From the NCBI GenBank assembly GCA_963817025.1, contig CAWFML010000001.1, forward strand, positions 285,332 to 349,331: a DNA stretch of 64,000 nucleotides, written 5' to 3'. Shown piece after piece: positions 1 through 64,000 of this stretch. The notes beneath the pieces are model-generated. The model searched no databases, was not told the DNA's origin, and saw only the letters and a list, made by a program, of their open reading frames with translations. The number at the start of each line of letters is the position of its first letter. Position 1 is the first letter of the stretch. The stretch comes from Pyrinomonadaceae bacterium (GTDB lineage: Bacteria > Acidobacteriota > Blastocatellia > Pyrinomonadales > Pyrinomonadaceae). Both the position numbers and the translations under genes were made by a program.

Positions 1-1195
1 CGAGGTAGGGCAGAAATCTGGGAGTCACGCCGCCCTGAAAAAGTTTGTCCGCGCCGTCCGTGAAGGCCGAAGCATGACTCAGGCCAAGTGTCCGCATGAG
101 ATATTTCTTCACAAAGAGATGCAGGTTCTTCCAGCGATTCGGGACAGGGAGCGCGCTTTCCAGATACCAGAGAAACGGGTCTGGAAAGCCCAAATCTTCG
201 ATAAAAATTCTGTTCTTCTGTGTCGAGTAATCCAATCCGGCTGTGATGTCCGGGCCGGAACCCGGATCGACTTCGCGGTTGGCCTCGAAAGTTCCGGCGA
301 GCAGAAAATCGCCGTTGCCGGAAAACTTTTTGCCGAGCGCGGGACTGAGCCTCGTTAGCGTTCGATGCAGGTCGCGGCTGCGTAAAAGTATTTCGGTCGA
401 GCCGAGCGAGCCGGCAGAGATGATGACTTTGCGCCCTGTGACTGCGCCCAGCTCAAACTGCCCGCGCTTGATGGAATCGAAATGTTTGAAGTGGACGCGA
501 TAGCCGTTCTGCTCGACAGGCTCAAGCGGCTCTATCTTTTCGACCATGTGAAGCGGGTAAACTTCTGCTCCGTTCTGCTCCGCCAGCGGAATGTAGTTGA
601 GGTCTAAAGTGTTTTTGGCGTGGACGTGACAGCCGAGCATGCAGTTGCCGCAATAGACGCAGCCTTCCTGTCGTTGGCCCTGGCGATTGATCTTCTCCGG
701 GCCTGTGTAGACGCAGATGTCTACCAATTCCGCCTTGCGGCCCACGCCCTCTGCCGCAGCCATGAATGCCTGTGTGCGGTTCGGCATATCGAGGTCTACA
801 GGGGGCGTGAGCGGTTTGGCTTCGAGCACGTCTTTGGCGATGTCATAAAACGGATTGAGCACATCACGCTTGACGCCTGCGGGCCAGCGCGCGTCTTCAA
901 AGATTTCTTTGGGCGTTCTGATATGCACATTGAAATAGACGAGCGAGCCGCCGCCGACGCCGCTCGCCTGTATGACATCAATCTTATTGAAGGCGCGATA
1001 ATCCAGCAGGCCGTAGTCCGTATAGTTCCAGAAGGCGCGTGCGACCTGTCCCGTCGTTCTCGGAAAATCCTTGCGCCCCCAACGCTTTCCCCTTTCAAGA
1101 ATGCAGACAGAGCGGCCCGCCTGCGCCAGACGACACGCGTTAATCGCGCCGCCAAACCCCGAGCCGATGACAACCACGTCGTAGATTTCTTTCAT
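1..1195 (-). CDS. GMC-family FAD oxidoreductase (cholesterol/choline oxidase-like), partial: N-terminus in window, 3' end runs off the window start
   Basis: Reverse-strand translation from the ATG at 1195-1193 reads MKEIYDVVVIGSGFGGAINACRLAQAGRSVCILERGKRW... This has the GxGxxG FAD fold and is paralogous to the 8879-10669 product (MDNEHFDAVIIGSGFGGAVMAYRLAEAGLRVCLLERGKAY). The ORF track lacks it because it has no stop inside the window. Confidence 0.8.
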   Translation of the reverse strand, partial: MKEIYDVVVIGSGFGGAINACRLAQAGRSVCILERGKRWGRKDFPRTTGQVARAFWNYTDYGLLDYRAFNKIDVIQASGVGGGSLVYFNVHIRTPKEIFEDARWPAGVKRDVLNPFYDIAKDVLEAKPLTPPVDLDMPNRTQAFMAAAEGVGRKAELVDICVYTGPEKINRQGQRQEGCVYCGNCMLGCHVHAKNTLDLNYIPLAEQNGAEVYPLHMVEKIEPLEPVEQNGYRVHFKHFDSIKRGQFELGAVTGRKVIISAGSLGSTEILLRSRDLHRTLTRLSPALGKKFSGNGDFLLAGTFEANREVDPGSGPDITAGLDYSTQKNRIFIEDLGFPDPFLWYLESALPVPNRWKNLHLFVKKYLMRTLGLSHASAFTDGADKLFQGGVTPRFLPYL

Positions 1196-1265
1196 GCTAT
1201 GTGCCTCGACACTACTGGTGTGAAGTAAGAGGTCTATTCAGTCAGATGAAAGTAGAGCGGCGGTT

Positions 1266-1733
1266 TCAAGCTGCCGTCGCGCCGTATCTGTCTCTCATGA
1301 TTTTTTTGTAAGCCCAGATGAGAAACCAGCCGAAGACCAGATTGCCCGGAGGCGCGATAAACAGCCCGATGCGTCCAATGGTCGTCATGCTCTGGGCCAC
1401 ATACATATAAGTCCAGTCGGAGAACAGCTCAGTCAGGCGCACGCCCGCAATCAGGATCAGCCACCACGGTTCTTTCTCCCACTTAAAGACGGCGATAGCC
1501 TGCAAGAGCGTGAAGGCCACCCACACCGCGCCCGTGCGCTTGAGCAATCCCATCGCGTCAAGGTTGTCGTAATGCACGCCATGAAACGTCATAAACCATT
1601 TGTCTGGATAGAGCAGGCAGGTGGTGGAAAGGACTATGTCCAGAATGACCAGAAAGACGAGCAGGACATAGATAGAAGTTCTCAGTCGTGAGCTAATCAT
1701 CGCAAGAATCCTCCTGACGAAGGTGACGAACAA
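1266..1733 (-). CDS. small polytopic membrane protein (hypothetical), paired with the downstream di-heme cytochrome
   Basis: 155 aa with several hydrophobic helices and no recognisable catalytic motif. Same size, position and orientation as the 3245-3661 ORF, so a likely paralog. Confidence 0.55.
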   Translation of the reverse strand: MFVTFVRRILAMISSRLRTSIYVLLVFLVILDIVLSTTCLLYPDKWFMTFHGVHYDNLDAMGLLKRTGAVWVAFTLLQAIAVFKWEKEPWWLILIAGVRLTELFSDWTYMYVAQSMTTIGRIGLFIAPPGNLVFGWFLIWAYKKIMRDRYGATAA

Positions 1734-1779
1734 AAAGACTTGAACTGTAGCTCTCTTCTCAAAAGGGCTGAAAAGGCCG

Positions 1780-3210
1780 CTATAGTGTTTTCAGAAATTC
1801 GATCAGCGCCTTCTTTTCATCGGGCGCGAGATCAGTGCCCCACAAGTGTCCCTGATTGGAATTGCCCGGAAGGCTCGTGTCATAGAGAGAGCCTCGCGTT
1901 TGGGCTTCTTCTCCGGTGGAAATGAAACCGACTCTCTCCTGATCGTAAACATCATAGCCGCGCCAGAAGAGCTTTGGCCGTTTGTCCTCAGTCTCAAAGA
2001 GATCGAAGAGCGTCGGCACAGAGCCGTTGTGCAGGAAAGGAGCGCGCAGCCATAGACCGTCGAGCGGCACGGAGACATAGCCGTTGGTCTTGCGGAAATT
2101 TTTAAAGCCCCACGCATACTCCGGCTGGTAATTGTTGTAAGCCTTCGCGGCTGCGTCAGTCCACATGTCAACGCGGTGGCGGTCTGTGCCGACAGTCTCA
2201 ACCGCAATCACTTTGCCAGTGCTCTCGCCGCCCGGCGCATGACATGAGGCGCATTGGCGCGCAAAAGTTTCGCTGCCGCGCTTCGCCAGTTCCTGATCGA
2301 GGGCAAAGGGATATTTCGGCGGCTGTAGCTCTGTTATCCAATCCTGCATGCGCTTCAGGTTTTCGCGCTCGATATATTTGTGCGTCGAGCCGTCGCCGAT
2401 GGCCGAACTCAAAACCACTTCATCCACAGAAGTGTTCAGGCCGTCCCAGTGAAAAGACATTCCATTCTGCTGCCGCAGCTTCTGATTCCAGAGCGGAACC
2501 ATATCGGAATTGCCGATGGTGTTATCCATTGGCTGTTTGAGAATGCCGAACTTGATCGGATTGAAAGGGTCTATGCGGCCATGTCCCCAGTTGGGGCGCG
2601 AGTCCATCCACGCGAACTGCGCTTTCTGTTTGAGCAACGTCTTCTGCGTCTGCGGGATGAGCACGTAACGATAGAGCAGCCGCTCGACAGCCGAGAGCTT
2701 ATAGACGTTATCTATCTCGGCCATGATGTTGTCCGCGTTAAAGCGCGGGTCGCTGGCGCACGCATAGAGAAAGCGCACATAGCCCTGCGGGTCGAACTGG
2801 TGCGACGGGCCAGCGGGCACGATGGTCGGTTTATCTCCGGGCTTCATGCGATAGGTCGCCGTGTGACAGAAGGCGCAGTTAAGGGCCACGCGGTCAAAGC
2901 CGATGGTCTTTTTGGAAAAGCCCACGGGCAGCTCAACGCCTTCTTCCCAGACGAGGCCGAGCGAGGCATAGCCGCCGAGGCCCGGCAGCTTTTCGGGAAA
3001 CATGCGCGGCAGGACGAGCCAAATCCAGTACGGGATGCCGTCAGTGTTTTCGTTTCCGAGCGAGCCGTACTTGAAATTATTTTCCGCAGAGGCTTGATGC
3101 GTCTCGACCGTGCGGAACAGGTAGTACCAAGCCATCAAGCCGACGACGCCTGCGAGCAAGACCACGACGACCAACAGCTTTAGAAGAAATCTGCGCGTTG
3201 CTCTTCTCAT
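1780..3210 (-). CDS. membrane-anchored di-heme c-type cytochrome, cytochrome c peroxidase/MauG-like (quinol-peroxidase-like)
   Basis: 476 aa with an N-terminal TM helix and two CXXCH motifs (CAFCH, CASCH). It has the C-terminal motif RAPFLHNGSVPTLFDLF, which resembles the conserved APYFHNGSVxTLEE of bacterial di-heme CCP/MauG. It is a strong paralog of 3697-5163. Confidence 0.65.
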   Translation of the reverse strand: MRRATRRFLLKLLVVVVLLAGVVGLMAWYYLFRTVETHQASAENNFKYGSLGNENTDGIPYWIWLVLPRMFPEKLPGLGGYASLGLVWEEGVELPVGFSKKTIGFDRVALNCAFCHTATYRMKPGDKPTIVPAGPSHQFDPQGYVRFLYACASDPRFNADNIMAEIDNVYKLSAVERLLYRYVLIPQTQKTLLKQKAQFAWMDSRPNWGHGRIDPFNPIKFGILKQPMDNTIGNSDMVPLWNQKLRQQNGMSFHWDGLNTSVDEVVLSSAIGDGSTHKYIERENLKRMQDWITELQPPKYPFALDQELAKRGSETFARQCASCHAPGGESTGKVIAVETVGTDRHRVDMWTDAAAKAYNNYQPEYAWGFKNFRKTNGYVSVPLDGLWLRAPFLHNGSVPTLFDLFETEDKRPKLFWRGYDVYDQERVGFISTGEEAQTRGSLYDTSLPGNSNQGHLWGTDLAPDEKKALIEFLKTL

Positions 3211-3244
3211 AAACTTTGAAACCTACCTTTCGGCTTCTCAAACC

Positions 3245-3661
3245 CTAGCTCCACTTTTCGGTCTTAAAGGCAAGGTACAAAAGAATCGCTTCCGGGATGG
3301 CGAATGCGAGGTCAACGATGCCGAAGGGCATGATGTACGTTCGCGGGAAACCGAAAAAGAGGTAAGCCGACCAGAAAAAGATTGTGCCCGCCAGACGCGA
3401 GAAGATCGCCAGATAAGCGTTCGCGCGGTAGTGATACGGATTCATCGCCGCAGGGATATAAAAGAGCGTGAGCTGGCCCAGCAGGAAGACCGAGCAACGT
3501 ACCCAGATGGGCGTGTTGGTCGGGTCCAGATTGAGAAAGGCCAGCACGCGATGCGGCACAATCATCGTCGGGAGGATGAACATGAAATTAGCGATGATGC
3601 CCAGCCACACTACGCGGCCAAACCAGATCGCATACTTGTTCGTCGGTCGCTCAATCTTCAT
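3245..3661 (-). CDS. small polytopic membrane protein (hypothetical), paralog of 1266-1733
   Basis: 138 aa and hydrophobic. It occupies the same slot upstream of a di-heme cytochrome paralog. Confidence 0.55.
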   Translation of the reverse strand: MKIERPTNKYAIWFGRVVWLGIIANFMFILPTMIVPHRVLAFLNLDPTNTPIWVRCSVFLLGQLTLFYIPAAMNPYHYRANAYLAIFSRLAGTIFFWSAYLFFGFPRTYIMPFGIVDLAFAIPEAILLYLAFKTEKWS

Positions 3662-3696
3662 CGGTCGTGTCTCCTCGAAAAGTCGGGAATCACCCT

Positions 3697-5163
3697 TTAG
3701 AGCTTCTTGATATATTCGACCAGCGCGTCCTTTTCTTCCGGCGTCAGCTTTGTGCCGTAGAGATGGCCCGTGTTGCTGTTTCCCTGCAACGCCGTATCGA
3801 ACTTGAAGAACCTGTGGCCGTTTTCTTCCGCGACGTTTGTCACAAAGCCGAGCTTGATCTGATCGAAAACGTCATAGCCGCGATAAAATTCTTTGGGACG
3901 GTTCTCAGGAGGCTCAAGCAAATCTCTCAGGGTCGGCACAGAGCCGTTATGCAGAAACGGAGCGCGCAGCCACACGCCGTCAAGCGGCATGTTGGCGTAG
4001 CCGTTCGTCTTCCTAAAATGTGAGAAACGCCACTCGTAACCCGCATACAGCGTGTTCTGATTCTCAAGCAATTCATACGTGTATGAATCAAGACGATGGC
4101 GGTCTGTTTGAATCTCTTCAATCGGCGTCACCTTGCCGACCTGCGCGCCGTCAAAGGCATGACAGCCCGCGCAGTTCTGTTGCCAGACCGTTTGTCCCTT
4201 TGCCGCCAACGCTTCATTGACCGGATACGGGTAAGGCGGCGCGGGCAAATCCCAGAGCCATGTTTCGATACGTTTCAAGCGATCAAGGTCAATCGTCGTC
4301 GGCGTCACGCCCGCGCCTAAGGAGGCGGATTTGTTGCGCTCGACCACGGAAGTGTTGTTGCCGTCCCAGTGAAGCTGCATCCCTTCGCGCGGTCTCTGAT
4401 GCCAGATGACCGGCAGGTCAACCGTGCCGATGGTGTGGTCTTTCTCCATCGGAAAATTGAATTGCAGAGCTTTGTATGGATTAAAAGTGTCCACGCGGCC
4501 CGGCCCCCAATCGGGGCGCACATTCATAAAAGAAGTGCGCCGCGCCTGTTCCGTCAAAACCTCGCGCGTGCGCCAGACGGCCTCTCGATACATCAGCTTT
4601 TCAATCGGGTTGAGGCTGGTGCGCTGCGCTATGGCCTGCATCACATTGTCCACTGTGAAGCGCGGGTCTTGCGCCGCTCCATAAAGAAAACGCGCGTAGC
4701 CCTGTAAATCGAAATTGTTGGCGGGCATGCCGAGGATGATGCGCGGCTTGCTCTGCGCGGTGTCGCGCACGGTTCCCGTATGACAGAGCGCGCAGTTCAT
4801 CCCGACGCGGTCAACCAGCACGCGCCGGATTGAAAAGCCTATCGGCGTATCCTTGCCCGGCTCTTCCAACAAGCCGAAACCGGCATAGCCTTTTCCGGCG
4901 ACAGGCAACTTGTCTGGAAACATGTCCGGCATCACTTTCCAAATCCAGTAGGGAATGCCGTTGGCCGGTTCGCTGCCGATAGAGCCGTACTTGAAATGCT
5001 CGTTGATGTCAGGGTAGTCAACCGCCGCGCTCCCGACCGGAATAAGCTTCCAGAAGAGATAGGTGACGATCATCGCCAGCACGAAGAGGACGATGAGCGT
5101 CCATTTGCCGAATCTCTTGCGTTCGGCAAGCTCGACGGGTGTTAGTGGGTCTTGATCTTTCAT
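3697..5163 (-). CDS. membrane-anchored di-heme c-type cytochrome, CCP/MauG-like, paralog of 1780-3210
   Basis: 488 aa with an N-terminal TM helix, CALCH and CAGCH motifs, and RAPFLHNGSVPTLRDLL. A GGAGG ribosome-binding site precedes the ATG. The N-terminal region HFKYGSIGSEPANGIPYWIWKVMPDMFPDKLP aligns with NFKYGSLGNENTDGIPYWIWLVLPRMFPEKLP in the paralog. Confidence 0.65.
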   Translation of the reverse strand: MKDQDPLTPVELAERKRFGKWTLIVLFVLAMIVTYLFWKLIPVGSAAVDYPDINEHFKYGSIGSEPANGIPYWIWKVMPDMFPDKLPVAGKGYAGFGLLEEPGKDTPIGFSIRRVLVDRVGMNCALCHTGTVRDTAQSKPRIILGMPANNFDLQGYARFLYGAAQDPRFTVDNVMQAIAQRTSLNPIEKLMYREAVWRTREVLTEQARRTSFMNVRPDWGPGRVDTFNPYKALQFNFPMEKDHTIGTVDLPVIWHQRPREGMQLHWDGNNTSVVERNKSASLGAGVTPTTIDLDRLKRIETWLWDLPAPPYPYPVNEALAAKGQTVWQQNCAGCHAFDGAQVGKVTPIEEIQTDRHRLDSYTYELLENQNTLYAGYEWRFSHFRKTNGYANMPLDGVWLRAPFLHNGSVPTLRDLLEPPENRPKEFYRGYDVFDQIKLGFVTNVAEENGHRFFKFDTALQGNSNTGHLYGTKLTPEEKDALVEYIKKL

Positions 5164-5204
5164 AAAGGAGAAGCCTCCCTGTAGATAAGCTTTCCGGCCT
5201 GCCT

Positions 5205-5339
5205 GTCAGAACCGCGAGCGAGAGCAAGGATGAAGGATGAAGGCGGAAGGATGAAAGGCAGGCCGTTCAAACATGAACCACTCAACTTTAAATAGCATGC
5301 TCTTCATCCTTCATCCTTGCTCTCGCTCGCGGTTCTGAC
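5205..5339. repeat. palindromic intergenic repeat, GGATGAAGG family (copy 1)
   Basis: Inverted arms gtcagaaccgcgagcgagagcaaggatgaaggatgaagg and ccttcatccttcatccttgctctcgctcgcggttctgac. A second copy lies at 58629-58743. Confidence 0.8.
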
Positions 5340-6667
5340 TTAGTGATAAGCGGGCGTGCCTTCAAAGACGGTCATGATCTCCTTAATCATCCGGTCATAG
5401 TCGCCGTCATAACGCGACAGCTCGTAACAGCCGAGCGGGTCAGAAATCGCGTGTACCAGACACTTGTTGCAATAGGTGCAGGGTTTATCAGGCAAGTCTT
5501 TGCCGGAAGCGTAGATGTGTGCCAGGTCGTTATTCGCCACCAGCGGGCGCGCGATGGCGACGCCGTCACAGTAGCCCTCTTTAATCACCTTGCGTATATA
5601 CGAGGCCGTCTGAAAACCGCCTGTGCAAAGCACAGGGACTTTGACGTGCTTCTTGATCTCGCGCGCATCGCCGACGCTGATGCCTTCGATGATGTCCGGC
5701 TTGGTGCGGTTCCAGAGGAAATTAAAGAAGGGACGGAGCAGCCTGTAGCGAAACAACAGGAAATTGCGAAAGCCGTACACGCCGCTCGGAATCATGCCGC
5801 CGTAGGTGCGCGCGGCGTGCTCAAGCGGAAACGGGCCGGGCGGGTTCAAGGGATGCGGAAAAGTGCTGCCGCTCGAAACATGTATGGCATCGGCTCCGGC
5901 CTCTTCGACCATTTTGGCAATCGGAATCGTGTCGTCCAGCGTGTTGCCCTTCTTCTCCCAGAAGGCGAGCGCGTTGTTGTGATCCACTGCGCTGAGCTTG
6001 ACCTGAAAGTGGAAATCATCGCCGACCGCGCTTCTGACCGCGCGCATGATTTCGAGCAGGAAGCGCGCACGATTTTCCAGCGAGCCGCCGTATTCGTCTT
6101 TGCGGTTGTTGATGCCCGAGCTTAAGAATTGATTTATCAGATAGCCGTTGCAGGCGTGTAGTTCTACGCCATCCAATCCGGCAGCTTGTGCGCGGCGCGC
6201 GGCGTCGCCAAACTGCCCGACGACCATCTTGATTTCATCGCGCGTCATCGCCTGACACAAGAGGCCGTGAAAAGAGTCTGTCGTGTCGGTCGAGCTTAAG
6301 GCTCTGTTGAAAGAGTTCTCGACGCCGCCGACATCTCGCTGGCGGCCTCCGTGGCTGAGTTGCATGATGTACTTGCAACCGTACTCATGCACCTTCTCTC
6401 CAACCCTGCGCCAGAAAGGAATCTTGTCGTCGTGGTCTATGAAGGCGTAGTTCGGCAGGATACGCCCGCGCGCACTGATGGGCACATGCGAAGAGATAAT
6501 CGCGCCGACGCCGCCGCGCGCAAATTTCTCTTCCCAGTTGATGCGCGCCTGCGTGCCGATGCCGTTGTAGTAATCGAACCTGCCGGAGATATTCGAGCGG
6601 AAGATACGATTTTTCACCGTGAGGTTGCGAAACTGTAAAGGCTCGAAAATGACATCCTGCTCTGCCA
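5340..6667 (-). CDS. Old Yellow Enzyme family NAD(P)H:flavin oxidoreductase (2,4-dienoyl-CoA reductase-like FMN domain)
   Basis: TIM-barrel OYE hallmarks (e.g. HACNGYLINQFLSSGINNRKDEYGGSLENRARFLLEIMRAVRSAVGDDF). The likely true start is MAEQDV at 6667, preceded by a GGAGGA ribosome-binding site; the longer ORF-track start at 6824 runs into a repeat element. Confidence 0.8.
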
Positions 6668-6727
6668 TGACTCCGTTCCTCCTACTCGTCTGAAAATTTC
6701 CGCCTGCGGGCCAAACAAGAGCGTTGA

Positions 6728-6832
6728 ACCAGATGTTCTTTGCGGCGCTTTGCGTCTGTTCTTCTTTGCGGTTAAGAGTTTTTTTTAACGCAAAGGGCGC
6801 GAAGTATTTTCGCAAAGAGCGCAAAGATTATT
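6728..6832. repeat. palindromic repeat, GCGCAAAG family (degenerate copy)
   Basis: ctttgcggcgctttgcgtctg...cgcaaagggcgcgaag...cgcaaagagcgcaaag, imperfect inverted CTTTGCG/CGCAAAG units. Confidence 0.6.
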
Positions 6833-6878
6833 TTCTGTCGTGACTGCTTCCATCTCCATTATGTGAGTCGCCTGCGCT

Positions 6879-7775
6879 CTAGTGACGCTCCGCCTTCAAC
6901 TGCGCGTCCACAGCCGCGCGGTCTGGCGGCGTGAGCCAGACTTCGCCGAGGCCGAGGTTGACGACGCTCTCCAAGCCTTCGGGCGCGTGTTGCGGGGCCT
7001 GTTCGTAAGTGACGAACCAGCTCTCGCAGTAATCGTCGAGCGTGCCGTTGGTGCTTGGGAGAAATGCTGTAAAGACAGGGTCTTTGCTGATCTCAAGCTC
7101 TTTCAAGGGCTGCATCAAAGGGTGGCCGCCAAGAGTCAGTGTGGCCGCGCCTTTTTTGAATAAAGAGAACCCCACCTTGCTTTTGAAATAAATGCGCGAG
7201 CGCATCAGCATCCCGCGAAACTCGCAATAGTTAATCGCGCCGATGTTGAGCGGCATCCATGCTTTGCTTGGTCGCTCGATGTCAATCCGCATGGCAAACT
7301 GCCCGTCCTTGTCATACTGGCTGCTGACGATTTTGTCTGTGATGACGAAATCCAAGTTGGCCTGATGCTTGGGCATGCCCCAGATGCCTTTGCCGCCTTT
7401 GACGGAAATCTCCGTGCTGACGGGCAGGTCTATGACGTACTGGCCCAGACCGTAGTGCGTCCAGAAGAGCGCGGGAACGAAACGCGGCGCAGCCTTGCGC
7501 CCGTGCGTGCAGGCGATGGCGATGCTGAACTCTATGTATTTGCCGATGACCGTGTTGACGTAGTTGATGACGGTGATGACGAGCAAGCCTTCGTTCCACA
7601 GGCGATAGGGATAGACCTCGTTGCCCGGCATCAATTTTTTGGCTTTGTCTGCATTGATCTTAAAGACAGCGAAGAGCGCAGGCGTCTCGTGACACGCAAT
7701 CGGCAGGTGATACGGGATGTGATCCACCAGCGAATAACGGCCCGACTGTCTCTTTAAACGTCCAGGCATTCCCAT
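6879..7775 (-). CDS. hypothetical protein (possibly acetoacetate-decarboxylase-like fold; unverified)
   Basis: 298-aa ORF in operon context with good coding potential. I recognise no unambiguous motif. Confidence 0.45.
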   Translation of the reverse strand: MGMPGRLKRQSGRYSLVDHIPYHLPIACHETPALFAVFKINADKAKKLMPGNEVYPYRLWNEGLLVITVINYVNTVIGKYIEFSIAIACTHGRKAAPRFVPALFWTHYGLGQYVIDLPVSTEISVKGGKGIWGMPKHQANLDFVITDKIVSSQYDKDGQFAMRIDIERPSKAWMPLNIGAINYCEFRGMLMRSRIYFKSKVGFSLFKKGAATLTLGGHPLMQPLKELEISKDPVFTAFLPSTNGTLDDYCESWFVTYEQAPQHAPEGLESVVNLGLGEVWLTPPDRAAVDAQLKAERH

Positions 7776-7787
7776 AAGAAATTTCCT

Positions 7788-8882
7788 TTAGTTGTCTTTA
7801 TCCAGTTCCGCCACCAGTCGCGGGAAGGTGTCTTGAGCCGCGTTGCGGCCCATAAAAACATCCAGATGGCCGTAGGTCTCAAAGACATGATGCGAGTGAT
7901 AATTCTTGCGCTGTTTGTCGAAATACTCGAAAGTCCTCGCCTGACTTTCCGGCAGAAAGCAGAGATTCTTTGCGCCCGCGAAAAAAGCAAAGCGCGCATC
8001 CGTCTGCGGCGGCTGGGCCGTAAAATCCGCTGGCAGTTCTTTCTTGCCCTCGACGGAAATCAAGTTGCCCTTGCTGACACAACGCGCCATCTGCTTAAAG
8101 AATGTGATGGGAACTTTGGCAAACTCGTGCTTGAGCCATTCGTGCGTCTCGTCGTTCAGATTCTCGTGTCGCCACAAGGCCGGAAAGCCGCTCCCGTAAG
8201 TAAAACTCACCTGCTTGCAGACGGCGTTATCGCACTCGTGATGCGTCAGCTTGACGAGCAGGGAAATCATCTTGGCCGCGAAGGTCGGAGCGTTCAAGCC
8301 CCATTGCGGGTCGAGATAATCCGTCATCAGGCCAATCATCGGGACGGCGAGTTTGAGCTTTGTCGCAGACAGGCCGGGGACGACCGTGTGCAGAGAGACT
8401 GCGTTGGTGACGATGGTCTTGACCTGCGGCACGAGGCCCGCCATCGCAGACATCATAAAGCTGGTCGAACCCTGGCAATGAATGACAGCTTTAACTTCAT
8501 CCGCGCCGGTCTCTTTGACAATCGTCCTGATTGCTTCGGGATGGTCATAGATGGCTGCCTGATCCAGCGTCCAGTGGTTCGGCTTGAGATCAATGCTCGC
8601 GCGCCAGTTTTCCATCCACACGTCATAGCCGTGCTCGATCAGGTAATCAACAAAAGTGGTTTCAACCGGAGCGCGGAACAGGTTGGCGCGCACGCCCGCG
8701 CCGTGCACGAGCATCACAGGGCCTCTGGTCGGAGGCTTTTCTCCCTGCACATGTATCAGGTTGCACTGGAATCCGTCACCGGCTGTGAACGGAACTGTGC
8801 GCTCCGTGTAATTCCTCTTGCCCTGTAGGTCTTGAGATACTGCTTGTGACATTACTTCTCCTTGCAAAACTTCTCTTCTCAT
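7788..8882 (-). CDS. alpha/beta-fold hydrolase (esterase/lipase-like)
   Basis: HGAGVRANLF oxyanion-hole region and an HCQGS (GxSxG-type) nucleophile elbow. Its start overlaps the upstream gene's stop (ATGA), implying translational coupling. Confidence 0.7.
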   Translation of the reverse strand: MRREVLQGEVMSQAVSQDLQGKRNYTERTVPFTAGDGFQCNLIHVQGEKPPTRGPVMLVHGAGVRANLFRAPVETTFVDYLIEHGYDVWMENWRASIDLKPNHWTLDQAAIYDHPEAIRTIVKETGADEVKAVIHCQGSTSFMMSAMAGLVPQVKTIVTNAVSLHTVVPGLSATKLKLAVPMIGLMTDYLDPQWGLNAPTFAAKMISLLVKLTHHECDNAVCKQVSFTYGSGFPALWRHENLNDETHEWLKHEFAKVPITFFKQMARCVSKGNLISVEGKKELPADFTAQPPQTDARFAFFAGAKNLCFLPESQARTFEYFDKQRKNYHSHHVFETYGHLDVFMGRNAAQDTFPRLVAELDKDN

Positions 8883-10669
8883 GCTCCCTTGCGCTGTGCG
8901 ATGAGATGGTCTGCACAGCGGTCAGAGAATGCGCCGATGGTCAATGAAGGATTTGGCCCGACCGGGCCGGGCATGGCAGAGCCGTCAACGACATATAGAC
9001 CCGGATAGCCGAAGACCTCTCCGTATTGATCCACCACGCCTTGCTCCGGCCCTGCGCCCATCGGCGCGCCGCCGAGAGGGTGAGCCGTCAGGACTTGACG
9101 AAAGAGCGTGTAAGCGGGGTTGTCCAGATATTCCGCGTTCAAGGCTCTGGCGATGGCTTTGCCGACACGCCTCACGCGGTCGAAATAGTCCTTCGAGATC
9201 TTGATCGCCCAATCGCATTCGAGCAGGCCGTCCTCAGAGAGATACAGCTTGCCGTTCGGAATATCACGTCCCATCGTGAGCACCGGGAATGAGCTGACGG
9301 AACTGCTGGCCGGGCCGATCAAATCGGAAATCTCCGCGCTCAGGTCTGCATCATTGCTGAATCCCAAACGATACTTGGCGGCAATCTTGAGAAACTTCAG
9401 AGACCGTTTCAAAAAAGCCGGAAGCCCGGACAATTCCGAAAACCAGCTCAGCAGATAAGGATTGCCTCCATCTTCAGCATAGAAGCCGCGTCCCTGCGGG
9501 CCATCTCCGTCCAGCGTGTCGCCGACACGAATCGCGCTGGTGATGACCGGCCCGAAGCTGGGGTCTAGACGGCGCGGCACGCTCTGGCCGTGCTTTTCCT
9601 CCATGCTCTTGACGATGAACGAGAGCAGGTCGCCGTTGACGCAGAAGCGCGAGCCGAGCGTCTGCATGTTCAGGCGCGGGAAATGTTGAGCCTGATTTTT
9701 TAATAACAGGTGTGGCGTGCCAAACGTCCCGGCGGCGAGTATCAAGCGGTCGCAGGTAATCGTCCCTTCCGGCGGCGGCGGGCACTGGCCTGTCTGCGGG
9801 TCAACCTGTTTCGGGTCGTGCCTGAGAAAGACGACCTTGTATCCTTTGCCGTCGAGTGGCGCGATGGTCTTGACCTCGCACAAAGTTTCCACCTTCGCGG
9901 GGTTCGGCTTTTGATGTATGGCCGCCGTCACGTAAGTGTAGTCGAGCGTGTTCTTGCTGCCGTAGTTACATCCGATGTCACACTCGCCGCAGAGGCGACA
10001 GGTCTGGCGCGGCATCTCGCGGCCAGCCATTACCGCATGATAATTCGGATAAGGCTCGTCAAGCTCTGCGCCGACGATGGGCGGGTTGGCAGGGTCATCT
10101 TCGTCAGGGTTGCTGACATGCTTGCGTTTGAAGCTGACGGCCAGATTGAGCGGCAGCCACCTGTGCGTAGAGTTATCGTCGAGCTGCATCTTCCGGTCTG
10201 CTTCGCGCATTGCCAGAGTCTTTGGCGTCGCGTCATAGGGCGGATGACTCAGCGGGTACTTCTGCACGTTCATCATTTTCTCGACACGCCCGTAGTGCGG
10301 TTCGAGGTTATCGTAAGTGATGGGCCATGATTCGGTGACGCCGCCCTCTGTCTCGTCCTTGACGAACCACTTCGGGTCTTTGCGAATCAGAATATTCGCG
10401 TAGATGAGCGAGCCGCCGCCGAGACCGCTGGAGATGAGCGCGCCAGACCCCTTAAACGACCAGACATCGAACATGCCGTAGAGGCCAGAGGAAGGGTCCC
10501 AGAAATTTTTTCCTAAATCATAAGGAGCACGCGCAAAGGAATTTGGCGGATAGGCTTTGCCGCGCTCAAGCAGGCAGACTCTCAGGCCAGCTTCCGCCAG
10601 GCGGTAGGCCATCACCGCGCCGCCAAAGCCCGAGCCGATGATGACCGCATCGAAATGTTCGTTGTCCAT
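8879..10669 (-). CDS. GMC-family FAD oxidoreductase (cholesterol oxidase-like), full length
   Basis: 596 aa. N-terminal DAVIIGSGFGGAVMAYRLAEAG Rossmann FAD motif and overall GMC architecture. Paralog of the partial gene at 1-1195. Confidence 0.8.
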   Translation of the reverse strand: MDNEHFDAVIIGSGFGGAVMAYRLAEAGLRVCLLERGKAYPPNSFARAPYDLGKNFWDPSSGLYGMFDVWSFKGSGALISSGLGGGSLIYANILIRKDPKWFVKDETEGGVTESWPITYDNLEPHYGRVEKMMNVQKYPLSHPPYDATPKTLAMREADRKMQLDDNSTHRWLPLNLAVSFKRKHVSNPDEDDPANPPIVGAELDEPYPNYHAVMAGREMPRQTCRLCGECDIGCNYGSKNTLDYTYVTAAIHQKPNPAKVETLCEVKTIAPLDGKGYKVVFLRHDPKQVDPQTGQCPPPPEGTITCDRLILAAGTFGTPHLLLKNQAQHFPRLNMQTLGSRFCVNGDLLSFIVKSMEEKHGQSVPRRLDPSFGPVITSAIRVGDTLDGDGPQGRGFYAEDGGNPYLLSWFSELSGLPAFLKRSLKFLKIAAKYRLGFSNDADLSAEISDLIGPASSSVSSFPVLTMGRDIPNGKLYLSEDGLLECDWAIKISKDYFDRVRRVGKAIARALNAEYLDNPAYTLFRQVLTAHPLGGAPMGAGPEQGVVDQYGEVFGYPGLYVVDGSAMPGPVGPNPSLTIGAFSDRCADHLIAQRKGA

Positions 10670-10727
10670 GATGAAGCAAGCCTTTCTCTCTCACCACTAA
10701 GAATTTGATTCGCGTGCTGGCTGACCA

Positions 10728-12719
10728 TCAAGCTTCGTGCAGGTGCGAGACGCTCTCGACGCCTGTGTGCGTGCCCGCTTTCTTTAAAATGACAGGAGGC
10801 TCTATCAGTTCCGGCTCGGTGGCGCGCGGGTCGTCGGAGACAAGAGCAGGGCGTTTGTCGTCTGCATCCGGGCGCGGCTTCCACTTGCGCGGCACGCGCC
10901 TGATGCCAATCGGATAGATGGTCAGGCTTCCGTCTTTATCTATGTGCAGCCTGAGCGTGTTCTTCCAGTCTTCGACGGCAATCGAAGAGAAGGCTTCGTT
11001 TGAATGTCTCCCGAAGAAGTTCATGGACAAGAGCAGATAAAGCCCCATCACGAGCGAGCCGAAGACAAAGCCGCCGAGCAGAATCAGCACAGAGACCAGC
11101 AGCATGCGCCAATCAAGATGAAACTCATAGTTTGCCAGAGACACCTGCGAGACCCATGCGAGCGATGAAATCTTCGACACAAAGGAGACGGCAACGATGG
11201 CGACCCCGAACGCAGCCAGAATGTGCGCCACCCCGTGCAAAGAACCCATGATGCCCCTGTAAAGTCTGGAGCGGGTGTCCGTGAAAAAGACGAAGGCGGC
11301 GAGCGTCAGCACGACCAGAAAAGAGGTCACGGAGCTATCGAGCACGCTGTAGAGAGCGGTGCTGGCAATCGTTCCTAGATCGTAATTGAGATGGCTGAAA
11401 CGCCAGTAGCTATCATCTATCCGGGCGACGACAGAGAGCGTCATAACCAGATACAGCACAGCCGTCACCAGCCCGAAAGTCCAGCTCGCATTCCCTTTCA
11501 GATAAGGAAATATCAGATTGCGCCAGCACAATCGCCGCGACTCTTTTCTTGGCGGGTAGCAGGCTCTGAGCGCGAAGACGCGGTCGTTCATCATCCCGTC
11601 AAGGCTCTTCTCGACAATGACATCAAGCTTTCTTCCCAAATATCCTTCGTGCGTCGGATGCAGGAATGCGCCGCCGCCGCCCGCCGTAATCTTCTGTGTT
11701 GATTGGTCCAGAGATTCATGACGGCGATAATGATGCAGGTCTCCGGCGATAAAGACGGCCACGCCTTTGCCAAGTCTTTTTTCGAGCAGTCTCAGATTGC
11801 TCTCGTTGTAATTGGGTTCGTCCAGTCCTTCAAATTGCGCGGCGCGAATCCAGTGCGGCTCGGCATGACAGAGGATGACGCTCGCGTGCTCATTGGTTCT
11901 AGCCGTCTCCGCCTCCATCTCTGCGGCGAGGCTTCTAAAATATTCGACCTGCGGCCCGTCTATATCCGAGCCGAGTTGCACGTCCGTTCCCAGCAGCCAC
12001 CAGTTGTGCGGGAGTTTTAAAGCAAAGTAACTGCGCGCTTGCTGCGTGCGCCAGCCGGCGAACCAGCGGTGAGAGGTGAAGAGGCGTGTAAAAGCCACCA
12101 GACTGTCATACCAGTCATGGTTGCCGGGAACGGCGAAGACGTGCGGGTGATTGCTGTCCGTGTAACGGAGCGCGGTCTCGTATGGCGCGATCAATCGCTC
12201 GTTGTAAACATCGCGGCTGGCCGTCGGGTAAACCTCGTCGCCGCCAAAGATGAGTATGTCTCCCCTGTGCGTCTCCTCCTGTCGCTGCTCTTTGGTCTGA
12301 GGGTCTGTGTAGGTAAAGGTGCGACCCGTTTCGGCCAGATGATGCGCTATCGCATAGGTCGAGTTCCAGCCGTCACCGACATCGCCGACGTAATCTATCC
12401 AGATTGAATCTCGCGGTCGCGTCGTGTCAGGCGCACAGTCATCCTTTCCATCGTCCCTGTAATGAAAGCTATAGTCATAGAACTTTTCCTGCTCGCCCGC
12501 GCCCATCGCTTCCACCAATCTTCTATCGGAGTGATGACCGAAGATGGTCGAGATGGCGACCTCGATTCCGGTCTTGGCAAGCTGGCGCGGGTCATACCAA
12601 CCAACCATCGGCAGTTGTTTGGGCTTCGGGTGCGGCGTGACTCCCTGAGAGACCGCAGCAGGCGCTGTCGTTATCGACTGACTCACGCTCTCGAATGTTT
12701 GCCCGTTCTGCGTAGCCAT
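10728..12719 (-). CDS. calcineurin-like metallophosphoesterase fused to a C-terminal polytopic membrane domain
   Basis: Metallophosphoesterase motifs GDVGDG, GGDEVY, GNHDWY and HHY in the N-terminal ~380 aa. The C-terminal ~250 aa is strongly hydrophobic with multiple TM helices. It is the first gene of the 12.7-kb minus-strand array. Confidence 0.75.
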   Translation of the reverse strand: MATQNGQTFESVSQSITTAPAAVSQGVTPHPKPKQLPMVGWYDPRQLAKTGIEVAISTIFGHHSDRRLVEAMGAGEQEKFYDYSFHYRDDGKDDCAPDTTRPRDSIWIDYVGDVGDGWNSTYAIAHHLAETGRTFTYTDPQTKEQRQEETHRGDILIFGGDEVYPTASRDVYNERLIAPYETALRYTDSNHPHVFAVPGNHDWYDSLVAFTRLFTSHRWFAGWRTQQARSYFALKLPHNWWLLGTDVQLGSDIDGPQVEYFRSLAAEMEAETARTNEHASVILCHAEPHWIRAAQFEGLDEPNYNESNLRLLEKRLGKGVAVFIAGDLHHYRRHESLDQSTQKITAGGGGAFLHPTHEGYLGRKLDVIVEKSLDGMMNDRVFALRACYPPRKESRRLCWRNLIFPYLKGNASWTFGLVTAVLYLVMTLSVVARIDDSYWRFSHLNYDLGTIASTALYSVLDSSVTSFLVVLTLAAFVFFTDTRSRLYRGIMGSLHGVAHILAAFGVAIVAVSFVSKISSLAWVSQVSLANYEFHLDWRMLLVSVLILLGGFVFGSLVMGLYLLLSMNFFGRHSNEAFSSIAVEDWKNTLRLHIDKDGSLTIYPIGIRRVPRKWKPRPDADDKRPALVSDDPRATEPELIEPPVILKKAGTHTGVESVSHLHEA

Positions 12720-13299
12720 GATTCGTTCCTTCTTAAACGAAGCAAGAAAAAGGTAAGACGCCGCAATGGAAGGAGAAGGATTTCAAAGAGAGAAACCCAC
12801 AAGTAGCTTGACGCTTTTCAGGCTCAAACGGACAGCGAGCGATGCTATCAAAAGAGGCGCTGCGAGGAGATACAAGGCGTGACATACCACGTCTCCCTAA
12901 AGGGTGGATACGTTTCGCTCTCAACCGTTCCCTGAGTACGTTGCCGGTGGCTTGGTATTTTCAATTTCAGCAACAGAGGCTCGATAAACCGACCGGCAAC
13001 CATTGCCACGTTTAAGACGGGAAAGCTTGATTGTTATCTGCCAGCATGTTCATTACCTTGAAACTAAACATTAGAAGGAAGTCTGACCAACATGAGGTCG
13101 TGTTGCGTCCAGTGCGAGAAGACTTCGGCAGATGCGCGTGAATTATAGCTCCGGGCCAAGCTAAGTCAACAATAATTTTGGCGGGAACCCGCAAGAAGAG
13201 TGTTTTACAGTTCCACCGGGATGTCCGTCGCAAGAAATCCGAATTTGGTCTGGCCCGGAACAGCAGATTTCCGGGCCGGACATGTTTATGCGACAGCTC

Positions 13300-14292
13300 T
13301 CAGTTCGTGCCGACCGAACAAGCTTTCCGGGCCGCAGAGATAACTTCCGCGCGCGTCTTCTCTGCGCTGACCCCGGTTGAGAGCGACTCTCTTTTCTCCG
13401 CACGCTTGGGCGATGTCTTGACCAGCGCGACGCCGCACAGGATGATCAACATCGCTGTCACCACACGCCAGCCCAGAGATTCCGAGAGCACAGCCCAGCC
13501 AAGCAGGACTGCGATAATGGGATTGATGTACGAGTACATAGAGACCAGCGAGAGCGGCAGTTTCTGAATCGCATACGTGTAAGAGCCATAGGCCACGATT
13601 GAGCCGAAGACGATCAAGTAAGCGATGGCCGACAGCGACCTGCCGCTGAAATGCATCACACGCCATTCGCCCAAAGTAGTGCCGAGCATCGTCAGCGCCA
13701 CGCCTGCAATGAGCATCTGCACGGCGGCAGCCATCAGCGGCGGCAAATCCGTCTGGTGATGTTTCGAGTACACGGAACCGGCAGACCATGAAGCGCAGCC
13801 AACCTGTATGGCGACCGCGCCCAGCAGGTAATAACTATTGAGCGTCGTCCCAAACAGGTTCGGCGCGATAAGCAGGGCCAGACCGCAGAAACCAATCAAC
13901 AGGCCAACCACTGCGCGGCCACTGACGCGCTCGCCATCGCGCAGGAATCTCTCAAGCCCCACAACCCAGAAAGGAGAAGTTGCGACCAGCAGTGCGGCAG
14001 GGCCGCTCGGAACCCACTGCTCCGCCATCACCACAGCCCCGTTGCCGACGCCCAGAAGCATCAGGCCGATGATGCTCTGATTTAACCACTCTCTGCCCTG
14101 CGGCAGACGCGCCCCCCGCCAGAAATAGACAAACGAAAAGAGCAATGCGCCCGCAATGAGAAAACGCATCCCCGCAAGGAGCATCGGCGGCAGGGTCTCT
14201 AACCCGACGCGAATCGCCAGATAGGTCGTGCCCCAGAAAAAACAGACGGCAGCCCACGCGCCGTATGCTGCAAACTGTTCCCTTCTCGTCAT
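13300..14292 (-). CDS. EamA/DMT-superfamily transporter (putative amino-acid/metabolite exporter)
   Basis: 330 aa, ~10 TM helices, duplicated EamA-like halves. Confidence 0.8.
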   Translation of the reverse strand: MTRREQFAAYGAWAAVCFFWGTTYLAIRVGLETLPPMLLAGMRFLIAGALLFSFVYFWRGARLPQGREWLNQSIIGLMLLGVGNGAVVMAEQWVPSGPAALLVATSPFWVVGLERFLRDGERVSGRAVVGLLIGFCGLALLIAPNLFGTTLNSYYLLGAVAIQVGCASWSAGSVYSKHHQTDLPPLMAAAVQMLIAGVALTMLGTTLGEWRVMHFSGRSLSAIAYLIVFGSIVAYGSYTYAIQKLPLSLVSMYSYINPIIAVLLGWAVLSESLGWRVVTAMLIILCGVALVKTSPKRAEKRESLSTGVSAEKTRAEVISAARKACSVGTN

Positions 14293-14771
14293 AAGCTTGA
14301 CCCCTCCCGCTTGACGGACAAACGCTGAGACTCCTTGACCGTCTTGAGCACGATTGTCGTGCGCGTCGAGCGTATGTACTTAAACTGACCGAACTCCTCT
14401 TTCAGAATCCTGTATAAGTCATCCGTGTCGCGCGCACGCACCTTGACCAGAAAACAATCCTCGCCCGCCAGATGATGCAATTCCAGCACGCTCGGCAACG
14501 CCGCCATCAGTTCGGCTGTCTTGTCGGCTTCCTCTACGACATCGTGTTGCTCATCCACACGCACAAAGATAAAAGCCACCAGCCCCAACCCCAGCGCATG
14601 CGGGTCAACCAGAGCCATGTAGCCCTTGATAAAGCCGCGCTCCTCTAGCTTCTTGACCCGCTCAAGAGTCGCAGAGGGCGTCAGTTCCACGGCCCTAGCC
14701 AGTTCGACATTGGTCATCCGACCATCTCGCTGAAGCAATTCGAGAATTAAAGCGTCTTTTTCATCCATCAT
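14289..14771 (-). CDS. Lrp/AsnC-family transcriptional regulator
   Basis: N-terminal HTH (ILELLQRDGRMTNVELARAVELTPSATLERVKKLEERGFI) plus a C-terminal RAM domain. Its stop overlaps the EamA start (ATGA), a classic Lrp-exporter pair. Confidence 0.9.
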   Translation of the reverse strand: MMDEKDALILELLQRDGRMTNVELARAVELTPSATLERVKKLEERGFIKGYMALVDPHALGLGLVAFIFVRVDEQHDVVEEADKTAELMAALPSVLELHHLAGEDCFLVKVRARDTDDLYRILKEEFGQFKYIRSTRTTIVLKTVKESQRLSVKREGSSL

Positions 14772-14922
14772 CTGTCAATCTCTATCATTATCGGTGATTT
14801 GCCGAATAAGATACACTCAATACGCCATATTGTCAAATATTGTTCCCCATTTGGACGTAATGGCAGAATTTTAGCTACCCCGCTTGAATACACCGCGCCG
14901 ACCGGATGAGACTTGACAAAGA

Positions 14923-14951
14923 TGGACTCAAGATTTATTATCTGCTCATGC
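14923..14951 (+). promoter_or_regulatory. putative sigma70-type promoter upstream of hsp20-clpB-hsp20 (TTGACA-17nt-TATTAT)
   Basis: TTGACA at 14923-14928 and TATTAT at 14946-14951 with a 17-nt spacer, ~90 nt upstream of the hsp20 ATG. Confidence 0.45.
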
Positions 14952-15042
14952 TCAGGAGCCGAAAGAACATCGAATTTTCCAGTTTTTCTTTTGGCTGGCG
15001 GTAAATTTTGATTTTTCTAAGAATTTTGAGGAGGAAGTTGAA

Positions 15043-15582
15043 ATGAGCATCGTTCGTTACGATCCATTCCGCGACTTACGTAGTCTTCAGGACGAGGTTA
15101 ATCGTCTCTTTTCCACTAATTTGACGCGCGCCTACGACGGCGACGAGGGCATCGCGCGCGGGGCCTGGAATCCGAGCGTGGATATTTACGAGAACAAAGA
15201 CCAGATCGTGCTCGAAGCGGAACTGCCGGGCATGAAGCGCGAGGATTTCGACCTTTCGATTGAAAACAACGTCATTACTCTGCGCGGCGAGCGCCGCTTT
15301 GAGAAAAAAGACGAGAGCGACAATTATCACAGGGTCGAGAGGGCTTATGGCTCTTTCACGCGCTCGTTTACGCTGCCGCAAACAGTGCAGGCCGAGAGCG
15401 TGACGGCTGAATATCGCAATGGCGTCCTGCGCGTCACCATGCCCAAGCGCGAAGAAGTCAAAGCGCGCCGCATAGAGATCGCTGGCGAAGCCAACGAAGC
15501 GAAGGGCGCGCGCACCATCGAAGCGAAAGCTGAAAACGCTGCCACCAAAGGCGAACAGTCAAGCTCTGCTACTGCTCGCTAA
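15043..15582 (+). CDS. Hsp20/alpha-crystallin family small heat-shock protein
   Basis: Alpha-crystallin domain (VDIYENKDQIVLEAELPGMKREDFDLSIENNVITLRGER...AEYRNGVLRVTMPK). A GGAGG ribosome-binding site precedes the ATG. Confidence 0.95.
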   Translation: MSIVRYDPFRDLRSLQDEVNRLFSTNLTRAYDGDEGIARGAWNPSVDIYENKDQIVLEAELPGMKREDFDLSIENNVITLRGERRFEKKDESDNYHRVERAYGSFTRSFTLPQTVQAESVTAEYRNGVLRVTMPKREEVKARRIEIAGEANEAKGARTIEAKAENAATKGEQSSSATAR

Positions 15583-15592
15583 TAGTCATTCA

Positions 15593-15640
15593 GACAAGTG
15601 ACGGGTAATCCGGGCCATCGCTCAATATCCGTCACTTGTC
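15593..15640 (+). promoter_or_regulatory. stem-loop between hsp20 and clpB (12-bp perfect stem gacaagtgacgg/ccgtcacttgtc, ~24-nt loop)
   Basis: Seen directly. It lies in the 74-nt hsp20-clpB spacer and could be an attenuator or processing site. Confidence 0.35.
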
Positions 15641-15656
15641 GCAGATCATTGCTTTT

Positions 15657-18251
15657 ATGCGTTTAGATAAATTCACCTTGCGCGGCCAGGAGGCCATACA
15701 GTCTGCCATAGAGGCAGCCGAGCGCAATCAGAATCAACAGGTCGAGCCGGAGCACTTGCTTCTTGCCATGCTTGAGCAAGCGGAAGGGACTGTGCGTCCT
15801 ATCCTCGGCAAGCTCGGGGCAAATGTGCAGGTCGTTCTCAACGACGTGCAGGCGGCCATCGCGCGCTTTCCAAAAGTGCAGGGCGGGCAGCAGTATTTCA
15901 GCCCGCGTCTCAGCCAGATATTTACTGCCGCCGAAAAGCTGGCGCAGGGGATGCAGGACGAGTACGTCTCCACGGAGCATCTGCTGCTCGCCATCGCTGA
16001 TGAGAAGGACGGGGGCGCAGGCAAAATCCTCAGACAGCACGGGGTCACGCGCGACGACCTGCTCAAAGTGATCGAGCAGATGCGCGGCGGCGTGCGTATC
16101 ACGGATCAGAACGCGGAAGCGAACTATCAGGCTCTCTCAAAGTATGCGAAAGACCTGACCGATCTGGCGCGGCAAGGCAAGCTAGACCCGGTCATCGGGC
16201 GCGACGACGAGATACGCCGCACGATTCAGGTGCTCTCGCGCCGCACGAAAAATAATCCTGTGCTGATTGGCGAACCCGGCGTCGGCAAGACTGCCATCGT
16301 CGAAGGCTTGGCCCAGAGAATCATTTCCGGCGACGTGCCCGAAACTTTGCGTAACAAGCGGCTGGTCGGGCTTGATTTGGGTTCGATGCTGGCGGGCGCG
16401 AAATATCGCGGCGAGTTTGAAGACCGTCTCAAAGCCGTCCTCAAAGAGATTGAGAACGCGCAGGGGCAAATCATTCTTTTCATAGACGAGCTGCACACAA
16501 TCATCGGCGCGGGCGCGGCAGAGGGCGCGATTGATGCTTCAAACATGCTCAAGCCCGCGCTGGCTCGCGGCGAGCTGCGCTGCGTCGGCGCGACCACGCT
16601 CAACGAATACAAAAAATATATCGAGAAGGATGCCGCGCTTGAGCGTCGCTTTCAACAGGTCTACGTCGGTGAGCCAACGGTTGAAGACACCATCGCTATC
16701 CTGCGCGGACTCAAAGAGCGTTACGAAGTGCATCACGGCGTGCGTATCAAAGACTCTGCGATTGTCGCCGCCGCAACCCTCTCGAATCGTTACATCACAG
16801 ACCGTTTCCTGCCTGACAAGGCGATTGACCTGATTGACGAAGCCGCCTCGCGCTTACGCATCGAGATTGATTCGCTGCCGCAGGAGATAGACCAGTTAGA
16901 GCGCGAGATACTTCAACTCGAAATCGAGCGGCAGGCTCTGGGGCGCGAAGAGGATGAGAAATCTAAGTCGCGTTTGAGAGACATAGAGCAGCGCATCGCA
17001 GACCTCAAGGAAAAATCTTCCGGGATGAAAGCCAAGTGGCAATCCGAGAAGGAAGAGATCGAGCGCATGCGCGAGGCCAAGAACGAGCTTGAACAACTGC
17101 GCCTGCAATTGGATCAGGCGCGCAACGCAGGCGATTTGACGCGCGCGGCGGAAATCCAGTACGGCAAGATTCCAGAGCTTGAGCAAAAGCTGATTCAGGA
17201 GCAACAGAAGCTTGTCGAGTTGCAAAGCGACGGCGTGATGCTCAAGGAAGAAGTTGACGAAGAGGACGTGGCCGAAGTCGTAGCCAAGTGGACTGGCGTG
17301 CCCGTCTCGAAAATGCTCGAAGGCGAGATGCAGAAGCTGGTCACGATGGAAGAGCGTCTGCGCAAGCGTGTCATCGGTCAGGACGAAGCTCTGACAGCCG
17401 TCGCCAATGCTGTGCGCCGCGCGCGTGCAGGCTTGCAAGACCCTAATCGCCCGGTCGGCTCGTTTATCTTTCTTGGTCCAACAGGCGTCGGCAAGACGGA
17501 GACCGCACGCGCTCTGGCAGAGTTTCTCTTTGACGACGAGCGCGCGATGATTCGTCTGGACATGTCCGAATACATGGAGAAGCACGCGGTCGCGCGCATG
17601 ATCGGCGCGCCGCCGGGATACATCGGTTATGAAGAGGGCGGGCAGTTGACGGAAGCCGTGCGTCGTCGTCCGTATTCCGTGATTCTCTTTGACGAGATCG
17701 AGAAGGCGCACCCGGATGTGTTCAACGTCCTGTTGCAAATCCTTGACGACGGGCGATTGACGGATTCAAAGGGACGCACGGTGAGCTTCAAAAACACTGT
17801 GCTGATTATGACTTCTAACTTAGGCTCGCGCGACATACAGGACTTGGGCGACGACGACAAGCAAATGCGCGAAGCAGTCCTACAGGTCTTGCGCGATCAT
17901 TTCAAGCCGGAGTTTTTGAATCGCATAGACGACATAGTTATCTTCCACCAGCTCTCGCGCGAACAGATCGTCGAGATCATAGACGTGCAGCTTGAGAAGC
18001 TTCGCCAGATGCTGGCAGAGCGCAACATCACGCTTGAGCTGGATGATTCTGCGAGAGAGCTTTTGTCGCGCGAAGGCTATGACCCGAACTATGGCGCGCG
18101 TCCTTTGAAGCGTGCGATTCAAACTCTGATTCAGAACCCTTTGGCAATCAGGCTGCTGCGCGGCGAGATGGCTGCGGGTGAAACAATTCGCGTTTCTGCC
18201 GATGGCGACGAGATGAAGTTCGAGCCTGTCACGGCAAACGCGACAGCATAA
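15657..18251 (+). CDS. clpB: ClpB disaggregase (AAA+ Hsp100 with M-domain)
   Basis: Two Clp_N repeats, D1 Walker [16 protein letters not shown], a long coiled-coil M-domain (residues ~410-520), D2 Walker [13 protein letters not shown] and a C-terminal SSD. The likely start is MRLDKFT at 15657 rather than the ORF-track 15636. Confidence 0.95.
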
Positions 18252-18265
18252 AAGAGGAAGGCGAG

Positions 18266-18712
18266 ATGGCACAGCATTGGGACCCGATACGGGATTTAGT
18301 CACGCTTCAGGAACGCATGAATCGTCTGTTTGAAGACGCCACAGACCGCCGTGCGCGCACGGATGATGAAACCAATGATATAGAGCGCGCGGACTGGACT
18401 CCGGCGGCGGATGTTTATAATCGTGAGACGGAGTATGTCATCACGGTTGACCTGCCGGGCATTGACCGCGAGACGCTGGACATCAGCATTGACGATAATC
18501 GTCTCTGGATTCGCGGCACGCGCTCCATCGAACACGAGGCGCAGCAGAGAGTCGAGCGGCCTCATGGAAATTTCCTGAGAAGGTTTGGCCCGCTGCCGCC
18601 GACGATTGAGCAGCAGGGCGTCAAGGCGGATTACAAAGACGGCGTGCTGAACATCACGTTGCCCAAACGCGCGGAGAAGAAATCCCGCCGCGTGGAAATC
18701 AAAGTTCAGTGA
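18266..18712 (+). CDS. Hsp20/alpha-crystallin family small heat-shock protein (second copy)
   Basis: ADVYNRETEYVITVDLPGIDRETLDISIDDNRLWIRGTR...ADYKDGVLNITLPK. It starts 14 nt after the clpB stop, so it is co-transcribed. Confidence 0.9.
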   Translation: MAQHWDPIRDLVTLQERMNRLFEDATDRRARTDDETNDIERADWTPAADVYNRETEYVITVDLPGIDRETLDISIDDNRLWIRGTRSIEHEAQQRVERPHGNFLRRFGPLPPTIEQQGVKADYKDGVLNITLPKRAEKKSRRVEIKVQ

Positions 18713-18818
18713 CGTATGACAGGCAAGAACCTGTTTTATCTTATCACTCGTCACCTGTCACACGTCACACATCACTATTGTTATGGTATCTTTTCGCAGG
18801 GGGAAAAAGAGAAGCAAT

Positions 18819-19481
18819 ATGCAGGAGCACAAGGCGGCTGAAGATTTGCAGGCAGAGGCCAGCGAAGATTCTTCGGCTGAAGAAATTCGTGTCACAGACA
18901 GGCGGCGGGTCAATCTCGAAGGCGAGGCGACGGATGGCAGGGATGCTGCCGGTGATGCGCCGCGCTCGAAGCCCACGTATGTCGAACAGCTTGAGCAGAG
19001 CAAGCAGGCTGCGGAGCAGAAGCTCGTAGAGGTGCAGGCTCGCTTTGAACAACTTCGTTCGCAGTTGCAGCGCGAGACTGACGAAACCAGACAACGACTC
19101 AATCGCGCGGCAGAAGAACGCGCGCGGCGCGAGAAGGCAGAGTTTGTCGCCGCGCTTTTGCCCGTGATGGATAATCTCAAGCGTGCGCTTGAACTGGCGG
19201 ACACGAGTTCTGTCGAGGCTCTGCTGGAAGGCGTGCGCGGCACGGCCAGCGGCTTTGAGAGCGCGCTCACGGGGGCTGGCGTCGAGCCGGTCGAGTCCGT
19301 CGGCGCGCAGTTCGACCCTGAGCTTCACGAAGCGGTTGATACAATCGAAGTCGAACCCGAACGCGACGGCACGGTGACGGCTGAATACAGTCGCGGCTAT
19401 CGCATGGGCGAGAGGCTCTTGCGGCCCGCGCGCGTGCAGGTCGGCAGAGCGCGTGGCGAAGTTCAGAAGGCTGCGGAATGA
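18819..19481 (+). CDS. grpE: GrpE nucleotide-exchange factor (no adjacent dnaK/dnaJ)
   Basis: Long paired-helix region (QLEQSKQAAEQKLVEVQARFEQLRSQLQRETDETRQRLNRAAEERARREKAEFVAALLPVMDNLKRAL) and a C-terminal beta domain (GTVTAEYSRGYRMGERLLRPARVQV). The start is probably MQEHK at 18819. Confidence 0.8.
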   Translation: MQEHKAAEDLQAEASEDSSAEEIRVTDRRRVNLEGEATDGRDAAGDAPRSKPTYVEQLEQSKQAAEQKLVEVQARFEQLRSQLQRETDETRQRLNRAAEERARREKAEFVAALLPVMDNLKRALELADTSSVEALLEGVRGTASGFESALTGAGVEPVESVGAQFDPELHEAVDTIEVEPERDGTVTAEYSRGYRMGERLLRPARVQVGRARGEVQKAAE

Positions 19482-19482
19482 A

Positions 19483-21253
<1,771 letters not shown>

Positions 21254-21350
21254 AAGGCAAAAGTAAAAAGGTAAAGGGCAAAAGTGAAGATATAAGGACT
21301 TATCAAGGCTGTTCTTCACTTTTGCCTTTTACCTTTTGCCTTCTTACTTA
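21254..21350. repeat. palindromic repeat, GGCAAAAG/GTAAAAG family (copy a), abutting the groEL stop
   Basis: ggcaaaagtaaaaaggtaaagggcaaaagtgaaga ...loop... tcttcacttttgccttttaccttttgcc. Confidence 0.85.
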
Positions 21351-21586
21351 TTTTGTTGGCAAGGCAGTTGCAGGTAAGCGATAATGCCTGTGGGTCATTG
21401 CATGGAAACGCAACGGCCCATGTGCCCCTCGCATCTAAACCTGGACTGTGGGACGTACAGCAAATTAGAAGCGAAAGCAATAGGGAGAAGGTCGAAACTA
21501 AAAGGTCAAACATTTGGCACACGCTTGACGCTTTGCTTGGCCCTTCATCGCTTCCGGGTAGACTCTAGCAAGTTGAGAAAAAAAGA

Positions 21587-23881
<2,295 letters not shown>

Positions 23882-23905
23882 TTTCCGCTTCGGGCGCATC
23901 TGAAG

Positions 23906-23950
23906 AAAAGGGTTTCAGTGAGACTTTCATTGAAGCCCTTTTCCTTTTCC
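23906..23950 (+). terminator. putative rho-independent terminator after the clpA-like gene
   Basis: Stem aaaagggtttca / tgaagccctttt (11 of 12 bp) followed by ccttttcc. Confidence 0.5.
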
Positions 23951-23984
23951 GGTAAGCTTTGAATTTGAAAGAGAACGTCTCATG

Positions 23985-24086
23985 CAAAGGCGCAAAAGGA
24001 AGGTAAAAGTGAAGAGTGATTGAATGCTTTCCTGCCTTTTACCTTTTACCTTTTTACTTTTACCTTCCTTTTGCGCCTTTGCGAGA
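23985..24086. repeat. palindromic repeat, GTAAAAG family (copy b) with GCGCAAAG-type outer arms
   Basis: caaaggcgcaaaaggaaggtaaaagtgaagag ... cctgccttttaccttttacctttttacttttaccttccttttgcgcctttgcg. Confidence 0.8.
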
Positions 24087-24120
24087 AAATTCTTCGCCAC
24101 TTAGCATCACTCTTAAACTT

Positions 24121-24963
24121 ATGAACTACAAAATCATTTTTCACACGAAATGGCCGCTCGCCATGCTTTCCCTGCTGCTTCTTCTCTGCCTGACGACTTT
24201 GAACATTCAGGCGCAGAGCGAAAAGGCCGCGCCTGCCGCGAAGCCCGCGCCCGCCGGCGAAGAGAAGGCCGAGCAGATTTTGCAGCAAGCCGCAGCCGCG
24301 CTTGGCGGCAACAGCTATCTGAGTGTCAGCACCGTCGTCGGGCGCGGCATGTACACGCTTTACAAGGAAGGCCAGCCGGAATTGCCTCTCACCTTTACAG
24401 ACCACCTCGTCTACCCGGACAAAGAGCGGACGGAGTTTCGCAGCGAGGGAATTAAAACCATTCAGGTCAACACGGGCGACACGGGCTGGATTTTTGACGG
24501 CGGGGCCAGAAGCTTGAAAGACCTGAAGCCCGATCAGATCAACAACTTCAAACTGGCAATGCGTATCAATATAGATAACCTGCTGCGCGGCGCGTGGCGC
24601 AAAGAGGGCGCGAAGATCAGCTATGCCGGAAGGCGCGAGGCGGGCCTTGCCAAACGCAATGAGACTGTACGCGTCTCCTATCCTGACGGCTTCACAGTCG
24701 AGTTCGAGTTTGGCGCGCAGGATCATCTCCCGGCCAAAATCATCTATCTCAAAAAGCATCCTGAGAACGATGACGAGTTTATCAAGGAAGAAGACCGCAT
24801 GGCGCAGTATCTCAACCTCAACGGCATCCTTGCTCCCTTCGTCATAGACCACTACAGCGCGGGAGTGCAGACCAGCCGCACCAACTATCAATCCATAGAG
24901 TTCAACGCGCCCGTCCCCGACAGCCTCTTTACGCGTCCGGCGAATGCGAAGGCCGTCAAGTAA
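24121..24963 (+). CDS. secreted hypothetical protein (signal peptide)
   Basis: MNYKIIFHTKWPLAMLSLLLLLCLTTLNIQAQS signal peptide. The ORF-track start at 24016 lies inside the repeat element and is rejected. Confidence 0.6.
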   Translation: MNYKIIFHTKWPLAMLSLLLLLCLTTLNIQAQSEKAAPAAKPAPAGEEKAEQILQQAAAALGGNSYLSVSTVVGRGMYTLYKEGQPELPLTFTDHLVYPDKERTEFRSEGIKTIQVNTGDTGWIFDGGARSLKDLKPDQINNFKLAMRINIDNLLRGAWRKEGAKISYAGRREAGLAKRNETVRVSYPDGFTVEFEFGAQDHLPAKIIYLKKHPENDDEFIKEEDRMAQYLNLNGILAPFVIDHYSAGVQTSRTNYQSIEFNAPVPDSLFTRPANAKAVK

Positions 24964-25053
24964 AAAAAGGAAAAAGGTAAAAGGTAAAAGGTAAAAGTGA
25001 AGATGAAAGCAATGCCGTTCTGACTTTTACCTTTTACCTTTTTCCTTTTTCCT
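24964..25053. repeat. palindromic repeat, GTAAAAG family (copy c)
   Basis: aaaaaaggaaaaaggtaaaaggtaaaaggtaaaagtgaagatgaaagcaatgccgttctgacttttaccttttacctttttcctttttcc. It abuts the stop of the 24121-24963 gene and is followed by a half-site of the GCCACAGAGGAC family. Confidence 0.8.
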
Positions 25054-25073
25054 TTCTCTTGTGTCCTCTGTGG

Positions 25074-25622
25074 CTAACTCCCACGCTTTGCTGCGCGCAC
25101 AAGCTTTGTGAACGCCTGCATCTCTGCTTCCGGAAATTCACGCCGCCAGTTTTTATCGAACTCGTCAACTTCTATGTCGCGGTGCAATTCGCGCAGAGCT
25201 GTCCAGAATGGGAGGCAGAGGTCGAGCGGGGTCGCCGTGTGTGAAAAGACAACCTCGCGTTTGCTCTTGAGCCTGCGGTGATCCGGGAAACGCACGACCG
25301 TGAGTTCCGCCCCCGCCTGATTTTGCAGCCACTCGAAATCATATTCTTCAGGCTCTCTGTTCCATTTGACGGTCAAGTTTTTTTCGCCGCCGAGAAGCGC
25401 GGAGAGAGCCTGGATTAAATCGCGCAGCGAATCATAGGGCGCGTGTGAGACGGCTGTCACAAAGCTTTCCTGACCGGCCTTGAGACCGATGGACATCCAG
25501 CCGCTCTGCGGGCTGTTAAAGCTGACTTTTAGTTTCTGGTTCATGTAATAATGTTGAGACAAAACTTGACAAGGCTGTTCAATCTTAGTTATCTGGACTT
25601 GCTCTTCGGTTTTAGAATACAA
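25074..25622 (-). CDS. hypothetical protein, divergent from thyA
   Basis: 182-aa ORF with no recognisable motif. The true start may be the internal MNQKLKV. Confidence 0.45.
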
Positions 25623-25660
25623 GACTTTTATCCTTCATTAAAGACCGGCTGCGCTTCGCT

Positions 25661-26455
25661 ATGAAACAGTATCAGGACTATCTCTCATATATTCTGGAAC
25701 ACGGCGTTAAAAAAGAAGACCGCACAGGCACTGGCACGTTAAGCATCTTCGGTTATCAAATGCGCTTTGACTTGCAGCAGGGCTTTCCGGTGCTGACGAC
25801 CAAGCGGCTGCACCTGCGCTCGATCATCCACGAGCTGTTATGGTTTCTGAGCGGCGAGACCAACATCAAATATCTGACGGAAAACGGCGTCAGCATCTGG
25901 GACGAGTGGAGCGATGCGGAGGGCAATCTAGGCCCCGTCTATGGCAAGCAATGGCGCAGGTGGGAAACGCCCGACGGGCGTGTGATTGACCAGATCAGCG
26001 AGGTCGTCAATCAGATTAAGAACAAGCCGGATTCACGACGCTTGATCGTTTCCGCGTGGAACGTGGGCGAGCTTGAGCAGATGGCGCTGCCGCCGTGTCA
26101 TCTACTGTTTCAATTTTACGTGGCGGAAAACAAACTCTCCTGCCAGCTCTATCAGAGGTCTGCCGACAGCTTTCTCGGAGTGCCTTTCAACATCGCGTCC
26201 TATGCTCTCTTGACGCATATGATGGCGCGGCAATGCGGACTCTCCACCGGAGACTTTATCTGGACGGGCGGCGACTGTCATATCTATCTCAATCATCTGG
26301 AGCAAGTGAGGCTGCAACTCGCGCGCGAGCCGCACCCGTTGCCGCAACTCATCATCAAGCGACAGCCCGGCTCGATTTTCGATTACGAGTTTGCGGACTT
26401 TGAGTTGACAGGCTACACCTCGCACCCGAGCATCACCGCGCCCGTGGCTGTTTGA
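25661..26455 (+). CDS. thyA: thymidylate synthase
   Basis: [38 protein letters not shown]...PPCH (active-site Cys)...; highly conserved ThyA. Confidence 0.97.
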
Positions 26456-26467
26456 AGTATCTAAGAA

Positions 26468-27721
26468 TTATCCGTAAGCCTTTTCGTAACTCACACCGAG
26501 CCGTTTGAGAATCGCCCCGGCAAAGCTCCATGTGCCGAGCGCGAGAATGCGTTTCCCTTTCAAGTGACGCTCAATCTCCTGAAATGAAATCAAAGGTGTT
26601 CCCCACTCTTCATCGTCAAAGCTCAAGTGCTCTGTCTCTAAACTGACGGGCACGTAAAAGCGCACGCCCAAAGCCTCGCGTGCGCCCGTCACATCTTTTC
26701 CCGTCGGCAGAGAAATCAGGACGGTATCAATCTCGCCAAACTGTGCTGTGGCCCATTCGAGCGCGGTTGCGATTCCGCGTCCGTTAATCGCCGCGTCAAC
26801 AATCCAACTGCGACCGTCTTTGTCCTGATGCATAGACAGGCGGCCCGGCGTTTTGACGGTCGAGAGAACTTGCCTGAGCTGGGACGAATTCGGAGCAGTG
26901 ATTCCGAGCAGCTTCAAAAACCTTTGACCGGCTTCTATCCCAAGCGCGGCATTGTATAAGGAAAGACCCGCCGGCAATCGTCTCTCATGAGAAACATCTG
27001 TTGCCTGCGGCTCGATAACAGTTAAGTTGCAGTCATATTTCTTTATTTCATCGAGCAACACTTCTGTTACATCGGATGTCTGTGGAAGAGTCAGGACAGT
27101 TTTTGTGGAATCCTTAACGACGCCGATTTTATCCCGCGCCACGAGCGCAACGTCCGGGCCAAGCACGTTCAAATGCTCGCCAAAGATGCTCGTGACGGCG
27201 ACCAGCGTGGGAGGGAAAATTGAGACTTCATCGGAGCTTCCTCCCATTCCGGCTTCCAGCACTGCGACATCACAGCTCTGGTCCAGAAAATGGCGCAGCC
27301 CCGACAGAGTGTAAAGCCCAGACGGAGACAGATAGCCAATCTCTTGTGCCTGAGCGGGTATCTCGTCAAGCAATCTCGACAGCCGCTTTGAAATATTCAG
27401 ATAACTTTCCGGCGAGACGCCTTGCCCGTCAAGGCGTATGCGTTCGCGGTTGCTCAGGATTGGCGGGCTGGTGATCGCGCCGACACGCAGGCCCGCCGCA
27501 GTCAAAGCGGCGGAAGCATAAACGGCAGTCGTGGCTTTTCCTTTAGAGCCGACGACGGTCAGAACCGGGAGACTGATTTGATCGAGTCCGAGAGCGGCGG
27601 CTATCCTCTCTGCGCGCGGCAAGCTTCGCGTTGCGCCCGCCGTTCTTCTTTTCCATTCGCGGAAAAACGGCTCGTCGGTGGAATCGCGCGCTCCGGCAAA
27701 TTTTGATTTATCATCCGGCAT
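26468..27721 (-). CDS. folC: folylpolyglutamate synthase / dihydrofolate synthase (Mur-ligase family)
   Basis: P-loop VLTVVGSKGKATTAVYASAAL plus the central and C-terminal Mur ligase domains. It sits between thyA and folA. Confidence 0.8.
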   Translation of the reverse strand: MPDDKSKFAGARDSTDEPFFREWKRRTAGATRSLPRAERIAAALGLDQISLPVLTVVGSKGKATTAVYASAALTAAGLRVGAITSPPILSNRERIRLDGQGVSPESYLNISKRLSRLLDEIPAQAQEIGYLSPSGLYTLSGLRHFLDQSCDVAVLEAGMGGSSDEVSIFPPTLVAVTSIFGEHLNVLGPDVALVARDKIGVVKDSTKTVLTLPQTSDVTEVLLDEIKKYDCNLTVIEPQATDVSHERRLPAGLSLYNAALGIEAGQRFLKLLGITAPNSSQLRQVLSTVKTPGRLSMHQDKDGRSWIVDAAINGRGIATALEWATAQFGEIDTVLISLPTGKDVTGAREALGVRFYVPVSLETEHLSFDDEEWGTPLISFQEIERHLKGKRILALGTWSFAGAILKRLGVSYEKAYG

Positions 27722-27777
27722 CTGCTTAACTCACTTTCCAGCTATGTTAATGTAGCATTTCAGCGAGCATCAATTTT

Positions 27778-28254
27778 ATGTCTATCATCGGTATCGTCGC
27801 AGTTGATCGAAACAACGCCATCGGCAAGAGCGGGCGGCTGCCGTGGCATTACTCTGCGGACTTGAAATTTTTCAAGCAGCAGACAATGGGACACGCCTGC
27901 GTGATGGGCCATCGCACGTGGCTCTCGCTGGCGAGACCTCTGCCGCAGAGACTCAATATCATCCTCAGCCGCGCAAGCGAAGTCTCGCCGCAACCCTCCG
28001 TCATCCTGCTCAGAGACAGGCTCCCGGTGCTCTCGCTCGAATCATATCTCTCTTGCGACCTCTATATCATCGGCGGCGCGCAGGTTTACAGCGCGTTTCT
28101 CGGAGACATAGACCGCTGGATTGTGACCGAAGTCCCGCTCGTAATTGAAGGCGCGGAGGCTGTGATGCCGGAAGGTTTTCTCAATGGCTTCAGAGCTACG
28201 GAGACGAGGCAGTTGGAAGATAATCTCAAGGTGACTTTTTATGAGCGAAGCTGA
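27778..28254 (+). CDS. folA: dihydrofolate reductase
   Basis: MSIIGIVAVDRNNAIGKSGRLPWHYSADLKFFKQQTMGHACVMGHRTWLSL...; the DHFR signature. Confidence 0.9.
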   Translation: MSIIGIVAVDRNNAIGKSGRLPWHYSADLKFFKQQTMGHACVMGHRTWLSLARPLPQRLNIILSRASEVSPQPSVILLRDRLPVLSLESYLSCDLYIIGGAQVYSAFLGDIDRWIVTEVPLVIEGAEAVMPEGFLNGFRATETRQLEDNLKVTFYERS

Positions 28255-28399
28255 AATACAATATTGACTTTCAAAAGCGAAGAGCTTATGTTGCCCGCGT
28301 TTGAGGAGTTATGAGCTGTTGCTCAAAGCCTTACCGCTTCACCTTCGCGCATTCTAAAACTTTAGCTCTCTATGATGTTCTCGTTCGAATGATATACCT

Positions 28400-28645
28400 A
28401 TGATCGTGCGGATTCTGCTGTGGGGAGGCGGGCTGATGACGCTGGCCTTCACATATTTTTTCGGCGTCAAGAGCATCCGCTCTCAAGCCTTGATGACAGC
28501 CGGACTGGCGAGCGTGCTCTCCTTCGTCCTCTTCCTCATCGTCGCGCTCGACAATCCCTTTCACGGCAGCGTGCATGTCTCGCCCGACCCGCTCAGGCAG
28601 GCTTTGATCCTCATAGAGCAGAACCGGCAAGCCGCCAAGCCTTGA
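28400..28645 (+). CDS. possible small membrane protein (81 aa, two hydrophobic helices)
   Basis: ORF only. Hydrophobicity is consistent with a membrane peptide. No other support. Confidence 0.3.
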   Translation: MIVRILLWGGGLMTLAFTYFFGVKSIRSQALMTAGLASVLSFVLFLIVALDNPFHGSVHVSPDPLRQALILIEQNRQAAKP

Positions 28646-28650
28646 CGGCA

Positions 28651-28760
28651 ACTTTGATTTTAATTAGCCACAGAGGACTCAGAGAGATTTCAAATCAATA
28701 ATCTCAAATTTGAAATCTTTAAAATCTCTGTGTCCTCTGTGGCTAATCTTCTCTGTCTGA
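28651..28760. repeat. palindromic repeat, GCCACAGAGGAC family
   Basis: attagccacagaggactcagagagatttcaaatcaataatctcaaatttgaaatctttaaaatctctgtgtcctctgtggctaat. Related copies at 25060-25080 (half) and 61921-61990. Confidence 0.75.
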
Positions 28761-28779
28761 GATTTATTTGAGAGCGATG

Positions 28780-30162
28780 CTAACCGCGCGAATTGGTCGC
28801 CGGCGCGTCAAGCACATCGTGGCGCGTGATGATGCCTGTGATGCGCCCGTACTCTTCGACCAGCACGGCGGGGCTGGATTGCAGCTCGCGCGTGACCTCG
28901 CTCAGGCTCGCGTCCACATCGAGAACCGGGAAACTCTCTTCCATCACTTCGCTGGCGGGCGATTCGAGCAGGTCACGGTTGCCGAGCACTTTCGACAGGA
29001 TACGATGCTCGCGCAGAGAGCCAACCGAATGTCCATCCTCCACGACAGGCACTTGTGTGACACCGGCTTCGTTCATCTTTGCCAGCACATCCACGATGCG
29101 CTCATGCGGCGCGACGGTGATGAGCGTCTCCGGCCCGGTCTTGGTCTTCGTCTCGCTGATGAGTCCCGCAGTAATCTTCTGCGGCTCAAGCAGCCGCTTC
29201 TCTTTCATCCATTCATCCGAATGATGCTTTGACAGGTAATGCTCGCCCGTGTCGCAGACGATGAAGACGATGAGCGCGTTCTCATCCAGATTGCGCGCCA
29301 CTTGCAGAGCCGCTGCCAGATTCGTCCCGGTCGAACCGCCGCAGAAGATGCCTTCCAGTCTCCCAAGCTGCCGCGACAATTCAAAAGAGTCGCGGTCAGA
29401 GATGTTCATCACTTCGTCTACATATTCGGCATGAAAATTTTTCGGCAACGTCGCCTGCCCGATGCCTTCGACCAGATAGGGCGTGGCCTCTACAATCTCG
29501 CCCGTTTCTTTATAAGTTTTATAGATCGAGCCGAACGGGTCTGCGCCGATGATGCGTATGTCAGGGTTCTTCTCTTTGAGGTAGCGCGCAGTGCCGGAGA
29601 TGGTTCCGCCCGTGCCGATGCCCGCGACGAAGTGCGTCAGTTTGCCTTCGGTCTGTTCCCAGAGTTCCGGCCCCGTCGTCTTGTAATGCGCTTCCGGGTT
29701 GGCCGGATGAGAATACTGATCCGGATAAAAAGAGTTGGGCGTCTCTTTGGCAATGCGTTGCGCCGTCGAGATATAGTGATCGGGCGAGCCGGGTTTGGCC
29801 GCCGCCGGAGTGACCACGACATCTGCGCCGAGAGCTTTGAGGTAACGCACCTTCTCCGTAGAAGCTTTGTCGGTCATGACAAAGATGCATTTGTAGCCTT
29901 TGACCGAGGCGGCGAGCGCGAGGCCCACGCCCGTGTTGCCCGAAGTCGCCTCGACCACAGTCCCGCCCGGCTTAATCTTCCCTTCCATCTCAGCCGCCTC
30001 GATCATCGCCATGCCAATGCGGTCTTTGACCGAATAGCCCGGATTGAGATTCTCCATCTTGGCGAGCACCGTTGCCTTCAAATCTTTTGTGATGCGATTC
30101 AGCTTAACTAAGGGCGTGTGGCCCACAAGTCCTAAAATATTTTCGTAATAGCTCATTAACAA
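28780..30162 (-). CDS. cystathionine beta-synthase (PLP cysteine-synthase fold + tandem CBS domains)
   Basis: PLP-lysine region [39 protein letters not shown] and a C-terminal CBS pair ([16 protein letters not shown]...GIITRHDVL). Confidence 0.85.
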
Positions 30163-30490
30163 CTGCCTCCGTGCGGGTTATCCGAAGAGACTTTCAAAAT
30201 ATAACTGCTGCAAAGTTCGTCCCAGAGATAAAATAGGAAGAATCCGTTTCATCAATAAATAACACTCAAGTCGCACAGATTTCAAACTCAGAGTGAGTTT
30301 TGTTGTTTTTATAGCCATTAGCGATTGGATATAGCCGCTTGAGCAGGGCATCTTGTCAGAACCGCCTGCGGCAAGCGTGCGGGTTCTTAGCATTGAAGAC
30401 CCGCACGCTTGCCGCAGGCGGTTCTGACCTGTGTCTACACTCAATCGCAAATTGCTATAGTAGTTGCCCGCAGGAATTTGGTTAGATTAA

Positions 30491-30745
30491 CGTGAGTTCG
30501 ACGGAAGAACGGTGCGGTGTTAGTTAGCCCCGGAGGGGCGGCATATATTAGCCCACGGCTTCAGCCGTGGGGACAGCACCCACATCAATGGTCTAAGCCC
30601 CGGAGGGGCGGCATAATCTATACCGCCCCTCCGGGGCTTAGACCTTGTAGGGCGTCTTGTCCCAGCACTGACGTGCTGGGCTAATATATGTCGCCCCTCC
30701 GGGGCTGTCATGGAGCAATCCTCTTCCGCTTATATCGAACTCACG
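30491..30745. mobile_element. MITE-like non-autonomous element, copy A (255 bp, 11-bp terminal inverted repeats, 9-bp target-site duplication TTAGATTAA)
   Basis: Ends are cgtgagttcga...tcgaactcacg. It is flanked on both sides by ttagattaa. The interior carries four copies of the palindromic 14-mer GCCCCGGAGGGGCG and its reverse complement. Copy B at 51512-51789 is the reverse complement. Confidence 0.8.
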
Positions 30746-30892
30746 TTAGATTAAATAGAGCAGGTGAATTGTGCTACGGATATATCTGGAAACCGTGCCT
30801 AAATACCCGCCACGCGGTTTTCAAATTAGAAAACAGAATTGGCTGCTCAATTTCGAGCAGCCAATTCTGTTTTCAGCGACCTGAAAGCCGGA

Positions 30893-33121
30893 TTACTTCG
30901 TGAGCGGCTTAGGCCCGTTCTCCGCCGCCTTGGTTCCGTTCTCCGACGGAGCTTTCATCTGATCGCGGAACAGGTTAAGCAAAAGCAGAGTTCCGAGATT
31001 GCCCGCGCCGCTGTCGCCATTGCCGCCGGAGGCCATGACATCCGGCGTGATGCGGACGTTCTTCTCGCCGATGACCCTGAGAGTTTCGACGAGGGCGACG
31101 CCCTGCGCGCCCAGCGCATCAACCTGTTCATGATAGGCCACGCCCTGAGCTTCGCCCATCAGGCGCACCTTCTCCGCTTCGGCCTTACCCGTCGAGAGAA
31201 TGTAGTGCGCTTCGCCATCCGCTTCGGCCTTGCGCTGTTCGGCGCGCTTGCCTGCAATCTCGACGCCGACGATTTCCGCCATCAGCGACTTCTGATTGTC
31301 CGCGTGCGCGCTCGTCTTCTCAAGCTGGATACGCTGCACTTCGGCTTCGCGCTGCGCGTTGTACATGTTCTGCCGCTGCTCTGCGAGAATCTTCTCGGTC
31401 TGCGTCTTCATCAGCTCTTCCGGCAGATGGATGTGGCAGATGAGCACGTTGACGACATCAACGTGGTATTTCAAGAGATGCATGCGGACGCGTGCCTCTG
31501 CGCGCTCCTGTTCCTCGTGGCGATTTTGCAGGTACGCCATCGCGCTTGATTCGGATGCCTGATTGCGGAAGATAGAGTCGATCAAAGGATGCATCACGTT
31601 CTGGACCAGCTTTTCGGTGCTGCCGATCTTGGCGACCATGAAGGGCGCGTCCTCTGGCTTGACGCGAAAGACGACGCGCACTTCCAGTTTCATCGTGAAA
31701 CCGTCTTTCGAGATGACTTCAAACGGGTCGAAGGTATTGTCCAGTTCTTCGGCAGTCCATTCGACCGTCATGTTTGTCGTCGGGATGACGATGGGCGAGA
31801 CGGCCAGCGTATTGATGTAGTAGCGACCCGGCCCCATCACCGTTTCCTGTATGCCGCGAAAACCTTCCGGCACGACGTAGGCTTCGTGCGCGCCCTGATC
31901 CAAACGCTGGTCTGCGGGATCGCTGGCGAGCAGTTCTGCTTCGAGGTCTTCGACCATCTTCTGCTCGCCCTCTAATTTGTCGAGGCGCGCGACGGCCTTG
32001 CTCACCTGCTCCTTCTCTTCGCGCTCCATACGCTCTCTGACCTTCGTCGCCATCACGCGGCGCACTTCTTCGCCGGGGTCTTTGCCGATGTTCGAGACGA
32101 TGACCGCGACCTCGCCGGGCTTGATCTCTTTCGCCGACTCAGGAATCACTTTGAAGACGAGCGGGTTGATGTAGTAAGTGCCGGGCAGCAAGATGTCTTT
32201 CTGCGGGCCGCGCTGTCCGCCGCGCGTGATGAACTCGTTACAGTCCTGAAAGTTGTCGTGGCCTTCGACCGGAGTGGCGACGTAATCGCGCGGGTCTAAG
32301 GGCGCGCCGTCGAGGGCTTCGACCAGTCCGATAGCATTCTCCGTAATCACTGTCGCGTCATAGAGCCGCACGAAAAAGAGGCCGGGCTTCGTTTCGTTGC
32401 CGCCGTCGAGCGGAACCGATTGCGTCAGGATGCGGTAAGTTCCGGGCGTCAGGATTTCGACCTGCGGGCCTTTTTGACCGCCACTGGCGATAAACTGTTC
32501 CGCGTCCTGAAAATTGCGATGGTCTTGGATGGCTTTGCCGTGCAGACGTCCGGCGTCGAGTTGCGCGCCGTCCGCAACCGTCACCACTCCAACCTTGCCC
32601 GGCGGGATGACCGTCATCTTCGAGACTGAGACGCGGAAGAGATACGGGTGAATGGGCCACAATCCCGGCGGCAGGGTTCTGAGCTGTATGCCTTTGACGC
32701 CGCCCTGCTTGATAAAAGCAATCGGGTCTTGAAAGTTGTTGTGCGCGTTCTGTGCTCTATCGGGCGCGAAGATGCGGCCCGCAGGCATCGGGTCGCCGTC
32801 AACCGCTTCGATAATGCCGATCTCATCCGGCCCGATCTCGATCAGGGGGACTTTGCGGACGACGCTCTCAAAGGGGTATTTAATCAGGTGGAGGCCCGGT
32901 TTGAGCACGTCCGCCTGTATGCCGACTTCGCCTTCGGTGGCGACGACGCGGCCCGGAGGCATCTTTGAGCCGAAGTAACGCCGCTCCTTAATCGCAATCT
33001 CCGTCGCACCGACATTGACGAAGATGCGACGCAAGACAAGGACGAGCACGATCAGCGCGATAAACGCGACGATCAGAAAAGGGACGAAAGACATGATGTC
33101 TATGTTCATTAGAAACCTCAC
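30893..33121 (-). CDS. flotillin/SPFH (band-7) family membrane protein with five tandem SPFH-like N-terminal modules
   Basis: N-terminal TM helix. Five ~60-aa repeats each have NFQD-x3-FI-x2-GG-x-G-Q/I-x3-L-x-PG-x-Y/H-x-I-x-P-x-x-F/V, followed by a flotillin-like region (FMVAKIGSTEKLVQNVMHPLIDSIFRNQ...) and a long Ala/Glu/Lys/Gln-rich coiled coil. Confidence 0.7.
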   Translation of the reverse strand: MRFLMNIDIMSFVPFLIVAFIALIVLVLVLRRIFVNVGATEIAIKERRYFGSKMPPGRVVATEGEVGIQADVLKPGLHLIKYPFESVVRKVPLIEIGPDEIGIIEAVDGDPMPAGRIFAPDRAQNAHNNFQDPIAFIKQGGVKGIQLRTLPPGLWPIHPYLFRVSVSKMTVIPPGKVGVVTVADGAQLDAGRLHGKAIQDHRNFQDAEQFIASGGQKGPQVEILTPGTYRILTQSVPLDGGNETKPGLFFVRLYDATVITENAIGLVEALDGAPLDPRDYVATPVEGHDNFQDCNEFITRGGQRGPQKDILLPGTYYINPLVFKVIPESAKEIKPGEVAVIVSNIGKDPGEEVRRVMATKVRERMEREEKEQVSKAVARLDKLEGEQKMVEDLEAELLASDPADQRLDQGAHEAYVVPEGFRGIQETVMGPGRYYINTLAVSPIVIPTTNMTVEWTAEELDNTFDPFEVISKDGFTMKLEVRVVFRVKPEDAPFMVAKIGSTEKLVQNVMHPLIDSIFRNQASESSAMAYLQNRHEEQERAEARVRMHLLKYHVDVVNVLICHIHLPEELMKTQTEKILAEQRQNMYNAQREAEVQRIQLEKTSAHADNQKSLMAEIVGVEIAGKRAEQRKAEADGEAHYILSTGKAEAEKVRLMGEAQGVAYHEQVDALGAQGVALVETLRVIGEKNVRITPDVMASGGNGDSGAGNLGTLLLLNLFRDQMKAPSENGTKAAENGPKPLTK

Positions 33122-33182
33122 TCAAGAAGTGACAAGTAGCAAGTGACGAGTGACGAGTTATAAACTTCCTGCTCGTCGCTTG

Positions 33183-33887
33183 TCACTCATCGCTCGTCAC
33201 TGTTTTATGTGCCGCGAGTTCGCGGCGGATGCGGGCAAGCTCCTGTTTCAAGAGAAAGCCCGCGCCTGAATTTCTGGCCTCAGACGGAAGAATCCAGAAC
33301 TCACTTTCGGCTAACTGGACTAATTCGGCGGCAGCCATGCCCGGCAGCTTTTCTTCACGCCAGTATCCGAGCATGGCTTCAATCGCCTGTTGATAAAGGC
33401 TTGCATCTCCGGCGAGCGCGGTCAGATGCAGCATCTGCGGGGTCGTGCGCCGGTTCGGGGACAGTTTCCATGATTCAAGGAAAGCTCCGGCCAGTTCTCC
33501 GTTGACCTGCAAGCTTTCGTTTCGCGTGATATAGGAAGCGAGCGCGAGAAGCTGTTTGTCGTTTTCCGCACGCCCGACGAGCGTGTTTAAAATCTCTTCG
33601 TATAAACTTTTGTCGCCAAATGTGTGCGCGTCCAGCAAGGCTGCTTTCTCGCCCGCAGCGGCGCGTGCGAGCAGGGCTTGTCGCTTCTCTGTACGCTCTT
33701 TTTCCAGTTGCAGGGCTTCGAGCCGCGCGTGCTCGCCGTCCGTCTCAAACAAACCTTTGAAATTCGGCGGCGGCGGTGGCAGAGCCTTGTTCGCGTCGTC
33801 GTCTGGCAGAGCGTTTTGCCGGGAACGATAAATAGCGAAAGAGATGGCAGCCAGTAGGATAAATGAAGCGATGAGAGCGGTGACCAT
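33183..33887 (-). CDS. hypothetical membrane-anchored protein (N-terminal TM, Pro-rich linker, helical domain)
   Basis: ORF upstream of the flotillin-like gene on the same strand. No motif recognised. Confidence 0.45.
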   Translation of the reverse strand: MVTALIASFILLAAISFAIYRSRQNALPDDDANKALPPPPPNFKGLFETDGEHARLEALQLEKERTEKRQALLARAAAGEKAALLDAHTFGDKSLYEEILNTLVGRAENDKQLLALASYITRNESLQVNGELAGAFLESWKLSPNRRTTPQMLHLTALAGDASLYQQAIEAMLGYWREEKLPGMAAAELVQLAESEFWILPSEARNSGAGFLLKQELARIRRELAAHKTVTSDE

Positions 33888-34097
33888 TCGTGGCCTGAAG
33901 ACGCCCTGCGCGATGGCTTTCCAAGGGGTTCCGCGCTTCTGCCGGGGCGTCCTGTTGCAGGGACATTATACGACAGTTCGGGCTGCGAAGTTTAGTTTTT
34001 CCAGAGCCACGAAAGTTAACTCGTTTTCCTTTGCGCCCCCGCGCCTGTGCGCGAGATTAAAAGCTCCCGCACAGGCGCAAAGCAGGCACGCTATGTT

Positions 34098-36476
34098 TCA
34101 TTTACGCAATGCATTGAAAAGCAGCGGGTAAGTTGCAGAGGACTGCGCGCGATACTGCGGGCGAAAGCCGAAGAGAATGACGCGCCCCTTGCCTATCATG
34201 ACTTCGACGAGCGCGGCACGCCCGCGCATCCGCTCGCCGCCCAACAGCCAGCCCGAAAGGAGCGGGTCACGCTCCGGTGGATAACGCGCGATGACCTTCA
34301 CACGCCCCGCAGCTTCCTTCTCATCGCTGATTTCAAAGACCGGAGAATTCTCAACCCACGCGATGGATTCTCGCGGCATCCCTTTGGCAAGCGGATGCGT
34401 GGTATCAAGTTCAATCCGCAGGATAGAGCCGGGCGCGTAAAACTCCGTCCGCTTCAAGCCTTCTGTAACATCGCGCACGGGCAGCTTGAATTGTTCGATG
34501 GCAAAATCCGACGCGCGGTTCAAGAAGATGAGCGTCCCGCCCTCTGAAATAAAATCGCGCAAAGCTCTGACGCCTTCCGGCCCAAGCCCGCCAGTGTATT
34601 CATCCGGCATAGAGCCTTTGCGATGGCCTTCGAGAATTGCGCGCGGCGATTGGTCTGGAATGATAATCGTATCGAATCGCGCGCGTAAGTTGCCCGTTCT
34701 GATGGCTGCGTCTTGTAAGGTCAAAAAATCGAAACAGCTACCGGCTTGCTCAAGCATCCATCTGGTCCATCCCTCGTCCATTGAAGGAACGTGAGATTTA
34801 TAGACCGCACGGCGCGGCGGCCCCGAACCTCGACACAATTCTATTCCACCTGTTCCGCCGGCAAGCTTCTCCCGGTATTTAAAGGATTTGTAGACGGGCT
34901 TGGCGTCAACATTCATCAGCAGCGGCAGAGTATGCGCTGTCACATCATAGGGCGATATTGGATGGTTTGCTGCATCCCTTAAATCCGGGTAGCGCTGCGC
35001 CTCAAGCAGAGTTTTGGCAAAACCTGCGTAAGGCTGCGCCATAGGAATCAGGGTCGAGCCTGCCGTGTAAGTAACTCCGTCAAGATTAATCTTATCTATC
35101 TCGATGGTTTCGACGCCGCCCTTCTCCAAAGTTAAAATGAGTTCGCGTGTATTATCATCATTCTCGGACTTCGGAATAATCCAAGCGTATAACTCACCAT
35201 CTTTACGCGGCCTGACAGCTTCTTTTCCAATCTCATAAAACCTTTTCAGCCAACGCTCGCGGTTCTCCGCCGCGTGCGTCATCAGCGAGAAGGCGGCGGC
35301 GGTCATGTAATTTGTGATGTCTCTCAAATGCCACTCGCCGCCCGTCCAGAGCGGTGAGAATTTGTCCGTCTCTTTCTTCGCGTCATAGCCGACCGAGCCG
35401 CGCAACTCTTCAAACTTAATCGTCACCGGCGTGGCGATGCGCGCCGATGCCGTTTCCGAGAGAATGCGTACGCCGCCGTGATAATGCGAGTAGGCGCGTG
35501 CGGGCGTCCATGCGTCGTAGGTCGTATTGGTCGTGATGCCTTTAAAATCTGCCGCGCGCAGCTCTGCGGCCATCGCGTTTCCGAGTTCGGTGTAGCCTTC
35601 GACGATTTGCTCCGGCACATTCGGCTCGACAGGCTCCATGTAGGGCGGCAGGAAGAGACGCGCGCCGTTCGCTCCCTGCTGGTGTATGTCGTGGACGATC
35701 TGCGGATGCCAGAGGTTATGAATCTTGTCTACGGTCAACCGGGTCTCGACCTGTGTGAAGGCGTACCAGTCGCGGTTGTTATCGTGGCCCGTGTATTTGT
35801 GATAAAGCTCCGGCGGTTCTGTTCCCTCGTAAGGAGTGCCGAGGGTTTTGTCGTACCAATCTTTGACGATGTCCACGCCGTCAGGATTGAGCGAAGGGAC
35901 TAGCAGCACGATTGTCTCGCTTAAAATCTTACGCACCTGCGGGTCATCCGATGAGGCGAGGCGATGCGCGATGAGCATGCTTGAAAGAGTCGAGCCGACT
36001 TCGGTTGAATGTATGCCGCAGGTGATGAGGACGACGGTTTTTCCTCCGGCGATAAGGCGTTCGGCTTTGCGGTCTGCGCCGCTTCCGAGCCTGCGCGGGT
36101 CTGCCAGTTGCTTCTGAATCTTTTTGTATTCCTGAAGTCGCGCCAGATTTTCCGGCGCGCTGATGGTTGCCAGCACAAACGGCCTGCCCATCGTTGACTG
36201 GCCCAAAGTCTCAAACTTGACGCGGTCTGAGGCCGCATCGAGCCGTGTAAAATAATCCACGATGCTGCGCCAGCTTGCGAGTTTGCGGTCATCGCCGGGA
36301 CGAAAGCCGAGCACGGTTTCAGGCGCGGGAATATTCGGCGGGCTGGTTGCGGCAGCGGCGCGCGGCGTCTGTCGCCCTCTGGAATTTCGCTGCGCTAAAG
36401 ACGGCGCGGCGCACGAAATCACGATCAGCAGCATCAAGATAAAAGAGACGGGCAGCCGTAGGCGTATATGCATCAA
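34098..36476 (-). CDS. secreted M14-family zinc carboxypeptidase-like protein (large, multi-domain)
   Basis: Signal peptide. Putative zinc-binding residues in ITCGIHSTEVGS and YTGHDNNRDWY resemble the M14 zinc ligands, followed by a long C-terminal extension. Confidence 0.7.
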   Translation of the reverse strand: MMHIRLRLPVSFILMLLIVISCAAPSLAQRNSRGRQTPRAAAATSPPNIPAPETVLGFRPGDDRKLASWRSIVDYFTRLDAASDRVKFETLGQSTMGRPFVLATISAPENLARLQEYKKIQKQLADPRRLGSGADRKAERLIAGGKTVVLITCGIHSTEVGSTLSSMLIAHRLASSDDPQVRKILSETIVLLVPSLNPDGVDIVKDWYDKTLGTPYEGTEPPELYHKYTGHDNNRDWYAFTQVETRLTVDKIHNLWHPQIVHDIHQQGANGARLFLPPYMEPVEPNVPEQIVEGYTELGNAMAAELRAADFKGITTNTTYDAWTPARAYSHYHGGVRILSETASARIATPVTIKFEELRGSVGYDAKKETDKFSPLWTGGEWHLRDITNYMTAAAFSLMTHAAENRERWLKRFYEIGKEAVRPRKDGELYAWIIPKSENDDNTRELILTLEKGGVETIEIDKINLDGVTYTAGSTLIPMAQPYAGFAKTLLEAQRYPDLRDAANHPISPYDVTAHTLPLLMNVDAKPVYKSFKYREKLAGGTGGIELCRGSGPPRRAVYKSHVPSMDEGWTRWMLEQAGSCFDFLTLQDAAIRTGNLRARFDTIIIPDQSPRAILEGHRKGSMPDEYTGGLGPEGVRALRDFISEGGTLIFLNRASDFAIEQFKLPVRDVTEGLKRTEFYAPGSILRIELDTTHPLAKGMPRESIAWVENSPVFEISDEKEAAGRVKVIARYPPERDPLLSGWLLGGERMRGRAALVEVMIGKGRVILFGFRPQYRAQSSATYPLLFNALRK

Positions 36477-36742
36477 GACTCCAATGCTTTAATGTTGGTC
36501 GAAGTTGGATAAAGATTGCTGTGCGCCGCAGAGTGTAACCTGAAAGCGCAGCGGATTTGAAGAGGCAGACTGCTTCTCTTGAGAGGCAACGTGTTTAAGC
36601 GTCACAGATTTTTTACATTTGCCTTTCTATCTTCGGGCTTTATTCTGCTTGCTCTGTTTATGCCGGGCGCGGTAAAGTAGCGCGCGAATAAGTCCCCGCA
36701 CGCTCTCCCTTTTTCGGAAAATAAAGTCGGAGGTCATTTCTG

Positions 36743-39337
36743 ATGTCAACCGAGACCGTTGATACTGTCAAGCCGGATGTCGCCAAGACTAACGAGTTCC
36801 CGGATATTGTCGGGGCCAAGCCGGAGAATCCGCTAGCCGCTGCGTTTAGTCCGTATATTCCAGCCGGAACGAACATGCGCGAGTTGACGCCGCGCGCCGT
36901 CATCGTCGGCACCTTGCTCGGCATGATTTTCGGCGCGTCATCGCTCTATCTGGTGCTGAAGGTGGGACTCACCGTCAGCGCTTCGATTCCGGTGGCCGTC
37001 ATCTCGATCACGCTCTTTCGTCTCTTCTCGACCTTCGGCGCGAAGAACGCGACCATCCTTGAGAACAACATCGTTCAGACGGCAGGCTCTGCGGGCGAAT
37101 CAATCGCGTTCGGCGTCGGCGTGACGATGCCCGCGATTATGATCTTAGGCTTTGACCTAGACCTCTCGCGCGCCCTGCTCGTCTCAATCCTCGGCGGGCT
37201 GCTCGGCATTCTGATGATGATTCCGCTCAGGCGCGCTCTGATCGTGCAGCAGCACGGGATTTTGAAATATCCGGAAGGGACTGCGTGCGCCGAAGTGCTC
37301 AAGGCCGGAGCATCAGAGGAATCCAAAGCAGCGGCTTCATCGCAAGCTAAAGCGGAGATGGCCGCTGCGGGTGAGAACAACATCGGCGCGAAGACCATTT
37401 TCACGGGCTTCGGCGTAGGCTTTCTTTACTACGTCATCAACAAGGCTCTCTACGGCTGGAAGGAAGTGCCGGAGAAAGTTTTCGGCTCGCCGCTCAAAGC
37501 AGGCTCTGTCGGCATGGAGATCAACCCTGCGCTCCTGGGCGTCGGCTACATCATCGGCCCGCGCATCGCTTCCATCATGGCGGCGGGCGGCGTGCTCGCC
37601 TATCTCGTTTTGATTCCGGCAATCAAGTTTTTCGGCGAAGGGATGACGACTGTCCTGCCGCCGGGAGACAAGCTGATTTCCGACATGGGGCCAAACGATA
37701 TACGCGGCGCATACGTGCTCTACATAGGCGCGGGCGCGGTGGCGGCGGGCGGCATCATCAGCCTCTTCCGCAGCTTGCCGACCATCTGGCACGGCCTCAA
37801 AGGCGGCATTGCGGATTTGCGCGGCGGACAAGCGCAGGCGGCCTCTGCCCCGCGCACGGATCAAGACCTTTCGATGAAGTTCGTGCTGGGCGGCATCATC
37901 GTGATGATTGCGGCCATCATGCTCTTCAAGGATTTGGGCCTCTATCTTCTAACGAGTCCGATTGTCGCCATCCTCGGCTCTTTGATGATTATCGCTTTCG
38001 GCTTTCTCTTCGTCACAGTCTCTTCGCGCCTGACGGGTGAGATTGGTTCGTCATCGAATCCGATTTCCGGCATGACGGTCGCCACGCTGCTGTTGACCTG
38101 TTTGATTTTTCTGGTCGTCGGCTGGACAGGCCCGAACTATTTCGTGACGGCCCTCTCTATCGGAGCTATCGTTTGCATCGCTGCCTCGAACGGCGGCACG
38201 ACTTCGCAGGACTTGAAGACCGGATTCCTGGTCGGCGGCACGCCGAAGTACCAGCAGATTGCGATTCTCTTCGGCGCGGGCGCGTCGGCCCTGATTCTTG
38301 GGCCAATCCTGATTAGCCTCAATAACGCCTCGACGGTTTATGTGCCGCGCGTGACATTTGAGCCGGTCAAGGAAGTTTCGCAGCCGCTGGATGCGGGTAC
38401 TGCGAGCGCGCTTCCGGCTTACACGGAAGAAGCAAAGCCTGCGGGCGCAACCGGCAGTTTCCGCACTTTGACCGTCGCCGCCGATGCGCCGCCGCCTGTC
38501 GCAGGACTCAAGACTGGCGAGTATCTGGTAGACGGTTCCGGCAAAGTCACACATAAAGTTTCGCGCAACTTCCCGCCTGACCTGCGCGCTCCCGTCGGGC
38601 AGTTGACAGAGCGGCACGGGCTGCAAGGCCCGCAGGCCGGAGCGGATAGCAAGCAATATCTTATCTGGCACAAAACGGATACGGCCAACGGCCCTCCCGG
38701 ACAATATCTGGTTGACGATACGGGCGCGCCGGTGTGGCTGGTTGACCCCGGCATCAACGGCACGCACAAGGTGCGGCCGGATGGCACGGAGGTCACGAAG
38801 TTTGACGCGCCGAAGGCGACGCTCATGTCCTATATCATCAAGGGCGTGCTCGATAGAAAGCTGCCGTGGGGACTCGTGCTCTTAGGCGTGATGATTGCCA
38901 TCGTGCTTGAGATGTCTGGGATTCCTTCGCTGGCTTTCGCGGTCGGCGTCTATCTGCCGCTCTCTTCTTCCAGCCCGATCTTTATCGGCGGTTGCGTGCG
39001 CTGGCTGGTGGACAAGCACTTGCGCAAGAAGCTGGCCCACAGAAATATGACGGAAGAAGAACTGGTCGCAGAAGGCGATAAGAGTCCGGGCGTGTTGATG
39101 GCTTCGGGTTACATCGCCGGGGGCGCGATTGCCGGAATCGTCATCGCCTTTATGGCAGGCGTTTTGACGGACACGACCAAAGGCATAGAGGAATGGTCCA
39201 AACACTCGAACCCGATGTTCGAGGGGCCGTGGGCAGATGTGCTGTCGCTGATTCCTTTTATCCTGCTGACCGCCCTGCTCTATCTGGTCGGGCGCGGGAT
39301 AGTGCTCGCAGATAAAACGCGCAGAGTCGAAAGATAA
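36743..39337 (+). CDS. OPT-family oligopeptide transporter with a large soluble insertion
   Basis: Many TM segments in the N-terminal 480 aa and C-terminal 150 aa match the OPT pattern (e.g. [42 protein letters not shown]). A ~250-aa hydrophilic insert (residues ~540-790) separates them. Confidence 0.75.
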
Positions 39338-39527
39338 GTGCGCGCGAAAAGCGAAGAGCGAAAGATAAGCCGGTTTTTAGAGCCGATTTATCTTTCGCTC
39401 TTCAACATTTTTCACTTGACCGGCAACGATTTTCGTTTTTCAATCCTCTATGAATGGGCGGCGCGCCAGCAAGCTAGACGGCGCGCCTTATATTTACTAT
39501 CAGTGTGAAACAAGGGAAGAACCTCAT

Positions 39528-39625
39528 GGCATCGCTTTGCGAGAAAAACTTTGCGTGCTTTGCGTTAAAGAGTCACTTGACCGCAAAGAGCGCGAAAGAG
39601 TAAGACGCAAAGAGACGCAAAGGAA
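39528..39625. repeat. palindromic repeat, GCGCAAAG family (degenerate copy)
   Basis: ctttgcgtgctttgcgttaaagag...cgcaaagagcgcgaaagagtaagacgcaaagagacgcaaagg. Confidence 0.6.
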
Positions 39626-39682
39626 ATGCTATTCCCGGTGAACGGTTTCTAATCTTGATTCGCATTATCAGAGGAAAAGCAA

Positions 39683-40483
39683 TTGATGTCTCAGCATGAA
39701 AGATTTGGCGGCGCACGTATCGCTGCTCTTTTTATTTCCGCCCTCCTGCTCGTGACGCTCTCGACTGTGGGCGTGCTCGCGCAAACGGCTTCAACGCCCG
39801 CGCGCACTCCCGGCGAAACCGTCCGCGAATTCTACAAGGCTTTACACGAAAAGAGATTCCGCGACGCTCTCAGCATCAGCATCTACAAGTCTGCCATAGA
39901 GGGCATGAGCCAGAAGGAGTTTGACGAGTTGCGCCCGGACTTCGAGGCCATGTCTCTCGGAGCCAATAAGCTTGAGGTGGCCGGAGAACAGATCAGCGGC
40001 GAGACCGCAACCGTGTTCGTCAAAGTGCCGGATGATAACGGAGAGGTGCAGACCTCAAAGGTCGAGCTGATTCGCTCAGGCGGCATCTGGATCGTCGGCA
40101 ACGGTGATGACGAGAAAGCTATCAAACAGGCCGGTAAAGACTATTTTCTGAGAATCCGCATCCAAACGCATGAAGAAGAAGTCAAAGTGATGATGGAGCG
40201 CATCATCAAAGCGCAGCTTGTCTACAGTTCGCAGAACAACGGGCTGTACGCGGAGATTCCGGTGCTCGTCAAAGCCGGACTGCTGCCGCCGGACATCGAG
40301 AGCACGGCCTCGACCGGCTATCGTTACCGCCTGACGCTTGCGAGCGACAAGAAAACTTATTTTGCACAGGCAGAGCCGGCACAGTACGGGCGCACGGGTC
40401 GCCTCTCTTTTCATCTGGATTCGACCGGAGTGTTTCAGAAAAAGGATGCCGGCGGCAAGCCGCTTACACCAGATAAGAAATAA
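39683..40483 (+). CDS. secreted hypothetical protein
   Basis: Signal peptide (ARIAALFISALLLVTLSTVGVLAQTAS). No motif recognised. Confidence 0.5.
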   Translation: MMSQHERFGGARIAALFISALLLVTLSTVGVLAQTASTPARTPGETVREFYKALHEKRFRDALSISIYKSAIEGMSQKEFDELRPDFEAMSLGANKLEVAGEQISGETATVFVKVPDDNGEVQTSKVELIRSGGIWIVGNGDDEKAIKQAGKDYFLRIRIQTHEEEVKVMMERIIKAQLVYSSQNNGLYAEIPVLVKAGLLPPDIESTASTGYRYRLTLASDKKTYFAQAEPAQYGRTGRLSFHLDSTGVFQKKDAGGKPLTPDKK

Positions 40484-40554
40484 GCGGAAGCAAGTTTTTT
40501 CAATAGCGGGTCAGTTTGAAATTCCGGTGAATATTCATCAGGACGAAAGAGATT

Positions 40555-40680
40555 CGCGCAAAGGCGCAAAAGCAAGGCAAAAGTAAAAAGGTAAAAGGCA
40601 AAAGTGAAGACGAGTTGACTGCCTTTCTTACTTTTACCTTTTACCTTTTGCCTTTTTACTTCTGTCGCGCCTTTGCGCGA
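40555..40680. repeat. composite palindromic repeat: GCGCAAAG outer arms enclosing a GGCAAAAG/GTAAAAG core
   Basis: gcgcaaaggcgcaaaagcaaggcaaaagtaaaaaggtaaaaggcaaaagtgaagacgagttgactgcctttcttacttttaccttttaccttttgcctttttacttctgtcgcgcctttgcgcg. Confidence 0.85.
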
Positions 40681-40761
40681 ACATGTTTTTTCTTCGCTGC
40701 TATTGAAACTGAAGAGCTACCGTTTTTTTAGGTTACGTTCTCATTTCGGAAAGATTCTCCC

Positions 40762-42657
40762 ATGAAAAACTCAAACAGCCTTGCGTCTCCCTCTCAGGCA
40801 AACATCTTTTCGCGCATGGCGTTGCTCCTGAGCCTGCCGCTCATGCTCCTGCTTATCACGCACGCGCATGTCAACGCGCAGACGCAAACGCCCGTCGTCG
40901 TGCAGGAAGAGGCGACCACCACGACGAATGCCGTCGAGCGTGCGACAAAGGAAGCAGTCAAGGCCAAGTCCGTTGTCCGTGGCCGCGCCGTCTATGATGA
41001 TACGGATCGGCCCGTGCGCCGCGCTCGCGTCATGCTGCTGGATATGAACCAGCGCGGGCCGGAGCGCACGGGGATGACCAACGGCTCCGGCGAGTTTCAA
41101 ATCAAGGAAGTTCCGGCAGGCAACTACTTTGTGATGGTGGATATGACGGGAGTGATTACGCCTATCAGCTTCGTTGATTTTGAGGATGCCAGCGGCGAGA
41201 AATTCAATCTTGAAGAGGTGAAAAAGCATTTCACGGAAATCGCCGTGGACGGCACGAATGACCAGACCATCAAGGTGCGTGCGCGAAAGGGCGGAGCCAT
41301 CAGCGGCAAAGTGACATACGCGGATGGAGATGCGGCCATCAACGTGCGTGTCAACATCATGCGCAAGAAAGACGGAAAGCTGGCGCGCTTTATCACCAAT
41401 CTTAACCCGTCTGCGTTATTCGGGATTCAAACGGACGACCGTGGGATGTATCGCATCGCAGGGCTGCCGCCCGGCGAATACAACATCAGCGTAGCAGAGA
41501 CTGTGGATCACTCGGAGGGGCGCAGCGGTCGTGAAGAATACTATATGGGGATGAACATGTTCGGCGGCAACTCTCTGCTGGTCACATATTATCAGGGCGC
41601 GACCGATGAGAAAGAGGCGACTTCCCTACAGGTTGACGCCGGACAGGAATATAACGAGATCAACATCTCGCTGGTCGAGCGCGTGCTGCATAAACTCTCG
41701 GGAACAGTCGTCGCGCGGCGTGACAACAAGCCTCTTCCCAATACTCGCATCAGCATCAAAAGCAAAACCGACACCCTTCCAGACTTTGGTTTTATGTCTG
41801 TCGGGCCGGGCGCATCCACAGACGAGCAGGGCCGTTTCACGCTCAACGAGATACCCGACGGCGTTTACACCCTGACGGTCGAATCAACTTATTCAGGCCC
41901 GGAGGTAAGAACTGAAGTGGATGAAGAAGGGTCGCCGTCAACGGCACCCAACGAGTCGAGGCGCAAGCTGATACGCAAGCAGCAGGACGTAACCGTCAAC
42001 GGCAACGATGTGGCGGATTTGACGATCACTCTCATAGAGGGCGCAATCCTCAACGGCACTGTGATGGTTGACGGGGGCAAACCGCTCCCGCCGCTGACTT
42101 ATGTGACGATGGCGGATGCGAGCGGCGCGGTGGTCAGCGATGTCCCGGTGGAGGTGCAGCAAGACGGCAGTTTCACGATAGACGGTTTGCCTGCGGGAGC
42201 CGTTTACCCGAACGTCTCTGTCAGAGCCACGAGTGAAAACTATTACGTGAAATCAATGACGGCAGGCGGCGCGGACTTGATGCGTGACGCGCTCGCCGTC
42301 GGCGAGGGCGCGAACATCAATGGCGTGAAGATTGTCATCTCGCCTGATGCGGCGACGCTCACGGGCCGCGTGCTCGCACCGGACGCTACGCCTGTCAGCG
42401 GCGCGCGCTTTGTGCTTATCCCGGCAGACCTAACTCGTTGGCGCGCACGCATCTCTTATCTCTTCGGAGATTCTGCGGGCAACGGCAGCTACACCGTCAG
42501 CGGCGCGCCCGGAGAGTATCTCATCGTCTTCATGCGACCGGCAGACCAGCCGAACGCCATCAACGAGGCGTGGATTAGAGAACGCGCCGTAAACGCACAG
42601 CGCGTGACGCTGCTGCCGAAACAGAGCAAGAGCATGAACCTGACCATGCCTCAATAG
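40762..42657 (+). CDS. secreted protein with multiple carboxypeptidase-regulatory-like (CarboxypepD_reg / transthyretin-like) beta-sandwich domains
   Basis: Signal peptide. Repeated modules of the type VRGRAVYDDTDRPVRRARVMLLD...GEFQIKEVPAGNYFV, LSGTVVARRDNKPLPNTRISI...GRFTLNEIPDGVYTL and LTGRVLAPDATPVSGARFVLIP...GSYTVSGAPGEYLI. Confidence 0.6.
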   Translation: MKNSNSLASPSQANIFSRMALLLSLPLMLLLITHAHVNAQTQTPVVVQEEATTTTNAVERATKEAVKAKSVVRGRAVYDDTDRPVRRARVMLLDMNQRGPERTGMTNGSGEFQIKEVPAGNYFVMVDMTGVITPISFVDFEDASGEKFNLEEVKKHFTEIAVDGTNDQTIKVRARKGGAISGKVTYADGDAAINVRVNIMRKKDGKLARFITNLNPSALFGIQTDDRGMYRIAGLPPGEYNISVAETVDHSEGRSGREEYYMGMNMFGGNSLLVTYYQGATDEKEATSLQVDAGQEYNEINISLVERVLHKLSGTVVARRDNKPLPNTRISIKSKTDTLPDFGFMSVGPGASTDEQGRFTLNEIPDGVYTLTVESTYSGPEVRTEVDEEGSPSTAPNESRRKLIRKQQDVTVNGNDVADLTITLIEGAILNGTVMVDGGKPLPPLTYVTMADASGAVVSDVPVEVQQDGSFTIDGLPAGAVYPNVSVRATSENYYVKSMTAGGADLMRDALAVGEGANINGVKIVISPDAATLTGRVLAPDATPVSGARFVLIPADLTRWRARISYLFGDSAGNGSYTVSGAPGEYLIVFMRPADQPNAINEAWIRERAVNAQRVTLLPKQSKSMNLTMPQ

Positions 42658-42750
42658 AAGGCAAAAGTAAAAAGGTAAAAGGCAAAAGTCAGAGAAGCAT
42701 TCAACTGCTCTTCACTTTTGCCTTTTACCTTTTTACTTTTGCCTTCTTCC
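42658..42750. repeat. palindromic repeat, GGCAAAAG/GTAAAAG family (copy e), abutting a stop codon
   Basis: aggcaaaagtaaaaaggtaaaaggcaaaagtcagagaagcattcaactgctcttcacttttgccttttacctttttacttttgcc. Nearly identical to the copy at 57412-57505. Confidence 0.85.
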
Positions 42751-42898
42751 GGCTCTGCGGTAAAGTTTTTAGTCGCAACCGAACAAAACCCGCTATAATC
42801 AACCTCGCCCCATCCTGTACATTCAGACTCTCCCGTTGTCTCAGAAATGAAAGCCGCTTGAGGAAGGCAAGCGTTGCGCTCGAAGCTCATTTTTTGCG

Positions 42899-43327
42899 AT
42901 GCCGGAAGTGATGCGTCTTATTGCCGCCCGTTTGCGCCATTTTGTGGGCAATCGCCGGAGCGCGCCACGCTATGAAGCGCGACTCGTGTGCCGCGTCGCG
43001 CTTAAGGCGCGCAGGGCGGGCGCGAACGGCGCACGCAAAGCCCCCATGCTCGAAGGCCAGACGAGGGATTTAAGCGCGACCGGTATCAGTCTCCTGATGC
43101 CTGCGATTCGCCTCGGCGACCATTACCTGACGGGCGAAGGCAGCACGCTGCTGATTGAGCTTGAATTGCCAGATGAGGTGATTCAAGTGCAGGCCGTCGC
43201 CGTGCGTTACGAGCGGCTGGAAGAAGAGGGAGCAAGGAGCGAATACGTTATCGGCACGCGGATCACGGAGATGACCGAAGAGGCTCGCGCACGCTTTAAC
43301 GCTTACTTGCAAAGCCACAAGAGATAA
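42899..43327 (+). CDS. PilZ-domain (c-di-GMP-binding) protein
   Basis: RRSAPRYE (RxxxR motif) and DLSATGISL (D-x-S-x-x-G motif) at PilZ-typical spacing. Confidence 0.65.
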   Translation: MPEVMRLIAARLRHFVGNRRSAPRYEARLVCRVALKARRAGANGARKAPMLEGQTRDLSATGISLLMPAIRLGDHYLTGEGSTLLIELELPDEVIQVQAVAVRYERLEEEGARSEYVIGTRITEMTEEARARFNAYLQSHKR

Positions 43328-43342
43328 TCTTGAAGAACGACT

Positions 43343-43411
43343 CACGCTGGTGGCGCAAAGGCGCAAAGAAGGACTTAATCGTTTTCTTTGCGCCTTTGCG
43401 CCACCAGCGTG
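43343..43411. repeat. perfect 69-bp palindrome, GCGCAAAG family (copy c)
   Basis: cacgctggtggcgcaaaggcgcaaagaaggacttaatcgttttctttgcgcctttgcgccaccagcgtg. Confidence 0.9.
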
Positions 43412-43431
43412 CGCCGCTTGCGCGTGCCAGC

Positions 43432-44349
43432 TTATCGCGCTTGCAAACTGTAACCGGGAACGATGTCTCCTGTCGTTCCGAACGAGAAGCCTGTAAATCC
43501 CGTTGAGCTGCGATTGAGATAGAAAGCTGCGGGCGAGCCTGCGCGCCACACAGCTTGATCTGTCCGCCTGTCGCCGTCGTAATCTCCCGGCGCGGGGATG
43601 TCTCCGCTGATGCCGAACGAGACGTTGGCAAATGCTCCATCTGAGCTACGCAGCCAGTACCAGTTGCCAGCCCCGGCTCCTGTGAACCTGTAGACGGCGA
43701 AATCCGCCCTTCCATCCCCGTCAAAATCTGCCGGAAGAACGGAATCCGTCGTAGAGTTGCCGAAGTTTTGTGCGGCCACAGTCCCGTCAGAGCTTCTTAA
43801 GATAAAGAAGGCGCTGGCCGGACTACCTGCATCTGTTCGATAAACGCCGACATCAGCTTTACCATCGCCGTCAAAATCGCCGCGCACATTCACATCCGTC
43901 GCCGTGTTGCCAAAAACGACGCCTGTAAATCCCAAAGCGCTGCGCTGGATATACCAACTGAGCGTGCCGCCCACATTGCGCGTCACCGACGGGTCTGCTT
44001 TGCCGTCGCGAGGCAGTTCAATTTCCGAATCCATGACCGGCGATTCCTCGAAATGAAATCTGGCAAGGCTGCCATCCGGCATCGGCAAAGCCATCATCGC
44101 CTGAGAATGTCTCAAGCCCACAGCGCTTTGCATCGGAGCTTTGCCCAACGCTTGCCGGAGCGCATCATGATTTAATCTCAATGTGAGATAAGAGTTTGGC
44201 ATCGAAGCGCGCGGGCGGCGATTGGCAATCGCGCTGTCTTCGATTTTCTGCCAGATGCCATCAGTTGCCCTCTCGCCTGTCCCCGTGGTCACAGGCGACT
44301 GCGGCAAACGCTCCGGCGCAACGGATTCAGGAACGGTCTTATTAGCCAA
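43432..44349 (-). CDS. FG-GAP/VCBS repeat protein
   Basis: Repeats of the form GDFDGDGKADVGVYR, ADFDGDGRADFAVYR and GDYDGDRRTDQAVWR. Paralogous to the C-terminal third of the 51899-54763 product. Confidence 0.7.
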   Translation of the reverse strand: MANKTVPESVAPERLPQSPVTTGTGERATDGIWQKIEDSAIANRRPRASMPNSYLTLRLNHDALRQALGKAPMQSAVGLRHSQAMMALPMPDGSLARFHFEESPVMDSEIELPRDGKADPSVTRNVGGTLSWYIQRSALGFTGVVFGNTATDVNVRGDFDGDGKADVGVYRTDAGSPASAFFILRSSDGTVAAQNFGNSTTDSVLPADFDGDGRADFAVYRFTGAGAGNWYWLRSSDGAFANVSFGISGDIPAPGDYDGDRRTDQAVWRAGSPAAFYLNRSSTGFTGFSFGTTGDIVPGYSLQAR

Positions 44350-44365
44350 AGATTGGATTTTGTGC

Positions 44366-44395
44366 TTGACATGTTTGCGGGCAATCGCTTAGTAT
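44366..44395 (+). promoter_or_regulatory. sigma70-type promoter of cspA (TTGACA-18nt-TAGTAT) giving a ~290-nt 5'UTR
   Basis: TTGACA at 44366-44371 and TAGTAT at 44390-44395. The ATG is at 44687. Long structured 5'UTRs are typical of cold-shock genes. Confidence 0.5.
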
Positions 44396-44686
44396 GCGCC
44401 GTCGTTTGAGGCAAGTATTTCCTCTAACCCATCCCCGTGGTTAGATTTGCAAGCGTTACAGTAATGAGTTTTAGTTCTTCCCCGTTGAGTCTGTGTCTGA
44501 TGAAAAGAGTTGCGCTCCCGGCGCTCTCTTGATTCCGCACAGGCTTTTTCTTGTATTGTGCAGTTTCCGTGCGGTGCCCCATCAAAAGCGCCATCCGGCT
44601 CACAAGCATTAACCTGAGCGATGCCAAAGCCTTCAGAAAGCTTTTGCTCCCGCGTTTTACCGAATCGTTAGGAGGATTCGTTTGCT

Positions 44687-44893
44687 ATGTCTAGAATAAC
44701 CGGCAAGGTCAAGTGGTTCAACAATTCGAAGGGTTACGGCTTCATTGAGCAGCCCGGCTCCTCGGACATTTTCGTTCACTACAGCGCCATTCAGGGCGAC
44801 GGCTTCAAGACTCTCGAAGAGGGTCAGGAAGTCGAATTCGAAGTCACGCAAGGCCCGAAAGGCCCGCAGGCTGAGAAAGTGATCAAGATGTAA
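44687..44893 (+). CDS. cspA: cold-shock protein (CspA family)
   Basis: [53 protein letters not shown], with the RNP1/RNP2 motifs KGYGFI and DIFVHY. An AGGAGG ribosome-binding site is present. Confidence 0.97.
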
Positions 44894-45031
44894 GATACTC
44901 CCCGGCTTTCCTCACAAAGCAAAGCCACTGACCGCTTCCGGTCTTGAGTCCGGAAGGAGTTAAAAGAAGAAAGGCGATTTCCCGAATTCGAGAAATCGCC
45001 TTTTTTCTTTGCCAGCTCCGCCTTCAATATT

Positions 45032-45619
45032 TCAAGCCACATTCTTTCTCACAATCAAGGCCAGATGCCCGCGAGAAGTCGGGTCGTCCACCTCACACAG
45101 CTCGACCTCAAAACCCACGTCTCTTAACAGGCGTAATGTCTCGACAGGCTCATAGCCGCTGTAAAAGAACGTCTGGCCGAACATCTCGGAGGTAAAGCCT
45201 TCATGACCTGTGCCTCCGGCGGATAACAGAAACGGGCCGCCGGGCGACAGCCGCTCGTAAACTTTCCGAAAGACGCTCTGGTGGCATTCGCGCTCGACAT
45301 GAAAAATCGAATCCCACGCAATCGCCGCCGCAAAGCTTCCGGTCAACTCAACTTCGCACATGTCGCCCTCTATCAGTAAAGCCTCAGGCACAACCCCGCG
45401 CGCAATCTCAAGCATCGCTGCCGACTGATCCAGCCCGACGACTTGAAAGCCTTTCTGGACCAGATAATGTGCGACGGGCATCCCCGTCCCGCAACCGAGG
45501 TCGAGGATTTTCGCGCCCGGCTCAAGCCTATCGAGAACGAAGTCAACATATTTCTTCGCCCCGAAAAATTTGCGGCTCGCGTGCCAGTCTCCGGCAATCA
45601 AATCATAAGCATTTCGCAT
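45032..45619 (-). CDS. class I SAM-dependent methyltransferase
   Basis: ILDLGCGTGMPVAHYL (motif I) followed by VVGLDQSAAM. Confidence 0.8.
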   Translation of the reverse strand: MRNAYDLIAGDWHASRKFFGAKKYVDFVLDRLEPGAKILDLGCGTGMPVAHYLVQKGFQVVGLDQSAAMLEIARGVVPEALLIEGDMCEVELTGSFAAAIAWDSIFHVERECHQSVFRKVYERLSPGGPFLLSAGGTGHEGFTSEMFGQTFFYSGYEPVETLRLLRDVGFEVELCEVDDPTSRGHLALIVRKNVA

Positions 45620-45751
45620 CGCTCCGAATATCGAACCTTTCCTTTGTTTGCCACTCCTCTGATGCTCTACGCGCTTTCAATTTTTAGGAGTGGGTCAAGG
45701 TGAAGTTGATGAGTCGTTAATCATGAACTGAGTGCGGAAGAAAGCAAGATT

Positions 45752-45850
45752 CTCCCGCAAAGACGCAAAGGCGCAGAGGAAGACCGCAAAGGTGTTGAGT
45801 GCCACTCGCTCTTGGCGTGCTTTTCTTTAAGCCTTTGCGCCTTTGCGGGA
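45752..45850. repeat. palindromic repeat, GCGCAAAG family (copy d)
   Basis: cgcaaagacgcaaaggcgcagaggaagaccgcaaaggtgttgagtgccactcgctcttggcgtgcttttctttaagcctttgcgcctttgcg. Confidence 0.85.
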
Positions 45851-45893
45851 AACTGTCTTTTGGTCTCCGCGCTTGTCATCTGAAACTGACTCA

Positions 45894-46310
45894 CTACCCA
45901 ATTTTTGATTTACGCTTGCGCCGTTCTCCTGCATCCGTGAAGGCAAAGGCGAATCCGAAGACGAAGGTCGCAGGGAAGAAGATAAACATCGCTTTCTCCC
46001 AGAGCCGGAATTTCTCGAAGTCTTCCTCTGTGCGCGTCGTGCCGCCCTTGCCTGCGTAGCCGTTTCCGGTTTGCCTGATAGGCGCATCAGGAAAGTTGTA
46101 AGCCCCGTAGATCAAGGTGGCAGATGCCAGCACAGACGCAGTGATAGTGAGCAGGAGCAGGAGGCGCGTGAGTGGCCCACGATGCCGCGCCCTTTTCCGC
46201 TCAAGCCCGGCCTGTCTAGCCATCTGTGTATATAACGCCTGTGCCTCGCTCAGAGCATCGCGCCCTTGCTCCGGCGCGGGCTGTGAACTCCTGCGGTCAG
46301 CTTCTTTCAT
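45894..46310 (-). CDS. hypothetical membrane protein
   Basis: ORF with two predicted TM helices (LLLLTITASVLASATLIYGAY; IFFPATFVFGFAFAF). The start is uncertain; the internal MKEADRR at 46310 is preferred over the ORF-track 46418. Confidence 0.35.
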   Translation of the reverse strand: MKEADRRSSQPAPEQGRDALSEAQALYTQMARQAGLERKRARHRGPLTRLLLLLTITASVLASATLIYGAYNFPDAPIRQTGNGYAGKGGTTRTEEDFEKFRLWEKAMFIFFPATFVFGFAFAFTDAGERRKRKSKIG

Positions 46311-46356
46311 CGCGTGATTCTCCGCAAAAAGGTACGGCTCCCGCTTAAGAGTTATG

Positions 46357-47925
46357 TCATGGAACAACGGGCGCAGCCTGATAGTAGATGCCCGAACCCG
46401 GCCCAAGCGGGAGGCCAAACAGATACCAGACGATTAAGAGCAACGTCCACAGAATGAAGAAGGTCACAGAGTAGGGCAACATGGTCGCCATGACTGTGCC
46501 GATGCCTGCCTTCTTGTCGTATCGCTGCGCGAAGGCGACGACGAGCGGGAAGTATGACATCAAAGGCGTGATGATGTTTGCAACCGAGTCGCCGATGCGA
46601 TAGCCAGCCTGCGTCAACTCCGGCGAATATCCCAACAACATAAACATCGGCACGAAGACCGGAGCCATCACTGCCCACTTCGCAGACGCGCTGCCCAGAA
46701 CCAGATCGAGCAGCACAGTGATGCAGATAAAGCTGATGATAAGCGGGATGCCGCCGATGCCGGACGAGCGCAGAAGCTCGGCTCCCTTGACGGCGGTGAT
46801 AACGCCGAGGTGCGTCCAGTTAAAGAAGGCTACGAACTGGGCTGCGAAAAACGCGAGCACCAGATAGAGCGACATCGTAGACATAGCCTTCTCCATAGAT
46901 TTCATCACGTCGCTGTCGTTGCGAATCGTGCGCGCGGCGATGCCGTAAGCAAGACCAATCAGCGCCCCGCCGAAAAAGATGATCGCCACGATGCCCGACA
47001 GAAACGGCGACTGCAAAACGCCGCCCGTTTTCGGGTCGCGCAGGAAACCGCTCGCAGGCACGAGTCCCCATAAAATGATTCCGATGAGTATCAGCGCCAT
47101 CACCAGCGCGCACCACAGCCCGCGCTTTTCCGCTCCGCTCAACTGCTTCAATTCCTCAGGCTTCTCGTCTCCCGTGTATTCGCCAAAGCGCGGCACGACC
47201 ACTTTTTCCGTGATGTATGTCCCGGCCAGCGCGATCATCACCGCCGAAGTCGCCATAAAATAATAGTTCGCAGCAGGCGTCACGACATAAGCTTTATCAA
47301 GGATGCGCGCAGCTTCTTGCGTCAGCCCTGCGAGCAGCGGGTCTGTCGGCCCAAGCAGCAGGTTTGCGCTAAAGCCTCCCGACACTCCCGCGAACGCCGC
47401 CGCCAGTCCCGCCAGCGGATGACGCCCCACAGCCAGAAAAATCATCGCGCCCAAAGGGATGACCAGCACATAGCCGACATCTGAAGCCATGTGCGACATC
47501 ACGCCCGCGAAGACCACCACGAACGTCAACAGGCGACGCGGGGCCGAGAGCACTACGGCCCGCAGCACGGCAGAGATTAGCCCGCTGCCTTCGGCCACGG
47601 CGATGCCGAGCATAGCCACCAGCACCGTTCCCAGAGGCGCAAAGCCTGTAAAGTTTGTGACCAGCGAGGTCAGGATGCGATGCAGCCCCGCGACCGTCAG
47701 CAAGCTCTCTGCGCGCACCACTTCTTTTGTTCCAGGATGCACGACCGACACGCCGAGGCCCGCTGTGATGGCCGACAGGATAACGACGAAGAGCGCCAGA
47801 ATCACAAACAGCGTCGCCGGATGCGGCAGGATATTTCCGGCCTTTTCGATGACTCCGAGAAAACGATTCAGGAAAGAATCTTTGGCGCGTAATTCCGCTT
47901 CCGACTTGGGTTTGCCAGTCTCCAT
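46357..47925 (-). CDS. AbgT-family transporter (p-aminobenzoyl-glutamate / antimetabolite transporter family)
   Basis: 522 aa and polytopic, with characteristic AbgT regions ([32 protein letters not shown]; GPTDPLLAG; MLPYSVTFF). Confidence 0.8.
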
Positions 47926-48153
47926 GTTCCGCTCCTTAAGATATAGAGAGCCGCACCACGCGCGGCCAATTGAAAAAAAGGTTCGCTACTGTGCTGCCGG
48001 GGAAACTGGCAGGCTGCTGATGCGATGAATAATAACCGCATCGCAAACGCTCGCCTAGCCTGAAAACTCTTTCGCCTGCCGGAGAGGCTCGATCATATTA
48101 TCCTAGATAATGGCCGTCTCTTGGTGTAGATTCATCGCTTAGAGAATCCCGAA

Positions 48154-50094
48154 ATGATAAGAAAGATAATCTCAGCCGTGCTGCGTTATGGATTGGCGTT
48201 GGGATCGTTCGTGCTCATCCTGCTGATCTCTCTTGGCCTTCAGAGATTTTTTTCGCTCAGGCTCGACCTCACTGTGCTCATCATTGCGGCGATGATCGCC
48301 AGCGCGTGGTACTTGGGAAGAGGGCCGGGACTGCTGGTCGCATTCGTCCTTGAGATCGCGCTTTTTTATTTCTCGACTGCGCCCTACACATTCAAGTCTG
48401 GCGTCCTGAGCTTTAACCGGCTGGTGCTCTTTGTGAGTCTGGTGTTATTCGCCACCTCGCGCCGCAACGTCGAGAGGAAATTGCGCGAGCAGCGCGAGTG
48501 GCTGCATGTCACGCTCTACAGCATCGGCGACGCTGTGATTGCGACGGACATCAACGGCTCTATAAATTTTATCAATCCTGTGGCCGAAGCCATCACCGGC
48601 TGGAAGATGCCCCAAGCCTCCGGCAAGCCGCTCGACGAAGTTTTTCAAGTTATCAGCGAAGATACGCGCGAGCCGGTTGAGAATCCCTTCTCCGTCATCA
48701 AACGCGAAGGCAACGTGGTCGGCCTTGCCAATCACACGCTGCTGCTGACCAGAGACGGCAGAGAGCTTCCGATAGAAGACAGCGGCGCGCCGATCAGGGA
48801 TGCGGGCGGCAAAATCATCGGAGTGATAATAGTCTTTCATGATGTCAGCGAGCGCAGGCGCACCGAACAGGAGCGCGAGAGGTTGCTCAAGCTTGAGCAG
48901 TCCGCGCGCGGCGAAGCGGAGACTGCCAATCGCATGAAGGACGAATTTCTGGCAACCGTGTCACACGAGCTGCGCACGCCCCTGACCTCGATCATGGGCT
49001 GGGCCGGGATGCTTAATCAAGGTCATCTGGAAGCAGGGATGGCGCGCGATGCGCTTGAGATTATCGAACGCAATGCCAAAGCGCAGGCTGAAATCATAGA
49101 TGACATTCTGGATGTCTCGCGCATCATCACAGGCAAGTTTCACATTGATTCCGAGCCGGTTGACCTTGTCCCGATAATTCAATCCGCCGTTGACAATGTG
49201 CGCCCGGCGGCGGCAGCCAAATCCATTGCGATGACAGTCACGCTCGATAAAGCGGCTGGCCTCGTCGCAGGCGATCACGACCGTTTGCAGCAGATCATCT
49301 GGAATCTGGTCTCGAATGCCATCAAGTTTACGCCTCAGGATGGGCGCATAGAGATTCTCTTAGCGCAGGCGGATTCGCAACTCGAATTCAGGGTCAGCGA
49401 TAACGGTATCGGTATTGACTCACAGTTTTTGCCCTTTGTCTTTGAACGATTCCGGCAGGCCGATTCGTCTTCGACGCGCACGCACGGCGGGCTTGGATTG
49501 GGACTTGCGATTGTGCGCCATCTGGTCGAGCTACACGGCGGAACCGTTTCCGCCGAAAGCGCGGGCGCGGGTCTGGGCGCGGCCTTCACTGTGCGCTTGC
49601 CTCTGGCATCTTTGAGCCTGCCTGCGACAACGGCTGCGGGCGATTCGCCAGCGGAACGTCGTCAGGCGGAAGAGCCGGATGACGGCTTAACCGGCACACC
49701 GGATTTGACAGGCTTGCGCGTGCTGCTGGTAGACGATGACCCGGATACGCGCGAGATGGTCTGCCAGATGTTGAGCCAGTATGGCGCGAAGGTGTGCGTC
49801 GCTGCTTCCAGCGCAGAAGCGTTAAAGACTTTTCTTGAATGGCAACCGAACGTGCTGGTCTCCGATCTGGGGATGCCGGACGAAGACGGATTTGCGCTTA
49901 TCGGCAAGGTGCGCCACCTCACGCCGGAGCAGGGCGGCAATATTCCGGCAGCGGCGTTGACCGCTTATGTCAGAGACGAGGAACGCCTGCGCGCGCTCGA
50001 CGCAGGTTATCAAACACACATCCCGAAACCCGTGAATCCGAACACACTCGCGGCCATCGTCGCCGGACTGGCAAAGCGCGCCAATCGAACCTGA
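48154..50094 (+). CDS. hybrid sensor histidine kinase (TM-PAS-HisKA-HATPase_c-REC), orphan
   Basis: N-terminal TM helices, a PAS domain (LYSIGDAVIATDINGSINFINPVAEAITGW), H-box SHELRTPLTS, G1/G2 boxes (DNGIGI, GGLGLGLAIV) and a C-terminal receiver (VLLVDDDPDTREMV...SDLGMPDEDGF...K). Confidence 0.9.
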   Translation: MIRKIISAVLRYGLALGSFVLILLISLGLQRFFSLRLDLTVLIIAAMIASAWYLGRGPGLLVAFVLEIALFYFSTAPYTFKSGVLSFNRLVLFVSLVLFATSRRNVERKLREQREWLHVTLYSIGDAVIATDINGSINFINPVAEAITGWKMPQASGKPLDEVFQVISEDTREPVENPFSVIKREGNVVGLANHTLLLTRDGRELPIEDSGAPIRDAGGKIIGVIIVFHDVSERRRTEQERERLLKLEQSARGEAETANRMKDEFLATVSHELRTPLTSIMGWAGMLNQGHLEAGMARDALEIIERNAKAQAEIIDDILDVSRIITGKFHIDSEPVDLVPIIQSAVDNVRPAAAAKSIAMTVTLDKAAGLVAGDHDRLQQIIWNLVSNAIKFTPQDGRIEILLAQADSQLEFRVSDNGIGIDSQFLPFVFERFRQADSSSTRTHGGLGLGLAIVRHLVELHGGTVSAESAGAGLGAAFTVRLPLASLSLPATTAAGDSPAERRQAEEPDDGLTGTPDLTGLRVLLVDDDPDTREMVCQMLSQYGAKVCVAASSAEALKTFLEWQPNVLVSDLGMPDEDGFALIGKVRHLTPEQGGNIPAAALTAYVRDEERLRALDAGYQTHIPKPVNPNTLAAIVAGLAKRANRT

Positions 50095-50107
50095 CCACGT
50101 ATAATTT

Positions 50108-50213
50108 CCCGCAAAGGCGCAAAGGCGCAAAGCAAGACGCGAAGAAAGCGTTCAAGATAAATAGAGCTTCAACACCTTTGCGTGCTTTTCTTTGCGCCTT
50201 TGCGCCTTTGCGC
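50108..50213. repeat. palindromic repeat, GCGCAAAG family (copy e)
   Basis: cccgcaaaggcgcaaaggcgcaaagcaagacgcgaagaaagcg...cacctttgcgtgcttttctttgcgcctttgcgcctttgcg. Confidence 0.85.
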
Positions 50214-50234
50214 GAGTCGTTCTTTATGAGCTTG

Positions 50235-50666
50235 TCATCTCGGAATCAGATAAGTGAAGCGGCGTGCGATGCCCACCCGGAAGGCTCGATTATTTTCGCA
50301 GCCGACGACCTTCACAGTGCCGCACGACTGGTCATAAATAATGGTGTCGTTCCGTTTGACCTGAAAGATGTAGGTAATCGCGCCCGTCTTGTTTTTGACT
50401 TCAAAACGGATGCGGTTCCGGCTTCTCTTTAAATCTTCAGTGATGTCCAGCCAGTTGCTGTCCTCATCAAAACCCACATCCACCATCAAAACGCCGTTCA
50501 CAAAAGCTTTGCCCCCGTCATCACAATTGCGGACTCTGATGTAATATCTGTCTGCGGTTGATGACTTTGAGGTTACAGATGCCTGTTGCCCGTAGACGGC
50601 AGGCAGGCAGGCGCAGATGACCATTATTGAAAAGATAAGCCGCGCGGGCCGTAGTGGTGTCTTCAT
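50235..50666 (-). CDS. small secreted hypothetical protein (signal peptide, 4 Cys)
   Basis: MKTPLRPARLIFSIMVICACLPAVYGQQ signal peptide. No known motif. Confidence 0.45.
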   Translation of the reverse strand: MKTPLRPARLIFSIMVICACLPAVYGQQASVTSKSSTADRYYIRVRNCDDGGKAFVNGVLMVDVGFDEDSNWLDITEDLKRSRNRIRFEVKNKTGAITYIFQVKRNDTIIYDQSCGTVKVVGCENNRAFRVGIARRFTYLIPR

Positions 50667-50737
50667 GCGCTTTACACTAGGCGCAAACGGATTATCAGGT
50701 CAAGACGTATATATCTATCTGCGCGCACGAAAGTTTA

Positions 50738-51484
50738 TTGGCGGGATTCCTCATGAAAGATAAGCTCCAAAAAGCGATCCGAAATAACAACCGTCTCTAT
50801 GAGGCGATCTTCAGCAGTCACGGGATAAAATCTCACTTCACAGATGCTCTATGGTATTGCACGGCAGAGACTCCGCCGCTTTATTCCAACCTCGTCACTC
50901 TTTCCGCAGACTGGAAGCCTGAAGACATTTTCCGCAGCATTGATCTCAAATACGAGCAGGAAAGATGGAGCAAGTGGTCAATCAAAGATAGCTTTGGCGT
51001 GTTGGATTTGAGCCGCTATGGATTAACAAAACTTTTCGATGCGCGCTGGCTCTATCTTGAGCCGGATAATTTTAAACCAACAGCCGAAGGCCCGAAACTG
51101 CGTTATGAGATTCTGAAGACAGAAGCGGCTTTGTCCCTGTGGCGGCGCGCATGGGACGCGGAAGAGCAGCTCGGAAAAGAAATCTTCGATGCAAAATTAC
51201 TGGCTGACGAAAGCGTTTATTTCGTCGCCGGATACAGCGGAGATAAAATCTTGTGCGGGTGCTTCATCAACCGGACGGATGATGTTTTAGGCGTCTCAAA
51301 TTTCTTCTCGCCCGTCGAAGACATTGGCTACTGGTCTGAGATGATAGCTTTTATCTACGGCTCAATCGAACGCTCGGACATAGTGGGCTATGAGCGAATC
51401 GGGTTGGCGGACAAGCTTCGCGCGTCAGGGTTTGAGTCAATCGGAAATCTGGCCGTGTGGCTAAAGAAAAGAGAGCCGCTTTAA
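50738..51484 (+). CDS. hypothetical protein (possible acyl-CoA N-acyltransferase-like fold; unverified)
   Basis: 248-aa ORF whose stop directly abuts the host palindrome of MITE copy B. Confidence 0.4.
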   Translation: MAGFLMKDKLQKAIRNNNRLYEAIFSSHGIKSHFTDALWYCTAETPPLYSNLVTLSADWKPEDIFRSIDLKYEQERWSKWSIKDSFGVLDLSRYGLTKLFDARWLYLEPDNFKPTAEGPKLRYEILKTEAALSLWRRAWDAEEQLGKEIFDAKLLADESVYFVAGYSGDKILCGCFINRTDDVLGVSNFFSPVEDIGYWSEMIAFIYGSIERSDIVGYERIGLADKLRASGFESIGNLAVWLKKREPL

Positions 51485-51511
51485 CCACAAAGGCACAAAG
51501 GCACTAAGAAA

Positions 51512-51789
51512 CGTGAGTTCGATATAAGCAGAAGAGGATGCTGCATGACAGCCCCGGAGGGGCGACATAGCTTAGCCCGGCACGTCAGTGCCGGGACAAG
51601 ACGCCCTACAAGGACGAAGCCCCGGAGGGGCAACATATTATGCCGCCCCTCCGGGGCTTCGACTTTTGATGTGGCTGCTGTGTCCACGGCTGAAGCCGTG
51701 GGCTAATCTATGTCGCCCCTCCGGGGCTATCTAACATCTCGCCCCTCCGGGGCTAACTGACACCTCACCGTTCTTACGTCGTACTCACG
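51512..51789. mobile_element. MITE-like element, copy B (278 bp, inverted relative to copy A), nested inside a GCACAAAG-family palindrome
   Basis: Terminal inverted repeats cgtgagttcga...tcgtactcacg. Flanking duplication ctaagaaa / ttaagaaa. The interior has GCCCCGGAGGGGCG units. The host palindrome arms ttaaccacaaaggcacaaaggcactaagaaa (51481-51511) and ttcttagtgtctttgtgcctttgtggttaa (51809-51838) are split by the insertion. Confidence 0.8.
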
Positions 51790-51898
51790 TTAAGAAAATG
51801 ATTCCTCTTTCTTAGTGTCTTTGTGCCTTTGTGGTTAATCTGTCTTTATTCTTATCCGCGCCTATCCGCGTTCATCCGTGGCTGATTCGTCTCTTTTC

Positions 51899-54763
51899 TC
51901 ACGGCACAAAAGCAGCCGGGGCGGGTTTGTCTCCCGCCATGCCGAAGTTGACCGCGCGAAATAGCCCGTCTGACGATTGCTGTATGTACCATGTACCGTC
52001 GCGGAAGACGGAGATGTCAGCGCGACCATCGCCGTCATAATCGGCTGGCGTCGGAGTGTCGGAAGCGATGCCGAAATTCAGGGCCGTAAAGCCCTGCGTC
52101 GAGCGATTCAAATACCAGTCGCCGTTTCGATAAACAGCCATGTCTGCGCGCCCGTCACCATCGTAATCCGAAACCACAGGTCTATCTGTCGAAAGACCGA
52201 AGCTGATGGCTAGAAGCTGGTTGTTAGAGCTTTGCAGGACATACCAGCCTCCATTTGACGGGCGGAAGATGGCCGCATCCGTCTTGCCGTCGCCATCGTA
52301 ATCCGCCGCCACGGGCTTGTCGCCAAGAGCGCCCCACTCAATCGCGCGGAAATCAACTCCGGGCTGCGACGACGGGCGATAGAAAAAGTAGCTCTGCGGA
52401 TTGCCAGCAGTTCCGGCACGAAAGACAGCGACATCGGCGCGGCTATCGCCATCGAAATCGCCTGAGACTGGCACGTCGCCCGCCGCGCCGAATTGTTCAA
52501 AGCGATACGAGTTGGCAGCGCTTTGCCAGATATGGAAATAAGCTCTGTCGGGCGTGGTCTCGCGCCAGACGGCCATGTCCGTTCTGCCGTCGCCGTCGTA
52601 ATCTGCGGGCGCGATTTTGTCTCCATTCGTGCCGAACGGGGAGTAAGTGAACTGGCCGTCGCCGCTGTTCAAGCGATACCAGTAGCCGTCCGCCGGACGC
52701 CAGACAGCGACATCGGATTTGGTGTCGCCGTCAAAATCAAAAGCGGTCACGCGCGCTACGCGCAAAGGCTGCCATTTCGGCAAAGTATCCGATGGGTCTG
52801 CCGTCAGGCGCAAGCGTCCAGTGCCCTCCGCATTGACCGTGTAAATCCCTTTCAAAGACTGGACTACGAGACAGCAAGTGAGCACGACCTTCCTGCCGTC
52901 CGGCGAAAAAGAAGGATTGCCGTCACCGCCATTGGGCAACGTCATGCGATTCGAGCCGTCCGCGTTCATCACCCAGTTTGTCTGAGTCGTCACGTCCTGA
53001 CCGTAGACAAAGACAATCTTGCTGCCATCCGGCGAGTAAGACGCACGGCCATAGAATTGGGGGGTGTTGGTCAACAGCGTCTCGTTCGTCCCGTCTGCGT
53101 TCATGGTTCGGAGCGAGAAACCCGAACGATTCGCGGTAAAGAGGATTTTACTTCCATCCGGATGATATGACGGGAAATAATCTGTTCCAGCGACATTGGT
53201 TAATCTGGTCTGGTTCATCCCGTCTGCATCCATCCGGTAAATCTCGTAGTTGCCATCGCGGAAGCTACTAAAGACAATCTTGCTGCCGTCCGGCGAATAA
53301 GCAGGCACGCCGTCATCAGCCGTGTTATTGGTCAAACGAAGAGGACTGCTGCCGTCTGCATTCATCCGGTAAATCTCGTTGTTGCCATCGCGTGCACTGA
53401 CGAAGACGATTTTGCTGCCGTCCGGCGAGTAAGCAGGCGCGGTATCAAGCCCCGGATTGTTGCTCAGGTTGATCTGGTTCGAGCCGTCCGCGTTCATCGA
53501 ATAGATTTCCGAATTCCGCTCAAAAGCAATCCTGCCGTTGCGGGAGCAGTTTGTCCCGATACAGGTCTCGGTGGCCGTAAAGTCTACGAGCTGATTCGCG
53601 CTCAGGTTATTAAAAGCGCGGCTGGCCGGGGCGAAAAGGTTGTACGCCAAAAAAGGATGCACAGTATAGTTGCCGCCTGCCGGGACGTTATCAAAGCGAT
53701 AACTGCCGAAAGAATCTGTGACGGTCGTCGTCGTCCCGGAAGGGCCGATTAAGCTGACAGTCACGCTGCTCACGCCCGCGCCGACGCGCGTGACGCGCCC
53801 GTGAATCACAAAAGTATCGGGCGCTTGAGGCACTGGCTGCCACGCGGGTGAGTTGACTACGTTGCCTGTAGAGCCGGGCACGTCTTCGATGATTCGGCGC
53901 TGATTCGCGCCATTAACATCCATTACATACAGGCCGTTATCGATCCCGCTTTTCCGGGCGAAAGCGATTTTCGTCCCGTCACTGGACCAGGCAGGCTCTA
54001 TATCGACCGTGCCATGCGAAAGATTCGTTTCGTTTGACCCGTCAAGGTTGATGACATGAATGCTCCCATTCTTGGCGAAAACAATCTTCGAGCCATCTGG
54101 CGACCATGCGGGATTGCTGTCTGTCTGAGCATTATTGGTGACGGGCAGTTGATTCATCCCGTTCGCGTCAATGACGTAGATTCTCCCGCCGCTCGTGAAA
54201 GCGAGTTTCGTGCCGTCCGGCGACCATGCGGGAGCAGTGGGCGTCGGTTGAGTGATGCCCGCGAACTGCATCTGGTTCGAGCCGTCCTCGTTCATCACCC
54301 AAATCTGGTCAGAACGCTGATAAGCGATTTTGCCCGTCACAGACCACGACGGATTGGAGCCGGGTCCCAGCATAACGCCGCCCGTCCCGTTTGCGTTGAT
54401 AGAATGGATAACGTCGAAAGTGACAAAAGCAATCTTGCTGCCGTCCGGCGACCATGCCGGTTCTCTCGGAAAATAAGGCGGAAACTCCGTCACACACGTC
54501 CGACCTGAGCCGTCCGCGTTACTGGTGCACAGGGTAGCGCGCGGGCCGCTAAAAGTAGAAATCGTTACGGCATAGGCCAGTCTGCCGAGCGTGTCGGGCT
54601 GGGCCGCAGAATCGGCAAGAGCCTGTTTGTCTGCGCGCAAGCCGGGATGCATTTCGGCTGGTTTGGTAAGCAGCAGAAATCCGGCGCAACCGAGCAGCAT
54701 TAACCCGACGACCAACAACAGGCGGCGCGCGTGGGAGGCAGTTCTAGCGGGATTTTTTTTCAT
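51899..54763 (-). CDS. large secreted beta-propeller protein: tandem TolB-like PD40 repeats plus C-terminal FG-GAP/VCBS repeats
   Basis: 954 aa with a signal peptide. It has more than 10 PD40-like repeats (PAWSPDGSKIAF, PAYSPDGSKIVF, PSYHPDGSKILF...). The C-terminal ~280 aa has FG-GAP repeats (FDFDGDTKSDVAVWR, ADYDGDGRTDMAVWR, ...). Confidence 0.75.
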   Translation of the reverse strand: MKKNPARTASHARRLLLVVGLMLLGCAGFLLLTKPAEMHPGLRADKQALADSAAQPDTLGRLAYAVTISTFSGPRATLCTSNADGSGRTCVTEFPPYFPREPAWSPDGSKIAFVTFDVIHSINANGTGGVMLGPGSNPSWSVTGKIAYQRSDQIWVMNEDGSNQMQFAGITQPTPTAPAWSPDGTKLAFTSGGRIYVIDANGMNQLPVTNNAQTDSNPAWSPDGSKIVFAKNGSIHVINLDGSNETNLSHGTVDIEPAWSSDGTKIAFARKSGIDNGLYVMDVNGANQRRIIEDVPGSTGNVVNSPAWQPVPQAPDTFVIHGRVTRVGAGVSSVTVSLIGPSGTTTTVTDSFGSYRFDNVPAGGNYTVHPFLAYNLFAPASRAFNNLSANQLVDFTATETCIGTNCSRNGRIAFERNSEIYSMNADGSNQINLSNNPGLDTAPAYSPDGSKIVFVSARDGNNEIYRMNADGSSPLRLTNNTADDGVPAYSPDGSKIVFSSFRDGNYEIYRMDADGMNQTRLTNVAGTDYFPSYHPDGSKILFTANRSGFSLRTMNADGTNETLLTNTPQFYGRASYSPDGSKIVFVYGQDVTTQTNWVMNADGSNRMTLPNGGDGNPSFSPDGRKVVLTCCLVVQSLKGIYTVNAEGTGRLRLTADPSDTLPKWQPLRVARVTAFDFDGDTKSDVAVWRPADGYWYRLNSGDGQFTYSPFGTNGDKIAPADYDGDGRTDMAVWRETTPDRAYFHIWQSAANSYRFEQFGAAGDVPVSGDFDGDSRADVAVFRAGTAGNPQSYFFYRPSSQPGVDFRAIEWGALGDKPVAADYDGDGKTDAAIFRPSNGGWYVLQSSNNQLLAISFGLSTDRPVVSDYDGDGRADMAVYRNGDWYLNRSTQGFTALNFGIASDTPTPADYDGDGRADISVFRDGTWYIQQSSDGLFRAVNFGMAGDKPAPAAFVP

Positions 54764-55106
54764 AATTCTATTTTCCTATATTGGCGGCGAGGTTTTATCT
54801 CTTTCACATTTTCCGAAATTGAATTCATAAATACCCGTTAATGATTACAAAGACCGTATTATATTAGGAATATTTCAAGCTGATGCAGCATTCCGGGCAT
54901 TGACGAGATTGGTTCTAACAGTTGGGGCGACTCTGGAAATCAGTTCCGGCTGGCATCATTTGGCGAGAAGCGCGGATTTGTAATCTTCAAGAAGCTTTCT
55001 TAGGCCAGAAACATAGCCACCTTACACGTGATTGCGGTAAATCTTTCAATCTGAGGGAAATTCAGGTAGTGGGTCAGTTTCAGATGACAAGCCCGGAAAC
55101 CAAAAG

Positions 55107-55209
55107 CATGTTCGCGCAAGGGCGCTGGTGGCGCAAAGAAAGCACGCCAAGAGCGAGTGTCATTCAACACCTTTGCGGTCTTTCTTTGCGCCACCAGCGC
55201 CTTTGCGCG
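55107..55209. repeat. palindromic repeat, GCGCAAAG family (copy f, inverted relative to copy d)
   Basis: gcgctggtggcgcaaagaaagcacgccaagagcgagtgtcattcaacacctttgcggtctttctttgcgccaccagcgcctttgcg. Confidence 0.85.
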
Positions 55210-55379
55210 AATATGCTTTTCTTCGCTATTTGTGAAGCAGACTCACTACTCCCTGAAAAAGGGACTAGCCGGGATGAAGCGCTTCGTTATATAATGCTTT
55301 TGCCTGCGAGATTTTCTCTCTCGCTTAGCAATTGCCCATCTAAATATTTTTCCTCCTCAAGCTTGCAATCTCGAACATC

Positions 55380-57410
55380 TTGAAATATTCAACGACATCA
55401 TTCAAAACATTTGTGTTCTCGTTCCTGCTCTCGGTCTTGGCCGCGCTCTCGATTTGTGCGCTGTGGGAGGCGGGGCTGCTGGCTTCTATGCAGAAAGCCT
55501 TTCTGCTCAGGCATCCGGAGATCACGGCTGAAATAGTTGCGCCGCAGCTATGGATTGCGCTGCTGCTGATTTTTACGGCGGGCATCTTCGCGGGCCTCGC
55601 GGTGGAGCGCATGGGCGCAAGGCGCGCGTTGCCCTTTATCTCAGGCGCGCTGATAGCCGGTTGCGCGGCGAGCTTTCTCAGCTCCTACTTTTTGCAGGTA
55701 GATGTGGTCTTTGCGCCCGCCGCGCTCTCCACGCTGGCCGCTGCCGCTCTGGTGCAGACAGCGCGCCTCTGGCACGTTGATGTGATGCTGACGCGCAACA
55801 TGCGACAGGTGGCCGCGCAGACTCACGCGCTCGAAGGCGGAGCAGCCCACGCGCGGCTGATGAGCGGCCTACGGCTGCTGGACACAGTCCTCCCTCTGGA
55901 CGAGGCCGTGATTTTTCATCCGGACGAGAATAACCATCTCGCCCCGGCTGCTCGCTTGCGCGCCACTGCCGGAGAGAAGCCGGAAAGCAATCCGAACTCT
56001 GCATGGCGCGAGGGCGTGGAATTGTGCGAGCGCGCGGTCAAGACCGGCAAGATGATGATGATGATGGCCGAGACAGGAGACGGCCCTGCGAGCATCGCTC
56101 TGCCTTTGAGGCATGAAGGTCGTGCTGTCGGAGCTTTGCTGGTACGTCTCTATGAGGGATTTGACGAGAGCGACCGTCCGCTGCTGGCTGCGGTCAGCGC
56201 GCAGATGGCCCGGAATTTTCAGCGCGACGAAGCGCGCAATCAGATTCTCAAAAAAGATTTGTGGGACTACGTCTCCGTCCACGCGGCAGAGCGGCGGCTG
56301 GCCTCTTTCGGCGTCGTCAGCGGTTTGATGACGGAGCAGAGATTCGGCGCGCAGGCTCTGGCCGAAACCTCTGACGGCCATGCGGTCGCATATCTTGACG
56401 GCACGCTGGCGCACATCAACCCGGAGATGCTCAAGGCCGCGCGGCTGACGGAAGATTTGGCGCGCAAGCTGGACATCTTCGGCCTCTTAGACCTTTTTCG
56501 CACGGGCGTCTTTGACGAGCCTTCCATAGCCGTCCGGCGCGTCCTGCAAACAGGCGACCCCTACGAGCGCGAGCTGCATTACGTCGAGCGCAATCAGACG
56601 CTTGAGCTGCGGATAGCCCTCATCACAGAGGGCACGCGCGCCGCCGGAGAGAATGAAGAAAGCGCGGCGCAACCGCTCTGCCTGTCCGTCACCGTGCGCG
56701 ATGTGACGCGCATGAAGGAGTATGAAAAATTGAAGAGCGACATGATCTCGCTGATGTCGCACGAACTCAGAACTCCGATTACGAGCATCAACGGCTTTGC
56801 GGAATTGCTGGCGATGGACGAAAGCATTCCCGAAGAATCGCGCGAGTTTCTGACCATCATCTCCAATGAATCGCAACGCCTCTCGCGGATGATTAATACC
56901 TTCCTCGCCGTCACGCAGCTCGAAGCCGCAGACAAACAGGAGGTCTTGAAAATCCCGCTCAAGATGGACGATGTGGTGCGCGAAACTCTCGCCAGCCTGC
57001 TGCCCGTCGCCAAGAAAAAACGCATCCGTCTGATAGAACAACCGGCCTCGCGCATGCCGCCTGTGGCCGCAGACAAGAGCCTCATCACACAGGTCGTCGC
57101 CAATCTCGTCGGCAACGCCATCAAGTACAGCCCTGAGCGCACGACCGTCACGGTCTCGACAGTGCTCGAAGCAGATGCCGTGCGCGTGCAGGTGGAAGAC
57201 AAGGGTTACGGCATCCCGCCCGAATCAATTGATAAAGTATGGGAGAAATTTTATCGCGTGGCGCGCGACGGGCAGGAGAAGGATGAAGAGTCAACCGGAC
57301 TCGGACTCGCCTTCGTGCGCGAAGTCGTAGAGCAGCACGGCGGCGAGGTCGAAGTTGAATCCGAAGTCGGGCGCGGCTCGACCTTCAGCTTCACGCTGCC
57401 CAGACTCTAA
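55380..57410 (+). CDS. sensor histidine kinase (polytopic N-terminal domain, central GAF-like region, HisKA, HATPase_c), orphan
   Basis: H-box SHELRTPITS, N-box VVANLVGNAIKYS, G-boxes DKGYGI and GLGLAFV. The start codon is uncertain. Confidence 0.85.
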   Translation: MKYSTTSFKTFVFSFLLSVLAALSICALWEAGLLASMQKAFLLRHPEITAEIVAPQLWIALLLIFTAGIFAGLAVERMGARRALPFISGALIAGCAASFLSSYFLQVDVVFAPAALSTLAAAALVQTARLWHVDVMLTRNMRQVAAQTHALEGGAAHARLMSGLRLLDTVLPLDEAVIFHPDENNHLAPAARLRATAGEKPESNPNSAWREGVELCERAVKTGKMMMMMAETGDGPASIALPLRHEGRAVGALLVRLYEGFDESDRPLLAAVSAQMARNFQRDEARNQILKKDLWDYVSVHAAERRLASFGVVSGLMTEQRFGAQALAETSDGHAVAYLDGTLAHINPEMLKAARLTEDLARKLDIFGLLDLFRTGVFDEPSIAVRRVLQTGDPYERELHYVERNQTLELRIALITEGTRAAGENEESAAQPLCLSVTVRDVTRMKEYEKLKSDMISLMSHELRTPITSINGFAELLAMDESIPEESREFLTIISNESQRLSRMINTFLAVTQLEAADKQEVLKIPLKMDDVVRETLASLLPVAKKKRIRLIEQPASRMPPVAADKSLITQVVANLVGNAIKYSPERTTVTVSTVLEADAVRVQVEDKGYGIPPESIDKVWEKFYRVARDGQEKDEESTGLGLAFVREVVEQHGGEVEVESEVGRGSTFSFTLPRL

Positions 57411-57411
57411 A

Positions 57412-57505
57412 GAAGGCAAAAGTAAAAAGGTAAAAGGCAAAAGTCAGAAAGGCATTCAAGCCCTCTTCACTTTTGCCTTTTACCTTTTTACTTTTGCCTT
57501 TTATT
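57412..57505. repeat. palindromic repeat, GGCAAAAG/GTAAAAG family (copy f); overlaps the 3' end of the SET-domain gene
   Basis: aaggcaaaagtaaaaaggtaaaaggcaaaagtcagaaaggcattcaagccctcttcacttttgccttttacctttttacttttgcc. The right arm encodes the last four codons and the stop (K-R-Q-K-TAA) of the minus-strand SET-domain gene. Confidence 0.85.
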
Positions 57506-57904
57506 AATCGTGCCGCGACATTTCTGTGCGCCGCAGGTGCAACGCTTATCGTCGTCATGAAGGGTTGCAATGTAGTCCACTGTAATTTCTTCGCCGGGGT
57601 GTATGTCGCGTAGGGCGAAGAAGATCAGGTGGCCGCTCGTGCTCATCAGGAAGGCGTTGGGCTGGCAGGAGTGATTGATGTAATGCGTGCCGTTGCCGCC
57701 GCGCGAGCCGTCAAGGCTCCAGTTTTCGTCAATCGCGCAGATGCGCAATTTGCGCCGCCCGGCACGCCGCTGCACCTCTTCTTCGTTGATTCTCTCTCCG
57801 GTGTATTCTGCGATTTTCTTGCGGTAAGGAAAATGAATTGTGGCAAAACAGCCCTTGCCGTTAATCTGCGATTTTTCGATTGCCAGTCCAGGCGCGAGCT
57901 TCAT
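57488..57904 (-). CDS. SET-domain protein-lysine N-methyltransferase-like protein
   Basis: GKGCFAT...YINHSCQPNA (the NHSCxPN SET motif) ...EEITVDY... and a Cys-rich post-SET region RCTCGAQKCRG. Confidence 0.8.
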   Translation of the reverse strand: MKLAPGLAIEKSQINGKGCFATIHFPYRKKIAEYTGERINEEEVQRRAGRRKLRICAIDENWSLDGSRGGNGTHYINHSCQPNAFLMSTSGHLIFFALRDIHPGEEITVDYIATLHDDDKRCTCGAQKCRGTINKRQK

Positions 57905-57975
57905 AGGAGAGTTTGGAGAGTTTAGAGAGTTTGGAGAGTTCTGATTTTAGCTCTCCAAACTCTTTAACTCTAATC
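57905..57975. repeat. tandem 9-mer repeat (GGAGAGTTT x4) followed by an inverted half-site, forming a hairpin
   Basis: ggagagtttggagagtttagagagtttggagagttctgattttagctctccaaactcttt. Confidence 0.7.
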
Positions 57976-58494
57976 TTATTTGAGGGCAAAGCTGCGCGCA
58001 ATCAAGTCCGTCTGATTGCGTATCCGTGCAAGCTGGTCGCGGAGGCCGGTGAAATGCAGGACGTAAATCGTGCGTTTGTCCGCCTGTAGGTAATAGACGC
58101 GCCCGATCATAGGCTTGCCCGATTGTGTAAATTCGTAAGAGACGGTGACGCCCTCCAGGCGTCCGGGGAATCTGTCCTCTTTGCCGTCAACATAGCCGGG
58201 GCGAAAGCGTAGCTTCTCTTCCTTATCGCGGCTCGCAAGGTCTGAAGGAGTCACGCCCGCCTCAACCATCTCTTTGCGAACCTGCAAGTAGCCGTCGAGG
58301 CGGTCGCCATAGACGAACTCCGCCTGCTGGTGCATCCCGTCGGGCCGCGAGATGTTGCGCCATGTCTCAGACGGAAGCTCAAGCGTGTAATCAACCTTAT
58401 CATCGCTGAAAGTCTTCGACTGCGCTGCCGCCACCGACGATAAAGCGAGCGCGAAGAGGAGAGCGATAGCAAGAGAGGCTGTCAAGCGTCGCAT
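57976..58494 (-). CDS. secreted hypothetical protein
   Basis: Signal peptide MRRLTASLAIALLFALALSSVAAAQ. No known motif. Confidence 0.5.
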   Translation of the reverse strand: MRRLTASLAIALLFALALSSVAAAQSKTFSDDKVDYTLELPSETWRNISRPDGMHQQAEFVYGDRLDGYLQVRKEMVEAGVTPSDLASRDKEEKLRFRPGYVDGKEDRFPGRLEGVTVSYEFTQSGKPMIGRVYYLQADKRTIYVLHFTGLRDQLARIRNQTDLIARSFALK

Positions 58495-58628
58495 TTCTTA
58501 AAACAACTCCTTTGAGGTTTGGGGCCAAGAGATAACGTTTGCGTGTCTCCGCTGAAAGTCAAAATAATTAAAGGACGAATTGAATCAAACTCGCATATTT
58601 TGATGCCTGTCTCGCGCGGCGTCGTTGC

Positions 58629-58743
58629 CAGGAGCAAGGATGAAGGATGAAGGATGAAGGATGAAAAGCATGCTATTCAACCTTGAGTTGCTCATCTTCA
58701 ATAGCGCTCTGTTCATCCTTCCGCCTTCATCCTTGCTTTTCCA
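58629..58743. repeat. palindromic repeat, GGATGAAGG family (copy 2); overlaps the rph stop codon
   Basis: ggagcaaggatgaaggatgaaggatgaaggatgaaaagcatgc ... ctgttcatccttccgccttcatccttgcttttcc. On the minus strand its right arm reads ...GAA AAG CAA GGA TGA, giving the rph C-terminus E-K-Q-G-stop. Confidence 0.8.
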
Positions 58744-59461
58744 GCACGCTGCGTTGAATATCAACCAGTTGCTCGATGCCCACGCGCGCCAGCTCAAGCA
58801 GGTTATCCATCTCCGCGCGTGTGAACGGCTCGCGCTCGGCTGTGCCCTGCACCTCTATGAAGCGGCCATCGCCCGCGCAGATGACGTTCATGTCAACCTC
58901 TGCGCGCGAGTCCTCGACATAATTCAAGTCAAGCAGCGGCATCCGATCCAGCAGGCCGACGCTGATGGCTGCGACTTCGCTTCTGAGCGGCAGGCGATTG
59001 ATTTTTCGCAGCCGCATCAAGTGTTGACAGGCCAGCGCAAAGGCGACGTAAGCTCCTGTGATGGAAGCCGTGCGCGTGCCGCCGTCCGCCTGCAAGACAT
59101 CGCAGTCGAGCGTAATCGTGCGCTCGCCGATCAGAGACATGTCTGTCACAGCGCGCAGGGAACGGCCAATCAATCTTTGAATCTCATGCGTGCGCCCGGA
59201 AGGGCCGCCGCGTCCTGTCTCGCGCGGCGTGCGCTGCAAGGTGGCGCGCGGGAGCATGGCGTATTCCGCAGTCACCCAGCCCTGCCCGCGACCGCGCAGG
59301 AAAGGCGGCACGCGCTCTTCGATAGAGGCCGTGCAGATGACGCGCGTCTGGCCCACTTCGATCAGCGCAGAGCCTTCGGCATGCGGCTGGTATCCGGGCG
59401 TGATGCTTACCGGGCGCAGCTCGTCCGCGCGGCGTCCGTCACTTCGCACAAAGCTCATCAT
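58727..59461 (-). CDS. rph: ribonuclease PH
   Basis: [48 protein letters not shown]...[25 protein letters not shown]; highly conserved RNase PH. Confidence 0.95.
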
Positions 59462-60296
59462 GCCCCCAGACTTCGACGGCCTCTAAAACAGAAGGCACGC
59501 TCCCCAAGAATCTTTCCGCGACGCGCGCGAAACGCGCCGCCGCATCGGTAACATAAAAGTGGTCCAAGTCGTCGCACAACTCTCTTTCTCTCGCGCTCTC
59601 TTCAGCGCCCGCGCCGCAGGCTAATCCTTTCGACTCCAACAGCGCAGCCACATCCAGCGCAGCCGCTTCGCCGGAATCTATCAGGCGCACGCTCTGGCCC
59701 ATCGTCTCCTCAATCACGCCGCGCAGGATCGGGTAATGCGTGCAGCCCAAGACCAGCGTGTCCACTTCCGCGCGCTTGATGTCTTTCAGATACTTGGCGG
59801 CAATCGAGCGCGCCTCATCCGAATCGGCCCAGCCCTCTTCCGCCAGAGAGACGAAGAGCGGGCAAGGCTCTTCGATGACTTTCGCGGCGGGAGCGAGCCG
59901 CGCAATCGCTTTGCTGTAAGCTCCGCTCTGAACGGTCGCCTCGGTGGCGATGACGCCGATACGCAGACTTTGCGAAGCGGCGACTGCCTCGCGCGCTCCC
60001 GGCTCTATCACGCCGACGACATCCATACCGACGCTCTTGCGAATCGCGGGCAGGGCCAGCGCAGATGCTGTGTTACAGGCGACGACCAGCAGCTTGATGC
60101 CGTGCGCGTCCAGAAAGCGAGAGTTTTCGACAGCATACCTCTCAACCGTCGCTAAGGATTTCGTCCCGTAAGGGATGCGCGCCGTGTCTCCCAGATAAAC
60201 GAAGTGCTCGTCGGGCAGGGCCGCATGCAGCGCGCGATAGACGGTCAGGCCGCCGACGCCGCTGTCAAAGATTCCGATGGGAAGGTTTTGCTTCAA
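59439..60296 (-). CDS. murI: glutamate racemase
   Basis: [38 protein letters not shown]...VVACNTAS...GCTHYP; MurI signatures. Confidence 0.95.
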
Positions 60297-60370
60297 GATA
60301 TTTTTTTAGTATGAGAGCGATGCTATCCAAACCATGTCTCGCGCGAGTATCGCAAGAAATCACGCGTGTG

Positions 60371-61939
60371 TCACGCGCTTGGCTCAACGGCTTCTCGTCC
60401 ATAAAGCCAGCACATCCCGCTTAAATGCGCCGAGAGTTGTTCGGTCAAAGCTCCCGCGCGAAAACGCCAGCTCCAGTTGCCGTCCTTCGTGGCCGGAAGA
60501 TTCATACGCCCTTCTGCTCCGAGTCCGAGCACATCTTGCAAGGGAATGATCGCAGTGTCCGCCACAGACATCAGCGCGGCGCGCATCATGTCCCGGTGAA
60601 TCTCTCTGCCGTCCGAGTCGAGATACTTCAAACAATGCTCGCGCGTGCGCTTTTGATAATCGGCATCGCCGCTGAAGAGAGAAGCAAACCAGCCGACTGT
60701 AGTGTCATTGTCATGCGTGCCCGTGTAAACGACGGAATTGTTAATGTGCTTGTGCGGCAGATGCGTGCTATGCGCGTCGCCGCCAAAGGCGAATTGCAGG
60801 ACGCGCATGCCGGGAAAACCGAACTCGTCGCGCAGGGCTTCGACATCCGGCGTGATGACTCCCAAATCTTCCGCCATCACGGGCAACTCTCCGAAAGCCT
60901 GTTCGAGCGCCGCGAAAAGCTCGCGTCCCGGCGCGTTGACCCATTGCCCGTGCTCCGCAGTCTTGTCTTTGCCCGGCACTTCCCATGCCGCCGCAAATCC
61001 GCGAAAGTGGTCGAGCCGCACGATGTCAAACATCTCAAGCATCGCTCGCATGCGCTCGATCCACCAGCGAAAGCCGTCTGCGCGCATCCGCTCCCAATCG
61101 TAAAGCGGATTGCCCCAGAGCTGTCCTGTCTTGCTAAAATAATCCGGCGGCACGCCTGCGACTACGCGCGGGCTGCCCTTGTCGTCCAGTTTGAAAAGCT
61201 GCTGGTTGACCCACACGTCCGCCGAATCATGCGCGACGAAAATCGGCATGTCGCCCACCACCCTGATGCCGCGCTCATGGCAGAGCTTCTTGATCGCAGA
61301 CCACTGCGAGAAGAAAAGATACTGGTAAAATTTCTGCGCATTGACTTCATCGCTCAAGCTCTCGCGCGCATGCTTGAGCGCGCTCGCATCTCTGCTGACT
61401 AAATCGGCCTCCCAGGTGTTCCAGGCTCTTCCGTCATGCGCGTCCTTGAGCGCGCGAAACAGCGCGTAATCGTCTAGCCACGCCGCAGCCTTTTCCGTGA
61501 ACTCCTGAAAAGCCGCATGGAGTTTTCCGTCCATCGCCTGCCGGAAATTCTCGTAAGCTTTTTTGAGCAGCGCGGTCTTAAATTCATGCGCCAGCCCGTA
61601 CTGCACGCGCTCTGCCGCAAACTCCGGATGAGATTTCAAATCATCGGATGAGAGCAAAGCTGTCTGGACCAGACGCCGTGGGCTGATGAGCAGCGTGTTG
61701 CCCGCAAAGGCGGAGAAACACTGATACGGAGAATCGCCGTAGCCCGTCGGCCCCAGAGGCAAGACCTGCCACAATCCCTGTTTGCCCGCCGAGAGAAAAT
61801 CTATAAACCCTGCGGCCTCGTCGCCCAAATCCCCGATGCCGAACTCGCCCGGCAGCGAAGTCGGATGCAGCAGGATGCCGCTCGCTCTTGGAAAATTCAC
61901 AGTCGCTCCTCGAAAAGAAATGATTGCCACAGAGGACAA
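60371..61939 (-). CDS. malQ: 4-alpha-glucanotransferase (amylomaltase, GH77)
   Basis: RASGILLHPTSLPGEFGIGDLGDEA...WQVLPLGPTGYGDSPYQCFSAFAGN...RLDHFRGF...DLGVI; the GH77 pattern. Confidence 0.93.
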   Translation of the reverse strand: MSSVAIISFRGATVNFPRASGILLHPTSLPGEFGIGDLGDEAAGFIDFLSAGKQGLWQVLPLGPTGYGDSPYQCFSAFAGNTLLISPRRLVQTALLSSDDLKSHPEFAAERVQYGLAHEFKTALLKKAYENFRQAMDGKLHAAFQEFTEKAAAWLDDYALFRALKDAHDGRAWNTWEADLVSRDASALKHARESLSDEVNAQKFYQYLFFSQWSAIKKLCHERGIRVVGDMPIFVAHDSADVWVNQQLFKLDDKGSPRVVAGVPPDYFSKTGQLWGNPLYDWERMRADGFRWWIERMRAMLEMFDIVRLDHFRGFAAAWEVPGKDKTAEHGQWVNAPGRELFAALEQAFGELPVMAEDLGVITPDVEALRDEFGFPGMRVLQFAFGGDAHSTHLPHKHINNSVVYTGTHDNDTTVGWFASLFSGDADYQKRTREHCLKYLDSDGREIHRDMMRAALMSVADTAIIPLQDVLGLGAEGRMNLPATKDGNWSWRFRAGALTEQLSAHLSGMCWLYGREAVEPSA

Positions 61940-61990
61940 GGCAGAATTTCAAAATTGAAATCTCGAATTTGAATTTATGTTCTTTCTCTG
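61921..61990. repeat. repeat related to the GCCACAGAGGAC family
   Basis: gattgccacagaggacaaggcagaatttcaaaattgaaatctcgaatttgaatttatgttctttctctgtcccctcttg. The loop resembles the 28651-28760 copy (caaatttgaaatct). Confidence 0.55.
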
Positions 61991-62073
61991 TCCCCTCTTG
62001 CGGTTAATCTTTAGTTTAAAGACAAAGAGGCTGCGAAGGCAAAGAGTGATTTTTTTGAAGTGGAAAGAAAAGA

Positions 62074-62466
62074 TGGTGGAGGCGCCGAGAATTGAACTCG
62101 GATCCAAAAGTCGCCGCCGGTGCCGTCTACATGCTTAGTCGTTTCTCTTTTCGCAAAGACCCGAAGGCCGTTGCGGTTTTCGCCCTTTGCAGAGTCTGTG
62201 AAACGACAAGACCTCCGCAAGAGCTAGTCCGACTTTATCTCACGCACTGCCACGGACCGAAGCAGCGCGCCAGCTCAACTGAGTGACATCTCCTTCCGCG
62301 CGTATGAGCAACTTGCGGCGAGACGCTCGGTGCTTAATTAGGCAGCGAGAGCCAATTCTTGATTATTGGCAATTGTTTTTTCTCCACGCTTTTTAACGAG
62401 CTGCATGAAGTAGCCCGGCATGCATTCACTCGACGTACAAGACTCCTGTCGAAGCCTGTCGCCCCC
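62074..62466 (-). ncRNA. ssrA: tmRNA (SsrA), ~393 nt, one-piece, CCA encoded
   Basis: The minus strand reads 5'-GGGGGCGACAGGCUUCGAC...GCAUGCCGGG...GUUAAAAAGCG...[tag ORF GCC AAU AAU CAA GAA UUG GCU CUC GCU GCC UAA]...GACUAAGCAUGUAGACGGCACCGG...GGAUCCGAGUUCAAUUCUCGGCGCCUCCACCA-3'. The acceptor stem GGGGGCG/CGCCUCC has a G3-U70 wobble (Ala identity). It has a T-arm-like GAGUUCAAUUCUC and the discriminator A plus CCA. The tag peptide ANNQELALAA is encoded at 62338-62370. Confidence 0.92.
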
Positions 62467-62482
62467 CTTGAAAGCAATTTCA

Positions 62483-62512
62483 AGTATAGCTTTTGATGCC
62501 CGTGGCGGTCAA
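62483..62512 (-). promoter_or_regulatory. putative sigma70 promoter for the ssrA precursor (TTGACC-18nt-TATACT)
   Basis: The minus strand reads TTGACC (plus 62507-62512) ... TATACT (plus 62483-62488), ~16 nt upstream of the mature 5' end. This fits RNase P processing of a short leader. Confidence 0.4.
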
Positions 62513-62533
62513 AACGTGCGCCGCCCGGCGCGC

Positions 62534-62878
62534 CTATGATTTCCCGTTCCGCCTTTCACTGATATACCGCTCGACAATAGTAATCAGACTATTCAAACGC
62601 TCATCCGTCCTAGCCAGATTGGCGTCGGTTCTGGAAAGATTGGATTCCGTAGTAGCCTGTGCGACGGCTATCGCGCCCACCAGTCTATGCAGGCTCTCCT
62701 GTGATTCAGCTAATTTGTCCATCCTTTCGGCCAGCTTATCTACCTTTTCACTGAGCCGGTTGACCGTCTCTTCGAGACGCACGAAGTTCTCTTGCATAAG
62801 CTGTTGGTTGGCGGAGAACTGCGCCTGCTGTTCAAGAATGAATTGCATCGTGGATTGCATTTCTTCGTTAGTCATTTC
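62534..62878 (-). CDS. hypothetical coiled-coil protein
   Basis: MTNEEMQSTMQFILEQQAQFSANQQLMQENFVRLEETVNRLSEKVDKLAERMDKLAESQESLHRL... shows heptad periodicity. The longer ORF-track start (62989) is less likely. Confidence 0.45.
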   Translation of the reverse strand, partial: EMTNEEMQSTMQFILEQQAQFSANQQLMQENFVRLEETVNRLSEKVDKLAERMDKLAESQESLHRLVGAIAVAQATTESNLSRTDANLARTDERLNSLITIVERYISERRNGKS

Positions 62879-63045
62879 TTTATGCCCTCTGTCGAGGAAG
62901 GTCTGAAATCTCAAAGCAGAGGTGAGCTTGGAGTTTAGGAGCAGAATCGGGTTGAGGTCAAGAACTATTGATGTCTGGTGGTGGGTCAACTTGAAGTTGA
63001 TGATTCGTCAATCCTGAATTGAGTACGACAAGAGAGCAGAATTCT

Positions 63046-63143
63046 CACGCAAAGGCGCTGGTGGCGCAAAGCAAGACCGCAAAGCATTGAATGCCACTTG
63101 CTCTTTGCGTGCTTTTCTTTGCGCCACCAGCGCCTTTGCGTGA
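63046..63143. repeat. palindromic repeat, GCGCAAAG family (copy g)
   Basis: cacgcaaaggcgctggtggcgcaaagcaagaccgcaaagcattgaatgccacttgctctttgcgtgcttttctttgcgccaccagcgcctttgcgtg. Confidence 0.85.
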
Positions 63144-63371
63144 ACATTTCGTTTTCTTTGCTATCTTTGAAACTGAACCACTACCTGATGACCGCTTTTC
63201 TTCGGCCAGAGACAGGCAATCTCGTTTCTCTCATTCTTCACACTTGCGTTATAATTCTCAACGCGCCAGCGACACGAAAAAAGTCTCCAAAAGTCGCGCG
63301 TCCATAAAACTCAGGCTCGGGCAACGTGCATCTGAACGCTTGAGCTTACTTTTCAAAGAGGAATTGCTTTC

Positions 63372-64000
63372 ATGGCTGCAAAAGATTCGCGTAACCGTGC
63401 TGCTTCCGTGCAAACCCGCCCGGCGACCGCGCCGCCCGCGCGTCGCAAGTTTCTGCGCCGCTTCTGGTTTCCGGCGGTGCTGATGCTGGCGATTGCCGCA
63501 GGCGGATTGACCGGTATCGTCGCCGCATACCAGCTCAACTATTCGCAGGCCGCCGTAGAAGTCGCTTCGCTCGCCGCCTATCGTCCGAGCGTGGTGACGC
63601 GCGTTTACGCTGACGACGGCGAGACTGTGATCGGAGAGTTTGCGATTGAGAAACGCATCCCGCTCAAGTATGACGAGATTCCGACGGTGATGAAGAACGC
63701 CATTCTCGCCATCGAGGACGCGCGCTTTAACGAGCACATCGGCATTGACCCGATACGCATCGCCGGAGTCGTCTGGAAAAATCTGCTGACCGGCAGCCGC
63801 GAGGGCGGCTCGACCTTGACCCAGCAGCTTGCCAAAAATCTTTTCCTCTCCAGAGAGCAGACCCTCCAGCGCAAGATGAACGAATGGCTCGTCGCCTTGC
63901 AGATCGAACGCTACTATACCAAGCAGCAGATCATGGAGATGTATGCCAATCATATTTTCTTAGGCGCAGGAGCATACGGCGTAGAGGCAGGGGCGCAGAC
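63372..64000 (+). CDS. mrcA: class A penicillin-binding protein (PBP1A-type), N-terminal TM plus glycosyltransferase-51 domain, partial at window end
   Basis: MAAKDSRNRAAS...FPAVLMLAIAAGGLTGIVAAY (TM) ...IPTVMKNAILAIEDARFNEHIGIDPIRI...REGGSTLTQQLAKNLFL...; GT51 motifs ED-x2-F-x2-H-x-G and GxSTxTQQ. It is missing from the ORF track because no stop falls inside the window. Confidence 0.88.
   Translation, partial: MAAKDSRNRAASVQTRPATAPPARRKFLRRFWFPAVLMLAIAAGGLTGIVAAYQLNYSQAAVEVASLAAYRPSVVTRVYADDGETVIGEFAIEKRIPLKYDEIPTVMKNAILAIEDARFNEHIGIDPIRIAGVVWKNLLTGSREGGSTLTQQLAKNLFLSREQTLQRKMNEWLVALQIERYYTKQQIMEMYANHIFLGAGAYGVEAGAQ

Follow-up and report, generated by a model that had tools for sequence, protein, structure and literature searches.

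The window, i.e., the whole 64,000-nt stretch analyzed here, belongs to a Pyrinomonadaceae-like (Acidobacteriota) chromosome dense with long intergenic hairpins (~20 per 64 kb), and the hairpin at 40555–40680 raises the question of how two repeat families came to share one palindrome. The initial annotation had read it as a composite, with a second case at 23985–24086, and had proposed for the repeat families of the window a shared modular architecture that would point to a common generating process or a common ligand.

Structure of the composite hairpin and its second copy

The segment 40555–40680 forms a hairpin of the 60-bp class with a z score of about −9 to −10. Its RNA is predicted to fold at −62.4 kcal/mol on the plus strand and −70.5 kcal/mol on the minus strand, whereas dinucleotide shuffles give about −32 ± 3.6 (z of −8.7 and −10.4 on the two strands, respectively; 0/200 as good), and both sequence and fold confirm a composite of two families. 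The outer arms are of the GCGCAAAG type, and the inner arms are made of GGCAAAA, GTAAAAA, and GGTAAAA units (Table 1). The inner 89 bp, two inverted arms of ~4.4 tandem heptamers (~31 nt) each with a short core between them, are a complete ORF-less member of a second, heptamer family, and the asymmetry of the core gives this mini-element an orientation.

The segment for which the same mixture had been claimed, 23985–24086, is a homologous copy of the first (Table 1), with fold z scores of −11.6 and −9.2 and the same two families. Full-length alignment places the same junction and the same core orientation in both, while the left arm of the 23984 copy is ~20 nt shorter, with ~3 units fewer. The left end of this copy is degenerate, and its right TIR-like end lies at 24111–24129, so that the ATG (24121) of the next gene falls inside the TIR-like end; the conserved canonical terminator of clpC (23910–23949) is located upstream of it. 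The junction GCGCAAAAG[C/G]AAGG[C/T]AAAAG occurs three times in the window versus 0.00 expected. It was absent from the 121 loci searched, and a metagenome scan for it returned 41 stretches, almost all of them chance matches in coding DNA and none a MITE composite. Because 23984–24086 is a homologous second copy, the composite appears to have formed once and then to have been copied and transposed as a unit, a reading for which the two copies are the basis.

The surrounding MITE

Five copies of a 170–220-bp non-coding sequence were aligned in the window, and more are found in another species. The copy that holds the composite lies between the stop of a DUF4878 gene (40483) and the start of a CarboxypepD_reg gene (40762), as annotated with Pfam, and has no ORF inside. 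The TIRs read GGTAGTGGGTCAGTTTCA / TGAAACTGAC(T/C)CACTACC in the window copies and at locus L025, with TIR matches in the window, L025, and L060; the L025 copy, which is from another species, is bounded by a perfect 8-bp TSD (ATAAGCTG/ATAAGCTG). TIRs, a TSD fixed at 8 bp, and a short, non-coding, multicopy body are the properties of MITEs, and the window element differs from these in its unusually long tandem-octamer palindrome interior, which is able to host a second element. The GCGCAAAG octamer arms are the internal palindrome of the MITE family itself. At the sequence level, the hairpin at 40555–40680 is thus placed as the central palindrome of a 220-bp non-coding MITE. The composite had been seen correctly, and the TIRs and 8-bp TSD around its outer arms had gone unrecognized. 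No transposase or other mobile-element gene was detected among ~40 window ORFs scanned against Pfam, and a search for a cognate IS found no paired MITE TIRs at IS-like spacing in about 1 Mb of loci.

Table 1. Repeat features of the window; positions are those of the 64,000-nt stretch
Feature	Position	Strand	Description or evidence
Another composite hairpin	5205–5339		GTCAGAACCGC outer arms (shared with 30355–30428) around GGATGAA heptamer arms
ORF-less GGCAAAA-family heptamer hairpin	21251–21349		Begins at groEL stop codon
Second composite hairpin	23984–24086	+	Homologous to 40555–40680 over whole length, 77% identity
ORF-less GGTAAAA hairpin	24964–25058		Between convergent genes; core keeps AAAAGTGAAGATGAAAG
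Left TSD, GTTTTTTC	40494–40501		7/8 positions match GTTTTTTT
Complete 220-bp MITE copy holding the composite hairpin	40502–40721	+	Alignment with 45687–45898, 55065–55250, and 62977–63185
Left TIR, AATAGCGGGTCAGTTTGA, degenerate	40502–40519	+	Family consensus GGTAGTGGGTCAGTTTCA
Outer 5' arm, CGCGCAAAGGCGCAAAAG	40555–40572	+	GCGCAAAG octamer family, MITE-internal palindrome
Inner 5' arm, CAAGGCAAAAGTAAAAAGGTAAAAGGCAAAAGT	40573–40605	+	TRF, 4.4 tandem heptamers GGCAAAA GTAAAAA GGTAAAA GGCAAAA GT
25-nt core/loop, GAAGACGAGTTGACTGCCTTTCTTA	40606–40630	+	Variant of family core GAAGAGnnnTTGAATGCCTTTCTGA
Inner 3' arm, CTTTTACCTTTTACCTTTTGCCTTTTTACTT	40631–40661	+	CTTTTAC-type heptamers, 3.7 copies (TRF)
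Outer 3' arm, CGCGCCTTTGCGCG	40666–40679	+	Sequence, fold
Right TIR, TGAAACTGAAGAGCTACC	40704–40721	+	Alignment of MITE copies
Right TSD, GTTTTTTT	40722–40729		Pairs with GTTTTTTC
MITE TIR, sequence form GGTAGTGGGTCAG
ORF-less GGCAAAA hairpin, 34-bp perfect arms	42656–42747		Overlaps stop codon 42655–57
MITE copy, canonical (non-composite) GCGCAAAG centre	45687–45898	+	TSD CAATTTTT on both sides (45678–85 and 45899–906)
MITE copy, divergent intergenic region	55065–55250	+	Aligned; no clear TSD
ORF-less GGCAAAA hairpin	57413–57500		Between convergent genes; stop codon of SET-domain gene inside arm
GGATGAA-family heptamer hairpin	58633–58737		At 3' end of rph (RNase PH)
MITE copy	62977–63185	+	TSD TGATGTCT/TGATGACC, 6/8 positions

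Unit periods and placement of the other hairpins

Tandem periodicity is a general property of the hairpins in the window. TRF detected 19 period-7 arrays compared to a mean of 1.2 in dinucleotide shuffles, 8 period-8 arrays (1.2 in shuffles), and 7 period-9 arrays (1.65), and 12/19 hairpin arms are periodic at p ≤ 0.006 versus shuffled arms; for the arms at 23984, 43338, 55102, 63030, and 30355, taken singly, this comparison gave no significant periodicity. The shared architecture of inverted arrays of short tandem units is upheld: the periodicity is significant, and the families do not have unrelated distributions but co-occur in Pyrinomonadaceae. The unit periods need correction, the true value being 7 and not 8 for most families (GGCAAAA/GTAAAAA/GGTAAAA, GGATGAA, and CAAAGCA), 8 for GCGCAAAG(G), and 9 for GGAGAGTTT. 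AGTGACG and GCGAAAA arrays are present as well. The proposed G-N-purine4-G rule is a loose fit in the window only and fails in related genomes, whose units include CGTAAAT, CAGTGGT, AATGGTC, CAGTTTT, AAGGTTC, and others. The heptamer arms in the window are 31–34 bp long, with 3.7–5.9 copies of a period-7 unit by TRF.

Hairpin copies are intergenic between protein-coding genes, with no rRNA gene in the window, and Rfam at gathering thresholds gave one tmRNA and four Acido-Lenti-1 matches, none at the hairpins. At the site orthologous to the groEL hairpin, other species carry the GGCAAAA family, the CGTAAAT family, or a composite. Three other readings, as CRISPR, integron attC sites, or protein-coding repeats, were set aside: the repeats are inverted and not direct repeats at regular spacing, the genes beside them are housekeeping genes, and the arms are rich in stop codons. 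A universal loop motif, TTGAATGCC, was likewise dismissed, as TTGAATG is present in only 10/237 hairpin centres (0.86 expected), mostly of the GGCAAAA family, and loops vary between species. A sense-only action through strand-specific RNA folding gave no strong signal, with a mean sense-antisense difference of only −1.2 kcal/mol (p = 0.04; p = 0.13 for hairpins near stop codons).

The heptamer family in other genomes and its link to PF05635

More than 115 stretches contain the arm 20-mer. They come from numerous Pyrinomonadaceae/Blastocatellia species and from several further phyla, and in nearly all of them the 20-mer is a hairpin's 5' arm; it also forms hairpin arms in Nostoc genomes. The inner 5' arm at 40573–40605 corresponds to a 'master' 32-mer, a fixed order of three different units, which is found exactly in 35/128 arms of other genomes from many species, and within one genome an identical order of variant units recurs at two loci. 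Arm sizes cluster around a peak (median 4.4 units, 31 nt), and arrays of period 7 outnumber those of period 8 across the loci (454 versus 77). Orthologous intergenic sites keep a hairpin of a different family, and the clpB>hsp20 spacer measures 14–20 nt in some genomes and contains a hairpin of 95+ nt in others. Locus L120 holds a composite. Pure heptamer hairpins yielded no target duplication or defined ends. In the sampled genomes, elements also occur inside operons, between cas2 and cas1, in defence loci, and within a helicase gene, and therefore may shape transcript processing there.

The same arms delimit a gene. In the full element, two inverted arrays of ~4–5 tandem heptamers surround a gene for a ~120-aa PF05635/TIGR02436 four-helix-bundle protein, an arrangement that the initial annotation had not recognized when it described the heptamer arms. 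Heptamer arrays flank every PF05635 gene examined, across five phyla, and full elements occur in Acidobacteriota, Cyanobacteriota, Verrucomicrobiota, Bacteroidota, Chloroflexota, and Spirochaetota. A PF05635/TIGR02436 ORF lies between such arms at L026, L049, L068, L110, and L053, and again at L163–L169, L183, and L184 and in 10/10 plasmid-borne genes; GATGAA-type arms, the type seen at rph in the window, do so at L177, L183, and L184. PF05635 is the sole cargo ORF found between inverted arrays, and in three 50-kb control regions the strongest period-7 arrays adjoin the PF05635 gene. Distances between the proteins and between their heptamers are correlated (Mantel r = 0.41, p = 4e-4), and the proteins of Acidobacteriota and Nostoc are 70–78% identical. 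Judging from this covariation, arms and PF05635 protein evolve together, as a single unit, in at least five phyla. Among solved structures the closest is 2RLD, deposited with five chains.

ORF-less hairpins far outnumber ORF-bearing copies. The window contains no PF05635 gene detectable by tblastn or hmmsearch, and extending hmmsearch to divergent PF05635 ORFs, in the window and at every locus, gave no extra copies; a protein acting in trans in this organism is thus an assumption. Since the loop ORF is absent from the window copies, we file them as ORF-less relatives and not as full members. The core of the 24964 hairpin, AAAAGTGAAGATGAAAG, is identical to the arm and ORF start of the full L026 element, including ATGAAAG, although this identity extends only ~6 nt beyond the common junction and is rated as suggestive; when mini-hairpins were aligned globally to the full L026 element, the internal gap was poorly handled, and only the 24964 junction identity was used. 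The hairpins may be descendants of full elements; alternatively, the gene may have homed into hairpins that already existed. No GCGCAAAG, CAAAGCA, or GGAGAGTTT arm was seen flanking a PF05635 gene. Another recurrent set of hairpin neighbours, a 10-member cluster of proteins of very different lengths (138–735 aa), is probably a common domain family. Taken together, the hairpins of the window are best read as miniature gene-less relatives of the PF05635 element located immediately 3' of stop codons.

Comparison with known repeat systems

The intervening sequences (IVS) of 23S rRNA share several features with these elements. The IVS of Coxiella forms a 28-bp stem from terminal inverted repeats, is excised by RNase III, and contains 3–4 tandem heptamers (GACAGAT) whose number varies between strains, with an S23p ORF in the loop; such IVS are rated as selfish elements of unknown mobility (PMC4990558). 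In Coxiella burnetii and Leptospira, the stem of ~28–32 bp and the strain-variable heptamers beside an ORF match our elements (PMC4990558), and IVS and full element alike carry a ~120-aa four-helix-bundle ORF in the loop. The window copies show a stem of at least ~28 bp and variable tandem heptamers, but they have neither the loop ORF nor the location in helix 25/45 of 23S rRNA. None of the hairpins here lies in rRNA; they are intergenic, after stop codons, in operons, and once nested in a MITE. Their density is very high (~20 per 64 kb), they fall into many heptamer families, and their cleavage by RNase III would be by analogy with the IVS. For rRNA insertions of CPR bacteria with PF05635 ORFs, same-site insertions without ORFs exist, the comparison having been made for LAGLIDADG-encoding ones (bioRxiv 2024.02.27.582315). 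In the library searched, we found no paper that ties PF05635 or 'four helix bundle protein' to heptamer repeats, except the Coxiella IVS paper, and none that connects STRRs with PF05635 genes.

Cyanobacterial STRR (short tandemly repeated repetitive) heptanucleotide sequences were reportedly described by Mazel in 1990, and to our knowledge no explanation of their function has appeared to date. The definition of STRRs comes from heterocystous cyanobacteria and from units of other sequence. They resemble the present arrays as intergenic tandem heptamers that can often form hairpins and that fall into many sequence families, and differ in unit sequences and in host, which is an acidobacterium here. 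The PF05635 genes of Nostoc, Anabaena, and Planktothrix plasmids are flanked by heptamer arrays, in Planktothrix including CCCCAAT.

Avd is a pentameric, basic, nucleic-acid-binding partner of reverse transcriptase in DGRs. Its four-helix-bundle fold is homologous (PMC10053308), and PF05635 itself is functionally uncharacterized (PMC10053308; bioRxiv 2024.02.27.582315). Unlike DGR genes, the PF05635 genes examined stand alone between heptamer arrays, with no adjoining reverse transcriptase or template/variable repeats. Geobacter metallireducens has three classes of inverted pairs of 3–5 tandem 7–9-nt units at variable spacing, and some of its sites fall into two classes at once, which amounts to composites; these repeats consist of other units, have no reported cargo gene, and were read as IHF/HU sites without evidence (PMC2700814). 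REP/BIME and REPIN-RAYT systems are similar in being abundant intergenic palindromes at gene 3' ends, with conserved arms, a variable centre, a master sequence, and a proposed protein partner. They differ in that the arms here are non-palindromic tandem heptamers or octamers rather than GTAG/CGTC-tagged palindromes of 20–40 nt, in agreement with the earlier statement that these are not classical REP/BIME, and in that an HUH transposase takes the place of the four-helix-bundle protein gene.

Alternative explanations

The hairpins could instead be host-selected bidirectional terminators or stabilizers of mRNA 3' ends, in which A-rich 5' and U-rich 3' arms would repeat A/U tracts on either side of a core hairpin richer in GC, family identity being incidental. 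Their placement agrees with this: hairpins lie a median of 6 nt past the upstream stop codon and occupy 39/100 convergent and 132/429 tandem but only 22/99 divergent intergenic regions, the purine-rich arm comes first in 114/133 inverted array pairs, some cores are a GC stem followed by a T run (the clpC> hairpin of L120; core1 and MITE-core matches in the terminator scan), and the hairpin position after groEL is conserved while the sequence turns over. However, clpC already has its canonical terminator upstream of the composite, hairpins also sit in divergent regions, inside the MITE, and within operons, many families lack a U-rich 3' arm (25 versus 22 in non-A-rich families) even though GGCAAAA 3' arms are U-rich, the fold has almost no strand asymmetry, and both the exact cross-species 32-mer and the PF05635 linkage would be left unexplained. 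The consensus terminator scan, which is blind to long-loop hairpins, gave 34 sites versus 24.5 ± 4.7, not a clear enrichment. We regard termination as an unlikely explanation of the elements themselves; it is compatible with the mobile-element reading as a secondary, exapted role. A purely local origin, by slipped-strand expansion of a 7–8-nt seed with quasipalindrome correction in place and no copying between loci, would fit unit numbers that vary between copies and between both arms, the dominance of period 7 whatever the sequence, stop codons that often lie within the first unit, and the single AAGGATGAAG unit of L118 where L119 and L120 have a GGGATGA hairpin. Against it stand the three-unit order kept across many species, the shared variant-unit order at two loci of one genome, arm lengths that are peaked and not open-ended, the target duplications at MITE copies, and homologous genes of different phyla that adjoin the same arm families, and we consider it highly improbable. 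Of the common generating process proposed initially, slippage remains, as unit numbers differ between copies and arms, while growth purely in situ is at odds with the recurrent 32-mer.

Movement by a RAYT (HUH tyrosine transposase) as in REP/REPIN systems, or derivation from IS200/IS605 as in PATE-like elements, would be suggested by arms that are conserved around a more variable centre, a position between genes, the presence of several families in each genome, long-lasting persistence in different species, and the lack of a TSD at pure hairpins, all of which resemble REPIN populations (PMC3116915). But the arms are not short palindromes and bear neither a GTAG nor a CGTC tag, the window showed no transposase-like gene, and PF05635 is the sole protein family recurring beside hairpins at the loci examined, which leaves this origin with very little probability. 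We give just as little weight to paired double-stranded sites for a global regulator or nucleoid protein (IHF/HU-like): the inverted tandem-unit pairs for which this was proposed in Geobacter metallireducens are alike (PMC2700814) and the arms here have a defined length, but the hairpins are mainly at gene 3' ends and not at promoters, the unit sequences are dozens and unrelated, and one particular small gene is found in physical linkage with the arms. The reading that we favour, and consider probable though far from certain, is a MITE in which an ORF-less PF05635-type hairpin is nested, together with the RNase III, slippage, and trans-acting protein steps proposed below.

Proposed mechanism

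We infer RNase III processing, heptamer binding by a pentamer, and movement of the element. Transcribed stems of 30–45 bp would be double-stranded RNA and, by analogy with the rRNA intervening sequence, could be cut by RNase III, and such cuts would define or separate transcript ends. The tandem heptamers would grow and shrink by replication slippage; bacterial simple repeats are biased to heptamers, for which polymerase slippage is blamed, in what PMC4679880 relays of Mrazek 2007. The composite could have arisen when recombination or template switching joined the two families at their similar purine-rich arms or, alternatively, through insertion into the central hairpin of the MITE. The heptamers may be iterated binding sites of a pentameric four-helix-bundle protein supplied in trans, which would explain the defined length, defined unit order, and family-specific sequences of the arms. 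Of the common ligand proposed initially, a protein partner is plausible, while a single ligand of the CAAAG/CTTTG face is not, the units being too diverse.

A broader proposal is tentative, and we think it rather doubtful in its full extent. The PF05635/TIGR02436 protein (S23p, Avd-like) might be a sequence-specific heptamer reader, with one 7-nt unit of the ~4–5-unit arm per pentamer subunit, and with RNase III-cut stems it might maintain or spread a cross-phylum palindromic class that would include 23S rRNA intervening sequences, heptamer arrays of cyanobacterial and other plasmids (and possibly STRRs), the paired repeats of Geobacter, and the hairpins of Pyrinomonadaceae. ORF-less hairpins would then be its non-autonomous satellites, as REPINs are to RAYTs.

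Implications

The 'composite' hairpins represent one mobile element nested in another rather than a repeat grammar of a new kind. Two puzzles are addressed by this, namely why Nostoc-like bacteria are full of tandem heptamer repeats and what kind of sequence the intergenic hairpins so abundant in soil Acidobacteria represent, and our data tie them together: a single type of element has the heptamer arrays as its arms and the PF05635 protein gene as its only cargo. Cognate binding between protein and heptamer, and RNase III processing, become a testable hypothesis, and there are now grounds for annotating 'four helix bundle protein' genes, which number in the thousands, together with their satellite hairpins. 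As far as sequence comparison reaches, these results link the hairpins of a soil bacterium to rRNA intervening sequences and to plasmid heptamer arrays around the same gene.

Structure and periodicity of the composite hairpin

The composite hairpin at 40555-40680, in which octamer-type outer arms surround heptamer inner arms, folds as a single long hairpin on both strands (-62.4 and -70.5 kcal/mol), compared with about -32 kcal/mol for its dinucleotide shuffles (z = -8.7 and -10.4). The same two-layer build occurs at 23984-24086 (z = -11.6 and -9.2), and both the sequence at the first site and the mixture of two repeat families at the second are as the initial annotation described. About 20 long intergenic hairpins of this kind are present in the window. 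The tandem periodicity is real when set against shuffled sequence: TRF detected 19, 8 and 7 arrays of period 7, 8 and 9 in the window versus 1.2, 1.2 and 1.65 in shuffles, and 12 of 19 hairpin arms exceeded shuffled arms (p<=0.006). Relative to shuffled arms, periodicity did not reach significance in some GCGCAAAG-type arms taken singly, namely those at 43338, 55102 and 63030 and the shorter one of 23984. The proposed octamer unit fits only GCGCAAAG(G), the one period-8 family, whereas the GGCAAAA/GTAAAAA/GGTAAAA, GGATGAA and CAAAGCA families have a period of 7.

The window otherwise has the gene content of an ordinary chromosome, with an hsp20-clpB-hsp20-grpE-groEL-clpC cluster and no transposase; its ClpC shares 88-94% identity with Pyrinomonadaceae proteins. 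Rfam-type RNA matches comprise one tmRNA (62074-62466, - strand; tag peptide ANNQELALAA) and four Acido-Lenti-1 motifs. Because the Acido-Lenti-1 matches (30526-30706, 51547-51754) are inverted pairs within larger nested palindromes, the motif seems to be part of a repeated, probably mobile, palindromic element and not an sRNA gene in its own right. The cluster at 51547-51754 is framed by (CACAAAGG)x3 ... (CTTTGTGC)x3 arms, with flanks at 51486-51508 and 51811-51833.

Composite hairpin segments, MITE copies with their target-site duplications (TSDs), and heptamer arms of PF05635 genes
Feature	Position or host	Sequence
Composite hairpin segment	40555-72	CGCGCAAAGGCGCAAAAG
Composite hairpin segment	40573-605	CAAGGCAAAAGTAAAAAGGTAAAAGGCAAAAGT
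Composite hairpin segment	40606-30	GAAGACGAGTTGACTGCCTTTCTTA
Composite hairpin segment	40631-61	CTTTTACCTTTTACCTTTTGCCTTTTTACTT
Composite hairpin segment	between CTTTTACCTTTTACCTTTTGCCTTTTTACTT and CGCGCCTTTGCGCG	CTGT
Composite hairpin segment	40666-79	CGCGCCTTTGCGCG
MITE copy	45687-45898	TSD CAATTTTT/CAATTTTT
MITE copy	40502-40721	TSD GTTTTTTC/GTTTTTTT
MITE copy	62977-63185	TSD TGATGTCT/TGATGACC
MITE copy	55065-55250	no evident TSD at flanks
PF05635 arms	Nostoc and Anabaena plasmids (L170, L171), between cas2 and cas1	GTAAAAA/GGCAAAA
PF05635 arms	Euhalothece plasmid	CCAGTGA
PF05635 arms	Gloeocapsa plasmid	TTTTAGA
PF05635 arms	Bernardetia plasmid	AGTGATT
PF05635 arms	Chondrinema plasmid	AACTGTn
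PF05635 arms	Treponema plasmid	GTGGAAA/CGCTCTC
PF05635 arms	Chlorohelix plasmid	GGATGAA
PF05635 arms	Planktothrix plasmid	CGTAAAT
PF05635 arms	Nostoc punctiforme plasmid	GCAATTC
PF05635 arms	L183 and L184 (Acidobacteriota loci)	GATGAA-type

The outer layer is a MITE

The composite is a nested structure, formed by a MITE and a heptamer element without an ORF. Aligning the GCGCAAAG elements together with their flanks defined an element of 170-220 bp bounded by terminal inverted repeats, GGTAGTGGGTCAGTTTCA...TGAAACTGACTCACTACC, and in another species (locus L025) a copy lies between perfect 8-bp duplications of ATAAGCTG. This alignment, the terminal repeats and the duplications place the hairpin 40555-40680 at the centre of the MITE copy that spans 40502-40721. 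The composites at 40555 and 23984 align over their full length (77% identity), with the asymmetric core in the same orientation and a common junction, GCGCAAAAG[C/G]AAGG[C/T]AAAAG. The composite has thus been copied, and on this alignment it appears to have arisen once and then spread as a unit. Its junction was not found in the other genomes or metagenomes searched.

Downstream of clpC, the predicted start codon (24121) of a 280-aa gene falls within the MITE right terminal repeat (24111-24129). Another outer-arm family, GTCAGAACCGC...GCGGTTCTGAC, surrounds unrelated interiors at 5205-5339 (a GGATGAA heptamer hairpin) and 30355-30428 (a GC-rich stem), with a relative in another Acidobacteria genome (L121, ~4200-4290) beside a conserved ...ATTGCTATAGT...ACGTGAGTTCGA stretch. 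A repeat family based on CCACAGAGGACACAGAGA / TCTCTGTGTCCTCTGTGG occupies 28656-28773 and 25059-25077, where a partial copy abuts the hairpin at 24964.

The inner layer is linked to PF05635 genes

Heptamer arms are linked to, and co-diverge with, PF05635 genes. Clustering of the proteins encoded beside the arm 20-mer AAAAGGTAAAAGGCAAAAGT revealed a ~120-aa ORF between two arms in four loci from Pyrinomonadaceae (L026), Leptolyngbya and Stenomitos (L068, L049) and Limisphaerales (L110), and in a fifth from Chitinophaga (L053) with GCTAAAA/GTTAAAA arms. The ORF matches PF05635, '23S rRNA intervening sequence protein' (E=7e-22), and TIGR02436, 'four helix bundle protein' (E=2e-28); its nearest solved structure, 2RLD, has five chains in the deposit. 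Homologues show 70-87% identity within Pyrinomonadaceae and 73-78% in Nostoc. Inverted tandem heptamers also surround every further PF05635 gene examined (L163-L169, L183, L184 and 10/10 genes on plasmids, where each gene has a unit of its own). Between inverted arrays, no cargo other than PF05635 was found. Of the period-7 arrays in three 50-kb control regions, the strongest lay 3-80 nt from a PF05635 gene. Protein distance correlates with heptamer distance (Mantel r=0.41, p=4e-4): units differ at 1.3/7 positions for protein pairs at least 60% identical and at 3.3/7 for pairs below 45%.

The window itself has no PF05635 gene. Its GGCAAAA/GGTAAAA and GGATGAA arm families, and CGTAAAT from its relatives, also surround PF05635 genes, and its mini-hairpin at 24964 retains AAAAGTGAAGATGAAAG, identical to the arm and start codon of the L026 element; this identity is no more than suggestive. 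Since four-helix-bundle proteins 60-78% identical share the same A-rich arms in Acidobacteriota, Cyanobacteriota and Verrucomicrobiota (L026 versus L163, L068, L110), the comparison suggests that the element has moved horizontally, as a whole, between phyla.

Some PF05635 elements occupy particular settings. Two acidobacterial copies (L166:629-3351, L168:551-3354) split a Ski2/HelY-like helicase gene into DEAD-domain and DSHCT-domain ORFs at the same position with different arm sequences, and others lie among defence-locus genes (L173, L177, L178: DISARM drmD/MmeI-type enzyme; DUF1156/Swt1-HEPN gene; helicase/N6-methylase). In L053:3630-4110 and Treponema L176 the simple layout of arm, ORF, arm gives way to purine arm, pyrimidine arm, ORF, pyrimidine arm: the gene is preceded by a full hairpin and followed by a third arm.

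Distribution and position of heptamer hairpins

Species-representative genomes contain the 20-mer AAAAGGTAAAAGGCAAAAGT, almost always as a hairpin 5' arm, in more than 115 stretches; most are from Pyrinomonadaceae or Blastocatellia, and further hosts include Nostoc, Leptolyngbya, Trichodesmium, Bacteroidota and a Limisphaerales genome. Cyanobacterial STRRs, as Mazel reportedly described them in 1990, are tandem heptamers. Across 800 kb of loci bearing AAAAGGTAAAAGGCAAAAGT, arrays of period 7 number 454 and those of period 8 number 77; 133 pairs of arrays are inverted, and these have dozens of unrelated units (AGTGATG, CGTAAAT, CAGTTTT, AAGGTTC, AATGGTC, GTGACAG among them). The architecture of inverted tandem-unit arrays proposed initially is therefore general, which holds neither for the 'G-N-purine4-G' unit rule nor for a single ligand that binds CAAAG.

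Between the window and five syntenic loci from other Pyrinomonadaceae, hairpins often keep their position but change family. The site after groEL holds a GGCAAAA hairpin in the window, L117 and L119, a CGTAAAT hairpin in L118, and a CGTAAAT hairpin enclosed by GGCAAAA outer arms in L120; the clpB-hsp20 spacer measures only 14-20 nt in three genomes, whereas in two it contains a GGGATGA hairpin. A conserved canonical terminator of clpC (GGGTTTCAGTGAGACTTTCATTGAAGCCC then a T run, 23910-23949; present in four other Pyrinomonadaceae genomes) precedes the composite, which is therefore not needed for termination there; ordinary terminators coexist with heptamer hairpins.

The 237 hairpins examined in the window and the other loci lie a median of 6 nt from the upstream stop codon, which often falls within the first unit. 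Hairpins occupy 39/100 convergent, 132/429 tandem and 22/99 divergent intergenic regions, and their sense and antisense strands fold nearly equally. Stop codons are enriched in arms read outside-inward versus the reverse complement (p=1e-19 overall; p=1e-4 with the A-rich families left out; window and L001-L115). At a period of 7 or 8 nt, a unit that contains a stop needs only three repeats to block every reading frame. In a minority of hairpins the pyrimidine-rich arm comes first (CTTTGTG...CACAAAG, CTTTGCG...CGCAAAG; 19485-19610, 6750-6860, 39540-39640), just upstream of genes, as in the grpE/groEL gap; the groEL copy is also conserved in L119. Purine-first orientation and stop-codon richness may derive from the cargo ORF, through its start or ribosome-binding region, together with insertions tolerated at gene ends.

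Origin and relation to known systems

Slippage and copying both bear on the origin of the arms. Among long simple repeats in bacteria, heptamers are the most frequent, which has been put down to polymerase slippage (Mrazek 2007, as summarized in PMC4679880). Unit number here varies in a slippage-type manner. The arms favour one size, with a median of 4.4 units and 31 nt (interquartile range 3.6-4.7 units). CGTAAAT arms at two loci of one genome have identical internal variant order and different loops. One exact 32-mer, with three different units in fixed order, is common to 35/128 GGCAAAA-family arms, which marks them as copies of a master sequence rather than products of slippage in each arm independently. 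A purely local generating process is thus not upheld. The composite itself could have originated by template switching or recombination between like purine-rich arms (GCAAAG versus GCAAAAG), or by insertion into the MITE central hairpin.

The heptamer-armed PF05635 element has the same architecture as the Coxiella burnetii 23S rRNA IVS (intervening sequence), a 428-nt selfish element with 3-4 tandem heptamers (GACAGAT), differing in number between strains, beside an S23p ORF, whose stem is cut inside by RNase III (PMC4990558). Apart from this IVS, our literature search found no paper tying PF05635 genes to heptamer repeats; the family, otherwise described as 'functionally uncharacterized', is a homologue of the DGR protein Avd (PMC10053308; bioRxiv 2024.02.27.582315). 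In Geobacter metallireducens, arrays of 3-5 tandem 7-9-nt units form inverted pairs, of which some fall into two classes; they were read as IHF/HU sites (PMC2700814).

A protein partner for heptamer hairpins is plausible: a pentameric PF05635 protein might bind the iterated heptamers of an arm of ~4-5 units, and copies without an ORF would rely on protein given in trans. By analogy with rRNA IVS excision, transcribed 30-45 bp stems would be putative RNase III substrates, setting or separating transcript ends. The initial annotation, which rightly set these hairpins apart from REP/BIME, overlooked the MITE and the cargo gene. The finding joins known kinds of element, MITE and IVS-type, and the unexpected cross-link between them makes old questions testable.

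Follow-up and report, generated by a model that had tools for sequence, protein, structure and literature searches.

A perfect 69-bp palindrome lies between two convergent genes at positions 43343-43411 of a 64,000-nt stretch of a Pyrinomonadaceae contig (Acidobacteriota; the whole stretch is called the window here), which raises the question of what kind of repeat it belongs to and how that repeat comes to stand at gene ends. A preliminary description from the sequence alone had listed seven copies with a ~100-bp core and likened them to REP/BIME repeats or MITEs. We consider it likely that two layers are present: four copies in the window are non-autonomous transposons of the IS1 family with a long hairpin as cargo, and a similar hairpin also occurs alone after stop codons. 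This judgement is a joint one, covering the MITE layer and the hairpin-cargo layer together. The preliminary description did not distinguish MITE-borne hairpins from free-standing ones.

All seven listed copies were present. The 16-mer GCGCAAAGGCGCAAAG occurred 13 times in the window when up to two mismatches were allowed, compared to 0.2 expected, and the exact 8-mer occurred 29 times compared to 8.4 expected, a number reached in no shuffle. As RNA, the palindrome at 43343-43411 folds at -58.5 kcal/mol (z = -11.2), and the remaining six listed copies also formed long hairpins when folded (z from -3.4 to -10.2). The arms consist of tandem 8-nt GCGCAAAG-type units and enclose a short, conserved apical region. 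The count of seven fell short of the full set, which also includes 40502-40721 as an eighth element and two more hairpins with CGCAAAG arms, 23984-24082 and 34029-34082; based on summed element coordinates, palindromic repeats of all families add up to about 2.6 kb of the window rather than the ~1.5 kb first estimated. Copies d, e, f and g had been said to share their arms, which is correct for f and g: the GCTGGTGGCGCAAAG arm is found in these two and at 43343 only, and d and e have plain GCAAAGGCGCAAAG arms. Copies were also found well outside the window, as expected of a dispersed family.

Four elements of 186-220 bp, named d, f, g and h, have the structure of MITEs and encode nothing. Their 18-nt terminal inverted repeat, GGTAGTG-NNN-CAGTTTCA (also written GGTAGTG-NNN-CAGTTT(C/G)A), occurs three times in the window compared to 0.01 expected; one end of d, f and g matches it with 0-1 mismatch and the opposite end with 3-5 mismatches, and h is degenerate at both ends. 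In d, f and g, the ~100-bp boundaries first proposed cover the internal hairpin only, and with the outer inverted repeats the elements measure 213, 186 and 209 bp, respectively. MITE d (45686-45898; internal GCGCAAAG hairpin at 45752-45850) has a right end GGTAGTGAGTCAGTTTCA on the minus strand (45881-45898), a weaker left end AGGAGTGGGTCAAGG and a perfect 8-bp target-site duplication, CAATTTTT, at 45678-45685 and 45899-45906. It sits in the last codons of the gene for a conserved 147-aa protein (45909-46310, minus strand), whose stop codon, TAG, comes from the inverted repeat of the MITE; the gene end interrupted here is intact in the relative L175. Searched by BLAST against PLSDB plasmids, MITE d gave no match. 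MITE g (62977-63185; internal hairpin at 63046-63143) has a left end GGTGGTGGGTCAAC, a right end GGTAGTGGTTCAGTTTCA on the minus strand (63168-63185) and flanks TGATGTCT / TGATGACC that agree at 6/8 positions (62969-62976 and 63186-63193). The hairpin core of MITE f (55065-55250; internal hairpin at 55107-55209) is oriented opposite to those of d and g; its left end is GGTAGTGGGTCAGTTTCA (55065-55082) and its right end AGTAGTGAGTCTGCTTCA (reverse complement of 55233-55250), and no target-site duplication was recognizable in its flanks (1/8). MITE h, the previously overlooked element at 40502-40721 (220 bp; ends AATAGCGGGTCAGTTTGA and TTGAAACTGAAGAGCTACC), carries a nested cargo in which a GGCAAAAG/GGTAAAAG-unit hairpin lies inside outer GCGCAAAG arms (40556-40571 and 40665-40680). 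Its duplication, GTTTTTTC / GTTTTTTT, agrees at 7/8 positions, and the element is missing from the orthologous intergenic region of relatives L174 and L175, which measures 77 nt compared to 278 nt here.

The sole ORF covering a MITE, 54922-55383 over f, has no Pfam match and is probably spurious. A small ORF through d and f with a shared start (MTS[AP]ETK) was also rejected: it is merely subterminal MITE sequence, with frames that diverge beyond the start and a stop after four codons in copy e.

Among 36 independent sites bounded by such ends, target-site duplications matched at 8/8 positions in 19 cases and 7/8 in eight (27 at 7/8 or better), and shifted controls never exceeded 6/8. The same ends and 8-bp duplication also bound elements of 2.6-5.4 kb elsewhere, found on contigs from soil metagenomes and on plasmids of Mesorhizobium and Acidiphilium. 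Duplications were perfect in all six of these full elements (L155, L129, L127, L173, L171 on a Mesorhizobium loti plasmid and L172 on an Acidiphilium multivorum plasmid). They encode a single-ORF DDE transposase of about 280-310 aa, named IS1 family by the sources, along with passenger genes, among them toxin-antitoxin pairs and one for an ImmA/IrrE-like protein. Against Pfam family DDE_Tnp_IS1 (PF03400), the L155 and L129 transposases scored 26.5 and 28.9 bits, passing the family's cut-off of 24.1, and their best NCBIfam model was that of the IS1 family, NF033558, where their 50-55 bits lie below the curated cut-off of 100. The partner transposase is a divergent branch of the IS1 family. It has more than 8000 homologues, many labelled IS1 family transposase by JGI or NCBI; homologues are also present in L127 and in a decayed 1065-bp element of L147.

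Ends of IS1 begin with GGTAATG or GGTGATG (ISfinder), the family pattern is GGnnnTG and the duplication measures 8-9 bp. The elements described here resemble the family in their ends (GGTAGTG), in the 8-bp duplication and in a partner that matches DDE_Tnp_IS1. They differ from it in that the partner is a single ORF, whereas classical IS1 has two frameshifted ORFs, and in that the partner elements carry passenger genes and score below the NCBI curated cut-off. Because the full-length elements lack the GCGCAAAG-type hairpin, the MITEs are IS1 ends placed around a hairpin and not simple, internal deletion derivatives of those elements; the hairpin inside them is unrelated.

In the mechanism that we propose, an IS1-type transposase would bind the MITE ends in trans, cut with an 8-bp stagger and move the small element, the MITE being a pair of IS1-type ends that enclose a foldback hairpin as cargo. 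Because a tblastn search found no IS1-type transposase within the 64-kb window, mobilization of the MITEs in this organism is a step that we infer. Once transcribed, the hairpin may halt transcription coming from either side, impede 3' exonucleases or serve as an RNase III site. The hairpins themselves would turn over rapidly, with the site remaining occupied.

The palindrome from which the analysis set out, 43343-43411, is a solo hairpin with perfect 28-nt arms CACGCTGGTGGCGCAAAGGCGCAAAGAA and a 13-nt loop, and it has neither inverted-repeat ends nor a duplication. It is located 15 nt past the stop of a PilZ gene and 20 nt past that of a convergent FG-GAP gene. Two further solo hairpins belong to a sister family. 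One, at 42656-42747 (arms AAGGCAAAAGTAAAAAGGTAAAAGGCAAAAGT, 34/34 paired, z = -14.2), begins within the stop codon of gene 40762-42657; the other, at 57413-57500 (z = -12.7), lies between convergent genes, beginning 2 nt after one stop and containing the other gene's stop within an arm. In our own alignment, these two have identical 32-nt arm cores and differ at few loop positions, and the loop motif GCATTCAA of 42656-42747 is also present in GCGCAAAG copies. The hairpin at 23984-24082 is nested, with outer GCAAAGGCGCAAAAGG arms around a GGTAAAAG-unit hairpin, and a short CGCAAAG/CGCACAG hairpin at 34029-34082 lies about 20 nt past the stop of gene 34098-36476 (minus strand). The two copies first described as degenerate are indeed present, with their arms in the opposite arrangement, CTTTGCG...CGCAAAG: copy a (6728-6832, z = -4.3) has a minus-strand gene on either side and follows the stop of the upstream one by 47 nt, and copy b (39528-39625, z = -3.4) is found between the OPT and DUF4878 genes, with another hairpin, 39353-39403, upstream of it. 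The same region of L174 and L175, in the sequence as printed, holds nothing similar to copy b.

At the solo hairpins, BLAST searches with the MITE ends and best-mismatch scans gave background values, and inspection of the flanks revealed neither duplications nor common target sequences. The earlier likening to MITEs applies to the four copies with terminal inverted repeats, 8-bp duplications and same-ended, full-length elements encoding a transposase; the solo hairpins have no detectable ends.

Comparison with related species revealed that what occupies a given site changes. Where the window has 43343-43411, L174 has an IS1-type MITE, L175 has nothing and L176 has a canonical A-tract/stem/T-tract terminator; a terminator of the same kind stands in L007 at the site orthologous to copy e. 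At the site of 42656, after a CarboxypepD_reg gene, three species (the relatives being L175 and L174) have three arm types, each followed by a conserved TAAAGTTTTT. L096 has a different CGCAAAG hairpin at the site orthologous to 34029-34082, with the arms arranged in the opposite way.

Hairpins of this design extend far beyond the Acidobacteriota. At least nine phyla yielded multi-unit CGCAAAG hairpins, and arms of foldback hairpins are built from units of the types GCGCAAAG, GGTAAAAG, GGATGAAG and GGGTGTAG. The pattern used in the genome scan had 18 specified bases, so some of its matches are due to chance, and 36 of the 118 loci had no further paired units. Elements d, f and g have in common a conserved, asymmetric core of 45 nt, and this core is seen again in L108 and L071 (82-84% identity). 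Nesting at the hairpin centre was seen in MITE h and at 23984 in the window, and, outside it, in the L174 MITE and in L175, L141 and L137.

It is possible, although we hold this only tentatively, that unit-repeat foldback hairpins are portable gene-end hairpins of a class found across phyla, able to spread by themselves with neither ends nor duplications, and that IS1-type MITEs merely captured one. Such hairpins might travel by inserting into the middle of a hairpin or terminator already present, or by ectopic gene conversion there, and each round would overwrite the site yet keep it occupied. Several observations lean towards portable hairpins: the repeated central nesting, the three arm types at one orthologous site and the identical arms at unrelated loci. 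The lack of MITE-end remnants at solo hairpins and the spread over at least nine phyla lean the same way.

A second alternative, which we regard as unlikely, is that the solo hairpins are nothing but decayed or truncated IS1-type MITEs and that gene ends are simply where insertions are tolerated. The metagenome set does contain many one-ended MITEs (L121, L140, L156, L157 and L160 among them). By eye, moreover, loops are alike in solo and MITE-borne hairpins: the loop GAAGGACTTAATCGTTTTC of 43343-43411 resembles MITE-cargo loops in L152 and L156, and L160 (2163-2232) resembles L157. Copy e (50108-50213), with a diverged core and arms of three GCGCAAAG units each, stands between convergent genes whose stops are 15 and 22 nt away. 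The subterminal MITE motif GCTTGTCATC survives in one of its flanks only (to about 50260), neither end is recognizable, and the copy is probably a truncated or decayed MITE. Against a general origin of this kind, when 40 acidobacterial hairpin loci were picked regardless of ends, the ends were found in one (L050), and the others were near background, with no excess similarity to the ends. Several solo hairpins, furthermore, start 0-2 nt after a stop and finish 18-22 nt before the next one, which leaves no room for decayed MITE flanks of 40-60 nt, and multi-unit hairpins occur in phyla where the scan found no such ends.

The position of the hairpins raises the separate possibility that they are ordinary intrinsic terminators that arose in place, their GCGCAAAG units being the product of convergence (a GC clamp with an A/U tract, and slippage). 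Most hairpins in the window start within 25 nt of a stop codon, and at four convergent gene pairs the hairpin lies 2-22 nt from both stops; among the loci from the genome scan, 24 were in convergent, 46 in tandem and nine in divergent contexts. This 3'-end location and the canonical terminators at the two equivalent sites in relatives (L007 and L176) are in keeping with convergence, as are the NNNNAAAG design common to many unit types and the canonical terminators that this genome also has, which are built AAAGGCG...CGCCTTT. Even so, we judge convergence improbable. The exact agreement of the 32-nt arm cores, and the near agreement of the loops, between the unrelated loci 42656 and 57413, the recurrence of the 45-nt asymmetric core of d, f and g in other species and the duplications and inverted-repeat ends of four copies all argue for copying instead.

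The hairpins share with bidirectional intrinsic terminators their location between convergent genes, the A-rich/stem/T-rich layout of some copies and their occurrence at the same sites in relatives. They differ in having stems of 25-50 bp compared to the usual 5-14 bp, in having a T-tract in a minority of cases and in sequences that are repeated between loci. Four consecutive T residues were present in the 16 nt downstream of 20% of multi-unit hairpins compared to 5.6% of random, mostly coding, positions of the same loci, a modest enrichment over an imperfect control; in the window, a T-tract follows h, f and the site at 42656, and none follows 43343. The hairpins of opposite arrangement (6728, 39528, 34029 and 19485) and the copies in divergent regions (f and 58633) fit a terminator poorly. 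We infer that the hairpins may act in RNA, at mRNA 3' ends or as terminators, with the terminator reading weak as far as sequence goes.

REP/BIME/REPIN repeats, proposed in the preliminary description, are the next system to consider: here a RAYT, a Y1 HUH transposase encoded by a single-copy gene, would recognize the arms and copy the hairpins. The resemblance is considerable, as the hairpins are extragenic 3'-end palindromes, multi-copy and clustered or nested, with conserved arms and variable loops, and the solo ones have neither inverted-repeat ends nor duplications. This origin is nonetheless very improbable. A GTAG-type head was absent on inspection, and the arms are tandem simple units rather than a single imperfect palindrome. 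No Y1/HUH match, and no transposase family of any kind in Pfam, was found among the 30 window ORFs scanned. Four copies belong to a duplication-making DDE system, with an IS1-family enzyme as partner and not a tyrosine HUH enzyme; to our knowledge, REPs make no target-site duplications. REPIN-RAYT pairs are inherited vertically within narrow lineages, unlike the present hairpins, which are spread over at least nine phyla.

Least probable of all is that the elements are small structured RNA genes or cis-regulatory RNAs adopting a specific fold, for although the predicted fold is very stable and an apical motif is common to the copies, the hairpins matched no Rfam family at gathering or permissive thresholds (sub-threshold hits being confined to microRNA and generic hairpin precursor models), form a plain symmetric foldback that reads identically on either strand, have their core in both orientations relative to neighbouring genes and had no promoter-like sites beside them in our scan. 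Weak matches to CsrC and to the cspA thermoregulator at 44594-45018 reflect an ordinary cspA gene that has a long leader.

The two-layer reading, with IS1-type MITEs carrying a hairpin that also occurs alone, has partial parallels in other bacteria. In Neisseria, the Correia elements (CREE/NEMIS), MITEs measuring about 100-150 bp, form long hairpins when transcribed; they are often found at gene ends, where they influence mRNA processing by RNase III and can terminate transcription. In those elements, a TA dinucleotide is duplicated and the hairpin is formed by the inverted-repeat ends themselves, whereas here the duplication is 8 bp, the partner transposase is of IS1 type and the main hairpin is internal cargo. 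A literature search with the exact arm-repeat strings found no paper, one with the terminal-repeat strings returned unrelated papers only and one for ISMhu11 found nothing. The SPRITE, BOX and RUP elements of Streptococcus pneumoniae are likewise small, multi-copy intergenic repeats, one of them like a rho-independent terminator, and they cluster and insert into each other (PMC10969869). They differ from the present repeats in lineage and sequence, the arms here being tandem 8-nt units, and in that the hairpin described here is found both within a MITE defined by ends and duplications and on its own.

These results make an unannotated palindrome family open to annotation as a widespread MITE of IS1 type, its ends defined and its duplication 8 bp long, in the Acidobacteriota, a major and poorly studied soil phylum. 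The ends of this MITE are shared with passenger-carrying IS1-type elements of alphaproteobacterial plasmids. Its insertions remodel gene ends, in one case giving a conserved gene its stop codon, and the hairpins occupy terminator positions where, in related species, they are swapped for hairpins of different sequence at the same site. If the hairpins terminate or stabilize transcripts, the genome's signals for gene ends would come from a stock of repeated modules that can be exchanged, which would have a bearing on transcription termination in phyla with few canonical terminators.

All seven palindromic copies listed in the preliminary description were present in the window, at 6728-6832, 39528-39625, 43343-43411, 45752-45850 (d), 50108-50213 (e), 55107-55209 (f) and 63046-63143 (g). 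The double unit GCGCAAAGGCGCAAAG occurred 13 times with at most two mismatches compared to 0.2 expected, and the single 8-mer 29 times compared to 8.4 expected. RNA folding of the seven copies gave long hairpins (z = -3.4 to -11.2 versus shuffles), including a 13-nt loop between perfect 28-nt arms at 43343-43411. The window has a G+C content of ~56%, and its nearest public-genome DNA matches, among the matches listed, were MAGs of Acidobacteriota, Pyrinomonadaceae and Blastocatellaceae, an affiliation shared by its protein homologues.

The extents originally given for d, f and g capture the hairpin but not the full element, as flank alignment revealed similarity running ~50 nt further on each side (45686-45898, 55065-55250 and 62977-63185). 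One side of each is bounded by the 18-mer GGTAGTGGGTCAGTTTCA (three matches in the window versus 0.01 expected) and the other by a weaker inverted partner of it, so that the whole element folds as a single hairpin of ~210 nt. The original list, while correct for its seven entries, also missed a fourth end-bearing element of the same kind (h, 40502-40721). A perfect 8-bp direct repeat, CAATTTTT, flanks d on both sides; the octamers flanking h are GTTTTTTC and GTTTTTTT, those of g match at 6/8 positions and f has no flanking duplication. In metagenome contigs, a scan for the terminal repeat with a CGCAAAG unit after it yielded 52 loci, and scripted pairing of left and right ends there recovered many elements of 119-293 bp. 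Across a final set of 36 independent insertion sites, including window copies, full elements and plasmid elements, flanking octamers were identical at 8/8 positions in 19 and at 7/8 in 8, compared to a maximum of 6/8 for control octamers shifted by 10-22 nt. Elements h, d, f and g are MITEs. At one metagenome locus (L162, 3542-3573), a 32-bp element consists of the two terminal repeats alone, GGTAGTGGTTCAGTTTCAACTGAACCACTACC, with a perfect 8-bp duplication, GATAATCG, and could represent the minimal mobilisable form within this IS1-type family.

Large end-bounded elements with perfect 8-bp duplications were found at L155 (3412 bp), L129 (3522 bp), L127 (5359 bp) and L173 (2708 bp), with a decayed copy at L147 (1065 bp). 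Those at L155 and L129 each encode one protein of ~280-310 aa that clears the DDE_Tnp_IS1 cut-off in Pfam; among NCBIfam models it scores best with the IS1 family, though under that model's strict cut-off. This transposase has homologues in L127 and L147 and >8000 overall, many called IS1 family transposase. Plasmids of Mesorhizobium loti (L171) and Acidiphilium multivorum (L172) carry homologues (53-56% identity) with this same annotation, and both plasmid elements have identical ends, GGTAGTGGGTCAGTTTGA ... TCAAACTGACCCACTACC, and perfect 8-bp duplications. IS1-family ends (ISfinder) start with GGnnnTG and their duplications span 8-9 bp; the end motif and duplication length of the MITEs and partner elements fit this family. 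The elements at L155, L129, L127 and L171-L173 are transporter-like, with passenger genes including an HTH-Peptidase_M78 (ImmA/IrrE-like) regulator, Gp49/HTH and RES/Xre toxin-antitoxin pairs, ClpP-like and SecB-like proteins, an Imm_superinfect protein and a 'histone H1' protein. None of the full-length IS1-type elements contains the GCGCAAAG hairpin (the arm-unit type of the main family), and the MITEs are thus IS1 ends enclosing a different cargo. No transposase was found within the 64-kb window. The earlier suggestion of a REP family with a RAYT partner was not supported; rather, the predicted partner of the four MITEs is an IS1-family transposase.

Loci syntenic with the window were obtained from three relatives (L174, L175 and L176) via PilZ protein homologues. 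In L174 and L175, the corresponding intergenic region lacks MITE h and measures 77 nt, versus 278 nt in the window. MITE d lies in the last codons of the gene for a conserved 147-aa protein, whose original end can be reconstructed from the duplicated octamer and whose stop codon is now supplied by the terminal repeat GGTAGTGA. The comparison shows h and d to be insertions. Flanked by the cspA terminator and MITE d, a methyltransferase gene (45032-45619) is missing from L175, whose locus is otherwise syntenic, so a gene-sized indel adjoins the MITE; a second MITE end was not seen next to this gene. The cspA-type cold-shock gene itself (44688-44893, plus strand), absent from the ORF list, is ordinary: a promoter-like site (44366-44395) precedes it, its leader is ~290 nt long and a canonical bidirectional terminator follows at 44963-45010. 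The gene is 89% identical to L175 DNA, and it accounts for weak Rfam matches to the cspA thermoregulator and CsrC. A tmRNA gene (62074-62466, minus strand, 169.8 bits, tag peptide ANNQELALAA) lies ~500 nt from MITE g.

Most GCGCAAAG hairpins lack IS1-type ends. In the window, similarity to MITE ends was only at background level at 43343-43411, 50108-50213, 6728-6832, 39528-39625, 34029-34082 and 23984-24082; in copy e, a subterminal MITE motif persists on one side only, and this copy is probably a truncated MITE. Scanning one genome per species for GGCGCAAAG-N(16-46)-CTTTGCGCC yielded at least 118 loci, a sample rather than a census of phyla. Further paired units in register were present, among the matches listed, at 82 of the 118, including 37 of 42 in Acidobacteriota; the remaining loci look like chance matches. 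The multi-unit loci listed also came from Bacteroidota, Planctomycetota, Verrucomicrobiota, Chloroflexota, Chlamydiota, Actinomycetota, Myxococcota/Desulfobacterota, Beta/Gammaproteobacteria and one archaeal MAG, with some phylum assignments depending on MAG binning; carriers include isolate genomes of Sorangium. Many hairpins across phyla have a common three-unit layout, TC-N-CGCAAAG-G-CGCAAAG-N-CGCAAAG, then a loop and the mirror image. IS1-type ends occurred at only one (L050) of 40 acidobacterial hairpin loci in this end-blind sample, among the matches listed. The hairpin is a layer separate from the MITE ends. Hypothetically, solo hairpins could be copied by centre-directed insertion or by ectopic gene conversion following palindrome breakage.

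Other window hairpins of like build use different 7-9-nt units: GGCAAAAG/GGTAAAAG (six copies), GGATGAAG and CACAAAG. In our alignment, the hairpins at 42656-42747 and 57413-57500, in unrelated loci, match exactly over their 32-nt arm cores and almost exactly in their loops, indicating that they are mutual copies and not convergent products. By our reading, the GGTAAAAG and GCGCAAAG families have a loop motif in common, around TTGAATGC / GCATTCAA. One hairpin sits in the centre of another in MITE h and the L174 MITE, at 23984 and the L175 site, and also in L141 and L137. Hairpins of another arm-unit type, GGGTGTAG / GGGTGTCG, occur in L174 at 5790-5880 and 6452-6545, one solo after the CarboxypepD_reg gene and one within an IS1-type MITE, nested between its CGCAAAG arms. 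A palindrome family with ends GTCAGAACC...GGTTCTGAC is present at 5205-5339 and 30355-30428 (arms paired 38/38 and 30/30), and in metagenome locus L137 (2433-2725) an IS1-type MITE encloses a palindrome of this kind. The genome has an additional repeat family, Acido-Lenti-1 (RF01687), with four copies (55-66 bits versus a gathering score of 37) as two inverted pairs at 30526-30706 and 51550-51728, embedded in more extensive palindromic clusters rich in GCCCCGGAGGGGC; near the 32-bp element in L162 there is a similar GCCCCGGAGGGGC sequence.

Most window hairpins start within 25 nt of a stop codon, and in each of four convergent gene pairs the hairpin lies 2-22 nt from both stops. Based on crude gene calls among the matches listed, the contexts in other genomes were 24 convergent, 46 tandem and 9 divergent, with 28 hairpins called inside ORFs; in tandem pairs, the hairpin was closer to the upstream stop than to the downstream start. 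Relatives have a canonical A-tract/stem/T-tract terminator at the copy e site (L007) and at the 43343 site (L176). After the CarboxypepD_reg gene (upstream of the 42656 hairpin), a long hairpin begins at the stop codon in all three species compared, with arms of the GGCAAAAG type in the window, CGCAGAG plus a degenerate inner pair in L175 and GGGTGTAG in L174. A conserved TAAAGTTTTT follows in all three, and the window retains CTCTGCGG, a remnant of the L175-type outer arm. The site stays occupied while its occupant changes. This pattern is consistent with a functional hairpin at gene ends, the simplest reading being a putative bidirectional terminator or 3' stabiliser. Support for such a role is indirect: only 20% of hairpins are followed by T-runs, stem length is unusually great, and certain copies have their arms in the opposite arrangement or sit between divergent genes. 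Ordinary terminators are used in this genome as well, such as the one after cspA (44963-45010). One CACAAAG-unit hairpin in the opposite arrangement (19485-19610, pyrimidine-rich arm first) lies immediately upstream of groEL (19628-21253), within its putative leader, among heat-shock genes (Hsp20-, ClpB-, GroEL- and ClpA/C-like, identified by eye from translations).

MITEs, terminator-like repeats (SPRITE) and mutually nesting repeats are established kinds (PMC10969869), and broad MITE surveys exist (PMC11602168). In the searchable literature, we found no description of the MITEs' terminal repeat, of the MITE itself or of GCGCAAAG-unit hairpins, for which Rfam has no family. We class the four end-bearing copies as new members of the established IS1-derived MITE kind. 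The system as a whole we regard as a new form of it, in which IS1 ends enclose a foldback that also occurs on its own and whose arm units are interchangeable.
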